Below are positions 1-64,000 of a DNA stretch of 64,000 nucleotides, piece after piece. A program made the translations under genes and the position numbers. The notes beneath the pieces were generated by a model that saw only the letters and a list, made by a program, of their open reading frames with translations, did not search any database and had not been told where the DNA came from. The stretch's first letter is position 1; every line of letters starts with the position of its first letter. Origin of the DNA: Candidatus Heimdallarchaeota archaeon (GTDB lineage Archaea > Asgardarchaeota > Heimdallarchaeia > JABLTI01); NCBI GenBank assembly GCA_019058275.1, contig JAHLVW010000094.1:32001-96000 (forward strand), in the 5' to 3' direction.

Positions 1-877
1 TAAAAATGAACTGTGAAAAATCTTCAGCAAATTCCTCTGCTTTACTTCTTGTCCCACAAAAGACCAATAATTGTGAATCATTTTTTATGTTATAATCAAT
101 TTTCTTGCTAATTTGTTTATAGGGATCCAATGAAGTTAATATACTATACTCAAGAGGTATATGCCGCTCTTCACTAACTAGTAACACCCCTCTTAGCCAA
201 TCTGCAATGTCTTTTGGATTGGCAATTGTAGCAGAAAGAAGAATTAAGCGAACTTTGTCAATTATTGTAGTCAAAATGGTCTCGAGAATAGGACCACGTT
301 TTTTATCACCTAATAAATGAAATTCATCAATAATCACATTTTTTGTATAATAAACTAAATCAGGCATTCGTCCAAGTATTGTACGAAATCTCTCATAAGT
401 TGAAATCAGGATATTGCACTTGCGTATTTCTTCCTCGTTAAAATCGATTTCAGACATAGACATGTGGATTTTTACTTTTAGATGTCTGTAGTCTTTAGCA
501 AAATTACTTGCTTTTTCTTCAGCTAGTGCTCTTAAGGGTACGAGGAAAATAGTTTTTGCAGGAACGTTTTCAAAGTTCTTGCTTGACAGTTGATTATCAA
601 ACCTATTCTCATGTCCACTTATGTATATATTGGATTCAGAATCCCATTCATTCATAATGTCCCTAATAGCAACCATCTCAGCAATGAGTGTTTTACCAGC
701 TCCGCTTGGTGCAACAATGATTAGATTATCATCTGAGAAGAGATATGGGTAAGCCTTTTTTTGTATGTCAGTTAATTTCGTAATACTTTTCCAAGTCAAT
801 ATTTCTTTTAGAATTTGATTAGTATTTTCCTTTGCTTCGTTATCAACTACCAATTCAATTATTCTCCACTTCTTCAT
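1..877 (-). CDS. Ski2-like/Hel308-family DExH helicase (C-terminal part runs off the left edge of the window)
   Basis: Not in the ORF track. Manual minus-strand translation from ATG 877 gives Q-motif (LTDIQKKA), Walker A (IIVAPSGAGKT), PLRALAEEK, DEFH and LSATIANP. Confidence 0.85.
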   Translation of the reverse strand, partial: MKKWRIIELVVDNEAKENTNQILKEILTWKSITKLTDIQKKAYPYLFSDDNLIIVAPSGAGKTLIAEMVAIRDIMNEWDSESNIYISGHENRFDNQLSSKNFENVPAKTIFLVPLRALAEEKASNFAKDYRHLKVKIHMSMSEIDFNEEEIRKCNILISTYERFRTILGRMPDLVYYTKNVIIDEFHLLGDKKRGPILETILTTIIDKVRLILLSATIANPKDIADWLRGVLLVSEERHIPLEYSILTSLDPYKQISKKIDYNIKNDSQLLVFCGTRSKAEEFAEDFSQFIF

Positions 878-900
878 TTTATCTTAGTAGTTTGATTTTG

Positions 901-1170
901 CTATAATATTGGTATTTTACAACAGAATTCTTTTGATAGAGCAAAATCAAATAATCCGCGCTCTATTAACTCATTAGTAATGATTTCTTCATACGTTAAA
1001 TGACCAAAACAATTAGTTAAACTACACATTTGACATTGTGTGACTTCAGTTGGAGAACAAAAGCTGTTAATGTGTCGAATTGTTTGCCATTCTGAGATTA
1101 GATTGTTATTAGTCATTTTTTGAATTTTCATTTTTATTTTTGATAATCTCTTACGCCCTGTTAAAACCAT
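901..1170 (-). CDS. Small Cys-rich hypothetical protein
   Basis: GGTGA RBS upstream of the ATG; CQMC..C..H; co-oriented with the helicase. Confidence 0.5.
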   Translation of the reverse strand: MVLTGRKRLSKIKMKIQKMTNNNLISEWQTIRHINSFCSPTEVTQCQMCSLTNCFGHLTYEEIITNELIERGLFDFALSKEFCCKIPIL

Positions 1171-1310
1171 ATTAGCTATTCACCTGACTTTTCCAAAGGG
1201 TTATTTACATATGTAATTTATTTCCAACGAATTTTTCACTCAATTGGATACTATCAATTAAGAATCTACTTTTTTTATTTAAAAACAAACAAATATGAGA
1301 AGAAAAATGA

Positions 1311-1862
1311 TTAATTTCTTCTATCTCTAGTTTTTCTTTTATTTTGATAAAGTCTAAAAGTAATTGTGATGATAGCTATAACTCCAATGATTTCTAGATT
1401 TACTTCACTTGTAGTTAATTCTGTTCCAGTTCCAAAAACGAATGGATAACCTTTTTTCACCCACTCATTAAATCCTTCCACCATATTAGAAACATTCGTG
1501 TATCCTATATCAACCAATTTGTTAGCACCAGTTTTTGATCTGACACCATTATCACAGTAAACTATGATTCCGGTTTTGTTATTTTCTGGGAGTTTGTGTA
1601 CATTTGAATAAAGGTAGTAAACGTTAATGTTTACTGATCCATTTATATGTCCATCATCTGCAAACTCTTTAGATGATCTAACATCTAAAAGAAAGATTGA
1701 TGGGTCGCTATCTAATCTACTCTTCGCTTCTTCTACTGAAATATTTTCATAATCTGCACTCATAACTTGTGAAATATTTAGAAAAAGTATAATCATAGTA
1801 ACAAACAAATATGTTTTTTTGATTATTTTCTTCATTGTCTCTCTATACTCACAATATTTCAT
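1311..1862 (-). CDS. Rhodanese-domain protein with signal peptide and C-terminal membrane anchor
   Basis: LLDVR..EF..GHI.G, active-site YCDNGVRS, GFNEW; hydrophobic ends. The true start may be the downstream Met (MKKII). Confidence 0.9.
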   Translation of the reverse strand: MKYCEYRETMKKIIKKTYLFVTMIILFLNISQVMSADYENISVEEAKSRLDSDPSIFLLDVRSSKEFADDGHINGSVNINVYYLYSNVHKLPENNKTGIIVYCDNGVRSKTGANKLVDIGYTNVSNMVEGFNEWVKKGYPFVFGTGTELTTSEVNLEIIGVIAIITITFRLYQNKRKTRDRRN

Positions 1863-2004
1863 AAGATCATACTATATTATTGATAAATTGTAGAAAATAG
1901 ATAAAAATGTTTTACTAATTAAAGCTTAAAAGATATAAGGAAATTAACATCAAGTACCATTAAGATTATTAATGAACAAAATACCAAGATGAAAGTGAAT
2001 TACA

Positions 2005-2451
2005 ATGTCTCTGACAACAAAATCTCTAATAGAAGTAGTTATGGTTCCTCCTGCAATGGTTGATGAAAATGATAGTATTGCTATAGTTGCAAAAGTTCTA
2101 TTACAATCAAATAAAGGGTGTGTATTTGTTACAAGTGTTGGTGAAGTAGTAGGCATCATTACAGAAAGAGATGTTTTAAGAGTGATTTTGAAAGATGGAG
2201 GAATGCTTTCACCAGATATTGAAGCAAAGGATTTCATGATAAAACCTGTTACAACTATTTCTAAAACTGCCTCACTAGCAGAAGCAGATGATCTTATGCA
2301 TCAAATGAATCTCAATCGTTTAGCAGTTGTAGAAAAAGAAGATTCACTTATAGTAGTAGGTCTAATCGATACAGAATTACTTCAAGTATCTATCAAAACT
2401 GAATTGATAAAAACTTTGAAGAAACGTCAAAAATACTCCCAAGATAAATGA
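2005..2451 (+). CDS. CBS-domain pair protein
   Basis: VGIITERDVL and M..PV.TI...L.VV...VGLI tandem CBS motifs. Confidence 0.9.
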   Translation: MSLTTKSLIEVVMVPPAMVDENDSIAIVAKVLLQSNKGCVFVTSVGEVVGIITERDVLRVILKDGGMLSPDIEAKDFMIKPVTTISKTASLAEADDLMHQMNLNRLAVVEKEDSLIVVGLIDTELLQVSIKTELIKTLKKRQKYSQDK

Positions 2452-2469
2452 ATACAAATGAATTTCTGC

Positions 2470-3417
2470 TCATTTATTTTTAGTTTCTTTTTTATTTAGA
2501 TATCTTTTCAGAAAGTATGAGCAATTATCTGTAAATTGACAGAATTTGCACATCCATTGCTGAGGACATTCATTTGGGGTTCGTTCACCTTTCCAATATC
2601 CAACAGCCCATTCCATATCCACTTCAAAACTTTCTTCATGGAAATATGTACGGTCTGCAAACACCACTTGCTGATCAATCTGATGCATATAAATTGCTTT
2701 AAGCTCATTAGAAAGACTAGGTAAACACTTGAAAATCGAAAAAACTTTCTCTAATAGCTGATGGGGACTAGATTTCTCCAATATTTCTTTGTGTTCATCA
2801 GGCAATTGCTGTAACAATTCATCAGATGGAACCAATTCTTCAGGGACCTCGAAATATTCCTTGAACATCTCAATTGTAAATTTTTTCTCTCTCAAATCTC
2901 GTATCATGTGCCAATATACTTGCAATTGAATTCGGTTTCGTCTTTTTTGTTCATAAGAAGGAGCTCTCTTTGATTTACGTGTCTTATAATCAGTTATAAC
3001 CATCTTTTTATTATCAGATTCTGCTTCTTCAATTTCTATTTGATCTATAATTCCTAAGCATGGGATATCTTGTATTTTGCCAATTACTGGTAGTTCTCGA
3101 GTGATATTTCTATTTAGTAAAGTTTGTAATTTAGTATAAATTTGCAAAATATAAGCGATTAAATTATCCTCAAATGTTGTTACTACAACTTCAACCACAG
3201 GACCAAGCTCTTCTTCCAAATTTCTATGAATTTCCGATCCAGTTATCATTTCTTCTGTTGGTTCCATGCCTAAATGTAATTTTAGATGGAGCTGCATTTC
3301 ACACCAAAATTGATTAGCAATTTTGGTTGGTGAGAGGTTTTTTATGCTTGGTATGATTGTCAGGTCAATTTCAGTTTCCTCTTCCTCATCATTGACCAAA
3401 TTCTTATCTTTGCTCAT
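2470..3417 (-). CDS. Exonuclease V (EXO5)-like PD-(D/E)XK nuclease with 4Fe-4S staple
   Basis: LSPTKIANQFWCEMQ, GSEIH, GIIDQI, ITDYKT, QLQVY, YWKGER and C-terminal CKFC...C. Confidence 0.8.
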   Translation of the reverse strand: MSKDKNLVNDEEEETEIDLTIIPSIKNLSPTKIANQFWCEMQLHLKLHLGMEPTEEMITGSEIHRNLEEELGPVVEVVVTTFEDNLIAYILQIYTKLQTLLNRNITRELPVIGKIQDIPCLGIIDQIEIEEAESDNKKMVITDYKTRKSKRAPSYEQKRRNRIQLQVYWHMIRDLREKKFTIEMFKEYFEVPEELVPSDELLQQLPDEHKEILEKSSPHQLLEKVFSIFKCLPSLSNELKAIYMHQIDQQVVFADRTYFHEESFEVDMEWAVGYWKGERTPNECPQQWMCKFCQFTDNCSYFLKRYLNKKETKNK

Positions 3418-3575
3418 TATAGACTATCATCACCAACAATAGCATTTAATATTTTAGTTTGTAAGGAAAATTGATTTTTGTGGTATTTTTATTTTTCAAT
3501 TTTAAGAATAATATTGTGAATTAATGTTGCTGATGAATGTTAAAAATGATAATCTCATAGATATAAGCCAGTTTA

Positions 3576-3812
3576 TTGGACAAACTGAAGGAACTCCCAA
3601 ATAACTTTGCAACTATAATCAGCAATGCAATTGCTTTTTTAGTTGCAATTTGTTTTGCTCTGGGTGTGGTTCTAGCAATTGTTGGTGCAATAAAATGGGC
3701 TTCAGGTTGGGATGATAAGGGAGGTAAAAAGACTATCGTAAAGGGGATTTTCCTCATCGCACTTTCCTTGGTTGCTGGAGGAACTGGAATTTCAATAGTA
3801 TTATTTACATGA
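3576..3812 (+). CDS. Small two-helix membrane protein, VirB2/TrbC (CedA1-like) pilin-like
   Basis: Two hydrophobic helices separated by the short charged loop KWASGWDDKGGKK; TTG start. Confidence 0.55.
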   Translation: MDKLKELPNNFATIISNAIAFLVAICFALGVVLAIVGAIKWASGWDDKGGKKTIVKGIFLIALSLVAGGTGISIVLFT

Positions 3813-3909
3813 CAAGTTTTGATATGTTTCTTCCACAAAACAAATTTAATATGCTGAATTAATATTTGTTAAATGTGGTAAAGTATTTGTTTTATTTGGA
3901 GTAGTTCCT

Positions 3910-5211
3910 ATGTTGAAGATAAAAATTCCAAGAAGATGGTATCTAGTAATAGTTGGTTTAGCTGATTGGCGAAGAAATGCTCAAGAGCTCCCACATAACC
4001 AATTTAAAGAATTACAAGTTGTCATAGATAATTATATCTCCAGAATCTATAAGACATTTAGAAAAAGAGGGGCAATGGTTGGGAGTCTTTTATATTCTAA
4101 AGAGAATTTAGCTCCCTTCTTCTTATTAGAAGCAACAAGAGAAAATGAGCGCTTTTTAAAAGAAAGCAGAATACTTATCCAAAATATTTCTGAGAAAATA
4201 CATTCGAGTTTAACTATTGAAGAACAACAATCTGAACTTGGTAAAAATGTACTGCAAGTTCTTCTCGAAGGTCGATTGCTTATTTTAGATTGTACTATAC
4301 CATTTGATCCTGGATTCTTCCCAAATGAAGATTTCATTGCTAAAGCATTTAGTGATACGTTAAATTCAGAATTGTTGACAATTAAAAGATCTGAACATGA
4401 TTTTAACGGACGAAAGAATTGGCTTTCAACCTTGGATAGTATAGTAAATAGAGGTTTTATGAAAGATGTTGGTCCTGTAAGCAAACTAAAAGAAGCTAAA
4501 GTGGTTGAAGGTAAGAGATTATATGATAAGAAATCACCTGGAGATTTTGAAAAGATAACAAGAATTTTGTCTGAAGTTACACCCTACAGGACAAGCTTAT
4601 TTGAAATTGAAAAACTAACTGCATCATATGGCGATAGGGAACCTTTGGGTCATATAATTATCCAGTATTTGTCAACTGGCGGTGATTTGCCTATAAGACT
4701 TAACAAACGTTCAACTATTCATGATAGAATCGGGAGAAAAATAGAAGATCTTCAATGGATTCAATCAATGAATTTAGATTGGAAGGAAATCGACAAATTA
4801 CAAATTTATTCTGAAGAAATCGTTTATGACAAAGTTGAGAAATTAATTTCAGACGTAGGTGGAATTAAATTTGATGCATTATGGACAGAAAAGGATTTGT
4901 CAAATAACATTTACTTCTTATCTAAATTTGACTTCACAGAGGATGTATTGAAGAAACTTAATGAATTTGTAGCAAATCCAAGAAAGCAATTGGAAGAACA
5001 TGTTGGACCTGGAACAATAGCAATGTTTGAATTATGGCAAAAAGCAGGTTTGGAGTTTAATCTTCTCATCTTTGAAGTAAAAGGATTTGATCCTGATGAA
5101 GATAAGAACCTAACTGATTGGATAAAATCACTGAAAATAAAAGAAATTCCTGGACCTAACTATTGTGGTAATAGAGAAGTACTTCAACAAAGAAACTTTA
5201 GGCCTTTTTAA
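3910..5211 (+). CDS. Hypothetical protein (433 aa)
   Basis: Long ORF with GGAG RBS; no motif recognised. Confidence 0.75.
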   Translation: MLKIKIPRRWYLVIVGLADWRRNAQELPHNQFKELQVVIDNYISRIYKTFRKRGAMVGSLLYSKENLAPFFLLEATRENERFLKESRILIQNISEKIHSSLTIEEQQSELGKNVLQVLLEGRLLILDCTIPFDPGFFPNEDFIAKAFSDTLNSELLTIKRSEHDFNGRKNWLSTLDSIVNRGFMKDVGPVSKLKEAKVVEGKRLYDKKSPGDFEKITRILSEVTPYRTSLFEIEKLTASYGDREPLGHIIIQYLSTGGDLPIRLNKRSTIHDRIGRKIEDLQWIQSMNLDWKEIDKLQIYSEEIVYDKVEKLISDVGGIKFDALWTEKDLSNNIYFLSKFDFTEDVLKKLNEFVANPRKQLEEHVGPGTIAMFELWQKAGLEFNLLIFEVKGFDPDEDKNLTDWIKSLKIKEIPGPNYCGNREVLQQRNFRPF

Positions 5212-5311
5212 CTAAAGGTCACTCTTTTTTTTCCACAGATAATTCATTTTTTGTGCTTTACTTTCGCTTCTTCCATCCTTTAAAAGGAATTTTGTCGATA
5301 TATCTTTTGAA

Positions 5312-5581
5312 GTGATGTATATGATGGCACAAATACATGGACATGAAGAACAATTGATTCACGATGTCTGGGGTGATATTTGCTTAGAATGTGATGGTAC
5401 TTGTAAACCCAAAATTCATCTTTATCATATTAAAAAAGAGGAAATTGCTGTCTTAATCTGTCCTAATTGCGATTTCACTATAGTAGTTGTAGAAGTAGAC
5501 AAACTGAAGAGCGAAACGATCCAAAAAGAGCTAGAGCAAAAAGAAAAGACCTTGATAGCAACACACCATTCCTTCCCCTGA
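5312..5581 (+). CDS. Small zinc-ribbon protein
   Basis: CLEC...CPNC. Confidence 0.65.
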   Translation: MMYMMAQIHGHEEQLIHDVWGDICLECDGTCKPKIHLYHIKKEEIAVLICPNCDFTIVVVEVDKLKSETIQKELEQKEKTLIATHHSFP

Positions 5582-5791
5582 TAAGTGGTGTTGCACTCAT
5601 AAGTGCCTAAGTATCACCCAACAAGAATCCCTAGTTCGAAAAAATATCCAGAAAAAGAGCTTTAAACAAGCTATAATAGGGTCCCATGAGTTTAAAGTAA
5701 ACATTTAAAATCGGAAATTTGTAAAAAAGGTCTGAAAACAAAGGATTTAATATACGAACATCGCAATTATCTTTAGATTAAACCAATTATT

Positions 5792-6376
5792 ATGGTGAGT
5801 GAATTGGGTAAAGTAATAGTTATAGTCTTTGCAGCATTATCCCTCATATTAATTCCAGTAAGCCTTTATTACGTAGCAGACACAAGTGGTTCTGAACCGG
5901 ATTTCTCACTAGTATTTCATGGTAGATTCTATGATGCTAAAATTGGAGACTATATTGATAACCCAGGTTTTAACTTCTTTAAGTTTACAAGTACTGGTGA
6001 AAATATCTTCAATCCAAGTGCATGGAATGATGCATTTTCTAGCGAATTGGTTTTAGGAATGCCCGCAGGAACTCTAATGATGATCTTGTGGTATGTCAGC
6101 ATGGGAGTTCTTCTAATAGGAATTATTGTTGCATTCTTTAGAGTAAAAATCTCAGGAATATTCTTCTTATTAGCCTTTATTGCAGATGGTTTACAAGCTT
6201 TATTCTGGTATTTGGCAATGAATCAGTTCTATTCATCTGATCCGAATGTTTTATTCTTCCCAATACCGATTACAGCATTGTTCTTATTAGCAACTGCTAT
6301 TATTGCCTTTACATCCAAGAAGAAGGAATCCTACTACTATTCTCCTGGATATTCCTATGGTTATGGTCGAAGATAA
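5792..6376 (+). CDS. Four-TM membrane protein with Tyr/Gly-rich C-tail
   Basis: One TM, an extracellular loop, three TMs; tail YYYSPGYSYGYGRR. Confidence 0.75.
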   Translation: MVSELGKVIVIVFAALSLILIPVSLYYVADTSGSEPDFSLVFHGRFYDAKIGDYIDNPGFNFFKFTSTGENIFNPSAWNDAFSSELVLGMPAGTLMMILWYVSMGVLLIGIIVAFFRVKISGIFFLLAFIADGLQALFWYLAMNQFYSSDPNVLFFPIPITALFLLATAIIAFTSKKKESYYYSPGYSYGYGRR

Positions 6377-6560
6377 GAAAATTATTTCTTATAGAAGCTG
6401 ATTAATGGGGTAACCCCCTTTAACTCTTCACTTAAGAGTATATTAGTGACCTAGTTCGAATACTTTCAGTCACCTCCATCTCGAGTTATTGCTTTTTAAA
6501 GAAAATCACTAAGAATAACTTAGGAGTCGGTTCTCCTAGAAGAGAAAGGGTCAAATTAAG

Positions 6561-6887
6561 ATGGCATGTGACTTAAAGGAAAGTTTAATCGAAAAAGGAA
6601 AATTTGCTTTAGAAAATCGAGACTTTATAACTGCAACAGAAATTTTTTCCAATGCAATTATTGAGGAAAATAGTTCAGATCCAAACTATTGGTGTTGGTT
6701 AGCTGAATCCTTATTCTATCAAGCACAGTTTGAAAGTTCATTGAAATGCTGGCATGAAGCAGCATCAAAGGACCCAACAAATAAAATTGCTTGGATCAGG
6801 ATAAGTGCATTATATGCTCTGTTAGAAGAAGATGATTTGGCAATCCATTATTACAATATAGCTGATAGCTTACCAATAGAAGACTAA
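6561..6887 (+). CDS. TPR-repeat protein
   Basis: Helical repeats A..F..AI...DP..W..LA..L. Confidence 0.8.
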   Translation: MACDLKESLIEKGKFALENRDFITATEIFSNAIIEENSSDPNYWCWLAESLFYQAQFESSLKCWHEAASKDPTNKIAWIRISALYALLEEDDLAIHYYNIADSLPIED

Positions 6888-7000
6888 GGTAAAAATTCCT
6901 GTATAAAAACTCATCAACTATTTAGGCAATTTATTTATTTTAGTGAGTGTAATGTCTTACTAGTTTATCAATTGCTAACAAAAGTAAGGGGTAAAAATAA

Positions 7001-7567
7001 TTGACATATTTATTATCATTCCAAGTTACAGAAAAATATGATCCAACAAGAAAAGAGATTGGATTAAAGGTTTCAATAAGTGGATTTAAAGATTTTAAGA
7101 GTGCAAAGGTTAAATTTGCTGCATTCCCACCACAAGACAAAACTTTTTCCAAAACTGGCGCTTTGACGTTCACAGCTATTGGTCATCCAGGTAATAATAC
7201 TCTGGAAATTGTTGATCCTAAGAAGAGCAAAGTTTTGCAATTGATAGGTTCATTGAATGGGAATATCTTTACAGACGGAGATAAGGGGCAAGAAATAATT
7301 ATTACACACAAATCAAAAAAGGCTCAAATAGAGTTTAAAAAGGTCGCTAAACTAAAATTGGAAATAATACGTTTAGATGCTTCTCCAAAAATTTCATTGT
7401 TTTTTGGACTCGATCCTGAAACAAATCAGCAAATATACACTAAAAAAACAGACAAGAGAGGTTCTTTCAAAGAAGAAATAACTGGTGTAATGTCTGATAA
7501 GCATGAAGTAAAAGTATTAACTGGTCAGATGAGCAAGATTTGTTCGATTAAACCACCTGAACCTTAA
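7001..7567 (+). CDS. Hypothetical beta-rich basic protein
   Basis: ORF only. Confidence 0.6.
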   Translation: MTYLLSFQVTEKYDPTRKEIGLKVSISGFKDFKSAKVKFAAFPPQDKTFSKTGALTFTAIGHPGNNTLEIVDPKKSKVLQLIGSLNGNIFTDGDKGQEIIITHKSKKAQIEFKKVAKLKLEIIRLDASPKISLFFGLDPETNQQIYTKKTDKRGSFKEEITGVMSDKHEVKVLTGQMSKICSIKPPEP

Positions 7568-7667
7568 ACAAATTCTTTTAACAAATGCTTCATTTCCTTT
7601 TTATATTATCGATATCTATTTTTCATCTAATTTATAACTAAAGTCTATTTATTTCAGGTGAAAAAAA

Positions 7668-9083
7668 TTGGATGAAAGCCTATATCAAAAAATCTTTGAA
7701 ATGGCTTCAAAAGAAAATACTACTTATGCTGATATCCGAGATGAAGATTCACTATACACATCAATAGAAGTAATCGATGGAAAAGTACAATCATCTTCTG
7801 TCGGATCAGAAGCAGGTATTGGAATAAGATTGTTAATTGATGGGGCTTTTGGGTTTGCCTTTGGATCCAAGGAGCACTACAAAGAAGTTTTTAATATGGC
7901 ACTAAGTGCACAAAAAACATCTAAAAAACTCTCAAAGGATAATGTCGAACTCGCTCCCGTAAAAACAATCAAAGATAATGTTGTAATTAAACAGAAAAAA
8001 CCTGCTCAAGATGTACCTTTTGAAGAGAAGATGAAACTAGTTTTAGACGCAGACAGTATGTTACGTGATGAGGAAAATAAAATCAAATCAACAAGAACAA
8101 TTTATGTTGATGTATTGAGAAGACAGACACTTGCAACTTTAGAAGGAACACTGATTTATGAGGAAAGACCTTATACTAATTTCTATATGGTGCCCACAGC
8201 TCGAAAGGGTACAGAAACAAATCAGGGTTTAGGACGTGCTGGTCATGTAGGAGGTTTTGAGCTCTTTGATATGGTTGATATCAAGAAAAGAGCAGAGGAA
8301 ACAATGATTCGAACTATAAAGGGTTTAGAAGCTAAGAAAATCAAACCAGGAAAATATCCTGTTGTTTTTGATGGATCAATAAATTTCCTGTTTGCACATG
8401 AAGCAGCAGGACATAGCGCAGAAGCTGATTTTCTCAGAGCAGCAGGAGTATTAAGAGGAAAACTAAACAAGAAACTCGCTCCTAATTTTGTTAATCTTGT
8501 GGATGACGGAACACTCGAGTATGTTCTTAGCTACAAATCCAGAACTTTTGGGTTTATGCATTATGATGATGAAGGCGTACCTGTTGAACGAACCGAAATC
8601 ATAAAAGATGGAACATTAAAAACCTATCTTACAGATAGAACAAACGCCACTTATTTCAATCTCAAACCAACAGGAAATTGTCGAGCTGAATATTTCTCGA
8701 GTATACCAATTGTTCGTATGCGAAATACTTTCTTAGAAGCATCAAAAGGAAAGGACTTTTCTGAAGATGAACTATTGGAACTTGTTAAAAATGGTGCTTT
8801 GCTAAAACGAGGTGGTGGAGGACAAGTAGATCTCATAAGAGGTACATTTAATTTTGGAGTTTCTGAAGTTTTTGAGATAAAAAATGGAGAAATTAGTGAT
8901 GTTCGTAGAGCAACAACCCTAATAGGTAATACTCTCGAGACATTGGGAAAACTAATGGGAATCTCTAACAAAATGTCAGACCCATCTGCGAATACCGGAT
9001 TTTGCGGAAAAAGTGGTCAACGTGCTCCTACAGGCACTGGTGGTGGTTGGTGTGCTGTAAAAGTTATGACTATTGGGGGTTAA
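7668..9083 (+). CDS. tldD: TldD-family metalloprotease
   Basis: HEAAGH zinc motif, YDDEG, RMRNT, C-terminal CGKSGQ. Confidence 0.92.
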   Translation: MDESLYQKIFEMASKENTTYADIRDEDSLYTSIEVIDGKVQSSSVGSEAGIGIRLLIDGAFGFAFGSKEHYKEVFNMALSAQKTSKKLSKDNVELAPVKTIKDNVVIKQKKPAQDVPFEEKMKLVLDADSMLRDEENKIKSTRTIYVDVLRRQTLATLEGTLIYEERPYTNFYMVPTARKGTETNQGLGRAGHVGGFELFDMVDIKKRAEETMIRTIKGLEAKKIKPGKYPVVFDGSINFLFAHEAAGHSAEADFLRAAGVLRGKLNKKLAPNFVNLVDDGTLEYVLSYKSRTFGFMHYDDEGVPVERTEIIKDGTLKTYLTDRTNATYFNLKPTGNCRAEYFSSIPIVRMRNTFLEASKGKDFSEDELLELVKNGALLKRGGGGQVDLIRGTFNFGVSEVFEIKNGEISDVRRATTLIGNTLETLGKLMGISNKMSDPSANTGFCGKSGQRAPTGTGGGWCAVKVMTIGG

Positions 9084-9086
9084 AAA

Positions 9087-10544
9087 ATGGTTGAATACTA
9101 CTCATTAGATAAAGCACTTGATTATGGACTCAAATTCGCCAAGAAAATCGGTGCTGAACAAGTGGAAGGATTTAGTAGTAATGCTAGAGAAATTGAACTA
9201 AGTGTAGAAAAGAAATTACCTAGTTTAACTAATGGTATCTCAACTGGAGTTTCATTCCGTGTAACTACTAAAAACAATCAAGGTTTTGGTTTTACAAAAA
9301 CACTTACAAAGGAACGAATTGAATCTACCATTAAAGCAGTACTACAAAATGCAAAATCAAAGGGAAAAGATCCTGATTTCAAGACATTACCTTTACCCTC
9401 AAAGAAACCAGCAATTGATATACCATTTGATAAACAACTAGAATCTTTAACTTCTGATATGTTAGCTGATGATACTGCTGATTTAATTGATACGATAAAT
9501 GATGTCAAAAACCTACATTTCTTGCAAAGCCAAATGTTTCTTGTAGTTCAGGAAAATCGTTTAGTTAATTCTAACGGTATTGATATCCCAACTAAAAGTG
9601 GTGCTATAGGTGGAATAGCTGCTGCTATAACCACAAAAGGATTAATTCCTAACTATTCTTTCGTCGTCAAAGGTGGAAATACAAAGGCAATGTTCAAAGC
9701 AGAAGAGCTTGCTCAAGAAGCTATTGTTCAAATACAACGAGCAGCAGCTCCTAAAACTATGAACTTTGAGAAAGAAGTTCCAATTATTCTTGAACCTGAG
9801 GCTACCATTGGAGTTCTTGGTGGTTTGTTTAGGTTATTAATGAACCAATTACAAGGTAATAATGTTGCCTCTGGAGCAACACCTTACTCCGATCAAGTAG
9901 GCAATCAAGTTGCTGTCGAAGGATTAACTCTAATTGACAATGGATTAAATGTGAATAAAATTTCTAGCTCATCTTATGATGACGAAGGTATACCTCGAGA
10001 GGAGACAGTTTTAATCGACAAAGGTATTCTCAAAACCTATTTGCTTGATACTTACTATGGTAATAAGCTGGGATTGGAATCGAATGGAAAAAGCACACGT
10101 TCAGGTATGATGGGTTTTGGAGATCCTATTAAATCTGCGCCATCCATTGGCTCTACTAATGTAGAAATTCTGGGTGGGGATTCATCTAAAGATGAGATGA
10201 TTGCTGAAACTCGAGAAGGATTTATGCTTCGATCTCTCATGGGCTTACATATGTCTGATCAAAGCTCTGGCAGATTCTCAATCACAGGATTCGGTTGGTA
10301 CATCAAAAACGGAGAGGTAAAATACCCCGTTCAAGGTATCTCGATCTCGGGTATGTTACCTGAATTGATCAAAAATATCGATATGATTTCAAAAGAACGA
10401 GAATCTATGTTACTTGCTGATGCACCCTATATTCGCTTTGCTAACGTACCTGCAATAAGCAAGAAATTTGATTTCAAGACTCGACTTCTATTAAGCGTTG
10501 CAAAAACAATCTCATTAGTTACAGGTAAACATCCAGCGTTCTAA
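9087..10544 (+). CDS. pmbA: PmbA/TldE-family protein
   Basis: TldD paralogue lacking HExxH; YDDEG, SGRFS; directly follows tldD. Confidence 0.88.
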   Translation: MVEYYSLDKALDYGLKFAKKIGAEQVEGFSSNAREIELSVEKKLPSLTNGISTGVSFRVTTKNNQGFGFTKTLTKERIESTIKAVLQNAKSKGKDPDFKTLPLPSKKPAIDIPFDKQLESLTSDMLADDTADLIDTINDVKNLHFLQSQMFLVVQENRLVNSNGIDIPTKSGAIGGIAAAITTKGLIPNYSFVVKGGNTKAMFKAEELAQEAIVQIQRAAAPKTMNFEKEVPIILEPEATIGVLGGLFRLLMNQLQGNNVASGATPYSDQVGNQVAVEGLTLIDNGLNVNKISSSSYDDEGIPREETVLIDKGILKTYLLDTYYGNKLGLESNGKSTRSGMMGFGDPIKSAPSIGSTNVEILGGDSSKDEMIAETREGFMLRSLMGLHMSDQSSGRFSITGFGWYIKNGEVKYPVQGISISGMLPELIKNIDMISKERESMLLADAPYIRFANVPAISKKFDFKTRLLLSVAKTISLVTGKHPAF

Positions 10545-10710
10545 GTTGAGATTCCTGATGCAACTATTGACCTTCGAGTTTGTTATGACTATATAATCAA
10601 AGAAATGAATGACTTCGATGTTTTTACGTTAGACAGTACAGAAGGAATTTGCTAATTTGCAAAAAAGATAGTATTTTGTTTCAAAACAAATACTATCTAA
10701 GTATTTCTTT

Positions 10711-11769
10711 TTAAGATCCACCAAAAAACGAATCCAATGTAGGTTGCTTTTTCTCTTCTGCGACTTTCTTCAATGTCTTCTCGAGAGCATTTCGTACCCT
10801 TGTCTCAGAGAATCCTCTTTGTCCTGATAAGAAGTCAACTATACCATCAATATCTGGGGATTTCCAGTTTAAAGTATAATCACTTATAACTTCTGGTTTC
10901 AAGAATATATTCCTAATTGACTCAATATCAAAATCGATCTTTGCTTCTGCCATCTTTGGAAGCTTTAAGATATTTTCAAGTGTTTCATGTTCTTGTATTA
11001 ATTTTAAAGCTGTTTTTGGACCTATGCCTGAGACTCCAATTCCATTAGGATTAAAATCTGTGCCCAACAAAATTGCAATATCAATTAACTTTTCAACTGT
11101 TAGATCATTAGCTTTTAATGAGCGTTCAAGATCAATCAATTCAGGTTTAACCTCTACGTAGACATTCTTGCGTGGTAATTTTCGTTTTCCAGAGATTGTC
11201 AAATTCCTAACTAATTTTGGTGTTCCAAAAAGCAAGCTATCATAATCTTGAGAACAACTAGCCCATACATCTCCCTTCTTTGCCATCACAGCTGCTTGTC
11301 CTTCCCCTTCCATTGGTGCATGAATAACAGGAACACCCATTAATTGCAGAAGCTGTGTTGCATCTTTCAACATAGGTGTTGTTAACCGAGCAGTTCGCTG
11401 TGCGTATTTTTGAGCTAACTCCATATCCCCTCTTTCTAATGCTTCTTCATAAGCAACTTCTGCTTCCTTCTTTACTTGCTTTCTTCTAAAAACCTCTTTG
11501 GCTTTTTCTTCAGGGGGTTTTCCATCAAAAATGAAAACTACTTTAATGCCACTCCCAATGGATTTGGTTACCCTGTAAAGTAAACCGGAAAGGTGACTAG
11601 TAACATTGCCCTTTTCATCTGTTAGTAAACTACCATCGGATTGTCTAATTCTAGTCAAAAATTGATAGAGAATATTGTTTCCGTCAAAAGCAATTGCTTT
11701 ATCGCGAAAGAAATCAAACGAAACTTCTTGACGTTCAGGAATTAAATCTCCAAGCTTTGTTACACCCAT
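10711..11769 (-). CDS. fen: Flap endonuclease 1
   Basis: MGV start at 11769, DGNNILYQF, EGEGQAA, SQDYDSLLFG, GTDFNP, PIP box QPTLDSFF. Confidence 0.97.
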   Translation of the reverse strand: MGVTKLGDLIPERQEVSFDFFRDKAIAFDGNNILYQFLTRIRQSDGSLLTDEKGNVTSHLSGLLYRVTKSIGSGIKVVFIFDGKPPEEKAKEVFRRKQVKKEAEVAYEEALERGDMELAQKYAQRTARLTTPMLKDATQLLQLMGVPVIHAPMEGEGQAAVMAKKGDVWASCSQDYDSLLFGTPKLVRNLTISGKRKLPRKNVYVEVKPELIDLERSLKANDLTVEKLIDIAILLGTDFNPNGIGVSGIGPKTALKLIQEHETLENILKLPKMAEAKIDFDIESIRNIFLKPEVISDYTLNWKSPDIDGIVDFLSGQRGFSETRVRNALEKTLKKVAEEKKQPTLDSFFGGS

Positions 11770-11890
11770 TGATAATGTTCTCCAAAATGTAACTTTCAAA
11801 CATGAACTATTAATATTTCCAATGCTATTTTCTTAAAGAGTTTTGTATAATTGATTGATTAAATTTTAATGCTTGAACATAGTATAGAAC

Positions 11891-12223
11891 TTGGGGAATG
11901 CGTTGCAAGAAACAAATTACAATAAACTAGTACGAGATAAAATCCCATCTATAATTCTGGCTGATGGACGTAAACCTAAAACTAAGAAAATCGAATCAGA
12001 TGAAGAACTCAAAATTCTCTTAGCAGACAAACTGATTGAAGAATCACATGAATATCTGAATAATAAGAAAATCGAAGAACTTGCAGATATTATGGAAATA
12101 ATTCTTACTATCCTGAAAATAGAAAATATTGACTTATCTGATTTTGAAAGAATGAGACTTGAAAAGAAAAGGGATAGAGGAGGATTTGACGAACAAATTT
12201 ATCTAATCTCTGTGCTAGATTAG
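11891..12223 (+). CDS. MazG-like (phosphoribosyl-ATP pyrophosphohydrolase-like) NTP pyrophosphatase
   Basis: YNKLVRDKIP, KLIEE..E, EELADI.E, KKRDRGGF. Confidence 0.85.
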   Translation: MGNALQETNYNKLVRDKIPSIILADGRKPKTKKIESDEELKILLADKLIEESHEYLNNKKIEELADIMEIILTILKIENIDLSDFERMRLEKKRDRGGFDEQIYLISVLD

Positions 12224-12368
12224 TTTAAATCAAACTTCTCATGTAAAAATTACTTTAAGTTAACTCTCTTGAAATAACCTTCTTTTGATTGACTACTCCA
12301 TCATTTTCCCTAGAACCTTGTACAGAACCAAATGATTTCCTTGAGATGATTGGAAGACCAATTAAAAA

Positions 12369-12734
12369 CTATAGTGATCCTTCTATTACATTGGTTTGTA
12401 ATTTAAGATCTGATAGAAATTCCATTAATTGGTTGTTAACTTTGCTTTGAAAGTCATTCCATTTTTCCTCTTCATCTTGTGGAATATCTTCCCATGAAAT
12501 CACGTAATTATTAACTTCTGGTCTGTGGTTCGTATGAAAATTGTATAACCGAACATGGATTGCCTTCAAATGTTTTGGATCATCAGCGAAACAATTAGCG
12601 AAATATTCCAAAGAATAAGTGATAACTTTGCTATTCTTAATTTGTTTACTGAACTCCTCGCGACTATCCATTATTTTCTTTATAGAACTACTAAACCTCG
12701 GAGGTTTTTCAACAATCGTTGTCAAAACTTTCAC
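12369..12734 (-). CDS. Hypothetical protein
   Basis: ORF with GTG start downstream of a structured leader. Confidence 0.6.
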   Translation of the reverse strand: MKVLTTIVEKPPRFSSSIKKIMDSREEFSKQIKNSKVITYSLEYFANCFADDPKHLKAIHVRLYNFHTNHRPEVNNYVISWEDIPQDEEEKWNDFQSKVNNQLMEFLSDLKLQTNVIEGSL

Positions 12735-12977
12735 CTGCTACAAAATCAATATTTTCTCTTTACCCCCTCCCCTTGATTTCCAGTGGAACTCGAAATAAAG
12801 GGAGATACCTCTATGGGGCTAACTAGGCTAATACTGATTAAATAACTTATATAATTAATCATCTATAAGTATTTCGGTTCATCTATATTTTTAAGGTACT
12901 ATCTATATATTACATCAATAGTATATACTTTTAAATAGCAAGTTGAATGTATATACAATCAACAAAACAAAAAACTG

Positions 12978-13301
12978 GTGTTGATTAAGAAAATGATAAC
13001 AATTCAAGAAACCCAAGACAAACTCTTGGATCTGATTAACTCTCGATTATCTGTAAGACAATTGGAAACCCCTGGAGTTCAAAACCCAATGCGAATGCTT
13101 GGTGAAAGAATGCTAAACATGTTCGCAGGACAAATGATCTCAGATTCAATGATGGCTGAACAAAAAGAAGACATCAAGGAAGAACTTTTAGAAACTGTGA
13201 TGAGCTCATTAGCCTTAGCTGGTTTGCTAGGAATAGATCTTCAACGAGAATTAATGGATGCAATAGCATTACTCGAACAAGTTACTGCAGAAGGAGCTTA
13301 A
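12978..13301 (+). CDS. Helical protein with degenerate MazG-like fold
   Basis: IKEELLET...LALAGLLGIDL resembles MazG EELAD...LA..LGIDL; probable start at ATG 12993. Confidence 0.55.
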   Translation: MLIKKMITIQETQDKLLDLINSRLSVRQLETPGVQNPMRMLGERMLNMFAGQMISDSMMAEQKEDIKEELLETVMSSLALAGLLGIDLQRELMDAIALLEQVTAEGA

Positions 13302-13537
13302 TCCTTAATTTTCTTATTGAAAATTCTTTAGGATTAAAGTTCCTCATAGTTTGTTTATTTAATAGAATTAAAATTTAGGTCTTAGTTTTAGTTGGAAACT
13401 AATAATTCAGCATTTACTTTTAATATTGACTTCAATTACTATTTGTTGAATCTTATCGTCTATCAAAAAACTTAAAGAAAGAACACAACACATAATTTAA
13501 GATAATAAGATACAATTACCATTTTGGAAGTAGACAA

Positions 13538-15031
13538 ATGTCTGATAATATTAACGTTCCAATACGTATGTTAGTCTTCACATCCCCGGATTGCTATGCA
13601 TGTCCTGATGTTGAACGAATTGTCCACAAACATGTAGGTACTTACTATTCCGATATGTGCCATATTAGTACGATAGATGTGCAGCAACAACCAAAGATTG
13701 CTGAAAAGTACAATGTGAGGACGTTGCCAACTGTTATGATTGACGATGAAATTGTTCTTCAAGGTTTAGTCACTGAGAGTGACATCAGAGACTTATTATG
13801 GCAGCAAGTAACTGGATCGATGATGGATAGAGAAGAGTCATTTGATGCAAGAAAGGAAACTCTTCTTACAATAAGCAAAAACAGTTTTGACTCATTACTG
13901 AATGAGGATTTCATCAGACCCAATATTGGTGATTATATTCATGTTGGTGTTATGCAACAAATGATGGTTTCACTTGTTGCGCTAGACAAACTTGTTCCTC
14001 AACTCCTTTATCAAGCAGGGAAGGATGTTGGATTGTATGGTGTTGGTACTTATCTTATGATTACTTTAAATCCAAATATTGGAACCGAGTTTAGGGCTAA
14101 AGAAAGATTTGAGGAAGTAATTAATGGCTTAGTAAAATACTTCTCAGACAATGAAACTATCAATATTCCAATGAAACTAGCAGATTCTGCTAAAATAGTT
14201 AAGATTAAAGATGACTTAGCAATTTTAAGAATTACTGGGTTAGCAAGTGCATGTGGTGCACCTTTTGTTGGCGAACCTTTGTGCCATTTTTCAGCTGGTG
14301 AAATGGCAGGCATAACTCAAGCCTTAACTGGAAAAGATTGTATTGTTCATGAGTCGAAATGCATCGGTTTGGGTCATGAGTACTGTGAATTCGAAATACA
14401 CGTTTCAGATGAACCGATAAGTAGAAGTCAAAGAGAAAGTAAAGAAGAATATATAGTAGAAGATCGTAGTCAGCACTTCCAAGGAATCTTACATGATATT
14501 TCAAGAAGGTTACATGAATCCTTCATTAGTCCAAAAGATGTTTTTAACAGAGGAAATATCAGTAATGAAGTGCATTTTACCAAGCTCCAGCAAGCAATTG
14601 TGAATATTAAAATGGCTGATCCATTTTCTGGTGCATTACTATATGCAGCAGGAAGACAGTTAGGCATTTTTGGTCCAGGAAGGGATATACTCCAGCGATA
14701 TTTAGAAGATGAAAATTATTCTTGGCCATTAACACTCGATCAATCTTTACATGTTCTGAATAAATTCTTTCATTTTGGGATGATGCAGGCAGCAAAAGAA
14801 CGAGCCGATGTCAAAATTATCGAAGAAGATGGAGTATTAAAAGTAAGAATTTTCGAATGTGCGATGTCATCTGGAGCAATTGATTCAGGTACCACTTTTT
14901 GTGACTTCATGGCTGGATATATTGCTGGTCGAATACAAATCTTGACCAGTAAAGATTGCATTGTCAATGAAACGAAATGTCATGGTCTTGGTCATAAATT
15001 CTGTGAGTTTGAAATTTCTTTTGTTGAATAA
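13538..15031 (+). CDS. Thioredoxin/glutaredoxin domain fused to two V4R domains
   Basis: FTSPDCYAC and cis-Pro TLPT; two copies of C.F.AG..AG......E.KC.GLGH..CEFEI. Confidence 0.85.
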   Translation: MSDNINVPIRMLVFTSPDCYACPDVERIVHKHVGTYYSDMCHISTIDVQQQPKIAEKYNVRTLPTVMIDDEIVLQGLVTESDIRDLLWQQVTGSMMDREESFDARKETLLTISKNSFDSLLNEDFIRPNIGDYIHVGVMQQMMVSLVALDKLVPQLLYQAGKDVGLYGVGTYLMITLNPNIGTEFRAKERFEEVINGLVKYFSDNETINIPMKLADSAKIVKIKDDLAILRITGLASACGAPFVGEPLCHFSAGEMAGITQALTGKDCIVHESKCIGLGHEYCEFEIHVSDEPISRSQRESKEEYIVEDRSQHFQGILHDISRRLHESFISPKDVFNRGNISNEVHFTKLQQAIVNIKMADPFSGALLYAAGRQLGIFGPGRDILQRYLEDENYSWPLTLDQSLHVLNKFFHFGMMQAAKERADVKIIEEDGVLKVRIFECAMSSGAIDSGTTFCDFMAGYIAGRIQILTSKDCIVNETKCHGLGHKFCEFEISFVE

Positions 15032-15054
15032 ATGATTCATTGGAGATGTAATCT

Positions 15055-15543
15055 ATTAGCAAGAAGAAATCAAAAAGCAAATCATTAGCAATTGGTGACA
15101 AGGCACCATTATTTTCTTTACCAAACAAAGCTGGCGAAACAATCAAATTGGAAGATTATATTGGTAAAAAGGTACTAGTAGTTTATTTTTATCCAAAAAA
15201 TGAAACTGATGGATGCACAACTGAAGCTTGCACATTTAGAGATCGTTATGAACTTTTTACAAAAGCTAATGCAGAAGTTATAGGTATTAGCGGTGATTCA
15301 TTAGAATCGCATACTGATTTTTCCTCAAAATACAAACTACCTTTCATTTTGCTAAGTGACAGTGATAATAAAGTAAGAAAGCTCTATGATGTTAAGGCAA
15401 CCTTTGGATTAATTCCGGGACGAGTAACTTATATCATTGATAGAAAAGGAATTATCCAACAAATCTTTGTTTCTCAATTTAATCCAAAGAAGCATGTTGA
15501 TGAAGCTCTTAGGGTTATTGCTGAGATCAATAAAGAAAACTAA
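15055..15543 (+). CDS. bcp: Peroxiredoxin BCP/PrxQ
   Basis: YFYPKNETDGCTTEAC. The conserved N-terminus (LAIGDKAPLFSL) lies upstream of the track's TTG at 15148, so an ATT start at 15055 is proposed. Confidence 0.9.
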   Translation: MSKKKSKSKSLAIGDKAPLFSLPNKAGETIKLEDYIGKKVLVVYFYPKNETDGCTTEACTFRDRYELFTKANAEVIGISGDSLESHTDFSSKYKLPFILLSDSDNKVRKLYDVKATFGLIPGRVTYIIDRKGIIQQIFVSQFNPKKHVDEALRVIAEINKEN

Positions 15544-15646
15544 AGTATCCCTTTTAATTAATGAATTATTGTTTTAGAGGTAGAAACAATATTTAAATTT
15601 GTTATTAATAAAACAACTTGGGATTATTGTCGAGTTCAAAAAGTGA

Positions 15647-16540
15647 ATGATTATGCCCTCTGAAACTAAAGGTAAACAGAATAATGAAGAATTAGAACAA
15701 GAAGAGGTTGACAAAGAAGAAGAAAAGAAATGGGAACCACCAGAACTACCTCGCTATCTTAGAATTATCTTAACAGTTATTGCAAATACAATAACTTTGC
15801 TCAACTTCGCAAGTGGAGTAACAGCAATAATACTAGTATCAATAGATCCAAGAAATTACCTATATGCATTATGGACTGCAAGGCTTGTTCTACTTGCAAT
15901 CATATTTGATTTTACAGATGGCATACCTGCAAGATTAGCAAAGAAGAAACCAGGATTCTTTGGCACATTTGTTGATTCTGCAGCAGATACAGTATCATTT
16001 GGTCTAGCACCAGCAGTTATGATTTCTTTAAGTTTGCCAATATTAAATACTGTAAGTACTGCTCACTTCATTCAAGCAATTTTTTCAATAATTGTAGGAT
16101 TGTATTTTGGTTTCTGTACAATCTTTAGATTGATAAGATTTACAAAAGAATCCAGCAAAAAATGGTTTAAAGGAATTCCCTCACCAGGTGCAGGTTGTGC
16201 AGCAGCTTGTTATATTATAATTAAATTATTCATTGAAGAACAAGTAGAATCCACTTCTATTGCGACACCCATTGTTGGATTAATACTAATGATATTGACA
16301 GGAACAATGATGATAGTGACAATAAGGTATCCAACTACAAAGTTACCAAAGAATTTCTTAGAGGTTTTTCTTTTAGGATTAGCTGCTGTAACCATTGTAG
16401 CTTGTGTAGCTACTCCTTTAACTTATGTCATTTATCCAGCTGCATTAATGGCAGCGCTAACTATCTTTTACGTCCTGTATGGACCATTTTATCTGGTAAA
16501 ACACATGCTAGTACGAGCAAAAGCTGCAGAAGATTACTAA
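15647..16540 (+). CDS. CDP-alcohol phosphatidyltransferase (archaetidylserine synthase-like)
   Basis: DFTDGIPAR...G...DSAADTVSFG.AP, RL.RF, FKGIPSP. Confidence 0.88.
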   Translation: MIMPSETKGKQNNEELEQEEVDKEEEKKWEPPELPRYLRIILTVIANTITLLNFASGVTAIILVSIDPRNYLYALWTARLVLLAIIFDFTDGIPARLAKKKPGFFGTFVDSAADTVSFGLAPAVMISLSLPILNTVSTAHFIQAIFSIIVGLYFGFCTIFRLIRFTKESSKKWFKGIPSPGAGCAAACYIIIKLFIEEQVESTSIATPIVGLILMILTGTMMIVTIRYPTTKLPKNFLEVFLLGLAAVTIVACVATPLTYVIYPAALMAALTIFYVLYGPFYLVKHMLVRAKAAEDY

Positions 16541-16603
16541 TTGCCATATAACAAAGGTTTTCAAATAAGTTAGTATAGAATAACAAGAAAGATACTTGCT
16601 TAT

Positions 16604-17386
16604 TTGGAGAACAAAAAAATGGATTTTCAACGAATACCAGCCAAAACGCCTATTGAGGAAGCAACTAAACCAAAAACTCAATCGAGTGGAATACCTGGAT
16701 TTGACGTAACAATTGGTGGTGGAATACCAGATGGTTCTCTCATATTGTTGTTAGGTGAACCAGGATCAAGTTATGAAATATTCGCCTTACAAATGTTGTA
16801 TAATCAAGCAAAAGAAGGGAAAAAAGTGTTCTATGTTTCAGTTGATAAACCTCCCTCAGAAGTGGATTTGGAAATGCTGACATTTAACTGGAATATTGAC
16901 ACCTACAAATCTATTGGTTCATGGTCATATATTGATGCATATGGGGCAAAATTTTCCCCAGATGATACCTCCCCTGTAATAGCTTGGGATAAAGGCTTAT
17001 TGAATCTATTAAGAACGAAATTTATTAAAAACGTAGCAAAATCTGTGCAACCATTTACGATCATTGATACAGTATCACATCTTTTACTAGATTACGATGT
17101 TGATCAAGTTCGAGAATTAGTTGAGAATTTGATAACAAGTGTTGTTAGAAAGGTTGGCGGAGTACATCTACTTCTTATGGTTAAAGGGATGCATGATCTC
17201 AAAACTGAAGTTTTGTTCAGTCATATCGCTGATGGGGTTATCGATTTTTACTTAAGAGAAAGATCAGATCAACTCCAGAGAACTTTCAGAGTAAGAAAAA
17301 TGAGAAAAGCAATTTATGATACAAGACTCTATCCTGTCAATTTAGGACCAGAAGGATTACAAATCGAAACTGCCCAAAGACTCTAG
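16604..17386 (+). CDS. KaiC/RAD55-like RecA-fold protein with degenerate Walker A
   Basis: SGIPGFD...GGG, GEPGSSYE (in place of GxPGxGKT), HIADGVI, VRKMR; likely start at ATG 16619. Confidence 0.85.
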   Translation: MENKKMDFQRIPAKTPIEEATKPKTQSSGIPGFDVTIGGGIPDGSLILLLGEPGSSYEIFALQMLYNQAKEGKKVFYVSVDKPPSEVDLEMLTFNWNIDTYKSIGSWSYIDAYGAKFSPDDTSPVIAWDKGLLNLLRTKFIKNVAKSVQPFTIIDTVSHLLLDYDVDQVRELVENLITSVVRKVGGVHLLLMVKGMHDLKTEVLFSHIADGVIDFYLRERSDQLQRTFRVRKMRKAIYDTRLYPVNLGPEGLQIETAQRL

Positions 17387-17517
17387 TTTAACCGATTCTT
17401 TTCTTATTCTTTTAATTAGAAATGGTAATAGTGAACCTTTTATTTTTAAAATGATACAAAGGATTAATGAAATAATCCTTTGTAATTTATTCCTTAACCA
17501 GTTGAGGTAATTGCATT

Positions 17518-19080
17518 TTGACAGAAAAAAATGTACCATGGACAGAACTTTATCGTCCAACAAATTTAGGTCAAGTAGTAGGAAATGAAGATGCAATTGA
17601 AGCTTTGAGAGATTGGTTTGATTCATGGTCACCAAAAGCAAAACGGAAAGTTGCCTTATTACATGGACCTGCTGGAACAGGAAAAACTAGTAGTGTTATA
17701 GCACTGGCTACTGAAAGAGGTTATGAACTCGTTGAAATGAATGCTAGTGATAAACGTAATAAAGATGCAATTTTGAGAATAGCAGGCAGCTCAGCAAAAG
17801 AAGGGACCTTAACTGGAGGAACAACTGGTAAACGGATTCTGTTAATAGACGAAGTTGATGGTATAACTGGGAGAGAAGATAGAGGAGGAGCAAAATCATT
17901 AGTTGATGTAATAAAGGAAGCCGCAGTACCTATCATCTGTACAGCAAATAATGCCTATCACAAAAAACTGAAAGCACTTAGGAAAGAATCAAAAGTGATT
18001 TCTTATCACCCCATTCATCAAGAGTATATTCTCAAAGTTTTGAAGAAAATAAGTAGAGATCAGAAATTAGAGCTTACATCTGAGGATTTTAACTTCATAG
18101 CAGAAAATGCTCATGGTGATTTAAGAAGTGCTATCAATGATTTAGAAGGCATGGTTTTACAAATTCGAAGTGGAAAAATATCTGATATTGAGTTATTAAA
18201 ACCTTATAGAGATAAAACAAAGGGAATACAAGAAGCATTAGTAGATATATTTAATGCTCAGGATTTTATTGAAGGTAAAAAAGCAGTAGATGGCTTAAAA
18301 ATCAAATATGATGAGCTACTTTTATGGGTATTCGAAAATGCTTACCTTCATTCCAGTGACCAACAGCTTGCTGAAGTTTATGAGACCCTTGCTTCAGCTG
18401 ATCGATTTCTAGGAAGAATAATGCGTAGACAAAGTTGGAATCTTCTTTCATATTTCTTTGATTTAGTATCAGGTGGAGTAGCAGTTGATGTTGATCGTCC
18501 AGGAAAGAATATTAAACAATATATTTTTCCTCAAAAAATCGGTATGTATGCACAAACAATGTTTACAAGAGCTCTGAGAGATTCCATTGCATCAAATATC
18601 GCTGAGAAAACTCACACTTCAACAATAGCTGCTAGAGGAGAATCGATGCATGTAGTTAAGCAAATACTCAACAGTGGTATTGGTGATGCAGCACAAATGG
18701 CTTATTGGTTAGAATTAGATGAGAATCAATTAAAATCACTAATAGAAAACCAAGAATCTATCAGGAAAATAAAGAAAGTAATGAAAGCCTATGATAAGGA
18801 AAAAATGAAGCTGCAAACATCAATGGGTGACCAAAGATTCTCAAGTTTTGATGATACAGGTGATAATTGGTCAGATATCTTAATTGAATACGAAAAGAAG
18901 AAAGAAGAGAAATTAGCTGAAGAAAAACGTAGAAAGGAAGAAGAGAAAAAACGAAAAGCTGAAGAAAGAAAAGCTAAAAAAGCTGCTGCAAAGAAAGAAG
19001 TTAAAAAAACAAAGCAAGTAGATGATCAAGATTTAGAAAAGAAAGCCAAAAAACAAGCATCTCTTGATCAATATTTCTAA
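17518..19080 (+). CDS. rfcL: Replication factor C large subunit
   Basis: PWTELYRP, GPAGTGKT, EMNASD, IDEVD, GDLRSAINDL, PIP box QASLDQYF. Confidence 0.95.
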   Translation: MTEKNVPWTELYRPTNLGQVVGNEDAIEALRDWFDSWSPKAKRKVALLHGPAGTGKTSSVIALATERGYELVEMNASDKRNKDAILRIAGSSAKEGTLTGGTTGKRILLIDEVDGITGREDRGGAKSLVDVIKEAAVPIICTANNAYHKKLKALRKESKVISYHPIHQEYILKVLKKISRDQKLELTSEDFNFIAENAHGDLRSAINDLEGMVLQIRSGKISDIELLKPYRDKTKGIQEALVDIFNAQDFIEGKKAVDGLKIKYDELLLWVFENAYLHSSDQQLAEVYETLASADRFLGRIMRRQSWNLLSYFFDLVSGGVAVDVDRPGKNIKQYIFPQKIGMYAQTMFTRALRDSIASNIAEKTHTSTIAARGESMHVVKQILNSGIGDAAQMAYWLELDENQLKSLIENQESIRKIKKVMKAYDKEKMKLQTSMGDQRFSSFDDTGDNWSDILIEYEKKKEEKLAEEKRRKEEEKKRKAEERKAKKAAAKKEVKKTKQVDDQDLEKKAKKQASLDQYF

Positions 19081-19137
19081 TCAATTTGATAATGTTTACC
19101 AAATAATATTGCTATTATTATTTGAGGGAATAATGTT

Positions 19138-19305
19138 TTGAATTCAAAATATTGAATCATTAAAGCAATAGGTTTTGCATTCGGAACAATTTTGCTAATT
19201 TTACTTTATCCAGTTACTGCTATTATTCGACTCTTTCGATCCAAAAGACATGATGAGAGTATTAACAAATCAATAAGAACCGGGCAATATGGATATGACT
19301 ATTAG
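19138..19305 (+). pseudogene. Small single-TM ORF interrupted by an in-frame TGA at codon 6
   Basis: TTG start after GAGGG; reads MNSKY*IIKAIGFAFGTILLILLYPVTAIIRLFRSK...YDY. Confidence 0.3.
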
Positions 19306-19372
19306 CTGTTTTAAAAGAAAATTCTAGCAGAAGTCTTTGAGAAGTATATCTTTTCAAGGATTGCTATAAACA

Positions 19373-21187
19373 TTGAATTCAGAAAGTAATCAAGGTCGAA
19401 ATGAATTTGTAAATTTCTGGGAACGTCTTAATGATATTTTTCCATATCACAACTATCGAAGAGAGCAATTTGCCATAATTTCTGCAATTCAAAAGGCGAC
19501 TAATAATGTTCTTTTAATTGATGCTGAAACTGGCAGTGGAAAAACAGCTGCAGTACTTTCTGCAATCTTAAGTAGCCAAGAAAAAAACGAAAAGATATTG
19601 ATTTTCACAAAAATGCTAGGGCAAATGGATGCTTGGTTTAGAGAATTAGGATTAATAAATGATTATAATAGAAAAACAAACCAATCAATTTACTCACTTG
19701 TTCCACTTGTAGGTAAAAGTCATGTTTGTCCATTAGTAACAAAAAATAACAGAAAACAATTCACGCAAATTGGTTGTCCGCTGTTTAACTGCTCCCATAA
19801 CAAAGCATTTCATCTGTTAGAAGAAGAATATTCTGCTGGAAAAACACTTTCGAATTTTGTTATTTCACAAATAAGTGATTTCATAAAGAAAGGTGTTGGG
19901 TTAGCAGAAGTTCTCTGGCTCCTTGAAAATAGAATAGAAAACATTGGTTGTCCATACTTAGCAATAAAAGCAGCGTTGAAAAATGCTAACTTAGTCATCA
20001 CGACATATCCCTTCTTATTAAATCCTAAATTGCGAGAAATTCTGTTTGAAAATATGGATATTGATTTAGCAAATACGACTATAGTAATTGATGAAGCACA
20101 TAATTTAGCAAAAGGAGATTTTGGGGAATTATCTTATAGAGCGCTTTATCGCGCAGTAAATGAAATAGGTCACCATCCTGCTTTTGAAATGCTCCAAAGA
20201 TTGCAAGGAAAAGAAGGTTTACATAAATTAGACATAGATGAAGGAACATTAGATGACTTGAGGAATAGTGGAAAACAATATCTCCTAAATAGATTCGAGC
20301 AAGGCCATAGAGATATTAGCTTCACGTTAAAAGTTAGTGAATTCCTTGAGAATCATTATAGTTGCTATTTAACATCAGATAAGAAATTCACGCTCTACTT
20401 GAAAGATCCTCGAAATATTCTCAATTCAATAAAACTTTCAAAACAAATGATTCTCTTATCGGGTACTTTCAGACCACTAAAGCATTTTAGTGATTTCCTC
20501 GGAGTTCCAGATGCAAACAAAATTATTGTTTTATCAGAGAAACTAGGGAAAAATAGAATCGTTCTAACAACCAGTGATCCTGAACTAACGATGAAGTACC
20601 ATGGTCGATCAACAGAGAGGTATTTACATTATAGAAAAACAATAAAGCATTTAGTAGATGTAATTCCAGGTCATACATTAGTTTTTACACCAAATTATGA
20701 ATTAACTGCCGTTTTCGCAAACTTGCTCAAGACAAAATTTGTTGAAATCCCAAATCAACCAATTACTAAGTTCATTAATGAAGTCAAAAAAAGCGAAGAA
20801 AAAGCTATTGTTGTTGCTCCTGCTCGAGGTAAGATTTCTGAAGGCATAGAAATCGTTCAAGGTGATCGCTCTTTGATCTCAGCGGTTATTATTGCGGGCT
20901 TACCTTTCCCACCACCATCTAGATCATTAAGAGAGATAATTAAAGAGTATAGTAAGTTTTGGGGAGATGTCAGAGCAACAAACTACATGAATTATTTGCA
21001 AGCTGCTGTAACTATGAGACAGTGTTTAGGAAGAATGATTAGATCTGAAAATGATATTGGCTCATGGATAATCTTAGATAATCGAATCTCATACATGGAT
21101 GTATTTCCAAGGGCAATAGAATGTAAGAATTCGTACAAAATGGTTGAACGACTAAAATTCTTCTACAAAAATCATAAAATGAGTTAG
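19373..21187 (+). CDS. XPD/Rad3/DinG-family Fe-S DNA helicase
   Basis: AETGSGKT, Cys cluster (CPL..GCPLFNC..GCPY), IDEAHN, LSGT, SEGI, QCLGRMIR. Confidence 0.92.
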   Translation: MNSESNQGRNEFVNFWERLNDIFPYHNYRREQFAIISAIQKATNNVLLIDAETGSGKTAAVLSAILSSQEKNEKILIFTKMLGQMDAWFRELGLINDYNRKTNQSIYSLVPLVGKSHVCPLVTKNNRKQFTQIGCPLFNCSHNKAFHLLEEEYSAGKTLSNFVISQISDFIKKGVGLAEVLWLLENRIENIGCPYLAIKAALKNANLVITTYPFLLNPKLREILFENMDIDLANTTIVIDEAHNLAKGDFGELSYRALYRAVNEIGHHPAFEMLQRLQGKEGLHKLDIDEGTLDDLRNSGKQYLLNRFEQGHRDISFTLKVSEFLENHYSCYLTSDKKFTLYLKDPRNILNSIKLSKQMILLSGTFRPLKHFSDFLGVPDANKIIVLSEKLGKNRIVLTTSDPELTMKYHGRSTERYLHYRKTIKHLVDVIPGHTLVFTPNYELTAVFANLLKTKFVEIPNQPITKFINEVKKSEEKAIVVAPARGKISEGIEIVQGDRSLISAVIIAGLPFPPPSRSLREIIKEYSKFWGDVRATNYMNYLQAAVTMRQCLGRMIRSENDIGSWIILDNRISYMDVFPRAIECKNSYKMVERLKFFYKNHKMS

Positions 21188-21276
21188 TAGATTTTTGTTG
21201 TAGCAATTTAGACCTTTTAAAACATAATTTCTCGAGATAATAAATGAAAGAGAAATAGATTCTCAGAGGCAGTAAA

Positions 21277-24200
21277 ATGAAAAAGAAAGCACTAGTAGTA
21301 ATTATACTTTACATCTCCTTGTCAATCTTTACATCAATTGATCTTGCAAATGCTATTGGGTTAGAATATGTACCTGAAGCTATGCAATTAGTAATAAAAG
21401 AAAGTGAGAAAACACAAAATCCTGATCTACCTAACCAAATTAACGATCTTATTTCTCCATCTTATACAAATCTCTTGAGTTCTGAAGATGATCCAATTGT
21501 TGAAGGAACAGATGTAACGTTAACAAGTACAACTATTTCAACTGGGTATCCAGTTTCCTCAGGAAGTATCGATTTTAAAGATCTCAAGATTTATCATGTC
21601 GATAATGATGTAACCTCTGATGTAATCTATTCAAATAAATTTGCAGTTCGAGTTAATCTTCCACAGGATTTGATTATCTATGGATTTATTGTTGATATTA
21701 CAACAACAATAAGAGAAGACATAGACTTCTACATAAGAAGCAGTACAACAGGAGCAGATATACGATCAGGAACAATATCAGGTTACATAGCAAATAATGC
21801 TCACATTACTGGTCAACTTTTACATGTTCCTTTTGAGTATAGTGGTGGTGCTGCACCATTAACATTAGATGCACTTAACAGTTACTATTTCCTATTAGAA
21901 CCAACAGTGTCAACATCAGATACTTTTTTTGAACTAACTGAATCATCTGATGTACCAAATAATGTTCGGGTATACGAATGGTGGAATACTTATTATGCTG
22001 AAGTAATGACTGATGTAAATTTCTATTTGATTACTGACATTAATACAATTGCAGGTGATATTTCACTAAACAGTAGTGGTCAAGCTTCAACAGTTTGGAC
22101 TGCATCAAATCAAGGTAATCATTCTTTATTAGCTTGGTATAATAGAACAATATTCTATTCTGAAAGTTTTGGTTCTGTTTTAAGGTCTGTTGTTCATGCA
22201 ACTGAGACATTATTAGTATCTGTAGACCCAATAACAACAGAATATATGGATCCAGAAATTCTGCAAGCCACAGTAATGGTTGATCCTGTAACACCTGCAC
22301 CTGATAGAACAGTAACTTTTCTGGCAAGTGAAGACTTGCTAAGTTGGACAACAATTGGTTCTGCAGTAACAGACGGAAGTGGTATAGCAACACTAGAACA
22401 TCAATTTGATTTAGAACCAAACAACTATACATTGAGAGCAAAAGTAAATGAATTTTCATTAGCTGATAATACTTTGATAATTCAACCAGAACCTATTACC
22501 TGGAACTATATTGATTTCAATGGGCAATTTAGAAATAATCCTGGTTCTCCAACAACTACTCATTTCAATACAACTATCCAAGTAAAAGATAATGAAGGGC
22601 TTGATGTTCCCAACATGGACTTTGAGTTATGGTATTATTTAGATGGTGATTATGAGCGAATACCACACTATTATTCAACAAATGCTTCTGGAATGGCAGT
22701 TATTGATTTTGCAATTGATGATCTCCTAGCGGGTCATCATGTGGCAACTCACTATTTCTGCCCTGCGGATTATGATAAAAGCTACTCAGGAAATTCTAAT
22801 TATGGTGATACGATTATAGATAAAGGAATATTAGAAATTAATATACAAGATTTCTATGCTGAATGGGAGGACGACGTAAAATTATATGCTCAAGCCTTAT
22901 CTTTAGATGAAGGTTGGGAAGGATTAACGATAAGATTTTCTTATTATGTTGATTCACAATGGAATATCATAAGTGAAGCAATAACTAATTCATCAGGATA
23001 CGCTGAAATTATTTGGGTAGATATGCCCTTGATTGCTGGTGCATACTTAATTAAAGTAGAGGTTTTGGAAAGCTCATTATTTTATGCTGCAGAAAATAAT
23101 GCTAATCTCTTTATTGATAGAATAGCTTTATTGCTTTTCATCATTAATGAAGGAGAGGCTAGAGGGAATGGTGAGGAAATAGATTTAGAATATACTAGCA
23201 CAATGGACATTCTTTTTTATGTCACATTTGAAGATCTAACCCCAGCTGCAAATATTGATGTTGAGATAACTGGAAGACTACTTGATGAGATGTTCTACAG
23301 AAGTATGGGGTTTGTGACAACAAATGGAACTGGTTATGCTCACTTTAATAACTATGAGAACATGACTTTGGTTGGGTATCAATACCTCTTCATAGCAGAA
23401 ATTTATGAAACAGGTGAACATGAATCTGCTCAACTTAATTTCAAAATTAATTTAATCAAATGTACACCAATTATTTATCTTAATGATCATCAAGGAGAAA
23501 AAGGTTCCAATACAGAAATAATTGCTGATGTGAAGAACTCAGAAGGTAATCCACTAAGATATGTACAATTAGAGTTCATAATAGATGGACTAACTTATTA
23601 CGGAACAAGTGATTATTATGGGTTTGTTAGGGTATTAGTTGCACCTCAAATCGCAGCTGGAGAATATATTTTATATTGTTCTGTAGTAGAAGACGATAAA
23701 TACAATTTAGCTCAAGCGAATGCTACATTCCTTCTATTAAAAGGCATGCCCTATTTTACGTTTAATGATTCTCAAGCAATTCTTGATGGATACCTAACAA
23801 TTTACGTAATTGCTCAAGATTCATTAGGAAGACCAATACCAGATTTAACTGTGAATGTTTCACTCCTTGGATGGAGTGAAGTATTAACAACTAATGCTGA
23901 TGGAATAATTGAATATACATTCATAGTTACAGGTTATGATCTTGGATACTATCTCTTGGTTCTCTCATTCAGTGGAAATGATGATTGGTTTGACACCACA
24001 GTAACTAGTAATGTTTTGATTTATGCGCAAGATTCTAGCATCGAATTACTGTTTACAACTATAACTTGTACATATGGAGAAGAAATACTATTAGAAGCAA
24101 AATTAGAAACAATTGATGGTATACCACTTGGAAACAGAACCATTCAATTTGTGATTCTATGTGAAAACGGAACAATTATACTGTTAGGTGAAAACTTTAC

Positions 24201-26349
24201 TGATAGTAATGGAGTAGCACAATTTACTGCTGACATGTCAATTATCCCAGGTTCGTATGATCTGGGGGCCTTATATCTCGGAGCAAATGATTATGGACAA
24301 TCTTCGCAATATACCTCTTTAGTTATTCAGAAATCACAGGTAATTTTAGTTGGTAATGATTTTAATGCAGTAAAGGATTCAACAACAACTTTCCAAATAA
24401 CTCTATTAGATCAGTTTGGACAACCAATTGTTTTCGAGACAGTTACAATCTTCATATGGATAAACAATACTTGGATATTTTTGGGTGGATTTACAACAGA
24501 TCAAAATGGAAATGCAGTTGCATCAATTTTTATTCCTTATGCATATGGAGCTTATACTTTGAAGATTGAATTCAACGGCAATAGCTACTATAGTAGCAAT
24601 TATCTGAATATTGAAATAAATGTAATTGCTCCTCCACTAAAAATCAATCCAGATATTACAGTCGATGTAGATGATCTAGTTGTTGACCACCAAAATGTTA
24701 CAATTGATTTTATTATAATAAATGCCATTAATGGTTCTGATATAACAGTTTATGTTTATATCAATGGAGTGTTTAATGGAACATTTTTAGTAATCAATGG
24801 AATAGGTGAATTTTATTGGTGTCCAGATACTATTGGTTCGTATAATATCACTCTTATTACAAATGAAGATTCTATTTACTTCGCAACATCTGAAATGATT
24901 ACAATCGAAGTAATTCAAAATATTCCTCCTGAATTGATAACCTACTCTTTTGAGGATTATATTTGTGAAGGAGATCCATTTGATATTGAAGCAAAATTCA
25001 ACGACATCTCTGGGGTTGCTTATGTTTGGTTTACAGCAAATGGAAGAAGGTATGATTTGATTTACGATGGAAATGTTCATGCATTAACAACCTATCAACT
25101 TAGAGAAGGTATATACAATATTATATTGTTTGCTGAAGATTACCAAGGATTCATTTCAAACTATGATGTAGGACAGCTCCATGTTTTTCAAAGAAAAACA
25201 CAGGTTATGAAATATCAATACAATTCAGTTGTCATTGAAGAAGGTCAAGAATTCAGGTTAGAAGCTTTAATTTATTCAGAAAAGACTCTAACAAGTGTTT
25301 ACCTCATCATTAATTCAACAGAATATCTAATGACTTTGGGATATCAAATTGATAGCCACAAAAGCGTATGGTACATAAATATTGATTCTCTAGAAGTTGG
25401 AAGTTTTGAAATCAAGATCAAACTAGTCGAAGATTCAAGCAATGTTTACATTAATGAACTAAGTGAGGTTCTCATTGTTATACCAAACACTCCTCAACTA
25501 AATTCCTATGATTGGTACATTGAATCGAATAAAGATAGTGACTATATATCAGGAAACATAACTATCAGTTCGTATTATTCAATAGATATCATTGAAGTTT
25601 GGATAGATGGACAACTAGTAACTCTAGTAAAAATTGCTGATGGTATCTATAACTTCTATGGTTATGTTACTCACGCAAAAAATCATATTCTGAAAATAAG
25701 AGTAATCGATGTTATGGGTAGAGAACTTAATGATGAAATTACTTTAGGAACTCCTTCTGATTCACCTATTTTAGCCATCTCCTTAGCAGTTTCAATTGCA
25801 GTTCTGATTGCAATAATTGTAGGAGGCTTTTTTGTAATTTCCAAGTACAGAAATAGGAATCAAAACATAGATTTCTCATCTGAAGTAAATGTTCCTGATA
25901 TTAGCGATGAGTTAATTGATACATTTAATGATGAACCGTCAATTATAGATGATGATTTAGAGGAAGAAATCACAGCACCAGAAATTGACCTAACCAGGCA
26001 GCCAAGAGTTATTCGAGCTGAAACAGCATGCCAAGATAGCTCATTGGAAGAGGAATTCCTCAATCCTGATTTGGAACCGATACAGTTAGATGCTGAACCT
26101 CAGCTCGCAGAGGTAAAGGAGTATATTGCGAAAGTTAAAGGTGATGGATTAATTCCTGCGGAAAATGAGGGGATAGTGAAATCAATTGATGATCTTTCAA
26201 GTTTAGCAATAGAAATTGATCAACGATTATTACCTGAAGATGAACGGTTAAAGAAACTAGCTGAAAAAGAGAAAGAAGCTACTGCAAACCCAACAATTCC
26301 AAATTTAAAAAATATCACAGAAGAAATTGAGCAAACATTTGCTGAATAA
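21277..26349 (+). CDS. Large surface protein with tandem Ig-like (Big) repeats, C-terminal TM and acidic cytoplasmic tail
   Basis: Signal peptide; about 8 T(D/N)xxG.A repeats (TDGSGIA, TNASGMA, TNSSGYA, TNGTGYA, TNADGII, TDSNGVA, TDQNGNA); TM near residue 1500. Confidence 0.85.
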   Translation: MKKKALVVIILYISLSIFTSIDLANAIGLEYVPEAMQLVIKESEKTQNPDLPNQINDLISPSYTNLLSSEDDPIVEGTDVTLTSTTISTGYPVSSGSIDFKDLKIYHVDNDVTSDVIYSNKFAVRVNLPQDLIIYGFIVDITTTIREDIDFYIRSSTTGADIRSGTISGYIANNAHITGQLLHVPFEYSGGAAPLTLDALNSYYFLLEPTVSTSDTFFELTESSDVPNNVRVYEWWNTYYAEVMTDVNFYLITDINTIAGDISLNSSGQASTVWTASNQGNHSLLAWYNRTIFYSESFGSVLRSVVHATETLLVSVDPITTEYMDPEILQATVMVDPVTPAPDRTVTFLASEDLLSWTTIGSAVTDGSGIATLEHQFDLEPNNYTLRAKVNEFSLADNTLIIQPEPITWNYIDFNGQFRNNPGSPTTTHFNTTIQVKDNEGLDVPNMDFELWYYLDGDYERIPHYYSTNASGMAVIDFAIDDLLAGHHVATHYFCPADYDKSYSGNSNYGDTIIDKGILEINIQDFYAEWEDDVKLYAQALSLDEGWEGLTIRFSYYVDSQWNIISEAITNSSGYAEIIWVDMPLIAGAYLIKVEVLESSLFYAAENNANLFIDRIALLLFIINEGEARGNGEEIDLEYTSTMDILFYVTFEDLTPAANIDVEITGRLLDEMFYRSMGFVTTNGTGYAHFNNYENMTLVGYQYLFIAEIYETGEHESAQLNFKINLIKCTPIIYLNDHQGEKGSNTEIIADVKNSEGNPLRYVQLEFIIDGLTYYGTSDYYGFVRVLVAPQIAAGEYILYCSVVEDDKYNLAQANATFLLLKGMPYFTFNDSQAILDGYLTIYVIAQDSLGRPIPDLTVNVSLLGWSEVLTTNADGIIEYTFIVTGYDLGYYLLVLSFSGNDDWFDTTVTSNVLIYAQDSSIELLFTTITCTYGEEILLEAKLETIDGIPLGNRTIQFVILCENGTIILLGENFTDSNGVAQFTADMSIIPGSYDLGALYLGANDYGQSSQYTSLVIQKSQVILVGNDFNAVKDSTTTFQITLLDQFGQPIVFETVTIFIWINNTWIFLGGFTTDQNGNAVASIFIPYAYGAYTLKIEFNGNSYYSSNYLNIEINVIAPPLKINPDITVDVDDLVVDHQNVTIDFIIINAINGSDITVYVYINGVFNGTFLVINGIGEFYWCPDTIGSYNITLITNEDSIYFATSEMITIEVIQNIPPELITYSFEDYICEGDPFDIEAKFNDISGVAYVWFTANGRRYDLIYDGNVHALTTYQLREGIYNIILFAEDYQGFISNYDVGQLHVFQRKTQVMKYQYNSVVIEEGQEFRLEALIYSEKTLTSVYLIINSTEYLMTLGYQIDSHKSVWYINIDSLEVGSFEIKIKLVEDSSNVYINELSEVLIVIPNTPQLNSYDWYIESNKDSDYISGNITISSYYSIDIIEVWIDGQLVTLVKIADGIYNFYGYVTHAKNHILKIRVIDVMGRELNDEITLGTPSDSPILAISLAVSIAVLIAIIVGGFFVISKYRNRNQNIDFSSEVNVPDISDELIDTFNDEPSIIDDDLEEEITAPEIDLTRQPRVIRAETACQDSSLEEEFLNPDLEPIQLDAEPQLAEVKEYIAKVKGDGLIPAENEGIVKSIDDLSSLAIEIDQRLLPEDERLKKLAEKEKEATANPTIPNLKNITEEIEQTFAE

Positions 26350-27574
26350 AAACAAGGAGGATAAAGTAATTCCTAAGAAATCTACTTTCAGACAAGTATT
26401 TCGCTTAAGTAAACAAATGCTAGTACACTTTACCATTTTGTGTCTAATGATATCAAGTTTTACTATATCCATAAACCAAGTGTCATCAGAGAAAAACAAA
26501 TCAGAAATGATACAATCTACAAGTAGTTTACAAGAATACAGCTTTATTGAGCTTGGAATATATATTGAACCATTAAGCTGGGAAGGCTTGGGTTCATTTC
26601 AAATTTCATTAAATGAAACCTTTGATTTAGATAATGTTGGTCCTGTGATGATTATTTTAGATTTTACCTCACAAGGAGATCTTCCTGATAACCCAGGTTA
26701 TCAAATAAAAGGTACATTTAACTTGTTAGATTTTGAATCAGAAATAAGCCGATCAATGATATCCTCTGATGATGAAGAACTCGTGCGACAAATAGTCATT
26801 CCTACAGATAGTGAAGGCAGGTATTACAGCAATCAAATGGAGTTAAACATCAGCTGCTTAAATGAATATTCTAGTTTATCTTCAGGAACACTCGAGATAA
26901 AGAGTTCTTCTAGAGTATTAATTGGTGATGTCTTACTTATTGAAAACTTTGATAATTACCCAATACAAGTGTTCCCTAAGAACCAAATAGGTGTCTCTGA
27001 TATTGGGGGATTAACACTTTTTAGTTACATACAATTCACCATTGAAAATGAAACTCTGATCAATGCTGCAAAATACAGTTTGAATCTAACAATTAGATTT
27101 ACAGGGGATGTCAGAATTTCATTAACATTGTTCGATAATAATAGTGAAGCTAGTCCATTTACAAAAAATCAAACCACAGCTAACATAATTACAGCAACTG
27201 CAGAATTACAACCATCTCATGGAGTTAATTATTATTCAATTGGTTTGTCGATTTATGGAGATAGCCTTTGGGGTACGAACTTTAATGTTACCTTTGTAAA
27301 TTGCACTGTTAATCTGATAGAAGCTCTAGGTGGCTTTGGATTATTTAATCTAGATATTCCTTTCTTTCAATGGCCTTCAGTACCTATTGTAGGAGTAGTT
27401 GCATTGGTACTCTGGTTTGTGCCATATACTTTACTTAAGTTTCGTAAATGGCAAAAATCAACTAAGGAGTTCAGTTTCACATCTCTAGATGATGACCTTG
27501 ATATTGTTGATCCTGAGGGAATTGCTACAGATGATGATCATGATGATATAAAGGATGCTTTTGAATTTGTGTAG
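26327..27574 (+). CDS. Membrane-anchored beta-rich surface protein with acidic tail
   Basis: N-terminal hydrophobic segment, many NxS/T sequons, C-terminal TM followed by a D-rich tail. Confidence 0.75.
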   Translation: MSKHLLNKNKEDKVIPKKSTFRQVFRLSKQMLVHFTILCLMISSFTISINQVSSEKNKSEMIQSTSSLQEYSFIELGIYIEPLSWEGLGSFQISLNETFDLDNVGPVMIILDFTSQGDLPDNPGYQIKGTFNLLDFESEISRSMISSDDEELVRQIVIPTDSEGRYYSNQMELNISCLNEYSSLSSGTLEIKSSSRVLIGDVLLIENFDNYPIQVFPKNQIGVSDIGGLTLFSYIQFTIENETLINAAKYSLNLTIRFTGDVRISLTLFDNNSEASPFTKNQTTANIITATAELQPSHGVNYYSIGLSIYGDSLWGTNFNVTFVNCTVNLIEALGGFGLFNLDIPFFQWPSVPIVGVVALVLWFVPYTLLKFRKWQKSTKEFSFTSLDDDLDIVDPEGIATDDDHDDIKDAFEFV

Positions 27575-27585
27575 GAGGATTTGAA

Positions 27586-28350
27586 TTGAATAGTGACCAA
27601 ACAATAATAATTGATAACCCAAATATAGCAGCAGATGTAAATTTAGCAGAGAAGAATTTTAAAGATAGATTATTAAAAATCCTATCGTATCTAAAACCAA
27701 CCATTATCAATGCATTAATCACATTTACTGCTTTTATTATCATAATTGCAATAACAAAGAAATTGGGCGTAACAGTTATTATTTCCATTGCAATATATTT
27801 GATTATTTCATTATTTGTTCAACCTCTTTATAGTGATAAATTAAGGAATAGATTTAACGGATTTTCATCAAAGAAAAAAAATGTACCCACAATAATTGCA
27901 TCAAATAATAATTCCATAGTGCTGTTAGCGAAAAATAAAACACTCATTGGTATATCATTACTAAAAGCAGAATGGCTAGAAAACTACCTAAATTTAAATC
28001 CTATTTGGGATTTATTGCAACAAGAAGGTGTTCAAATACAAGATTGCCGAGAAGGATGTTTCTTTGTTATTAGGAAAAATATCGAATTGAAAAGAAATGA
28101 TACATTTCAAAATAAGGCAATAAAATTAGTAAAAGAAATAGAAAAAACCATTCTTCTTCTAAAGAAACGATTTGATATTGAATATGATAATCTGAATTTG
28201 TATTTAGTAAAAGGGCAAGAAATTATTCTAACAACCATAAATCTTGGTTTGTATCCAATGAAGTTCGCATCAAACCAAGAGATTTCTGATGAAGATTTAG
28301 ATTATATTAGAACATCCTCACTGGATGTAAAGGAAGTTAGTGTTGAGTAA
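27586..28350 (+). CDS. Two-TM protein with soluble C-terminal domain
   Basis: GGAGG RBS; hydrophobic hairpin near the N-terminus. Confidence 0.7.
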   Translation: MNSDQTIIIDNPNIAADVNLAEKNFKDRLLKILSYLKPTIINALITFTAFIIIIAITKKLGVTVIISIAIYLIISLFVQPLYSDKLRNRFNGFSSKKKNVPTIIASNNNSIVLLAKNKTLIGISLLKAEWLENYLNLNPIWDLLQQEGVQIQDCREGCFFVIRKNIELKRNDTFQNKAIKLVKEIEKTILLLKKRFDIEYDNLNLYLVKGQEIILTTINLGLYPMKFASNQEISDEDLDYIRTSSLDVKEVSVE

Positions 28351-28383
28351 AAAATTAATGAAAAAAATTAAGGTGCTAAAGAA

Positions 28384-29058
28384 ATGGTACAAACATTTAA
28401 TTTGGAAATATTGTATAAAGCAATAGAACTTTTATTACTCTTTTGGATTTTAGGTTTACTATTCAAGTGGATTCTTATGTTCATATTTGGTGAAAAGGGA
28501 GCACACATAATTGGTTTTCTAGGTTATACAGTTAATTTTGCTTTGAAAAAATTCATGCTATCAAAAATCTTCAAAATAGAAGTATATGAATCGGATCCAT
28601 TCAAACTGAAATTCAAATTTGAAAAAACTGATAGATGGGATGTTCTATTTACCTCTTTAGTTTTAGCACCTATGGGAGTTGGTTTGCTTTTAGGAACATT
28701 AATTGGGACACTGGGTTTGTTAATGGAAGATAGTTTAGTAGTAATGTCAATTCTTCTTTACATCATAGGATTTCTCATTGCAGTCAATTCAATACCTTCC
28801 TTCCAAGATGTTAAAGAATTAAAAGAATGTTCGGTTAGGTCCATTGTAATTTGGTTTGTTATAGCTACAATCTTATGTGCGATACTTGCTTCTATCTTAA
28901 TACCTTTTATGGAAAATGCTTTGGGGGTAATAATTGCTGTATGTAGTGGAATTATTTTAACTACTATTATGACATTTTACATACCCCCTCTCTCTAATAA
29001 AATGACTAGTGATGAAAGCACTTCATTAATTGGAGGAACGGTTGATTTAGATGGTTGA
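28384..29058 (+). CDS. Polytopic membrane protein, degenerate M50B/zincin-like
   Basis: LAP motif and NSIPSFQD; the HExxH position reads NFALK. Confidence 0.6.
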   Translation: MVQTFNLEILYKAIELLLLFWILGLLFKWILMFIFGEKGAHIIGFLGYTVNFALKKFMLSKIFKIEVYESDPFKLKFKFEKTDRWDVLFTSLVLAPMGVGLLLGTLIGTLGLLMEDSLVVMSILLYIIGFLIAVNSIPSFQDVKELKECSVRSIVIWFVIATILCAILASILIPFMENALGVIIAVCSGIILTTIMTFYIPPLSNKMTSDESTSLIGGTVDLDG

Positions 29059-29743
29059 TCAAATACTAGTGAGTACAAGGGAAACAAATCGAGAATTTAT
29101 TCAAAATGGGAAAATTACTCACGTTTATGGTCCACCAAAGATAGGAAAATCTACTCTTTCAGCAAATCTTGCTTTAGAATTAGTGAAAATCGGTAAAAAA
29201 GTAAGTATCATTTCCACCGAAAGACCTATAGAAATAAGAATGGATTCAATGATTGAAGCAAATACTAGATATTCCATTGATTTACTTGAAAGTATTTTGA
29301 CATCAGATATTTTTACATTCACTGAATTGATTGAAGTAATCACTAATACATTACCTAATTATGAGCTAAAGGTTGATCTGCTTATTATTGATTCCTTAAC
29401 TGCATGTTACAGACAGAATTCAGGTCCTATAAATTTAACTTTGTTAAGAAAAGCATTGGCTTCTTTGCAATCATTAGCAATTAATAAAAACCTAGCAATC
29501 ATGTTTACAAATCAAGTTGCATCTCTTATGAATGAATCAAATGATTACCGACCAGTGGCATCTGCAACAACAAGGAATTATAGTGATATTACAATTCGAC
29601 TTAGCCAAAAGAATGATGGAAGAGCAGAAATCTCTATTGAAGATATTTTTGGTGAAGAGATAGAAGTTTTGAATCCAGCGTTTACTATTACTGAAATTGG
29701 AATTGAAGAATTTGATCAGTTATTTATTATTCCTGAAGAATAG
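29051..29743 (+). CDS. radB: RadB-like recombination mediator
   Basis: HVYGPPKIGKST, ISTE, LLIIDSL, FTNQV; no RadA N-terminal domain; start overlaps the upstream gene. Confidence 0.75.
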   Translation: MVDQILVSTRETNREFIQNGKITHVYGPPKIGKSTLSANLALELVKIGKKVSIISTERPIEIRMDSMIEANTRYSIDLLESILTSDIFTFTELIEVITNTLPNYELKVDLLIIDSLTACYRQNSGPINLTLLRKALASLQSLAINKNLAIMFTNQVASLMNESNDYRPVASATTRNYSDITIRLSQKNDGRAEISIEDIFGEEIEVLNPAFTITEIGIEEFDQLFIIPEE

Positions 29744-29748
29744 ATGAA

Positions 29749-32130
29749 TTACTTGTATTCTTGATTTGATAATTTCACAAATTTCTGACTTTTCTTTGGT
29801 CCTAATCCATCAATAACCTTTAGATCATTTTCTGATGCATTAATAACATTTCTTACTGAACCAAGAGATTCAAGTAAACGTGAAGCTAATGTTCTATTAA
29901 TCCCAGGATATGAACTAATGACTTGAATAGCGCTAGCATTCGGATTAGATAATTTCATTGCTTTTCTAATCATAGGTTTTCTTCTTTTCGATTTTTGCTC
30001 TCTCATAGCTATTCTTTTCAGAATTGTTGCAGTTTCTTCTGAATTTTGTGTCTGTATAATAGAAACACCAAAATCTATCATAAATGATGATAATGCTCCA
30101 GCAATAGCTTCAGGATGTATTCCTCCTGATGGGAACCCCTCCAACAGCAATATTGGAATCTGATATGCGTTTGTAAGTAAACCTAATTGTTCAAATAATC
30201 TTCCATCAATTATTGAAGATAGCAAATCATCACCTTTTTTGTATTCAACAGCAACTCTATCACTTAGAACATAATCTCCACATTCCAATTGCTTGAAATC
30301 AAGATCAATTCCTTCTTTCTTCAAGTAAAATAAAATTTTGCTATTTCTTTCTCGGCTATCAACTATTATTTTTATACTGTCTTCAGATCTAGACTCTTTT
30401 TCTTCTTCTTTTTGATGTAGCTCTTCATTTTGTTGAGGTTTTTCTTGCCCCTTTAGCTCATCTAATGCTAAACGAAACGACTGGAGTTTCTCGCTATATG
30501 GATGCTTCTCTGTTTCTTTATCAGATTCAATTGTAATTTTTCCAGACTCAGCATTTCCTTCATTATTTATTGGAGCAAAAGCTCTTGTATCCTCAACAGG
30601 TTCTTTTCCTAATTCTTCTCTTAACCACATTATATCTTGTAACAATTTATTCATATGGCGCTCTCGAGCATTTGAAATGAAATGTGCAGCAGTATCAAAT
30701 GTATGGTGAGTGGTTAATACAAAGACCTTTCCTTCCTTCTTTCTTCCAGTTCTACCAGATCTTTGGATTTTTCGAATTGCTGAAGCAGTTCCATCATAGA
30801 AGATTACTAAATTACATTCTTCGACATCAAGTCCTTCTTCTAATACACTAGTTGAAACAAGGACTGGAAATTCATCTTTTCTAAAAGCATCTAATATTGC
30901 TATTTGTTTTTTTTGTGATAGACCACCTGAGCTACCTTTACTTTGCCCTACAAACGGTCTAGCGTCTATCCCACGTTCTTCTAAAGCTTCACTGATTGCA
31001 TAACATGTAGCTCTTAAATTGCAAAAAATTAGCACTCTGGAATTAATTAAATCAACTTTATCAAGTATGTCTATTAAATGAAGTAATTTAGGGTGAATTA
31101 CTCCTTGCTTATACAATGATTCGATATTTTCAACCATTTCTCTAAATTCGATTAGATTGAAAAGTCCTTTAATGCTCTTACTATTCTTTTCACGCCAATT
31201 TGTAACTATTGTGTGTGCACTAGGCATTCCTTGACTTTCTATCGTTTCTTTCAAAATTTGAATGTAAATCAAACGATTACAAGCCATTATCTCGATGTAA
31301 TTTGCCCTAAAATTTTTCGAAAGCTGTTTTTTAATTCTAAGTGTCTCACCTTTGTACAAGTACTGGAATTTCTTATCAGTTATGTTTTTGCTCTGTAAAA
31401 ATTCAACTTCTCGATTACCTAGTAAATTAACTACAGATAAAATAGCTTCGAATTCCATTGGTAGAGGAATCTCAATACGTTCAATCTTAGTGTTATGAAC
31501 GTATCTGTTTACTTCCGGGTCTTCCTTTGGTCTACTTTCAATTGCTTCAACGAACAAGTTTTTGCAGATTTCCAATATTGCTTCTTTTTTTGTTCCTGGA
31601 GAAGCAGTTAGAGCAATTATTCTTGCACTTGGATTCATTTGATGAATAATATCTGCAATTGGGACATAATCATAGTCACCTCTTGCTCGATGTGCTTCAT
31701 CAAAGTATACCAAACGACATTTTGCAGGATCTATATGATTATGAATAATGTCATTGCGAATTGTTTGAGGTGTAGCAATTATAATTAAAGCATTTTTAAT
31801 TATTTGTTTACGTTTTTGAGGGGATATCGCTCCTGAAAGTTCAACAATTTGATTTTCAGGTATTTTTAGAAACGATTTGAAAGATTTAACATGTTGGTTA
31901 ATAAGAGGTTTAGTTGGAGCCATTACTAGAACATATTCACCTTTTTTGAATTGCTCTTTTTGAAAAAGATAAGCTATATGTAGAATTGAGATTATTGTTT
32001 TACCAGTTCCTGTTGGTAAAACTACAAGTGTATTTTTACTAATGCAAGTGTTAAGAATCGTTTGTTGAAATAATCTTGGTTCGATTCCTTTTCTTAAATA
32101 GGGATGTTGTATACTCTCCACTGTTGTCAC
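29749..32130 (-). CDS. hef: Hef/FANCM-like DEAH helicase fused to an ERCC4 nuclease
   Basis: PRLFQ, LPTGTGKT, DEAHRA, TASPG, QRSGRTGR; IIVDSRE, GDY, SIIDGRLFEQ, HhH. Confidence 0.93.
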   Translation of the reverse strand: MTTVESIQHPYLRKGIEPRLFQQTILNTCISKNTLVVLPTGTGKTIISILHIAYLFQKEQFKKGEYVLVMAPTKPLINQHVKSFKSFLKIPENQIVELSGAISPQKRKQIIKNALIIIATPQTIRNDIIHNHIDPAKCRLVYFDEAHRARGDYDYVPIADIIHQMNPSARIIALTASPGTKKEAILEICKNLFVEAIESRPKEDPEVNRYVHNTKIERIEIPLPMEFEAILSVVNLLGNREVEFLQSKNITDKKFQYLYKGETLRIKKQLSKNFRANYIEIMACNRLIYIQILKETIESQGMPSAHTIVTNWREKNSKSIKGLFNLIEFREMVENIESLYKQGVIHPKLLHLIDILDKVDLINSRVLIFCNLRATCYAISEALEERGIDARPFVGQSKGSSGGLSQKKQIAILDAFRKDEFPVLVSTSVLEEGLDVEECNLVIFYDGTASAIRKIQRSGRTGRKKEGKVFVLTTHHTFDTAAHFISNARERHMNKLLQDIMWLREELGKEPVEDTRAFAPINNEGNAESGKITIESDKETEKHPYSEKLQSFRLALDELKGQEKPQQNEELHQKEEEKESRSEDSIKIIVDSRERNSKILFYLKKEGIDLDFKQLECGDYVLSDRVAVEYKKGDDLLSSIIDGRLFEQLGLLTNAYQIPILLLEGFPSGGIHPEAIAGALSSFMIDFGVSIIQTQNSEETATILKRIAMREQKSKRRKPMIRKAMKLSNPNASAIQVISSYPGINRTLASRLLESLGSVRNVINASENDLKVIDGLGPKKSQKFVKLSNQEYK

Positions 32131-32499
32131 AAATTTCCACTCAAGACAATTTTTACTACAATAAATAATACAAAGAAATGTATTAAAACAGCTAAATTTT
32201 CTTTGAAAATGATTTTTTCAACATTTAGCTCCTTAAAAACAATTTTTGATGATGTTCTAATGAGGTTATACTCCTTGATAGACCAAACATCTTCAAATGA
32301 GATTGAAAATTCCAATCAACATAAGACTTTTGACATTTATAAGAATAAACAATCAAAGTTAAATGAATCGATTCTAGTTCACTATAATATTGAACAAGGT
32401 TACTACTCGCTACACATATATGCTATAATACTCATTGAAGATAATTTAACTCCATATACAAATGGAGTTATTGATTTAAGAAAGGAATTTAGAAAAGAA

Positions 32500-35418
32500 A
32501 TGAAATCACCTCTGAAAGTTATAGCATCACAAAAAAGAGGAAGCCTTTCATTCATTAGGTATTTTGTCAAAGATTCAGCTGAATTAGAATATGAGCAAAA
32601 AATGAAAGAAAAGTATCCAAATAAAAAAAATCCTAAAAAAAGTAAGTATTTTCCACCCCTATTATTGCTTGTTGCTCATTATTGCGATAAATTCTATATT
32701 CCTGATGAACTAACTTCCCAAATTTCACAAATAACCAAGAATTCGATCATGCATTTTGATAATCTAATTCAAGATGAGATTCATTTAGTTTTACGAACTT
32801 TAGGCAAACCAATTTATCTTAAAGGTGAAAATAGTCTACTCAATTTCCATCTCTTAAGAGAATTACCTGAAAACATAATAAAAAAGCTGACTGATGAAGA
32901 AATACTGATTCCTATTCATAAACTCAAACCTTATTCTAAATTAATTCCAATAGTAAAGAATGCACGAAAAGAAACTCAAGAGCAAGAATTATTGCTTTTA
33001 GAAACTGTAAAACCTGAAGCTATATCACATGTTTATACAACCAAAAATGAATTTCTACCATTATATGAAGAGCGATTTCCATTGATTGTTGTCGGTGAAC
33101 CTAAAGCTAGACGAAATCTAATATTAAACGTATTGAAAAATGCTAATGCTAGATTTCTGATTCTTGATCCTAAGGAAAATTATGGTCGCTTAGCAATGAC
33201 GAACCCTAGAATTCGGGGTTATCTATTAGGAGCAAATTACCTGTTAAATATTATTAATACTGAAGGCAGTAAGATTAGAGAGCAAGTATATGCCTATTGG
33301 TTTGCTAAAATTATTGCAAGTATTTCTGGATTAAGAAACGATTTTGCAAAAACCATTGAAACTTATCTCTTGGGAGCCTATCGTGATCCACAAAACAGAA
33401 CAAAAGCTGTGTTTCAATTCAGAGATTTTGCAAACCAAGAATTGACATCAGAAGTTACTAAAATGGGAAGAGCAGAATCAAATACAATTACCAATGTTTT
33501 ATATCCTTTAGGAACATATGATGAAATTTCGCTCTATACTAGGATAGATCGATCACTATCTTTTGATTCATTATTTGACACAAAAGGAGCGATTATTCAA
33601 TTTGCTAAGAATGATGACCAACTAACTAAGATTGCTTATTTATTTACAGTTTTAAAGTTGCTAAGTGTTCAAAACTATGATCCAAAAATAATCGTTTTAG
33701 ATAATATTGATGAAATTTTTGCACAAAATTACAAGTCACGACAAGATAATGATCTGACTGATTTGATTTCTAGTTTAGCAGAAGAATATTATGTTATTTT
33801 AGGTGCTCGTTCACCATCAAAGATTCAAGAGCTATTCAAAAATACTCGATCTAAATTCATTAATCGTCTTTTAATAAAGGCAGATTGGAATCTCTTAATA
33901 AATGAGTTTAACCTTTCAAAAACTGATACTCTAAATATAAGCAAACTATCAGAAAAGGAATATTTTACACTAGTTCCAGAATTTTCCACAGGCAAATTTG
34001 TAAAGATATGCGCTGAACCAGATACAAAAATGCGTCTCGAAATTGACAACCTCATCAAAGAAAGTAATATTAGAATCATTAAGTCAAATGATTTTATTCG
34101 TGCTGAAGGAATTCCTCCAGAAATACGTAAAGCAATTTTTGATATCATAAAAATACTTAGAGAGAAACCTAAGAAGATGTTTCCAGAAGAAGGAATTGAG
34201 AGCCTAATTTCTGGATGTGCTGAAATGGATATTTTACGAGCTAAGGAAATAGCTCGTAATGAATCATTTGTTAAAATTGTGCAAAGTTCTCCTGACGATT
34301 CACAAGAAACTATCAATCTATTAGTACTAACTGAGCGTGGAGACGAATACTACAAAAGCTATCTAAAACTGAAGAAGCAGATACCAATGATCACTATAAA
34401 ATCTCCTGCTAGTGAGAAGAATTTTGAAAAGGATATTTTCACCATGCTTGGAGAAGTAGATACGCTATTCGAAATGGGTGATAACATATCTGCTATAAAT
34501 CAAATGTTAGAAATTACAGTAAGACTATTGGGAGCATTGCCTGAAAATGATAGATTTGTGAATGGAAAAGATGCAGCAAAGCTTCTAGACCAATGGTCCT
34601 ATTTATCATCCCTGAAAGAAGTTGGCAATGTTGGCAAAGCAAGAAGAATTTCCCAAGAATTTTCTCAAATTGTCACTAATGTTTTGAAATCCATTAAACA
34701 TAGTTTAGTTAAAATAGATGATATTGTGAAGGATAAGAAAAAATCTCGAAAAATAAATATGTCTGAAAAGAAAATCTCCAAAACAGATGTAGATGAGGAT
34801 TTTGAATATAGATTTGATGTGAAAAGTGAACCAAAGAGTTCTTCTGATAAACAAGATCCTTGGAAAAAACAGGTTGAATTGAATAGTGAATCTAGTAACA
34901 CTAAAGGTAAGGATAAAGATTCTAGTTTATTCTTAGCTGCTACTGATGACTTGAAATCAGCTGGATTACCTCATCTTGATTCAACTGGTGATTTTTACAT
35001 ACCAAAAAAGAGCAATATTTTTGAAGAAGATTCCGATGATACATCAACTATTTTTGAACCAACAACAACTGGGGAAGGAAAGGGTAAAAAATCTTCAAAA
35101 ACTCAAAAACAGAAGTCAAAGTTAGATCGAATAAAAAAGAAATTGATGAATAAACTTGCTGAGTATTTGGAGGTTCCAGTTATTGATGATGAGGAATTTA
35201 TTTGGCATTGCTTAGATACTAGATTTAATGGGGCAATTGATGATGGGTATGTAATTTCTGATATTGTTTCAACATTAAAGCAATTATACAAAGACAATAA
35301 CAACAATGCGTTAATCTCAGAAGGGGCGTTAAGTAAATTAGATAAATTACTAAAAAATCCTAAGCTTTTACCTGATAGTTTAGCTATTGATTTAAAAGAA
35401 TACATTCAAGATTTCTAG
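32500..35418 (+). CDS. Degenerate HerA/VirB4-like (FtsK-HerA superfamily) protein with winged-helix-like region and charged tail
   Basis: LIVVGEPKARR (broken Walker A), ILDPKENY, IIVLDNIDEIF (Walker B-like), GARSPSKI. The frame is open from 32104 but overlaps hef, so a later start (32260 or 32500) is likely. Confidence 0.6.
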   Translation: MKSPLKVIASQKRGSLSFIRYFVKDSAELEYEQKMKEKYPNKKNPKKSKYFPPLLLLVAHYCDKFYIPDELTSQISQITKNSIMHFDNLIQDEIHLVLRTLGKPIYLKGENSLLNFHLLRELPENIIKKLTDEEILIPIHKLKPYSKLIPIVKNARKETQEQELLLLETVKPEAISHVYTTKNEFLPLYEERFPLIVVGEPKARRNLILNVLKNANARFLILDPKENYGRLAMTNPRIRGYLLGANYLLNIINTEGSKIREQVYAYWFAKIIASISGLRNDFAKTIETYLLGAYRDPQNRTKAVFQFRDFANQELTSEVTKMGRAESNTITNVLYPLGTYDEISLYTRIDRSLSFDSLFDTKGAIIQFAKNDDQLTKIAYLFTVLKLLSVQNYDPKIIVLDNIDEIFAQNYKSRQDNDLTDLISSLAEEYYVILGARSPSKIQELFKNTRSKFINRLLIKADWNLLINEFNLSKTDTLNISKLSEKEYFTLVPEFSTGKFVKICAEPDTKMRLEIDNLIKESNIRIIKSNDFIRAEGIPPEIRKAIFDIIKILREKPKKMFPEEGIESLISGCAEMDILRAKEIARNESFVKIVQSSPDDSQETINLLVLTERGDEYYKSYLKLKKQIPMITIKSPASEKNFEKDIFTMLGEVDTLFEMGDNISAINQMLEITVRLLGALPENDRFVNGKDAAKLLDQWSYLSSLKEVGNVGKARRISQEFSQIVTNVLKSIKHSLVKIDDIVKDKKKSRKINMSEKKISKTDVDEDFEYRFDVKSEPKSSSDKQDPWKKQVELNSESSNTKGKDKDSSLFLAATDDLKSAGLPHLDSTGDFYIPKKSNIFEEDSDDTSTIFEPTTTGEGKGKKSSKTQKQKSKLDRIKKKLMNKLAEYLEVPVIDDEEFIWHCLDTRFNGAIDDGYVISDIVSTLKQLYKDNNNNALISEGALSKLDKLLKNPKLLPDSLAIDLKEYIQDF

Positions 35419-35419
35419 C

Positions 35420-35917
35420 TCATCTTATTTTATATATTAGACTTGCAATGGATTTTGTAATGTATGGTGCTATTTCATAATCAACAGGTTTCAAAACTGG
35501 TATTATAGATCCTAACTCATTGATTTTTACAATACCAATTCCATTCTTTCTTGCCATTTCGATTTGTTTCTCATCTGTTGGAGCATTATAACTTGATGGA
35601 TATGCAAGTAGTACTCGGTGTGCAAAATTTCTATATAGCAGTGGATGAGTAACCCATAAACCATTTTCAACTTCAATAAAAGTTATTTTACCATCTTTCA
35701 ATGCAGCGACATCAATTCTTACTTTGGAAATATCCTTGCATGCAAGCCTTTTGATCTGGAAATGATAATCATTCAAAACTAATTCTTTTACAACTAAGTA
35801 TCCAAGAGATACAAGATGAGTTCTCAAAATTTCAACAATTCTCTTTTCAGAAAGGCTTTTTCCACTACCTTTTCTTGTTTTTACTTCTTCCATATTCATA
35901 ACCAAATAGTCTATCAC
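35420..35917 (-). CDS. PD-(D/E)XK restriction-endonuclease-like protein
   Basis: SE....L...GY.V.KE, RIDVAA...FIEVE, ARKNGIGI. Confidence 0.75.
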   Translation of the reverse strand: MIDYLVMNMEEVKTRKGSGKSLSEKRIVEILRTHLVSLGYLVVKELVLNDYHFQIKRLACKDISKVRIDVAALKDGKITFIEVENGLWVTHPLLYRNFAHRVLLAYPSSYNAPTDEKQIEMARKNGIGIVKINELGSIIPVLKPVDYEIAPYITKSIASLIYKIR

Positions 35918-36074
35918 TTCTTTACTCGAAAATTTAGCATAAAAAGTTACAATTGTATTGAATTAGCTACTTAAATAGAAAAAATAACAAGTTAGTTATT
36001 GAAATGCTTGTTAAGTAATTCAAACATTCGTGAACTAATACAGTTGAAATTATCACTAATAAAGTTGAAGTAAT

Positions 36075-36905
36075 ATGATGAACAATGGGTTAGAAATAAT
36101 TCCACTCATAGAAACTGTTACAATTAAGAATTATGTAGATTGGTTATTGAATATTATAAAAATAACTGGAATGTCTTTAGGTTCAATAATACTCTTCATC
36201 TTTATTTTTTCAATCGTAATCAATGTATTGATAGCTATGCTTGTTAATTTCTTGCCTTTCCTCAAGGGAATTGTTGTTATTCTTGAATATCTAATGTTGC
36301 CAGGTTCTCTTATGCATATGGTATGGCATGTTCTTGCATTAAAACGATTAAAATATCCAACTACACAAACAATAGCTTTTGGTTTGGGATGGAGTCGAAC
36401 AGGTATAAGATTGAAAAAGCAATTGAAAAGTGTAAGAGAAGGTATAATCTTCTTCTGGGCTCCAATACTTAATCTACCAATCATTGTTGGTTGGGTCATG
36501 CCAGGTGCTTTTTTGTTTCAGTGGTTAGATACACTTGTTGAAGGAACAGTCTTTTATTGGATATGGTTTTATGTTCTAATTTCAATGTTGGTCTTTGCAC
36601 TACCAGACATTCATGATCTGTTTGGTCCACTGTATGTATCACTTGTTAAAGTTCCTGAATTCTACTTATTTACAGTTTTTTATGTAATCATAGCACCAAC
36701 GACATTGATTCTCTGGGGTTGGGGAATTACAATCATTTTCTCTCTTTTATATCTGATAACTGCTTTTTATGAAATTGAAAGGATTTCAAGATATGAAACA
36801 TTAAGATTGAAATTGAATAATTTTGATAAACTGAAAACAAGAAGTAGAGAAACAACAATTTCAAGACAAGTAATCATTGTTCCTGAAGGTGAATATACGG
36901 ATTAA
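36075..36905 (+). CDS. Polytopic membrane protein, degenerate M50B/zincin-like
   Basis: PGSLMHMVWH (HExxH with E replaced by M), WAP, ALPDIHD. Confidence 0.65.
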   Translation: MMNNGLEIIPLIETVTIKNYVDWLLNIIKITGMSLGSIILFIFIFSIVINVLIAMLVNFLPFLKGIVVILEYLMLPGSLMHMVWHVLALKRLKYPTTQTIAFGLGWSRTGIRLKKQLKSVREGIIFFWAPILNLPIIVGWVMPGAFLFQWLDTLVEGTVFYWIWFYVLISMLVFALPDIHDLFGPLYVSLVKVPEFYLFTVFYVIIAPTTLILWGWGITIIFSLLYLITAFYEIERISRYETLRLKLNNFDKLKTRSRETTISRQVIIVPEGEYTD

Positions 36906-36917
36906 TGATATCTGATA

Positions 36918-37664
36918 TTATTCTTTTTTGGATTGAAATTCTGTGAAATCATACAAACTGACAAGATCTTTTTGTAACCTACGTAAGAGAATAATTGGTG
37001 CAATGCGTTCATTTGCTATATTCTTTTCAAAAGCAATCATGAGAATCTCAAGTTGCTTCAAAACATAGCTAGTGTATTGGGGTGTGACTTCTAGTTGAGG
37101 ATTGCCAGATATGAGGTGAATAGTTCCTGTGTATGTTTTGTCACAGATGAGTTTTATAACTTCCCAGAAAAGCTCTTCAGTAATAGCAACGCCTTCATCC
37201 TTCAATTTAGCTAGAATTGCTTCTATCAAAGGTTTAGTTTTGAGCAGCTTAGAAATTTCTCCTAAGAGTTTTGGATCTTCTGGAATAGTCTTCAACAATC
37301 GATAATTGTTCAAGTTGACATATTTTTCGTAAATTTGGTGTTGTGTAGGTATAGCATCGATTTTCGTTTTCATATTAGAACCCACGTACTCACCATCAAA
37401 ACTGAGATCAATTAAATGGATGGGTCCATTAAGATGAAGCAAATTTTTACGCATAAACATATTGACGGGAGCATAGATTTCATTATTGCTCCAGATTTGC
37501 ACTGAAAGATTTTTTCCATATGGATCAGTAAGAACTAGACGCAGATATGACTTTTTGTTTTTTGCAACAAGATCCTTAGCGTCTTTAAGTGTTGCAAATA
37601 TGTTAACATTTCCTGGTTCAGTTAAATCCCTGAAGAAAACAATAGGTTCTTTCTTGTCTGGCAA
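36918..37664 (-). CDS. OB-fold nucleic-acid-binding protein
   Basis: KNKKSYLRLVLTDPYG..SVQIW resembles the RPA/YhaM/DnaE-type OB strand pattern. Confidence 0.6.
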   Translation of the reverse strand: MPDKKEPIVFFRDLTEPGNVNIFATLKDAKDLVAKNKKSYLRLVLTDPYGKNLSVQIWSNNEIYAPVNMFMRKNLLHLNGPIHLIDLSFDGEYVGSNMKTKIDAIPTQHQIYEKYVNLNNYRLLKTIPEDPKLLGEISKLLKTKPLIEAILAKLKDEGVAITEELFWEVIKLICDKTYTGTIHLISGNPQLEVTPQYTSYVLKQLEILMIAFEKNIANERIAPIILLRRLQKDLVSLYDFTEFQSKKE

Positions 37665-37863
37665 TAAAACATTCTCCTTTAATCACTTCTAGTATTCCAA
37701 TACTACACTTAACTTTTAGGCATTTTGGAATTTAACCTTAGTCGTTATCCATATTGTGCTTTATTGAAACACCTTCTGTAATAAAAGCACTAGTAAGCTT
37801 TAAATATCAATACAAATCAGCAAAAAGTAGAAATCAAAAACTTTTCTTGGTGCGAAAAAAGAA

Positions 37864-39513
37864 ATGTCTCAACAAAATATTCCAGTAATATTACTAAAGG
37901 ATGGCACATCAAGAACAAGGGGTAAAGAAGCTCAAAAGAATAACATGAGAGCTGCAATGGCAATAGCTGAAGCAGTAAAATCAACCCTTGGTCCAAAAGG
38001 AAGCGACAAGATGCTTGTAGATTCCTTAGGTGATGTAGTAATTACAAATGATGGTGCCACAATTCTAGATGAAATTGATGTAGAACATCCTGCAGCAAAA
38101 TTGATGACTCAGGTTGCTAAAACACAAGATGAACAAGTGGGAGACGGAACAACTTCTGCTGTCGTTCTTGCTGGTGAACTCCTCAAGAATGCTGATACCT
38201 TAATTGAATTAGGTATCCACCCATCCATTATCATTTCTGGTTATAAGAAAGCTACAGAAAATGCAAAAGAAATTCTTGATAAAATTGCAATTGATATTGA
38301 TCCTGAAGATAAGAAGACTTTAGCTAAAGTTGCTACTACTGCTTTGAATAGCAAAGTAGTTGCAAGTGAAAAAGAGCTAATGTCCAAAATCAGTGTTGAA
38401 GCAGTTTTGCAAATCACAGAAGTACGAAATAGTAAAAGAATTTCTGATCTTGATTGGATTAAACTTGTTCAAAAAGCAGGCAAAGCATTGAAAGACACTG
38501 AATTAATTAAGGGTGTTTTACTTGACAAAGAGGTTGTTCATCCTGGTATGCCAAAATCTATTTCTAGTGCAAAGATTGCTTTAATTGATGATAATATTGA
38601 AATCCAGAAAACAGAATTCAGCGCTGAAATCAAGATTGAAGAAACTAGCCAAATGCAAGCATTTCTTGACAGAGAACAAGAAATGATTGAAGAAATGGTC
38701 CAAAAGATCATTGATTCTGGTGCTAATGTTCTCGTATGTCAAAAGGGTATTGATGACCTTGCCCAACACTTCTTAGCAAAAGCAGGCATTTTAGCAGTCC
38801 GACGAGTTAAGAAAAGCGATATGGAGAAAATAGCTAGAGCAACTACTAGTAAAATCGTTTCAACTCTTAGTGATTTGAAGAAAAGCGATTTAGGTGTTGC
38901 TGGCAGGGTTGAACAAATCAAAATTGGTGATGACGATAATATTCTCATCTCTGAATCAAAGAACCCACGATCAGTAACCATTCTCATTCGTGGTGGAAGC
39001 AAATATATAACTGATGAAGCTGAACGAGCACTAACTGACTCCTTAAGCGTTGTAAGAGATGCTATAGAAGACGGTAAAATTGTTGTTGGTGGTGGAGCTT
39101 CAGAAGTTGAAATTGCATTGGCACTACGAAACCTTGCTGAAAGCATAGGTGGTCGTGAACAACTAGCAATTGAACGATTCGCAACTTCCCTCGAGATAAT
39201 ACCAAAAACACTAGCTGAAAATGCTGGTCTTGATGCAATTGATCTCTTAACTGAAATAAGATCAATGCACACAGGTGCTGAAGGCTTTAAATTTGGTATT
39301 GACCTTTTCAAAGCAAAAGTCAATGACATGGAGAAAGCTGGTATCCTTGAACCATTAAGAGTGAAATCACAAGCAATAAGATCCGCTTCCGAGGCAGCTG
39401 AATTAATTCTGAGAATTGACGATGTTATTGCTGCAAAAGCTAGACCTGGTGGAATGCCCGGTGGTCCAGGTGGTATGCCTCCTGGAATGGGTGGAATGCC
39501 ACCAATGATGTAA
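37864..39513 (+). CDS. ths: Thermosome (group II chaperonin) subunit
   Basis: [27 protein letters not shown]-rich tail. Confidence 0.97.
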
Positions 39514-39535
39514 AACTAGCGAAAAAGTTTCTATT

Positions 39536-39565
39536 GAGACCTTTTGGTCTCTTTTTCTTGTTTTT
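39536..39565 (+). terminator. Hairpin plus U-tract after the thermosome gene
   Basis: GAGACC-TTTT-GGTCTC followed by T-rich runs. Confidence 0.6.
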
Positions 39566-39604
39566 TACCAATATAAAATGGTAATGAATTTTTGATATTG
39601 ATAA

Positions 39605-40147
39605 CTAAATTGAGCTTATTGCATTGAGTTCTTTTCTAAGATCATCAATATCTGTGTCTGTAAGGTCTATATCTTCTGCTTCACCAAAATCACTTGGAGA
39701 TACTTTAATTGCTTTAGATTTAATTTCCATTTCTCTTTTCTGCAGCAGTCTTTTCTCTCGAGTCATAAGGTCAGATTGAATGCTTTCATAGAATCCTTTG
39801 AACTGAGTCAAATCATTAGGTGGAATGACCCAAAAACTGTTTGGAATAAAACTAAATGATTCCATACCTAAACCAAAAACACTAGAACGTAGTTTGATTA
39901 AATTACTGAAGTCACCTAAATAAGTAACAATGCATATTTTACCATCTGTTGTAACTGGTAACCAATCAATGGAATTCCTATTTCGTACCAAAGAAACGAT
40001 TCTTCGTAATTTCTTCTCTTTCTCTCCTCCACAATTTTGGAAAACCCATAAAGAACATGAAGTGTCACCCTTCTTTGGATTTCCTTTTCTACTATCTGTA
40101 GGTATTTTTACTGTTTCAATTGAAATCTCACTTTTACCAGTTTTCAT
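39605..40147 (-). CDS. Hypothetical protein
   Basis: ORF with GGAG RBS; acidic C-tail. Confidence 0.6.
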   Translation of the reverse strand: MKTGKSEISIETVKIPTDSRKGNPKKGDTSCSLWVFQNCGGEKEKKLRRIVSLVRNRNSIDWLPVTTDGKICIVTYLGDFSNLIKLRSSVFGLGMESFSFIPNSFWVIPPNDLTQFKGFYESIQSDLMTREKRLLQKREMEIKSKAIKVSPSDFGEAEDIDLTDTDIDDLRKELNAISSI

Positions 40148-40292
40148 TGTTTGAGGACTCCTTTGAACAAGAAAAAAATATCCGTTATAGTATTTTATGT
40201 TTTCTCAAGGAACAAACTTTTGTAAAAGGCTAGTACTACTTTCTCGATAAGATTTTTTAATAGAAAATATAGCTATTTTTGAAGGTATAATA

Positions 40293-41054
40293 ATGTTCAA
40301 GAAATTAATGCCTGGAGCAAAACCATTTTTCTATGAACGAGGTAAAGTGGGCTGTTTACTCTGCCATGGATATACTGGTACTCCTGATGAAGTACATGGA
40401 ATAGGAAAATATTTAGCTGAAAAAGGCATTACAACAATTGCACCATTATTACCTGGTCATGGTACTACATTAGATGAACTGATAAAAACGAACACTGATG
40501 ATTGGTCTAAAGAATATAGTTATGCATTTAACTGGTTGAAAGAATATTGTGAAGAATTTTTTGTTTGTGGATTATCTTTGGGTGGAGTATTAACACTACG
40601 TTTTGCTATTGAAAATGAGGTTAATGGCATTATTTCAATGGCAACCCCTGCGAAGTTTAAATTCCATCAAGGACTCCTCTTGTCTTTAATAGCTCCTATT
40701 TTGAGAAACTTTGCTATCAAAAAAAGCAAAGAAGAATTGAAAGGACAAGAAAAATACAACATTATCTGTTATGATAAGTATCCCATTTGGCCGGCAAATT
40801 CCATAAGAAAATTAGTAAAAAGAAATCAATTTCAACTTAAGGATATTACTGATCCCATACTTATTATCCAAGGATCACTTGATGAAAATTGGTTAAAGGA
40901 ATCTGCAAAAATTATCTATGATAGAGTTTCATCAAAAGACAAAGAGCTAGTGTTTCTTGAAAAATCTCCACATAGTCTAACTCATGGTTCAGAAAAAGAG
41001 CTAGTTAATGAAATCATTTACAATTTTATTAAAAAGAACTCTAAATTGATTTAG
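40293..41054 (+). CDS. Alpha/beta-hydrolase carboxylesterase
   Basis: HGYTG, LPGHG, GLSLGG nucleophile elbow, catalytic D and H. Confidence 0.92.
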   Translation: MFKKLMPGAKPFFYERGKVGCLLCHGYTGTPDEVHGIGKYLAEKGITTIAPLLPGHGTTLDELIKTNTDDWSKEYSYAFNWLKEYCEEFFVCGLSLGGVLTLRFAIENEVNGIISMATPAKFKFHQGLLLSLIAPILRNFAIKKSKEELKGQEKYNIICYDKYPIWPANSIRKLVKRNQFQLKDITDPILIIQGSLDENWLKESAKIIYDRVSSKDKELVFLEKSPHSLTHGSEKELVNEIIYNFIKKNSKLI

Positions 41055-41181
41055 ATTTTCAATAAATATTTGCGAAAAGAATAGCAAAAACTTGGATCAC
41101 ATTTTTGGTCATTTTTATTAAATCCTCGCATTTTAGCGAGAAACCTTTAAATAATTGAAGTCAGACCTCTAACTGATTGGG

Positions 41182-41610
41182 ATGTGGATACTCGACATAA
41201 AATCTGATCTTGGGAAAATGAGTTCTATACAAGTAGCGATACTTATGGAATATGCAAAATCAGGTGAAGAACCAAAAAAGATTACAGACATAATAGCTGT
41301 TTTAAGCAATGCTTTTGAAGGTTACTGGGAACCAAAGAAAGGAACAATTTACCCAGCAGTACATAATTTGCATGTGAGGGGATTCCTGAAAATGCATGCG
41401 ATAAAACCATATGGGTATTCAATCACTGATAAAGGCTTGGAATTAATTCACAAAATGATTTCCAATATAAATCTGCAAATGGAAGTATACATGCAGTACT
41501 ATTCATTTCTACTAAATAATTATGATGCTATAGACCTAAAAAAAGCTACAAAAATAAGAAATCAAATTTTGAAGTCGATAGAAGATTATACAAAATCAAT
41601 TAAAGAATGA
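41182..41610 (+). CDS. PadR-family transcriptional regulator
   Basis: WEPKKGTIYPA...L...G...YSITDKG. Confidence 0.85.
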   Translation: MWILDIKSDLGKMSSIQVAILMEYAKSGEEPKKITDIIAVLSNAFEGYWEPKKGTIYPAVHNLHVRGFLKMHAIKPYGYSITDKGLELIHKMISNINLQMEVYMQYYSFLLNNYDAIDLKKATKIRNQILKSIEDYTKSIKE

Positions 41611-41713
41611 AAAAAATGAATAGTGGACCGCCTCTTATATCCTAATTGTCCATAAAATGAAACAACTGTTGATACCCTTTATTTATTTCCTTTTGAAAAA
41701 GGAGTATAGAAAA

Positions 41714-41792
41714 TGGAGCCGTTGGAGGGATTTGAACCCTCGTTCTACTGATTACGAAGCAGGTGCCTTAGACCAAGCTTGGCCACAACGGC
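41714..41792 (-). tRNA. tRNA-Thr(CGT), CCA encoded, no intron
   Basis: Reverse complement: GCCGTTG/CAACGGC acceptor, D-arm with GG, loop TT-CGT-AA, GAGGG-TTCAAAT-CCCTC, discriminator T then CCA. Confidence 0.88.
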
Positions 41793-42008
41793 TGTAAATT
41801 GCTATTCAACTATCCAATTCTTTTCTTTAATATTTCTTACCATTCTGCAAAAAAATCACTTTTCTCTTTTGCTTCAGTACATTTGCTTTTAAATTTTCAT
41901 AACATCATCATCCCCAAAGCTTTTAAGTACTACTTCAGCAATGAAACGTATTACCGATTAGAGTTTATTTTCTGACAGTTAAACAATAAAAAGGTGTTAT
42001 GTGAAACC

Positions 42009-42167
42009 ATGAACCTCATTTCAGTGAAAATTCCAGAAACTTTTCTTGAAGGATTAGATGATTTAGTTAGATTAGGTGTTTATCCAAGCAGGTCTGAAGT
42101 GATAAGAGTAGCTATAAGGGATCTATTACGAAAGGAGTTATGGGATAGTAGAAGAAGAGGCTCTTAA
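42009..42167 (+). CDS. Ribbon-helix-helix (CopG-family) regulator
   Basis: Not in the track; [40 protein letters not shown]. Confidence 0.9.
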
Positions 42168-42250
42168 GTATAATTCATCCTATTCCGAAACTAAAAAAAG
42201 GATTAATATTAACTAACATTTAGAGTATATGACAGAAGGGATAAAGAATT

Positions 42251-42670
42251 ATGGTGATCTATTCTACTGAAATTGATTTGGCTACAGAAGGTGAAACTCA
42301 GATTTTTGATATCACGCTTCAAGTAAGAAATGTTGTGAAAGATTCGGGTATTCTGAAAGGATTAGTTAATGCTTTTGTTCCTGGAGCAACAGGAGCAATC
42401 ACAACCATGGAATATGAACCTAGATTAGTTGAGGATACAATTAACCTTTTGAAACGAATTGTTCCTAAAGGAGTTGGTTATCAACATGATTATCAAGATG
42501 ATAATGCTCATAGTCATTTACGAGCAAGCTTACTTTCACCTGAAATAACTTTTCCAATAATTAAAGGTGAGCCAGTACTTGGAACATGGCAACAAATTGT
42601 TTTCATAGAACTAGACACTCGAGGTAGAGAAAGAAAGATTATTGTGACAGTTGTGGGAGACAAGAAGTAA
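42251..42670 (+). CDS. YjbQ/UPF0047 family protein
   Basis: NAHSHLRASL, LGTWQ, ELD..RER. Confidence 0.92.
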   Translation: MVIYSTEIDLATEGETQIFDITLQVRNVVKDSGILKGLVNAFVPGATGAITTMEYEPRLVEDTINLLKRIVPKGVGYQHDYQDDNAHSHLRASLLSPEITFPIIKGEPVLGTWQQIVFIELDTRGRERKIIVTVVGDKK

Positions 42671-42720
42671 TTTCATTAGAATTTCTTCTTTTTTTTACAC
42701 CAAGTATTTTTGGGATAGAA

Positions 42721-42921
42721 ATGAGTACCAATGAGTTTATTGTTATAAGATGTCCTAGATGTGGAAAATGGACATATGCCAAAAGTAGACAAAAAACTCG
42801 TTTTTGTAGTAGGTGTGAAAAAAGATTCAAGATTAATCCTATACAAGTTATTTACGCAACAAGTCACCAACATGCAAATTTGCTTGTGAAAATGAAAAAT
42901 GAAGAAGAGATGCATAAATAA
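42721..42921 (+). CDS. DUF1922-like zinc-ribbon protein
   Basis: RCPRCG...KTRFCSRC. Confidence 0.75.
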   Translation: MSTNEFIVIRCPRCGKWTYAKSRQKTRFCSRCEKRFKINPIQVIYATSHQHANLLVKMKNEEEMHK

Positions 42922-43048
42922 TCTTATTAATTATATAGAATTTGAATAACTATTTAATTTGCACAAACAAACGGAAAAATATTTTAAAGACAAATATTTT
43001 TACAAACACTAGTCCAAAAAAATCTGAGTATCATATGTGGTGTAAAAT

Positions 43049-43237
43049 TTGAAACCAAGGTCATGGATGATCCTAATAATTGCTATAGGAGCAATTGCTC
43101 TTGTCACTGGTATACTATTAGCAATGCCTGATAGAATTATAGAGTTTTTCAATATCCCTCCAACGTCAATTGACGCTTTTAAGGACTTTATTCAGCAATA
43201 TGTGACCGGAATACCTATCCCACCACCGATATCATAA
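43049..43237 (+). CDS. Small single-TM protein
   Basis: GGTG RBS, hydrophobic N-terminus; precedes the Fe-S membrane protein. Confidence 0.55.
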   Translation: MKPRSWMILIIAIGAIALVTGILLAMPDRIIEFFNIPPTSIDAFKDFIQQYVTGIPIPPPIS

Positions 43238-43266
43238 TAACCAACTAACTTACGGAGAAAAACAAG

Positions 43267-44217
43267 ATGGGTACACGCGCTCAAGATTCAAAGGTCAAAG
43301 CATTTGGTTTACGTGTATTAGAAACTATGAATGCTAGAAAGGTACGTCTCTTAAGATGGCTTGTTCAAATAGTTTCTTTTGTACTAATCAACGGTGGATT
43401 GATTGGCCTAGGTTGGACCTATATACCTTTACCAATTAATCAACCAGCAGGTGCTCCATTTACCACTATTGTTGGAGGATTCGATGCATTTCAACAGATT
43501 TTTTCTGCTGGCTATTTTCCATTCTTAATATTTGGTGTATGCTTAATAATTGGTGGTATATTTGGTAGAATGCTATGTGGCTGGATCTGTCCTTTCGGAT
43601 TCTTCCAAGATTTAATGAGATTGGTACCAGTTAAGAAGCTAAAGGTTTCAAAACCATTGAATAAAGGATTGCGAGATATGCGTGCAGTCGTTTTCTGGGC
43701 AATAATTATTATCGCTGGATTTCTAGGTTACAGAGAACTAATAGGTGATAGTGTTGCAGAAGGGTTCAGAGCATTTGCTAAGCAACCATGGACTCCTTTA
43801 AATCCTGCAGCAACTTTATTTGTAATGTTCTATTACATGGTATTCTGGAAACAATACCCAGGCGGAGAGGAAGACTTCGTAGCTGGTGATTGGAAATTCA
43901 TGTTCTATTTCAGAATAATCCTATTGCTAGCAGTAATTGGATTAAGCATCTTTATTCCAAGATTCTACTGCAGATATGTCTGTCCAATTGGTTATACGAT
44001 GGGTTATACTGCAAAATACAGTCTTATAGGAATTGCTCGAAATCCTGCAAGATGTACACGATGTGGTAGTTGTGAAGACATGTGTGAAAAGAGCGCAATG
44101 CAAGTACCTATACTTGACTACTCGTATGAAAGGGTGCGGGATACCAACTGTACGAATTGTGGCTCTTGCTTAGATGCATGTCCTCATGGAGCTATCTACT
44201 TCAAATTCAAAGGATAA
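43267..44217 (+). CDS. NapH/MauN-like membrane 4Fe-4S protein
   Basis: GRMLCGWICP, RFYCRYVCP and two CxxCxxCxxxC motifs. Confidence 0.88.
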   Translation: MGTRAQDSKVKAFGLRVLETMNARKVRLLRWLVQIVSFVLINGGLIGLGWTYIPLPINQPAGAPFTTIVGGFDAFQQIFSAGYFPFLIFGVCLIIGGIFGRMLCGWICPFGFFQDLMRLVPVKKLKVSKPLNKGLRDMRAVVFWAIIIIAGFLGYRELIGDSVAEGFRAFAKQPWTPLNPAATLFVMFYYMVFWKQYPGGEEDFVAGDWKFMFYFRIILLLAVIGLSIFIPRFYCRYVCPIGYTMGYTAKYSLIGIARNPARCTRCGSCEDMCEKSAMQVPILDYSYERVRDTNCTNCGSCLDACPHGAIYFKFKG

Positions 44218-44231
44218 TCTTATTAACTATT

Positions 44232-44270
44232 AAATCCCTTTAGGGATTTTTTCTTATTCTTTTTCATTTT
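44232..44270 (+). terminator. Hairpin plus U-tract
   Basis: AAATCCC-TTTA-GGGATTT followed by T runs. Confidence 0.5.
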
Positions 44271-44294
44271 CCCGCAAAAGCATTTTAGTTTGAA

Positions 44295-45071
44295 ATGATA
44301 TACTCTTCTAGTGTGGGAATAATGAATTCAGATATGGAATCATGCATTAAGATAGTAAAAGAGCTAAAACGTAAAGGTGCAATTAATGCTTATGTTCTTA
44401 CAGGAGCAGGAATTTCGAGAGCTTCTAATATTCCTACATTTCGAGGAGAAGATGGTCTATGGGAAAAGTACAATTTTGAAGAAGTTGCTACAATTGATGC
44501 ATGGTTGAAAAATCCAACTAAGATATGGACTTTCTATGCTGAGGGTATTGATATTATTCTGAATGCTGAACCCAATCCAGCACATAAATCCATTACTCAA
44601 TTACAAGAACATGGATTCTGCAAATACATAATCACTCAAAATGTTGATAACCTTCATCAAAAAGCTGGATCAAAGGATGTTCTTGAGATACATGGAAATA
44701 TAACACGTGTTCGTTGTATGGAGTGCAATGAGAAGCAAGTTTATACAGAACCCCTAAAAGAAATTCCTCCAATGTGTAAGTGTGGAGGTATGCTGAGACT
44801 AGATGTCGTTCTATTTAATGAACAACTACCATACGAATTGATAAATAAGGCATTTGATATTGCAAAAAAAGCTGATTTAGTATTTATAGTTGGTACAAGC
44901 GCTGAAGTTGTACCAGCAGCTACATTACCATATATCTCTAAGAAAAATGGAGCAAAAATTATAATATTTAACAAAGAAAAAACTGAACATGTTCAAATTG
45001 CTGATTGCTTCATAACCGGAAAATGCGAGGAAAGTCTTCCGAAATTTCTGAATATGTTGCTGAATCATTAA
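44295..45071 (+). CDS. cobB: Sir2/CobB NAD-dependent deacylase
   Basis: TGAGIS..S.IPTFRG, TQNVDNLH, HG, Zn Cys pairs, GTS. Confidence 0.93.
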   Translation: MIYSSSVGIMNSDMESCIKIVKELKRKGAINAYVLTGAGISRASNIPTFRGEDGLWEKYNFEEVATIDAWLKNPTKIWTFYAEGIDIILNAEPNPAHKSITQLQEHGFCKYIITQNVDNLHQKAGSKDVLEIHGNITRVRCMECNEKQVYTEPLKEIPPMCKCGGMLRLDVVLFNEQLPYELINKAFDIAKKADLVFIVGTSAEVVPAATLPYISKKNGAKIIIFNKEKTEHVQIADCFITGKCEESLPKFLNMLLNH

Positions 45072-45173
45072 ATTCTAATTAAAACAATAAAAAAGTAAAT
45101 TAATTGCTTATCATCGGAATATTTACATTAACAAATGAAATCAAAGTCTATTTGATGATTTGGAGCTAGGAGA

Positions 45174-46433
45174 ATGAAAATTTACTTAACAATTTCGCTA
45201 ATAGGACCTTTCATTCTAGATGATGATGGAAATATCATTAATACTAGAGACTTTAAATTAGATCCGAAACTCGTAGCAAAGAAGCTATCTGCTATTGATT
45301 CAGGAAAGGGTCCCAAAGAATTGGATGAAATCCTCAAAGAACACAAAAAAGACGATATTGTTGTTACAGACTCAAAACTTAATCGAATCCTTTCATCTCA
45401 AGGATTTAAAGTAATTAGCGAATTCCAGAATCCTATTATTAGAAACTTCCACAAGGAGATAATTACTCATATACAAAATATGGGTATCTTCAAAACCGAG
45501 AAAGATTATCTGAAGTTCCTCAGAGAAACATCCATAGCATTAACTCGAGAAAGAGTTAGAGCAGCAGCTGAAAAAAGAGATCGATTGATTGTTCATGCTA
45601 TAGAAACAATAGATGATACAGATAAAACAACTAATCTGTTTGCTAATAGGTTAAGGGAATTTTATGGTATGCATTTTCCGGAATTAGTTGATGCTATTGA
45701 AAATCACAATACTTTTGCTATCATTGTAAGCAAAACTGGAGATAAGATGAACATTGACAAAAAATTACTTGTAGATGAAATCAAACTTCCAGATAAAAAA
45801 GCAGAAACACTTTTGGCATCACGCGAAACTTCAATGGGTTCTGATTTACTCGAACAAGATATGATAATAATTAAAGAACAAGCAAAAACACTTGTTAATC
45901 TATTCAAGCGTCGACAAGCACTTGAAAAATGGATGGAGGAAGCTATGACAACAGTAGCACCAAATATTTGTGGAGTTGTTAGCCCACTTTTAGGTGCTAG
46001 GTTAATTTCACTAGCAGGTTCTCTGAAAGGTTTAGCTTTATGTGCATCAAGTAAAATACAAATTTTGGGTGCGGAGAAGGCTCTCTATAGAACAATTAAA
46101 ACAGGTGCACCTCCTCCAAAACATGGTATTATTTATCAAGATCCAAGATTAAATCAAGCTAAGTGGTGGCTTAGAGGAAAAATTGCTCGAGTGCTATCTG
46201 GAAGACTTTCAATTGCAGCTCGTATGGATTATTTTGAAGCTGACGATAAATCTAAGGATTTAGCTAAGGAATTAAGTAAAAAAATAGAAGAAGTTAAGAT
46301 CAAGTATCCCGATCCTCCTAGTAGACCACCTCGGAAACCAAAACCCATGAAAAGTTTTGCAAAAGGTGGTGCTACAAGACCAAGACCTTCTGGTTCAAAG
46401 AAGAGCAAAGGCAGCTATAAGAAGAAGAGATGA
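45174..46433 (+). CDS. nop5: C/D box sRNP protein Nop5 (Nop56/58)
   Basis: REFYGMHFPEL, QILGAEKAL, PKHG, RGKIAR. Confidence 0.95.
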   Translation: MKIYLTISLIGPFILDDDGNIINTRDFKLDPKLVAKKLSAIDSGKGPKELDEILKEHKKDDIVVTDSKLNRILSSQGFKVISEFQNPIIRNFHKEIITHIQNMGIFKTEKDYLKFLRETSIALTRERVRAAAEKRDRLIVHAIETIDDTDKTTNLFANRLREFYGMHFPELVDAIENHNTFAIIVSKTGDKMNIDKKLLVDEIKLPDKKAETLLASRETSMGSDLLEQDMIIIKEQAKTLVNLFKRRQALEKWMEEAMTTVAPNICGVVSPLLGARLISLAGSLKGLALCASSKIQILGAEKALYRTIKTGAPPPKHGIIYQDPRLNQAKWWLRGKIARVLSGRLSIAARMDYFEADDKSKDLAKELSKKIEEVKIKYPDPPSRPPRKPKPMKSFAKGGATRPRPSGSKKSKGSYKKKR

Positions 46434-46455
46434 ATTATAGAAGGTGAATTGACAA

Positions 46456-47142
46456 ATGGAAATTAAAAAATACAAATCTTTTGAAGGCATTTATCATGTA
46501 ATCTTTCCAGAGGGAGTGCGAAAAATCGCAACATTGAATTTTACCCCCGGTCATCGAGTTTATGGTGAAGATTTAATTCCATTGGGTAAGCAAGAATATC
46601 GCTTATGGGACCCAACAAGATCAAAGCTCGCAGCTGCCATTGTTAAAGGTTTAAAGAAAGTACCAATAATTCCAGGTAGCTATGTTCTATATTTGGGTGC
46701 TGCTTCTGGAACAACTCCAAGTCATGTCTCTGATATCATTGGTTTAAAGGGATTTGAATATTGTATTGAATTCTCGCCTAGATCAATTAGAGATTTAGTC
46801 TTTCTATGTGAAAAACGTCAAAATATGTCGCCGATTTTAGAAGATGCAAGATATCCCAAGAACTATGAATATTTGGTTAATCCAGTAGATGTAGTATATT
46901 GTGATATTGCACAGCCAGATCAAGCGAAAATTATGGCTGATAATGCAAATGCCTTTCTAAAGAAAGGGGGGTATATCTTACTAGCAATTAAAGCAAGAAG
47001 CATAAGTTCGACTAAAAATCCATCAATTATTTACAAGCAACAAATGGAAATACTAGAAGATGAGGGTTTTGAAATCATAGAAGCTATAGACTTACATCCT
47101 CTAGAAAAAGACCATGCTATGATTTTAGGAAAGAAAAATTAA
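46456..47142 (+). CDS. flpA: Fibrillarin-like rRNA/tRNA 2'-O-methyltransferase
   Basis: VYGE, WDPTRSKLAA, LYLGAASGTT.SHVSD, DIAQPDQ. Confidence 0.97.
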   Translation: MEIKKYKSFEGIYHVIFPEGVRKIATLNFTPGHRVYGEDLIPLGKQEYRLWDPTRSKLAAAIVKGLKKVPIIPGSYVLYLGAASGTTPSHVSDIIGLKGFEYCIEFSPRSIRDLVFLCEKRQNMSPILEDARYPKNYEYLVNPVDVVYCDIAQPDQAKIMADNANAFLKKGGYILLAIKARSISSTKNPSIIYKQQMEILEDEGFEIIEAIDLHPLEKDHAMILGKKN

Positions 47143-47244
47143 GCTAGATTTTCACAAACAAAAGATTATATAAACTTGAAAGTAAATCAATAAGTATAAA
47201 CTTTGAATAAAATCGCTGGATATGCATTATAGGAGTTTGCCAGA

Positions 47245-48114
47245 TTGAAACTTAGAAGAACCAGAATTAAAAAAATGTTCAAAGATAAAAATGCTGTTTC
47301 TCAAATTCTGGCTGCTATAATGATGATCTTTCTATTTACAGCTGCGATAGGTGTTGTATGGGGCTATCTCTATCCTACTTACAGACGATTTCAAACAACA
47401 AATGCAATAAACAGTGTTACATTATATATGCTGAATATTGATGAATCGATTTATGATATATATGGAAAAGGAGAAGGAACAACAAAAACCATAAGAGTCG
47501 ATCCTAGTTATGGAACTTTCTTTTATGAGGAAGGAAAAAATGTTAGTTTACAGTATAGTAATACTGCAGGAACATTTACTGGGTCATATGTTTTCTCTAA
47601 ATTGGGTGCGTTTTCATATTCACTTGAAAATAGAAGGGGAGTAATCCTTGACGTAGGACAACATCGATATCTTAAAGGACCTAAAGTCCAAAATACTTTC
47701 TTCATAAATGGATCAGACGATGGTTTAACTTACCAGGGCTTAACAAATCTCACCTTATCACGCACAGATGAAAAAGCAATGAAAATAGAGCTTGAATACC
47801 GAGCAAGAGTTTACTATTGGTTTGATCAAACAAATAACGTATTATCTGTAATCATTAATTTAGTACAAATAGACATTAATGGAGTAGAATTCAGTTTTCA
47901 TGATTATAATGAATTGGTATTAGCTTATAATACTACAAGAACAGTTTATTCAACTAGTGCTAATATTGATGACGATTTCTTTATAGATGGCTCAATAGCT
48001 TCAGTTGGCTTTAACCCTTCAGAACCAGCTTTAACATTTATTAAACCTCTAGCTGTTGCTAATTATGATGTAAATATAGATGTTGTAGTTTCACAAATTC
48101 TATTTTATTATTGA
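47245..48114 (+). CDS. Type IV pilin-like protein with class III signal peptide
   Basis: Basic leader KDKNA|VSQILAAIMMIFL followed by a hydrophobic helix. Confidence 0.7.
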   Translation: MKLRRTRIKKMFKDKNAVSQILAAIMMIFLFTAAIGVVWGYLYPTYRRFQTTNAINSVTLYMLNIDESIYDIYGKGEGTTKTIRVDPSYGTFFYEEGKNVSLQYSNTAGTFTGSYVFSKLGAFSYSLENRRGVILDVGQHRYLKGPKVQNTFFINGSDDGLTYQGLTNLTLSRTDEKAMKIELEYRARVYYWFDQTNNVLSVIINLVQIDINGVEFSFHDYNELVLAYNTTRTVYSTSANIDDDFFIDGSIASVGFNPSEPALTFIKPLAVANYDVNIDVVVSQILFYY

Positions 48115-48215
48115 AAATTAAACAACTTTCATTTATCCTTTTTCATACTAACTTTTAAATACAAGCTTATAGTGCCAAATCATTGCTGAAGAGAATAAGC
48201 TGGAGATTGAATACG

Positions 48216-48524
48216 ATGGTCAAAATCCCCGCGAAAATGCGTACCTATTGTAAAAAATGCAACAAACATACTACCCAAACCGTTAGACAAGAAAAAGGCG
48301 GTCGACGTGGTAGTGGTCTTGTAAAAGGTACTAGACGTGCTAAAAGACATAAAAGAGGATCAGGTAATAAAGGAAAATATTCCAAGAAAGCTGTTTCTCA
48401 ACTTAAGATGGCTTCCAAAACCTCAGCAAAGGTCGATTTAAGATTAACTTGTGATGAATGTAAAGCCACATGGGTTAGAACCTATGCTCGTGCACGTTCT
48501 GTAGAAATAGTCAAAACGGGTTAA
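48216..48524 (+). CDS. rpl44e: 50S ribosomal protein L44e (eL42)
   Basis: MVKIP...RTYCKKC.KHT and K..LRLTCDEC. Confidence 0.93.
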   Translation: MVKIPAKMRTYCKKCNKHTTQTVRQEKGGRRGSGLVKGTRRAKRHKRGSGNKGKYSKKAVSQLKMASKTSAKVDLRLTCDECKATWVRTYARARSVEIVKTG

Positions 48525-48596
48525 ATCCCAATTTTTCAATATTTTACTGATACTTTTCCTTATTTTTCATTCATAAAAGTTAGTCATTTTATTTAT

Positions 48597-49430
48597 GTGA
48601 TGCTTAGTTATATTACAAATGAAATGTTAGTGTGTGTAGAAATGAGTGGAAATCATCTAAATATCATTACAAAAATAATTAGCGACTTTAAATTGAAAAA
48701 TGGAGTACTAATACAATGCTTCCCAGGACAAGGTCTTGTTGGTCGTATTGCAGGGATGCAATTAATAGAGTACTTCAATGCTAAAAAAGCTGCCAAAATA
48801 TATTCAAGTTATTTTCCTCATCTTGTGATATTTCAAGGAGAACTCGGGAAATTAGTTCATGGTGAATTGTGGGCTATTGAAAAAAACAATCCTCCTCTGT
48901 TAATTCTCACAGGTGAAAGTCAACCCCAAGAAGGCGCTGAAGGAATGTTTCAAGTTTTGAATGCAACATTAGACATTGCTGAAAAGTGGGGTATTAACAA
49001 AGTAATTGCTATAGGTGGTTTTAGACCAGCAGATTTAGAATCAACACCTGAAGTAACTGCTTTTGCCTATACTGAAGATGATGCTAATAGGCTTAAAGAA
49101 CATAACATTAATCTCTTCACTGAAGGAAGAGTTAGTGGTGCAGTAGGAGTTCTAACAGCTCTTGCTTCAGAAAGAGGTTTCATGTCATATGGAATAATGG
49201 GTAAAGTAAGACCAGGTGAAGGTTCCGCACTTGCTTTTGGAGTTGATCCTATTGCTTCAAAAAATGTTTTAAATGCTGTCTGTAAATTATTAGGTTTTGA
49301 AATGGATTTATCTAAAATGGATCAAATGATTCAAGATATTCAGCAAACTGAAGCAAAAGCAATGCGTGTCATTGACGATTTAAGTAGAACAAGAACTGAT
49401 AGAGCAGAAAGAAAGACCTACTATATTTAA
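48597..49430 (+). CDS. Proteasome assembly chaperone PAC2-family protein
   Basis: FPGQGLVGRIA, GESQP, IGGF, G.VSGAVG, DPIAS. Confidence 0.88.
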   Translation: MMLSYITNEMLVCVEMSGNHLNIITKIISDFKLKNGVLIQCFPGQGLVGRIAGMQLIEYFNAKKAAKIYSSYFPHLVIFQGELGKLVHGELWAIEKNNPPLLILTGESQPQEGAEGMFQVLNATLDIAEKWGINKVIAIGGFRPADLESTPEVTAFAYTEDDANRLKEHNINLFTEGRVSGAVGVLTALASERGFMSYGIMGKVRPGEGSALAFGVDPIASKNVLNAVCKLLGFEMDLSKMDQMIQDIQQTEAKAMRVIDDLSRTRTDRAERKTYYI

Positions 49431-49503
49431 GAAAAAAAGATTAGAATTTTTGAGATTTCTCTCAAAATTTCTTATCCAATATTTGGCTTTTTTTTTATTA
49501 ATG

Positions 49504-50346
49504 TTAAATTTTAATCTTTGCAAGGAGATTATCAATAATCTTCTCGAAGATTTTTTGCGAATCACAATTTGTAGAAACTATTGGTTTACCTGAATCAGCT
49601 AAGGGAACAATTTTCGGATCGATAGGGATTGATCCTAGGAAAGGTATTCCAAGTTCTTGAGCTGCTTTCTTTCCACCATCCTTACTAAAGATATTAATCT
49701 CTTCATCACAATGAGGGCATTTGAATCCGCTCATATTCTCAATAATCCCTAGAACCTTCATACCAACTTTAGCTACAAAGCTAATTGATTTCTTCACATC
49801 AAGTAGTGCAACTTCCTGTGGTGTTGTTACAATAATTACACCATCTGCTCTTGGAATCATTTGTGCAACACTTAGAGGTTCATCACTTGTTCCGGGGGGT
49901 AAATCAATTACTAGAAAATCAAGATGACCCCAATTAACGTCACCAAGAAACTGATTAATTGCTCCCATTTTCAATGGGCCTCTCCAAATAATTGCGTCCT
50001 TTTTATTTTCTAAAAGAAATTCCATGGAAATAATTTTTACACCATCAATTGATTCAACAGGAATCATCTTCTTCTTCTCTTGATCATAATCAGGTCTTTT
50101 ATCTTCAAGACCAACCATCTTTGGTACATTTGGACCAGTTATATCAGCATCTAATATGCCGACAGCATGACCTCTCTTAGCCAAAGATGTGGCAAGGTTT
50201 ACTGCAATAGTAGTTTTACCAACTCCACCTTTCCCACTAGCTATAACAAAAACATGATCTATGTCCTTCAATGCAGCCATTATTTTTGCTTTCATTGGAT
50301 CTATTACCGGTGCACCAGTTGGTGTCTTAATTTCTTTTTTGTCCAT
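49504..50346 (-). CDS. Mrp/NBP35 (ApbC) Fe-S carrier ATPase
   Basis: [35 protein letters not shown]. Confidence 0.95.
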
Positions 50347-50514
50347 GATTGGTTAAACCAGCATAAGAATTTGAGTAATAGGTGATTGCTCCTTCTTTTA
50401 AAATTGTCCTCATACATGTTAAAGAAAAGGAGCTAAAATTTCTTATAGAATAAAGAAAGGGCAGAAGATTGAAACTATTTAGCAATCAGTCTATTAGTAT
50501 CAAAAGGTTATGAA

Positions 50515-50844
50515 TTAACACCAAGCTATAACTTTCTCATACTTGTCCATTATCAAAGAAATAGTCTCATCATAGTCTAATTGTTTTATATCAGGATGAA
50601 CATTATCTCCATAAATACCTCTGGCTTCAAGATCTTCTTTAATTGCATAAACAGTTATACCAAATTTTGCAGCATCTGCAATAATGTTCTTTCCTCCTTT
50701 CCAACAAGCAAGAGTACTGTCTTGAATAAGAAGAACACCAACATCGTTTCCATGTTCTTTTTGAGTCTTTGTTATGTCAAGAAGGGTACCTTGTGCTGCG
50801 CAAGTATAGATACTTTTTGAAGTTATAAATAGAATTTTAGTCAT
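50515..50844 (-). CDS. DsrH/TusB sulfur-relay subunit
   Basis: LLIQDS, EDLEARG, C-terminal W. Confidence 0.8.
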   Translation of the reverse strand: MTKILFITSKSIYTCAAQGTLLDITKTQKEHGNDVGVLLIQDSTLACWKGGKNIIADAAKFGITVYAIKEDLEARGIYGDNVHPDIKQLDYDETISLIMDKYEKVIAWC

Positions 50845-50856
50845 TTCTTGTACCTC

Positions 50857-51216
50857 CTAAAGTGCAATGGTTGCATCAGCTTGCAAGAGCAATTCACTAA
50901 ATTCATCAAGAGAAATGATTTTCACTTCTAACTTTGGGTCTAAATCTTCAGGTTTTACTCCTCTTTGTTTTAAGGAGTTTTCAAAAGCAAATATTGGAAT
51001 ATCATATCTATGCATAGCTTCTAGTGCTCCCATAACAGAATGATGCCCAATGCCATCAGGATTCTGATCCTTAATTAAATTAAAGACACCATCATCAATG
51101 AAAATGGCATCAGTTTCTACATCTAACACTAATAATCCTTGAGCAACACGAATGCCTTCAAGGCTGTTAATTTGCCCATATGGACCTTTACGGAAAATAA
51201 CAATTACTTTTTCCAT
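50857..51216 (-). CDS. DsrF/TusC sulfur-relay subunit
   Basis: KGPYG...EG.R, FIDDGV, SL.QRG; start at ATG 51216. Confidence 0.82.
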   Translation of the reverse strand: MEKVIVIFRKGPYGQINSLEGIRVAQGLLVLDVETDAIFIDDGVFNLIKDQNPDGIGHHSVMGALEAMHRYDIPIFAFENSLKQRGVKPEDLDPKLEVKIISLDEFSELLLQADATIAL

Positions 51217-51229
51217 TTTTCGTTTCTCC

Positions 51230-51607
51230 TTATGCTGAAAAGATGAGTATACGATCTGCCTCTTCGACAAACTCACTTAATGCTCCAAGCCCATCGAATC
51301 CAGTTCCTTCTAATAATATGTCCTTACTTTGTGTTCCACGATATTCTGCACAAATAGGACAAGAAACAACTGTAACACCTTTATCAACTAATTCTTTGAA
51401 TAGCCCGGCGATATTTCTATCACGGTCATCAGATGGTTTGATGGTGTTAACATTGTTATATACCCCATCTGTATACAGGTAAATCCCAGTTACTTCATGA
51501 CCAGTTTTAAGAGCTGCATTAGCTAACTTCAGTACAGTATCAGAATTCTGAAAACTGTATGGGGATGTCATTAATAAAAATGCTATTTTACCCATTTTAG
51601 TCACCAT
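51230..51607 (-). CDS. DsrE/TusD sulfur-relay subunit
   Basis: SPY, Y.DGV, SCPICAEYRG, GLGAL. Confidence 0.85.
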   Translation of the reverse strand: MVTKMGKIAFLLMTSPYSFQNSDTVLKLANAALKTGHEVTGIYLYTDGVYNNVNTIKPSDDRDRNIAGLFKELVDKGVTVVSCPICAEYRGTQSKDILLEGTGFDGLGALSEFVEEADRILIFSA

Positions 51608-51760
51608 ATTTTCCTATCAAAAAGAGCTAGGTAGTTAAAGTATAAGTTATACGGTTTAAAAAATAAACCACTAATTTTTCCTTAGAAAATAAATGCTCAA
51701 CTTTATTTAAATGTCAAAGAAGAAGAATATAGCTAAGCTTAAATTAAAGCCCTTAGGATT

Positions 51761-52189
51761 TTGATTAAAATGGCTGAAACAAAAAGAATGGCTATTGTTG
51801 TACATTCTGGTACATTAGATTTAGCCTATCCACCATTAATGCTTGCTGCTGCAGCGGGTGCATCTGATATGGAAGTTGATATGTTCTTCACATTTTGGGG
51901 ATTAAATCTCTTAAAAAAGAAAGGATTAAAAAGAGCAAAACTTTCTGGTGCATGGCGACTTGGTACAGGCATGATGAAATTGATGATTAAAAGAACAGGA
52001 ATGGCTTCTCTACCTGAATTGCTAGAAGCTGTTATTGATACTGGTAAAGTAAGACTCTATGCTTGTACTGCTACAATGGATATTATGATGGTTAAAAAAG
52101 AACAATTGATACCAGAAGTAACAGGTTTCATGGGAGCAGCTGGATTTTTAGATATTGCTGCAGATTGTGATATACAATTATTCATTTAA
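51761..52189 (+). CDS. DsrE2-like (DsrE/DsrF/DrsH-like) protein
   Basis: FFTFWGL, YACTATM, GAAGFL. Confidence 0.88.
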   Translation: MIKMAETKRMAIVVHSGTLDLAYPPLMLAAAAGASDMEVDMFFTFWGLNLLKKKGLKRAKLSGAWRLGTGMMKLMIKRTGMASLPELLEAVIDTGKVRLYACTATMDIMMVKKEQLIPEVTGFMGAAGFLDIAADCDIQLFI

Positions 52190-52201
52190 GGTGAAAGCAA
52201 A

Positions 52202-52444
52202 ATGTCTGATATGCCCACTCCAGACAAAACACTTGATGCTCGTGGATTCCAATGTCCTATGCCAATTTTAAAGGCTAAGAAAACCATCCAAAGTATGAAA
52301 ACAGGACAAATTCTTGAAGTTCTTTCTGAAGATCCTGGATCAAAAGAAGATTTTCCACGATGGGCAAAACGTACAGGTAATGAATTACTAGGTATTTTTG
52401 ATGAAGAAGATTATACTCGTTATTTCATAAAGAAGACAGTATAA
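52202..52444 (+). CDS. tusA: TusA/SirA sulfurtransferase
   Basis: LDARGFQCPMP, DPGS..D...W. Confidence 0.92.
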   Translation: MSDMPTPDKTLDARGFQCPMPILKAKKTIQSMKTGQILEVLSEDPGSKEDFPRWAKRTGNELLGIFDEEDYTRYFIKKTV

Positions 52445-52532
52445 ACATCTTCTATACCGTTTTTTCTATTTTTTAAGGTTAAAAATAAGTGGAATTTGAG
52501 CTTTAATCAAACACTCATTTATACCAAAAAAA

Positions 52533-52548
52533 CGGTAAACTTTAAAAA
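52533..52548 (+). promoter_or_regulatory. BRE/TATA promoter of the permuted 5S precursor
   Basis: CGGTAAAC-TTTAAAAA; the predicted TSS near 52572 coincides with the start of the outer stem. Confidence 0.6.
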
Positions 52549-52571
52549 GTGAAGATTACTCGAAAGACTAC

Positions 52572-52727
52572 GCAGAAACTCATCGCCGGAAGTTAAGCCT
52601 TCATACGTTATGTTAATTACTGATCTGAGCGATCGTTCGGGAACAACATAAAGCTGCGTCTCGACGCGGTCAAAGCTGGAGGGTAACACCCGGACTCGTC
52701 CGATCCCGGAAACGATGAGTTTCGTGC
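52572..52727 (+). repeat. Processing stem with relaxed BHB motif flanking the 5S
   Basis: GAAACTCATCG (52575-85) pairs perfectly with CGATGAGTTTC (52713-23); direct repeat CCGGAA at 52586 and 52706. Confidence 0.88.
52592..52711 (+). rRNA. rrf: 5S rRNA, circularly permuted gene (3' half 52592-52660, TC linker, 5' half 52663-52711)
   Basis: Reordered sequence GACGCGGUCAAAGCUGGAGGGUAACACCCGGACUCGUCCGAUCCCGGAA|GUUAAGCCUUCAUACG...GGGAACAACAUAAAGCUGCGUC folds into helices I-V with a GCGA loop D. Confidence 0.9.
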
Positions 52728-52788
52728 TATCAGACTTTCATTATCTCTTTAACTATTAGAAAATAAAATTTGGATGAGATTGTCTTAG

Positions 52789-53142
52789 TTAAGACTCATC
52801 CTCAACATCAAAAGCAATTTTGCCAGCTTCTTTAGTAAATAATGAAAAATCTATTGTATGTTTGCCTAGTTCTAATTTTCCACTCACTTTAAAAGTAAAA
52901 GTGTCCCCCTTGGTCAATTTAAAGGGATTCTCTTCTGATATACTATCCAAATTTATCTCTTTTTCATTGACAATAACTTTGATTTTACTAGCATCAAATT
53001 CCTTTTCATCAATTTTCAAAGGATCTAAACCAATAATTGTTGCAGGATAAATGGTGTTCAATAATTGAAATGAGATTTCTTCTCCCTCTTGTTTTAAGCT
53101 TCCTTTTAGATAGAGTTTCTTCAACATAAATTTTGGAATCAT
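52789..53142 (-). CDS. Conserved hypothetical beta-sandwich protein
   Basis: P.F.LKKLY.KGSL N-terminal motif recalled from archaeal hypothetical proteins; function unknown. Confidence 0.6.
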   Translation of the reverse strand: MIPKFMLKKLYLKGSLKQEGEEISFQLLNTIYPATIIGLDPLKIDEKEFDASKIKVIVNEKEINLDSISEENPFKLTKGDTFTFKVSGKLELGKHTIDFSLFTKEAGKIAFDVEDES

Positions 53143-53270
53143 TGTACTAACTCTCCAAATATCTAAACTAATTAAACAATACTACTAGTTTTTAATTTAT
53201 CGTAATTCTAGATTTTACCTCCGAAGAAATCTTATATAATAAAGCAATATTAACGATTAGTCATTACTGG

Positions 53271-54326
53271 TTGGTTTTATTCATAATGAGAAGGACTAAA
53301 TTTCATTTGCTTTCATTTCTTCTTGTTATTTTTGTATTTGGTAGTTTCATCATTAACTTTCTTCCCATTACAGCATCTCATGAATCCCTTCATCCCATAA
53401 GTAAGAAAGCCAATACATTAACAATAGTAACCTCAATTTCAATTGTAGCTGATTTTGCATCAAAAATAGGAGAAGGTATTTTCACAGTTGAAAGTATAGT
53501 TACTGGTAATGAGAATCCACATATTTATGAACCTAGTCCTTTGGAGATTCAAATGGTAGCTGAATCTGATTTATTTATCAGGTTTGGACTTGAAGGATTA
53601 GAACCATGGGTTCAATCAGTTGTAGATGTAAATCTTGGTATAAAAGTACTGGAACTTGTTAACAGCTCGATGATTGAATTTGATTCATTGATAAATGCTG
53701 ATAACCCCCATGTTTGGATGAATCCTAATAATGTAAAAACAATGGCAAGTATGATTTATCAACAAGTTTCACTTTTAGATCCAGAAAATATTGCAACATT
53801 TAATACTAATCTCAATAACTACTTGAGTAATTTAGATTCTTTATTATCAAGAATTGAGGATGCTAAGGTGGATATGGATGGAATGAAAGTTGTTGTCCAT
53901 CATCCTTCTTTCAAGTATCTATTTGATTTGCTAGGAATTATTCGAGTTGGTGCAATTGAAGAGAGAGAAGGTTCTGAACCTTCACCAGATCATATTCAAA
54001 AGATAATGTCTGACATAGAGACTGAGAATGTTAGTTTAATTGTGAATCAACCACAGTTGGAGGAGGAAACTGTAAATCAAATTGCAAGAGAAACAGGGAT
54101 AAAGATAGTGGATCTAACTCCTTTACTGGGAGTTTTTGGTCTTAATTCATACATTGCTATGATTGATTACAATCTAATAGCATTGAAAAATCCATTTGAA
54201 CCCCCCAAAGTAAATATTGATTTGCCATTTTGGTTTTTGGTTAGTTTTGGAATTACAATTATCTTATCATATATATTATTCATCATTGTAGTTAGGTATC
54301 GACATTCAAGGTCGTTGCTAGTGTAA
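53271..54326 (+). CDS. Zn/Mn ABC substrate-binding protein (ZnuA-like) with C-terminal TM
   Basis: NPHIYEP, GLEPW, NPHVW, HPSFKY, E.EPS. Confidence 0.92.
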   Translation: MVLFIMRRTKFHLLSFLLVIFVFGSFIINFLPITASHESLHPISKKANTLTIVTSISIVADFASKIGEGIFTVESIVTGNENPHIYEPSPLEIQMVAESDLFIRFGLEGLEPWVQSVVDVNLGIKVLELVNSSMIEFDSLINADNPHVWMNPNNVKTMASMIYQQVSLLDPENIATFNTNLNNYLSNLDSLLSRIEDAKVDMDGMKVVVHHPSFKYLFDLLGIIRVGAIEEREGSEPSPDHIQKIMSDIETENVSLIVNQPQLEEETVNQIARETGIKIVDLTPLLGVFGLNSYIAMIDYNLIALKNPFEPPKVNIDLPFWFLVSFGITIILSYILFIIVVRYRHSRSLLV

Positions 54327-54350
54327 AATAACTTAAAAGAATAAAATAAG

Positions 54351-55412
54351 GTGCATTTAGGAGAATTAATAAGATTGCCAACAATAATTGAATTCTTTGA
54401 AGCATTTCGATTTTCATTTATGAGAAATGCATTCTTCTCAGCAATAATCATCGGTATAGTTTGTTCGGTGATAGGTGTTTTCGTGCTTCTTAGAGGGATG
54501 GTGTTTCTTGGTCAAGCTATTGCTCACTCAGCTTTTGCTGGAGCTGCGCTAGCAATCCTAATTAATTTTGATCCCATTATTTCAATTATGGGATTTTCAC
54601 TTATTTCTGCGTTAGGTATTGGATTTGTTAACCAAAGAAAGGTAATGAAAGATGAAGTAATCATTGGTGTGGTGTTTTCCTTCTTCATGGCTCTTGCAGT
54701 GCTATTTATAGGGTTACATGGTGAGTATAGTTCCGATATTAATTCTATTCTCTTCGGTAACATACTCCTTGTTGATACTGCCGATTTTATCCTCCTAGGA
54801 GTTTTTTCAATAGTAATACTACTAATAATTTTTTCAATCAAAAAAGAATTATATTTTATCACTTTTAATTCAGAACTTGCACAGATATCTGGTGTCCCTG
54901 TAAATCTTCTTAGTTATGTTTTTCTAGTTGCTGTATCATTTACAATATCTGTTTCGTTAAAAGCGATTGGCGCAATTTTGGTTTTTGCTATGATAGTAAC
55001 CCCAGCAGCAGCAGCGTACCAATGGACCTTTAAATTGAACAAGATGATAACTCTTTCAGCTATTTTCGGTGTTTTTTCATCGATTTTTGGTTTATTCTTC
55101 TCATATTTGCTAGACATTCCTTCTGGAGCAACAATAGTATCGTTAGTGACAATCATCTTCATAATTTCCTTTATTTTCTCTCCTAAAAGACGTTCAATGA
55201 AAAAAGCTATTACTGAGTGTCCTTTCTGTAAAGATTTCATTACAGAAGAAGGTCGTTGCAAAAATCCAAAATGTGCTTTTAATGATGTGCCACATTCACA
55301 TGATCATGAAAGAATTGACATCCGTAAAGATAATTTGCCGCATAAGGAATCCACTATTCATGATCATGATGATTTGAACGATGATACAAACAACAAAACT
55401 GGAGGTAATTAA
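54351..55412 (+). CDS. Zn/Mn ABC permease (ZnuB-like) with Cys/His-rich tail
   Basis: AIAHSAFAG, ILFGNIL, GAILV...PAAAA, PSGA. Confidence 0.92.
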   Translation: MHLGELIRLPTIIEFFEAFRFSFMRNAFFSAIIIGIVCSVIGVFVLLRGMVFLGQAIAHSAFAGAALAILINFDPIISIMGFSLISALGIGFVNQRKVMKDEVIIGVVFSFFMALAVLFIGLHGEYSSDINSILFGNILLVDTADFILLGVFSIVILLIIFSIKKELYFITFNSELAQISGVPVNLLSYVFLVAVSFTISVSLKAIGAILVFAMIVTPAAAAYQWTFKLNKMITLSAIFGVFSSIFGLFFSYLLDIPSGATIVSLVTIIFIISFIFSPKRRSMKKAITECPFCKDFITEEGRCKNPKCAFNDVPHSHDHERIDIRKDNLPHKESTIHDHDDLNDDTNNKTGGN

Positions 55413-55414
55413 AA

Positions 55415-56182
55415 ATGGCTATAAAAACAACTCCAGAGATAGCTGAAATGGTTGAAAATAAACCAATAATCTGCTTTAAGGATGTAGCAATAGCTTTCCA
55501 AACTAATGTTGCTCTATTTGATGTTAATTTAGATATATTTCAAAATGATCTCTTTGGAATTTGTGGACCTAATGGCTCTGGTAAGAGTACTTTATTGAAA
55601 GCAATTGTTGGTAGCGTAGAACCATTTAGAGGTCACGTTAAGGTATTTAGAAAAGATATTTCAAAAGGAAATATTAGGCATATAAAATCAAAAATAGGTT
55701 ACCTGCCACAGAAAGAGAACATTGATAGGAATTTTCCGGCATTGGTAAGAGATGTAGTTGGAATGGGATTATTCTCACAAGTAGGATTTTTCAAGAAATT
55801 GTCTAAAGAGGACAATGATAAAATTCATCAAGCATTAGAAATCGTTGAAATGGAAAACCTTGATATGAGACCAATTGGCCATCTTAGTGGTGGACAACAA
55901 CAGAAAGCTATGATTGCTCGAGGAATAGTGAATAATCCAGAGATTTTACTTATGGATGAACCTTTCAGTGCTCTTGATTTTAAAGTAGAGCAAAGTATTA
56001 TGCATCTAATTAAAAAAATCCACGATGAAACCAATGTCACCATCGTTATGATAACACATAGTATTAATTTCATTAAACAATACTGTAATAGAGCTGCATG
56101 TTTAGACAGAAGGATAATTTGGAGTGGCAATCCAAAAGAACATGATTTTGATGATGTAATCAAAAGAGTATTCTTTCACTAA
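55415..56182 (+). CDS. Zn/Mn ABC ATPase (ZnuC-like)
   Basis: GPNGSGKST, LSGGQQQ, MDEP. Confidence 0.93.
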   Translation: MAIKTTPEIAEMVENKPIICFKDVAIAFQTNVALFDVNLDIFQNDLFGICGPNGSGKSTLLKAIVGSVEPFRGHVKVFRKDISKGNIRHIKSKIGYLPQKENIDRNFPALVRDVVGMGLFSQVGFFKKLSKEDNDKIHQALEIVEMENLDMRPIGHLSGGQQQKAMIARGIVNNPEILLMDEPFSALDFKVEQSIMHLIKKIHDETNVTIVMITHSINFIKQYCNRAACLDRRIIWSGNPKEHDFDDVIKRVFFH

Positions 56183-56184
56183 TT

Positions 56185-57477
56185 TCATGGAAATGCTGAT
56201 TTCAAGAATTCAATTACGTGCTTAGAAGAGATTTTCGATTCACCTCGAGTTCGAGGACTGAAAACAAAACCAACCCTTCCAACTTTTGTTTCTTTTTTAG
56301 ATGAATGCTTCATTAATTCAAACATAACTTTGTATCCTTTAGCTCGAAATCCTTCTGGATTTGCTTTAATGATTTTTCTCGAGTAATCAGTTTCTCCGCC
56401 AAAAAAACCACTCATTACATCTCCACAACTAGCAGAACGATGGATCCAATGTGAGAATTTTCCTATAACACTTGCTCCCCAAGAAATCAATCTTCTAGTG
56501 AATGGCCAATCAGGAATCTCATCACGCTCACCAGCAACATAATGATATCCTTCTTGAAGTCTCGCAACTATTTCACCAACCTTTTCTGGAGGATGTTGAA
56601 AATCACAGTCCATTACAACATAGTATTTTGTATCTGCCATTTTAATTGCATCAAGAACACTGATAGTTAGTCCATGGATGGGTTCATCTTCACGATCAAG
56701 TAATTGTACACCTGGATTTTTTTCATGAAACTCTCTTACTTGTTCACGAGTACCATCAACAGAACCATCATCAGCAACAATAATCTTTATTCCCTGATAC
56801 TTTTCTGTAAGGACTTCCAATAATGGACCAATATTTTCCCCTTCATTAAACGTTGGAGTAATTACTGTTACATCGCTGAAATCAATATCTCGAGGAATAA
56901 TAATTGGTTGTTCTGGAAGTTCTTCAGCAACCTCAAATGTCCAAACCTCATTCCAAATATAGTTCCAAAATACTGTTATAACAAATGCTACAGCGCTTGC
57001 AGGGACAGTGGCCCATCTATCGCTATGAATGACCAATAGGAATGCTGTTTTGAATGCTGTAGTAAGAAGATATTTCAGAATGGCTCCAGAACCACCTACA
57101 ATAGCGTATTTAAGAAATTGAGTCGTAACTCTCTCAGTTTTTGCTTTGCCAAAGGTCCAATATCTATTGAGAAGATAATTTGAGATTGTAGCAGCTCCAA
57201 TGCCCATGGCTATAGCAACTAAATCAATGATAGTAAAACTAAAAATCCAAATTTGATGATTATATTCCAAAACACTTGAGTCAAATCTGTACATAATAAA
57301 TTCAGTTAAGTTTAATGCAGCTAGATTTACACCTAAACCAATCAAAGAAACTATAGAGAATTTTAGCAATCTTTTTCTAAATCCTTCTCTTAATCGACCA
57401 AACCTCTTTTGTAATCCTGAGGTACCCTTCTCTTTTTCCTGCTCGTTCTCCTCTAAAGTAACATTTTCCTTATTCAA
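56185..57477 (-). CDS. GtrA-like flippase domain fused N-terminally to a GT2 polyprenol-phosphate glycosyltransferase
   Basis: KFSIVS..G..VN, NY.LNRYWTF; PTFNE, DDGS.DGT, MDCDFQHPP, D.MSGFF, R..GESK. Confidence 0.88.
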   Translation of the reverse strand: MNKENVTLEENEQEKEKGTSGLQKRFGRLREGFRKRLLKFSIVSLIGLGVNLAALNLTEFIMYRFDSSVLEYNHQIWIFSFTIIDLVAIAMGIGAATISNYLLNRYWTFGKAKTERVTTQFLKYAIVGGSGAILKYLLTTAFKTAFLLVIHSDRWATVPASAVAFVITVFWNYIWNEVWTFEVAEELPEQPIIIPRDIDFSDVTVITPTFNEGENIGPLLEVLTEKYQGIKIIVADDGSVDGTREQVREFHEKNPGVQLLDREDEPIHGLTISVLDAIKMADTKYYVVMDCDFQHPPEKVGEIVARLQEGYHYVAGERDEIPDWPFTRRLISWGASVIGKFSHWIHRSASCGDVMSGFFGGETDYSRKIIKANPEGFRAKGYKVMFELMKHSSKKETKVGRVGFVFSPRTRGESKISSKHVIEFLKSAFP

Positions 57478-57579
57478 CTGTAAGCACCTGGTGGTTTAGT
57501 AAAGATATCAAGCTAGCTAATATGATATTTTAATTATATTATTAAAACTATTCAATAAAAACAAAACTTCACTAAAGCA

Positions 57580-58413
57580 TTAAACTTTTTTAGCAATTTT
57601 AAACAACTCATCATAAGCTACAAGTTGTCTATTAATGATCTGTTTTGAGTGAATCCAAATACCAAAATATGTTTCGCGTGGAAAAAGTGGAAGAATGATT
57701 GCAGACTCACCGTTATCAGAGATAATGATGCCTACATAATCAATAATAGAACCTATTTGTCTAATGATATTTACAAATTTTAGATTGGGTTTCATACTAA
57801 TTGGAACATCAACAGTAAAATGATCGAAGCCAAGTTCACTATAAAGCTCAGGCTTCATACTTGAAGCAACACGTGAAAGTTGACTAAAAGTCATCGACCT
57901 AAGTTTTACACCCCTTTCCTTTAATTCCTCAATTTCATCCTTGAACAGAGCAAGAGTTTTAGCACTCATAGCTACTGAAAGCTCCTTCCTTACATTCTGT
58001 ATAAGTCCTTTAACAATTCGTTTAAAGGCACTCAATCCATTAAAAGGTGATATTTCTCCAACAAATGATGGAGCAGTTAATTCAGAGAGATGATCAAGAC
58101 CAGTCTTTAGATTGTTTTCTAGTTCTCGATTTTCTTCTTGAATTCTTCGAACAATAATATCAGGTGAGTAGATTGTGTATTGAACTGGACGAGTTTTAGA
58201 ATGCTGCTTTATCAAATTCTTTCTCAATAAACTTTCAAGTGTCTGGTATACCTTTGGTAAAGGTACATCTGTATGACTATGTATGTCCTTAACAGTAGAG
58301 GTTCCAATAGCTGTAAGTATCGCTAAAACTTGTGACTCGTATTTAGGAAATCCAATATTCATAAACGCATCTACTGTTGGTTCTAATTTCTTTTTAATGT
58401 CCTCTGAACTCAT
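57580..58413 (-). CDS. TrmB-family transcriptional regulator
   Basis: G..KYES, VP.PKVYQTL.SL, RP.QY. Confidence 0.88.
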   Translation of the reverse strand: MSSEDIKKKLEPTVDAFMNIGFPKYESQVLAILTAIGTSTVKDIHSHTDVPLPKVYQTLESLLRKNLIKQHSKTRPVQYTIYSPDIIVRRIQEENRELENNLKTGLDHLSELTAPSFVGEISPFNGLSAFKRIVKGLIQNVRKELSVAMSAKTLALFKDEIEELKERGVKLRSMTFSQLSRVASSMKPELYSELGFDHFTVDVPISMKPNLKFVNIIRQIGSIIDYVGIIISDNGESAIILPLFPRETYFGIWIHSKQIINRQLVAYDELFKIAKKV

Positions 58414-58530
58414 TTTTTCTCAACTCTGTCAGAACCAGTTATGGAGATCTGGTTTGTTCTTTAGATAATTTTATATACTCTGAGTATATAATTTTTATTG
58501 TTGGCATAGCAATTCTAATACTAATTAGAA

Positions 58531-59277
58531 GTGATGACACAAATGACCGAATGTGCTGTTAAATTAACAGATCTAACAAAAGACTACAAAGAGTTACGAG
58601 CTGTTGATAGTATGAATTTAGAAATCCCTGAAGGTGAGATCTTTGCATTGGTAGGTCCTAATGGTGCAGGGAAAACAACTGCCATAAAAATGATATTAGG
58701 AATAACACCACCAACTTCAGGAGAAATTCAAGTTTTGGGTTGGAACATCCCAAAAGAAAGAAAGAAAATCAAGCGTGATATAGGTTATTTAGCTCAACAG
58801 AGAGCACTATATAAATCTCTAACAACTCGAGAGAATATTGAATTCTTCGCTGCAATAAAAGGAATGACTAAAGAGGATATACATGAAAAGACAGACGAGT
58901 TAATTGAGGTTTTGAATCTAAGTGAATATGAAAAAGTTAGAGCTATTAATCTATCTGGTGGTACACAGCAAAGAGTAGCTCTTGCTTCTGCCTGTGTAAA
59001 TTCCCCTCGTTTACTACTACTAGATGAAGCTACTGTTGGACTTGATCCTGTTTTGCGGAAAGATGTTTGGGATTATCTTCGGAAATTTAACAAGAAGGTA
59101 AAAGGAGCAATAATAATTACAACTCACTTTCTGGATGAAGCTGAATATGCTGATCGTGTAGGGTTTATGCGTACTGCAAATATCATTGCTTTAGATACTC
59201 CAGATGCTCTCAAAAAACAAACTTCTTCTGTAACAATGGAGGAAGTGTTTCTAAAATTAGCTAAGGAGGAAAACTAA
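58531..59277 (+). CDS. ABC-2 exporter ATPase
   Basis: GPNGAGKTT, LSGG, LLDE..VGLDP, TTH..DEAE. Confidence 0.93.
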   Translation: MMTQMTECAVKLTDLTKDYKELRAVDSMNLEIPEGEIFALVGPNGAGKTTAIKMILGITPPTSGEIQVLGWNIPKERKKIKRDIGYLAQQRALYKSLTTRENIEFFAAIKGMTKEDIHEKTDELIEVLNLSEYEKVRAINLSGGTQQRVALASACVNSPRLLLLDEATVGLDPVLRKDVWDYLRKFNKKVKGAIIITTHFLDEAEYADRVGFMRTANIIALDTPDALKKQTSSVTMEEVFLKLAKEEN

Positions 59278-59278
59278 A

Positions 59279-60415
59279 GTGCGAATGACGTGGCTAGTCT
59301 CAACAAGAGTGTTTAAGTTCATATTACGAGATAAACGCTTAATCGCACTAATGTTAATAATTCCCGTTGTTATGGCTTTAGTAATAGGTTATGGTTTCGG
59401 TGGAGAAATTGATCATGTCTCAGTTGCAATAATCAATCTTGATGAACCAACAGCAATACCGATATCCTTTAGCAACCGTTTAATTGATTATCTTGATCTC
59501 AAAACAGATCTAGTTGATGTTACAAAGATAATTGATCCAACAATTGAAGATTGGGAAACAATAAAACAAGCAGTTTTTGATGAAGAGTATTACGGAGTTA
59601 TTTTGTTTCCAGAAGACTTTACTGATAATCTTGCAGCTAGATTACTGAATGGCACAGCAGTTGAAACATACATAGATATATTTGTAGATAATTCTAACCC
59701 ACAAATAAGTTCCTCAATTATTAAGGTTGTAAGCAAAGGTTTTCAAACAGAATTTGGTGAAAGTATGGGTTTAACAATAAACACTGAATTTGCTTTTGAT
59801 GAAACGCTTACACAATTACAGTATATGATACCTTCAATCATGCCTTTCGCAGTCTTCTTCATGTCTTTCATCCTTTCGATTATCTCATTAATTAATGAAC
59901 GAAAAGCAGGAACCTTAGATTTACTTCTATTATCCCCATATCGTAAAATCAACATTATTCTTGGTTATATGATTCCGCTTTCAGCTGTTTCAATTATTCA
60001 AGCAACTATTCTTCTTCTCTTGACAATATTTGCTTTTAACGTACCAGTTGTAGGAGGAGTCGGAGCTTATTTTGCAATCTATATTATGATGTTGTTGTGT
60101 GGTTGGTGCGGTATGGGACTAGGTTTCTTACTTTCAACTGTTGCAAAGAGTGAGCTTCAAGCAGTGCAATTTATTCCTATGGTTATCTTCACAATGCTCT
60201 TACTATCAGGTATACTAATGCCATTAGAGACGTTACCAACATGGTTACTACCAATATCATACATGATACCTTTAACATATGGAGCTGAATATCTGAGAAC
60301 AGTAATGGTAGAAGGAACAGGTTTCCTATGGCACTGGCATATTGCTCCGGTCGTAGGATTTGTCGTACTGATGGTATTATTGTCTGCTCTAACATTGCGG
60401 GAAAGACAAATATAA
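59279..60415 (+). CDS. ABC-2 exporter permease
   Basis: RDKR, ERKAGTL, LSG...P...LP.WL..ISY..PLTY. Confidence 0.92.
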   Translation: MRMTWLVSTRVFKFILRDKRLIALMLIIPVVMALVIGYGFGGEIDHVSVAIINLDEPTAIPISFSNRLIDYLDLKTDLVDVTKIIDPTIEDWETIKQAVFDEEYYGVILFPEDFTDNLAARLLNGTAVETYIDIFVDNSNPQISSSIIKVVSKGFQTEFGESMGLTINTEFAFDETLTQLQYMIPSIMPFAVFFMSFILSIISLINERKAGTLDLLLLSPYRKINIILGYMIPLSAVSIIQATILLLLTIFAFNVPVVGGVGAYFAIYIMMLLCGWCGMGLGFLLSTVAKSELQAVQFIPMVIFTMLLLSGILMPLETLPTWLLPISYMIPLTYGAEYLRTVMVEGTGFLWHWHIAPVVGFVVLMVLLSALTLRERQI

Positions 60416-60513
60416 AGAAATGGACAAACCATTTCTCTTCTTTTTTTCTTAAATCTTTATATTTCTGAAGATAAAAAAAGAGTGAAGAGAGGTTGATTAA
60501 ACCTCCTAGTTTT

Positions 60514-61935
60514 CTACTTAACAATTCCAACTATTGATTTACTTGGGTCAAGTGTTTTTCTTGCGTCTTTCAAATCACTACGTAGATTTGCAGGCATTCT
60601 TGTAGGTAGATTAAATCCACTTTCTTCATCCTGAGCGTAAGCAAATACAAAAGTTAGGTAAGCTGTTTTCATAGGTCTAAATATGAAGAAAGTAGGAATA
60701 TTTGCGAATATTACCATTGGAATTATGCAAATTAACATTGCTGTAGTCCAACTTAAAGAAGGAACTGCTGCTTTTACGATTAAACCAACAATTGCTCCAA
60801 GAATACCATAAATAAAGAAAGCGATCCATTGAACGATGGCCATAGCTCGTTGAACACCAGTTTCACGAATGAGGACATCCATATAGTATTTCTTCAAAAG
60901 ATTAAAACTACGGGTAACACCACTTCTGAAATTTAGTCCTTCCACAGTAATTGCTGGTAAGGTGAAATATGTAAGATACTTGAATACAAAACCAACTATA
61001 GCTGCAATAGCACGAGCTAGAATTGCCAAAACCAAACCTGCAACATTACCTTTTGATTGAGAAGTCGTTGCAGCATTCCTTAACATTTGCTGAATCCAAC
61101 TGACTATTGCAGTAATTGCTCCAAAGGCAAATATAGGACCAAATTGCCCTGCAACATTCCTTACACAGAATTTCATATCCGGATCTCTTTTACGATACCA
61201 TTCGTATGCATATGTTGTATTAATTGATTCAGCAATGTAGAAACTTCCATAATAGACAATTAATTGTAATAATGAAGCAATTGAAGCTACGAGATATCCA
61301 GCCCAAACGAAAGATGTTTCATAGAAAATGGCTACCAAATATGCAAAAATAGATCCCATAGTTAGAAAGTTAATGACTGAAACCCAAGAGACAAAGAGTG
61401 GAGCTAAAATCATACCTTTTTCAGCTAACACTACTTCACCTGTGAACTTCATAAATTCTCCAGCTCTTTTGAACTTTCGAATATTTGTAAACATGCCAAT
61501 AATAAGAAATACTACTGGTACTAGGGAAATCAATGCAATAAGTACACCACCAAATGGTATTGCTAAGAGTATTCCTACAACAGCTCCTATAATATAAACA
61601 GCGATTCCTGCGTAAACCAAGATGTGTCCGAATTTCTTAACCAAGAAAAGCAAAAGCCAACCTACGAGGAAACCAACAACCATCAATCCAACAACGATTA
61701 GGAGGATAACCCACCAGTATTGTTGAATCGTACCTCCAGCAATAATTAGAGCAACTACTGTAGTTAATAAATCACTAATAACTTCACCAAAAGTATCAGA
61801 AGTATTTGGAACTAACGTATTCCATAAAAGAATAAAACAAAGGATACCTATACCAAAGAAAATTAGCGAAACAAAAGTATAACCAAAAATTGCTTTTTTG
61901 TTTGCTGGTTTTGTTGTAATTTTACCAACAGTCAT
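60514..61935 (-). CDS. Choline transporter-like (CTL/SLC44/Pns1-related) polytopic membrane protein
   Basis: About 10 TMs; WY...FGPI.FGAI.AI and KY......AI..EG..F......SF.LL match the CTL C-terminal pattern. Confidence 0.6.
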   Translation of the reverse strand: MTVGKITTKPANKKAIFGYTFVSLIFFGIGILCFILLWNTLVPNTSDTFGEVISDLLTTVVALIIAGGTIQQYWWVILLIVVGLMVVGFLVGWLLLFLVKKFGHILVYAGIAVYIIGAVVGILLAIPFGGVLIALISLVPVVFLIIGMFTNIRKFKRAGEFMKFTGEVVLAEKGMILAPLFVSWVSVINFLTMGSIFAYLVAIFYETSFVWAGYLVASIASLLQLIVYYGSFYIAESINTTYAYEWYRKRDPDMKFCVRNVAGQFGPIFAFGAITAIVSWIQQMLRNAATTSQSKGNVAGLVLAILARAIAAIVGFVFKYLTYFTLPAITVEGLNFRSGVTRSFNLLKKYYMDVLIRETGVQRAMAIVQWIAFFIYGILGAIVGLIVKAAVPSLSWTTAMLICIIPMVIFANIPTFFIFRPMKTAYLTFVFAYAQDEESGFNLPTRMPANLRSDLKDARKTLDPSKSIVGIVK

Positions 61936-62147
61936 TTTTTAACCTCAAAAAATGTTTTTTGATTCTATTTAATGGTTACAACAATGACTTAAGAATATTA
62001 TTGCGAATTAATCTGAAAGATACTTGGTTGCTAATGTAAGCAAATATTGCAAGAATCCTTTTAAAAGAAATAAGCAGTCTTTTTGTTATATACTAAGCAA
62101 AGAGTTTAATGAATATTATTCATTGAATGTAATTAGTGGTGAACTAA

Positions 62148-63593
62148 ATGACTTTGGTTGTTCGAAATACTCTTACTCGAAAAATGGAAGAATTCAAACC
62201 GCTAGTTGATGGTAAAGTTACTATGTATACTTGTGGTCCTACAGTTTATAGCACTCCACATATTGGTAATTATAGAACTTTCTTCATGTCAGATATGATT
62301 CGTAGATATCTTGAATTCAAAGGCTATGAAGTCTTTCATTTAATGAACATCACAGATATTGACGATAAAATAATCCGTGATATAAAAAAAGAGGAAGGTC
62401 TTTCTCTTAAGGAATTTACAGAGAAATACATTGATGTGTTCTTTGAAGGTATTGATTGGCTTAACATAAAACGTGCTCATTTATATCCCAGAGCTACTGA
62501 TCACATTGAAGAAATGGTTGCAATGATCAAAACTCTTGAGGAAAAAGGGTTTGCGTATGAAACGGATGATGGTGTTTATTTCAACATACGAAAGTTCAAA
62601 GAATATGGAAAGCTAGCGAATATTGATCTCGATTCTTTGCAAGTCGGTGAGCGAGCTAGAGCAGACACCTATGAAAAAGGAAGTGTTCAGGATTTCGCAT
62701 TATGGAAGAAAAGCACTGAAGATGAACTAAAACGAAAGATATTCTATGAGAGTCTTTGGGGCAAGGGTCGTCCCGGTTGGTCTATAGAATGTTCAGTTAT
62801 GTCAATGAAGTATTTAGGTGAAACACTGGATATTCATACAGGTGCTGTCGATCTAAAATTCCCACACCATACGAATGAAATTGCCCAATCAGAAGCAACT
62901 ACTGGAAAACTTTTTGTAAAATATTGGTTACATGGTGAATTCTTAAATCTAAAAGAGGAAAAAATGTCAAAATCACTTGGCAATGTTACTACACTTCATG
63001 TGCTAATGGATAAATTCGATGCTGATACAATTCGATATTTCTTCCTTTCAACAAGGTATGATGCTATACTAGAGTTCACTGAGGACAAGATTATTGGAGT
63101 AAAAAATAGTGTAGACAGATTACGAACAACATATGAGAATGTTCAGAGCTATATGCGATCACTTACTCAAAAATCTCCTATGGGTAAACGAGAAGAAACG
63201 TTGCTCAAAGAAGCTCATAAAGTCAGGGAGAATTTCGAAAGAGATATGGACAAAAACTTTGACACACCAAAGGGACTCAAAGCTATTCATGAATTAGCAA
63301 AGGCTTTGAATAAATACATAGAAGGAGAAATCAACCACGGAACCTTAAGTGAAGCATTTGATATTTACAAATTACTACTCTCAATCTTTGGACTCTTTGA
63401 AAAGATCTCTGAAGGATCTCTCGCTGACAATAAAACTTACGATGAGTTACTAAAATTGATTATTGAGCTAAGAAATGAAGCTCGTAAAAAGGAAGATTAT
63501 CCAACTAGTGACAAAATACGTGATAAGTTGGCTGAATTGAATATAGTTCTTGAAGATTCAGCAAAAGGAACAATTTGGAAAATCAAGAAATAG
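62148..63593 (+). CDS. cysS: Cysteine-tRNA ligase
   Basis: CGPTVY, HIGN, DFALWK, GRPGW.IECS, FPHH.NE, KMSKS. Confidence 0.97.
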   Translation: MTLVVRNTLTRKMEEFKPLVDGKVTMYTCGPTVYSTPHIGNYRTFFMSDMIRRYLEFKGYEVFHLMNITDIDDKIIRDIKKEEGLSLKEFTEKYIDVFFEGIDWLNIKRAHLYPRATDHIEEMVAMIKTLEEKGFAYETDDGVYFNIRKFKEYGKLANIDLDSLQVGERARADTYEKGSVQDFALWKKSTEDELKRKIFYESLWGKGRPGWSIECSVMSMKYLGETLDIHTGAVDLKFPHHTNEIAQSEATTGKLFVKYWLHGEFLNLKEEKMSKSLGNVTTLHVLMDKFDADTIRYFFLSTRYDAILEFTEDKIIGVKNSVDRLRTTYENVQSYMRSLTQKSPMGKREETLLKEAHKVRENFERDMDKNFDTPKGLKAIHELAKALNKYIEGEINHGTLSEAFDIYKLLLSIFGLFEKISEGSLADNKTYDELLKLIIELRNEARKKEDYPTSDKIRDKLAELNIVLEDSAKGTIWKIKK

Positions 63594-63625
63594 TAGATTT
63601 AAGGAATCTACTTCTCTTTTTTAAT
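63592..63625 (+). terminator. Hairpin plus U-tract after cysS
   Basis: AGTAGATT-TAAGG-AATCTACT followed by TCTCTTTTTT. Confidence 0.55.
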
Positions 63626-63686
63626 TTCATTATATTAATAAAGTAAGATACATAAAGTCCATTTGCATTATTGCATGTGAATTCTT

Positions 63687-63941
63687 ATGTTCGGGAACTA
63701 TATTAGAAAATTAAAGGATAGAGAGTATGCTTTCGAGTTTGGTCGAAAAATGCAATGTCCTCATTGCAAAGAAAATGTTTCCTGGATAAAGGGATATATT
63801 GGTCAAGATCAAGGATTGAAATCACTAATTGGTACCAAAATAAACATCATGGTTATGGTTTTCCTTTGTCCAAATTGCGAAACAATACTAAATGCACAGC
63901 AAGTTGGTGTAGGAAATAAAATATTTGCAGATTTAAAATAA
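63687..63941 (+). CDS. Small zinc-ribbon protein
   Basis: CPHC...CPNC. Confidence 0.7.
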   Translation: MFGNYIRKLKDREYAFEFGRKMQCPHCKENVSWIKGYIGQDQGLKSLIGTKINIMVMVFLCPNCETILNAQQVGVGNKIFADLK

Positions 63942-64000
63942 TCCTATCCAACAAAGATTCGATTTTTTTTCTTTTTACATTTTTTTGTCTATAAATGAGA

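What the first reader, a model, noticed from the sequence alone, without database searches (positions are those of the whole stretch)
52572..52727. Circularly permuted 5S rRNA gene built as a BHB 'intron', predicted to mature into a 120-nt circle
Seen in sequence: the 5S halves are in reverse order. The 3' half (GTTAAGCC...GCTGCGTC, 52592-52660) comes first, then a 2-nt TC linker, then the 5' half (GACGCGGT...GATCCCGGAA, 52663-52711). Helix I (52653-60/52663-70) is therefore closed as a hairpin, probably by a CUCG tetraloop. Helix II (52677-82/52598-603), helix V (52608-14/52645-51) and GCGA loop D (52629-32) all pair. The unit is enclosed by a perfect 11-bp stem (52575-85/52713-23), a 4-bp CCGG/CCGG helix (52586-89/52706-09) and 3-nt segments 3' of it on each strand (AAG 52590-92, AAA 52710-12). 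This is a relaxed BHB with no clear inner helix. A TATA box sits about 25-30 nt upstream. Established: archaeal splicing endonuclease cuts after the 2nd bulge nucleotide and excised pieces are circularised (RtcB-type ligation); permuted tRNA genes and the permuted, circularised Thermoproteus SRP RNA use this route. Inference: cuts at 52591/2 and 52711/2 release exactly 120 nt, and ligation regenerates the conserved CCCGGAA|GUUAAGCC. The ribosome would carry a covalently closed 5S, or one re-opened at the helix I loop. I know of no described genomically permuted 5S gene, and linear models would miss or split it.
Basis: partly seen in the sequence, partly recalled or inferred. Interest (0 to 1): 0.96.

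Follow-up and report, generated by a model that had tools for sequence, protein, structure and literature searches.

The report
Permuted, ring-forming Asgard 5S rRNA gene
This Heimdall-group Asgard archaeon encodes its only 5S ribosomal RNA back half first between tRNA-splicing-type cut signals, and environmental RNA contains the predicted cut-and-rejoined 120-nt form, which explains why standard tools find no 5S gene in most Asgard genomes.

Summary
Window 52592-52711 is a circularly permuted 5S rRNA gene: 3' half, CUCG tetraloop closing helix I, then 5' half. An 11-bp outer stem, a 4-bp CCGG/CCGG helix and two 3-nt bulges enclose it. Rfam finds no 5S in the window or the genome, only two abutting weak hits. 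The reordered sequence gives one full-length hit to a canonical Asgard 5S profile. The native order gives two hits in swapped order. In 33 relatives the permuted fold is 95.5% paired, and 24 of 34 pairs show compensatory changes. The flanking stem covaries across lineages. Contigs from four metatranscriptomes cover only 52586-52711. They carry the predicted junction ('goes back 120') and are 148-150 nt long, which is 120 + k-1, a closed cycle. In a 151-genome Asgard sample, 81 genomes have the permuted gene and 48 a canonical one. None has both. The genome encodes two EndA paralogues and RtcB. Still open: whether the ribosome holds the ring or a re-opened form. No archaeal permuted 5S gene turned up in the literature searched. 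This scan has found the same feature before on other DNA (at least 64 genomes).

The parts
52526..52548 (+). Candidate archaeal promoter: a purine-rich BRE-like run followed by the TATA-like TTTAAAAA at 52541-48. It lies about 27-34 nt upstream of the outer stem.
   Evidence: The block AAAAACGG(T/C)AAACTTTAAA is conserved at the same distance upstream in 12 loci of the same family. Its function and the transcription start are inferred, because no precursor reads were seen.
52575..52585 (+). 5' strand of the outer processing stem (GAAACTCATCG).
   Evidence: It pairs perfectly with 52713-23, with pair probabilities of 0.94-1.0 in the precursor ensemble. In other lineages the stem is kept at 9 of 9 bp with entirely different sequences.
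52586..52589 (+). Leader strand of the 4-bp central BHB helix (CCGG). It copies the 5' strand of helix III.
   Evidence: It pairs with 52706-09. The fold that contains this helix is -54.1 kcal/mol against an MFE of -55.9. Across lineages the helix changes on both strands: CGUG/CACG, CUGG/UCAG, CCGC/GCGG, CGGG/CCCG.
52590..52592 (+). 5' bulge AAG, with the predicted cut at 52591|52592.
   Evidence: It lies 3' of the central helix, as in known BHB substrates. RNA contigs begin to match at the duplicated CCGGAA and contain no leader sequence.
52592..52660 (+). 3' half of the 5S rRNA: 3' side of loop B, 3' strand of helix II (52598-606), helix V (52608-14/52645-51), loop E, helix IV (52620-28/52633-40), loop D GCGA (52629-32) and the 3' strand of helix I (52653-59).
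   Evidence: RF00001 aligns AAGUUAAGC...GGGAA here. The canonical-5S HMM matches positions 45-118. Covariation is shown.
52660..52663 (+). CUCG tetraloop that closes helix I where a normal 5S has its two ends.
   Evidence: The sequence shows it directly. Relatives have UUCG, UGCG, UACG, CACG or CUCG, or short extended hairpins, at this place. RNA contigs run straight through it.
52663..52711 (+). 5' half of the 5S rRNA: 5' strand of helix I (52664-70), loop A, 5' strand of helix II (52675-82), helix III (52690-93/52706-09) and loop C.
   Evidence: The canonical-5S HMM matches positions 4-51. Covariation is shown.
52710..52712 (+). 3' bulge AAA, with the predicted cut at 52711|52712.
   Evidence: The RNA joint runs from 52705 to 52586 with 6 letters that fit either side, which equals 52711|52592. 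Loose ends in X2 and X3 read GTTAAGCCT... directly after 52711.
52713..52723 (+). 3' strand of the outer processing stem (CGATGAGTTTC).
   Evidence: It pairs with 52575-85. Three further pairs, 52572-74 with 52725-27, follow a 1-nt bulge in the MFE fold.

Best explanation
This is the organism's functional 5S rRNA gene in circularly permuted order. It is transcribed on its own, probably from the conserved TATA-like element at about 52541. In the precursor, leader and trailer pair into an 11-bp stem. A leader copy of the helix III 5' strand (CCGG) pairs with the helix III 3' strand. This gives a 4-bp helix with a 3-nt bulge 3' of it on each strand, which is a bulge-helix-bulge motif without an inner helix. 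The archaeal splicing endonuclease cuts in both bulges, and an RtcB-type ligase joins the ends of the excised 120-nt piece. The join restores the universal CCCGGAA-GUUAAGCC continuity of loop B, and helix III can then form. The old 5S ends stay closed by a tetraloop, so the product is a covalently closed 120-nt ring with the normal 5S three-arm fold.

Shown: the permuted order, the 5S fold with covariation, the covarying processing stem, the ligated junction in RNA, the absence of leader and trailer from that RNA, and the absence of any canonical 5S gene. Inferred: the identity of the enzymes, the exact cut register, and that the ring itself (my estimate about 50%) rather than a re-opened form sits in the ribosome.
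For: There is no RF00001 hit at gathering score in the window or the genome, only two abutting weak hits that meet at 52662.

The reordered sequence gives one full-length hit (68.4 bits) to an HMM of 12 canonical Asgard 5S genes and is 60-70% identical to most of them (52.5% to one). The native order gives two partial hits in swapped order.

On 33 permuted genes from three families of the class, 95.5% of cells are paired, 24 of 34 pairs change on both sides, and the covariation score is 0.667 against 0.225 in shuffles and 0.05-0.16 for slid partners.

The covariance model R1 built on the permuted order scores the window at 125.8 bits, and it is the only match in the genome.

The BHB keeps its geometry while its sequence changes in lineage after lineage. 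In the 26 loci counted, 24 distinct outer-stem 9-mers give a mean of 7.8 of 9 bp, against 4.0 for mismatched leader-trailer pairs.

RNA contigs from four metatranscriptomes of four studies cover only 52586-52711. The joint 'goes back 120' appears in X1, X3 and X5. The matching loose ends appear in X2 and in a second, related sequence in X3. Contig lengths are 148-150 nt, which is 120 + 30.

In a 151-genome phylum sample, 81 genomes carry the permuted gene, 48 carry a canonical one and none carries both. The closed genome of Ca. Heimdallarchaeum aukensis has two permuted copies and no canonical gene.

The genome encodes two EndA paralogues and one RtcB.

A precedent exists: the permuted SRP RNA of Thermoproteus is cut by the splicing endonuclease and circularised (PMC4731332).
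Against: No enzyme assay was possible, and no raw reads were available. Logan contigs cannot show RNA ends, strand or relative abundance. The RNA data therefore prove that the ligated junction exists, but not that the bulk of 5S is circular or that the ring is in ribosomes.

The BHB lacks an inner helix, and in the MFE fold of the precursor the leader CCGG pairs elsewhere. The BHB fold is 1.8 kcal/mol less stable, and its central pairs have only about 0.06 ensemble probability.

The circular fold of the 120-mer is not more stable than shuffled sequences (z = -0.69), so the support comes from covariation, not from energy.

All four RNA runs read G at 52661 where the window has T, so they come from a close variant rather than from this exact genome.

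The genome is a 92.8% complete MAG, so a canonical gene on an unassembled piece cannot be strictly excluded for this one genome.
Confidence: 0.87

Rival explanations
1. The ring is only an intermediate. After ligation it is re-opened in the helix I loop, as permuted tRNA genes are matured by RNase P and tRNase Z, and the ribosome carries a conventional linear 5S.
For: The route is known for permuted tRNA genes of Cyanidioschyzon (cited in PMC4267664). Circular 16S and 23S were long regarded as intermediates (PMC12918454). Contigs cannot show RNA ends, so linear molecules opened at 52660-63 would go unseen as long as some ring or precursor supplies the loop-spanning 31-mers.
Against: The two halves are joined by tight, stable tetraloops (UUCG, UGCG, CUCG, UACG) with no spacer and no recognisable processing signal. 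The RNA graph closes into a single 150-nt cycle that includes the loop in four runs. Engineered 5S with its native ends joined works in bacterial ribosomes (PMC7283268, seen as abstract only).
Confidence: 0.3
2. The functional 5S is a linear permuted molecule with its ends at 52592 and 52711, as in brown-algal mitochondria. The ligated junctions would then be a minor by-product or a step in degradation, like the rare circles of canonical 5S reported in Sulfolobus.
For: A linear permuted 5S exists in brown-algal mitochondria (PMC4267664). Low-level 5S circles of unclear meaning were reported in Sulfolobus and Halobacterium (PMC3326292).
Against: The break lies inside the universally conserved CCGGAA-GUUAAGC strand next to helix III. 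The precisely built, covarying BHB has no purpose without cleavage and ligation. The junction 31-mers were abundant enough to close the assembly graph in all four runs, and none of the contigs on this sequence ends at 52592 or 52711.
Confidence: 0.08
3. It is an assembly artefact or a dead gene fragment, and the real 5S lies elsewhere or was not assembled.
For: The genome is a MAG of 118 contigs, 92.8% complete with 6.8% contamination.
Against: The same order appears in 37 independently assembled loci among the nearest relatives, including closed chromosomes, and in dozens of further Asgard genomes. Purifying selection is evident from the compensatory changes. The RNA is expressed and processed. 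No canonical 5S occurs in any genome that has the permuted one.
Confidence: 0.01

Closest known systems
Permuted SRP RNA gene of Thermoproteus tenax / T. uzoniensis (Plagens et al. 2015, eLife, PMC4731332)
   Same: An essential structured non-coding RNA is encoded in permuted order. [quoted passage not shown] Standard searches missed the canonical gene.
   Different: The RNA is different (SRP RNA, not a ribosomal RNA). That case is confined to one crenarchaeal genus and arose by recent rearrangement. Here the permutation is conserved across most Asgard lineages sampled. Here the enzymes and the function of the ring are not tested.
BHB-dependent excision and circularisation of archaeal 16S and 23S pre-rRNA, including circular or permuted 23S in ribosomes (PMC12918454; PMC7758197)
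   Same: A processing stem formed by leader and trailer carries a BHB. The rRNA is the excised 'intron' and is circularised. The ring may persist in the ribosome.
   Different: Those genes are collinear with the mature RNA, so ligation is not needed to build the fold. The literature states that 5S is not processed this way. Here ligation is obligatory to restore a conserved strand of 5S.
Circularly permuted tRNA genes of Cyanidioschyzon merolae (Soma et al. 2007, as cited in PMC4267664)
   Same: The 3' half is encoded before the 5' half. A BHB forms between leader and trailer, and there is a circular intermediate.
   Different: The tRNA ring is re-opened at the intervening sequence to make normal ends. 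Here the intervening sequence is only a tetraloop. The organism is a eukaryote (nuclear genes).
Permuted mitochondrial 5S rRNA of brown algae (mtPerm-5S; Valach et al. 2014, PMC4267664)
   Same: It is a 5S rRNA whose helix I is a closed hairpin and whose ends lie elsewhere.
   Different: In that case the ends lie at the junction of two domains and stay open, so the final product is permuted too. There is no BHB, no ligation and no ring, and the gene is organellar. Here the break lies between helix III and helix II and is sealed.
Low-level circular forms of canonical 5S rRNA in Sulfolobus and Halobacterium (Danan et al. 2012, PMC3326292)
   Same: Circular 5S molecules were detected by permuted RNA-seq reads in archaea.
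   Different: Those genes are in canonical order and the circles join the normal ends. They are rare, were not validated by RT-PCR and may reflect degradation.

Membership tests
5S rRNA (Rfam RF00001) | Scores at or above the family's gathering threshold (38 bits) as one collinear match. | tested here: not met
   The native order gives 18.3 and 13.9 bits as two abutting matches. This is what a permuted gene should give. The Rfam model could not be run on the reordered sequence.
5S rRNA (Rfam RF00001) | Full-length sequence homology to canonical 5S once the two halves are reordered. | tested here: met
   nhmmer with an HMM of 12 canonical Asgard 5S genes gives one hit over positions 4-116, 68.4 bits, E = 3e-23. 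Identity is 60-70% to most of the 12 genes, 52.5% to one.
5S rRNA (Rfam RF00001) | Three-arm fold (helices I to V, loops A to E) supported by covariation, with the conserved loop E/loop D region and the AAGUUAAGC motif. | tested here: met
   Of 34 pairs, 95.5% of cells are paired and 24 show compensatory changes. All five helices are supported. The motifs are invariant.
5S rRNA (Rfam RF00001) | It is the 5S component of the 50S subunit. | not testable with these tools
   The support is indirect. It is the only 5S-like gene in the genome, and it is mutually exclusive with canonical 5S across 151 genomes.
BHB substrates of the archaeal splicing endonuclease | A 4-bp central helix flanked by two 3-nt bulges on opposite strands, each 3' of the helix. 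| tested here: met
   CCGG/CCGG with AAG and AAA. The same geometry with other sequences is found in most of the lineages examined, with one mismatch in the 4-bp helix in some.
BHB substrates of the archaeal splicing endonuclease | Flanking helices on both sides (strict hBHBh'). | tested here: not met
   The outer helix is present (11 bp). No inner helix follows the 5' bulge, since UUAAG faces GAUC. This is a relaxed, bulge-helix-loop-like form. From memory, such forms are cut by heteromeric endonucleases.
BHB substrates of the archaeal splicing endonuclease | Cleavage by EndA in both bulges and ligation by RtcB. | not testable with these tools
   The genome encodes two EndA paralogues (191 and 196 aa, each with N and C domains) and one RtcB. 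The RNA junction fits the predicted cuts.
Permuted RNA genes rescued by circularisation (Thermoproteus SRP RNA type) | The gene halves are in swapped order, and the RNA contains the junction that restores the canonical order. | tested here: met
   One search shows the order. One search shows the joint 'goes back 120' in X1, X3 and X5, and the matching loose ends in X2 and X3.
Permuted RNA genes rescued by circularisation (Thermoproteus SRP RNA type) | The mature functional molecule is a covalently closed circle. | tested here: inconclusive
   Contigs of 148-150 nt equal 120 + k-1, which is a closed cycle running through both the junction and the helix I loop. Contigs cannot exclude linear forms.
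Permuted mitochondrial 5S (mtPerm-5S) | Ends at the junction of two domains that stay open, with no ligation. | tested here: not met
   The break point is different (between helices III and II), and the junction is ligated in RNA.

The most novel reading that the evidence does not exclude
Most Asgard archaea, including all Heimdall/Hod-group families sampled, build their ribosomes with a covalently closed circular 5S rRNA. It is made from a permuted gene that arose once. All lineages share the same break point and the same BHB design. This makes ribosome biogenesis depend on the tRNA-splicing enzymes. It also provides a rare genomic change that splits Asgard lineages into permuted and canonical groups. 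If eukaryotes branch within the permuted group, their canonical 5S gene would have to be a reversion.
Probability: 0.4. Interest if true: 0.95.

Novelty: new variant of a known kind. Interest (0 to 1): 0.88.

Why it matters
It explains why standard tools (Rfam, and by inference the annotation pipelines that use such models) find no 5S gene in most Asgard genomes, closed ones included. That gap affects genome-quality grading, which asks for a 5S gene. A model built on the permuted order (R1 here) recovers the gene at 40-130 bits.

It would be the first ribosomal RNA gene known to need cutting and re-joining by the tRNA-splicing machinery before it can fold.

It raises the prospect of a ring-shaped 5S in the ribosomes of the closest archaeal relatives of eukaryotes. 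That would fit recent reports of circular 23S in archaeal ribosomes.

The clean split between permuted and canonical families within the phylum is a discrete character. It could be laid on Asgard and eukaryote phylogenies.

Tried and rejected
I used an HMM of canonical Asgard 5S genes instead.

The IUPAC pattern scan of genome contigs was too loose. It stopped at 120 rows, most of them chance bacterial hits or canonical 5S genes. It was useful only for organism names and as a source of loci to score with R1. It is not a census.

Weak R1 hits outside Asgard (Bathyarchaeia, Woesearchaeota, Methanomicrobiales, Thermoplasmata, actinobacteria) proved to be canonical 5S genes. I found no permuted 5S outside Asgard in what was searched.

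The one 'canonical' RF00001 hit in the class (G036, 38.4 bits) is in fact a permuted gene, scoring 98.8 bits with R1 at an overlapping place.

I tried to name the families with canonical 5S (f10, f16, f19) and to find a cultured strain in family f13 by a class-wide search.

The sigma-70 promoter and terminator scan does not apply to archaea.

Folding energy alone does not support the structure (z = -0.69 for the ring).

The MFE fold of the precursor does not show the BHB. Only the constrained fold does.

The RNA contigs give no cover of leader or trailer. Taken alone that is not evidence.

Full report
**Observation.** A 69-nt stretch (52592-52660) carries the 3' part of a 5S rRNA: AAGUUAAGC, helices V and IV, loop E, the GCGA loop D and the 3' strand of helix I. 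A 49-nt stretch (52663-52711) follows with the 5' part: the 5' strand of helix I, CAAAG, helix II, helix III and loop C. Helix I is 7 bp closed by a CUCG tetraloop. An 11-bp perfect stem (52575-85/52713-23), a 4-bp CCGG/CCGG helix (52586-89/52706-09) and two 3-nt bulges (AAG, AAA) enclose the unit.

**Is it a 5S?**
- Rfam at gathering score finds only a tRNA in the 64-kb window.
- With relaxed thresholds RF00001 aligns the 3' half well and pads the rest (18.3 bits).
- In the whole 4.1-Mb genome the only RF00001 matches are this one and an abutting one of 13.9 bits.
- I could not feed a reordered sequence to Rfam. Instead I took 12 canonical 5S genes from other Asgard families, built an HMM and ran nhmmer.
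- The reordered sequence gives one hit over positions 4-116 (68.4 bits, E = 3e-23).
- The native locus gives two hits in swapped order: positions 4-51 at 52665-52712 and positions 45-118 at 52586-52661.

**Conservation and covariation.**
- The locus is 86-94% identical over the aligned parts in all 11 other genomes of the family. It is about 65-70% identical, and collinear, in two further families of the class.
- On an alignment of 33 cores (A1) the permuted 5S structure is 95.5% paired.
- 24 of 34 pairs show changes on both sides. The covariation score is 0.667, against 0.225 in shuffles (0 of 500 reach it) and 0.05-0.16 when partners are slid.
- All five helices are supported, including the closed helix I and the long-range helix II.
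- A covariance model of the permuted order (R1) scores the window at 125.8 bits. That is the only match in the genome.

**Taxon and distribution.**
- Contig lengths tie the handles to public records. G016 is Ca. Heimdallarchaeum aukensis PM71 (CP084166). Same-genus genomes are records labelled Heimdallarchaeota or Promethearchaeati. The window therefore comes from a Heimdallarchaeia MAG with 33% GC.
- R1 finds full-length matches of 88-126 bits in records named Heimdall-, Hod- and Odinarchaeota, Atabeyarchaeia-1, Asgardarchaeum abyssi and others.
- In a 151-genome sample of the phylum, 81 genomes have a permuted gene. These include all six Heimdallarchaeia families, the Odin-like family and about 15 other families. 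Another 48 genomes have a canonical 5S above the Rfam cut-off, concentrated in families f10, f16 and f19. None has both.
- Seven weak R1 hits (31-38 bits) overlap canonical genes.
- Weak R1 hits outside Asgard are canonical 5S genes.
- All permuted genes share the same break point, and all join the halves by a tetraloop or a short hairpin.

**The processing motif.**
- In lineage after lineage the leader ends with [outer strand]-[4 nt]-[3 nt], and the core ends with [4 nt]-[3 nt] followed by the complementary outer strand.
- The outer helix is 9 of 9 bp in most lineages, with at least 24 different sequences.
- The central helix changes on both strands (CCGG/CCGG, CGUG/CACG, CUGG/UCAG, CCGC/GCGG, CGGG/CCCG). 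The bulges are A-rich.
- The bulges lie 3' of the central helix on each strand. This is the topology of tRNA-intron and pre-rRNA BHB motifs (established knowledge).
- There is no inner helix, so the 5' cut site is loop-like.
- The leader CCGG copies the helix III 5' strand. The BHB and helix III are therefore alternative pairings of 52706-09, and helix III can form only after excision.
- In the precursor ensemble the outer stem has probability near 1. The BHB-containing fold is 1.8 kcal/mol above the MFE.
- The genome has two EndA paralogues with both domains, and one RtcB.
- Canonical Asgard 5S genes differ. They have a TATA-like element within about 20-35 nt upstream of the gene and a T-run soon after it, and no such stem.

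**RNA evidence.**
- Of the runs that hold part of the stretch, 17 are on record as RNA.
- Contigs of four runs (three wetland, one sediment, four studies) laid on 52500-52800 cover only 52586-52711.
- In X1, X3 and X5 a contig 'goes back 120', from 52705 to 52586. Six letters fit both sides, so this equals 52711|52592.
- In X2 the loose ends read the end of the 5' half before 52586 and GTTAAGCCT after 52711.
- In X3 a second, related sequence shows the same junction.
- The contigs are 148-150 nt long, which is 120 + 30. A closed cycle in a k = 31 graph gives this length. They also run through the helix I loop.
- The ligated junction therefore exists in RNA, and leader and trailer are absent from the assembled RNA.
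- Contigs cannot show ends or abundance, so 'ring in the ribosome' remains an inference. The spacer-free tetraloops favour it.

**Literature.** Searches for permuted or circular 5S in archaea or Asgard found no description of such a gene. A 2026 paper states that 16S and 23S, 'but not 5S', are circularised. The closest precedents are:
- the permuted SRP RNA of Thermoproteus;
- permuted tRNA genes, and the brown-algal mitochondrial permuted 5S, which is not ligated;
- rare circles of canonical 5S.

**Earlier notes of this scan.** The scan has flagged the same feature in at least 64 other genomes, with the same reading. A later check there priced 'the ring is the ribosome's 5S' at 35 in 100. That kept my own estimate for this step near one half.

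**Verdict.** This is a real, expressed, processed, permuted 5S rRNA gene. It is a new variant of a known mechanism (a permuted RNA gene rescued by BHB cleavage and ligation) and is widespread in Asgard archaea. The open question is the final topology of the 5S in the ribosome.

Noticed in passing
window 52661: All four RNA runs read G where the window has T, in the second position of the helix I tetraloop (CUCG becomes CGCG). A same-genus genome (G009) has G there. A strain variant is the simplest reading, and editing cannot be judged without matching DNA.
   Followed up: partly
L044 (Heimdall AB_125), L024 (Ca. H. aukensis copy a), L047, L023 and L199 (Atabeyarchaeia-1): leaders of the permuted 5S: In these loci (clearest in L044, L024 and L199) a 20-25-nt hairpin sits in the leader between the outer stem and the central helix. 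It is flanked by a duplicated half-site, for example outer-CAG-AAA-hairpin-CAGG-AAA-core, or in Atabey-1 outer-CGTG-AGA-hairpin-CGTG-AGA-core. This could be a three-way junction or a nested, two-step BHB (an intron-like piece removed from the ring).
   Followed up: partly
L020 (G015:C30, about 19077-19225); L216 and L217 (family f13): Some permuted 5S genes are about 149-150 nt long. G015 has an insertion of about 29 nt in loop C with a small hairpin and a repeated CATTCCG. Several f13 genes carry an insertion of about 30 nt. These may be expansion segments or mini-introns.
   Followed up: no
L024 and L050 (Ca. Heimdallarchaeum aukensis CP084166); G036 contigs C77, C90, C106, C132: The closed H. 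aukensis genome has two permuted 5S copies with different flanks. G036 has four identical copies, at least three of them at contig ends. One of them is the only 'canonical' RF00001 hit of the class (38.4 bits), which is really a permuted gene.
   Followed up: partly
L200-L211 (families f14, f16, f19, f27): Canonical Asgard 5S genes have a TATA-like element within about 20-35 nt upstream of the mature 5' end and a T-run soon after the 3' end. They have no leader-trailer stem or BHB.
   Followed up: yes
L149 (JBHLQZ010000003.1, labelled Candidatus Thorarchaeota QM1B.68): This contig carries a permuted 5S (123 bits with R1) that is nearly identical to those of Heimdallarchaeaceae genus g7. Either the label or the binning may be off.
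   Followed up: no
L232:1207-1782 (+) and L233:1474-2064 (-), own genome: There are two splicing-endonuclease paralogues of 191 and 196 aa, each with an N-terminal and a catalytic domain. The second also shows weak Sen15/Sen54-like matches. This suggests a heteromeric enzyme.
   Followed up: partly
window 51761-53142: The 5S gene stands alone, not in an rRNA operon. It lies between DsrE-like and TusA genes upstream (+ strand) and a small ORF with an HMG-CoA-reductase N-terminal-like domain downstream (- strand).
   Followed up: partly
L190 (Asgardarchaeum abyssi), about 20 nt downstream of the trailer stem: A tRNA-like sequence (GGGGCCGTGGTGTAGCC...) starts directly after the permuted 5S unit. 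The two may be co-transcribed.
   Followed up: no
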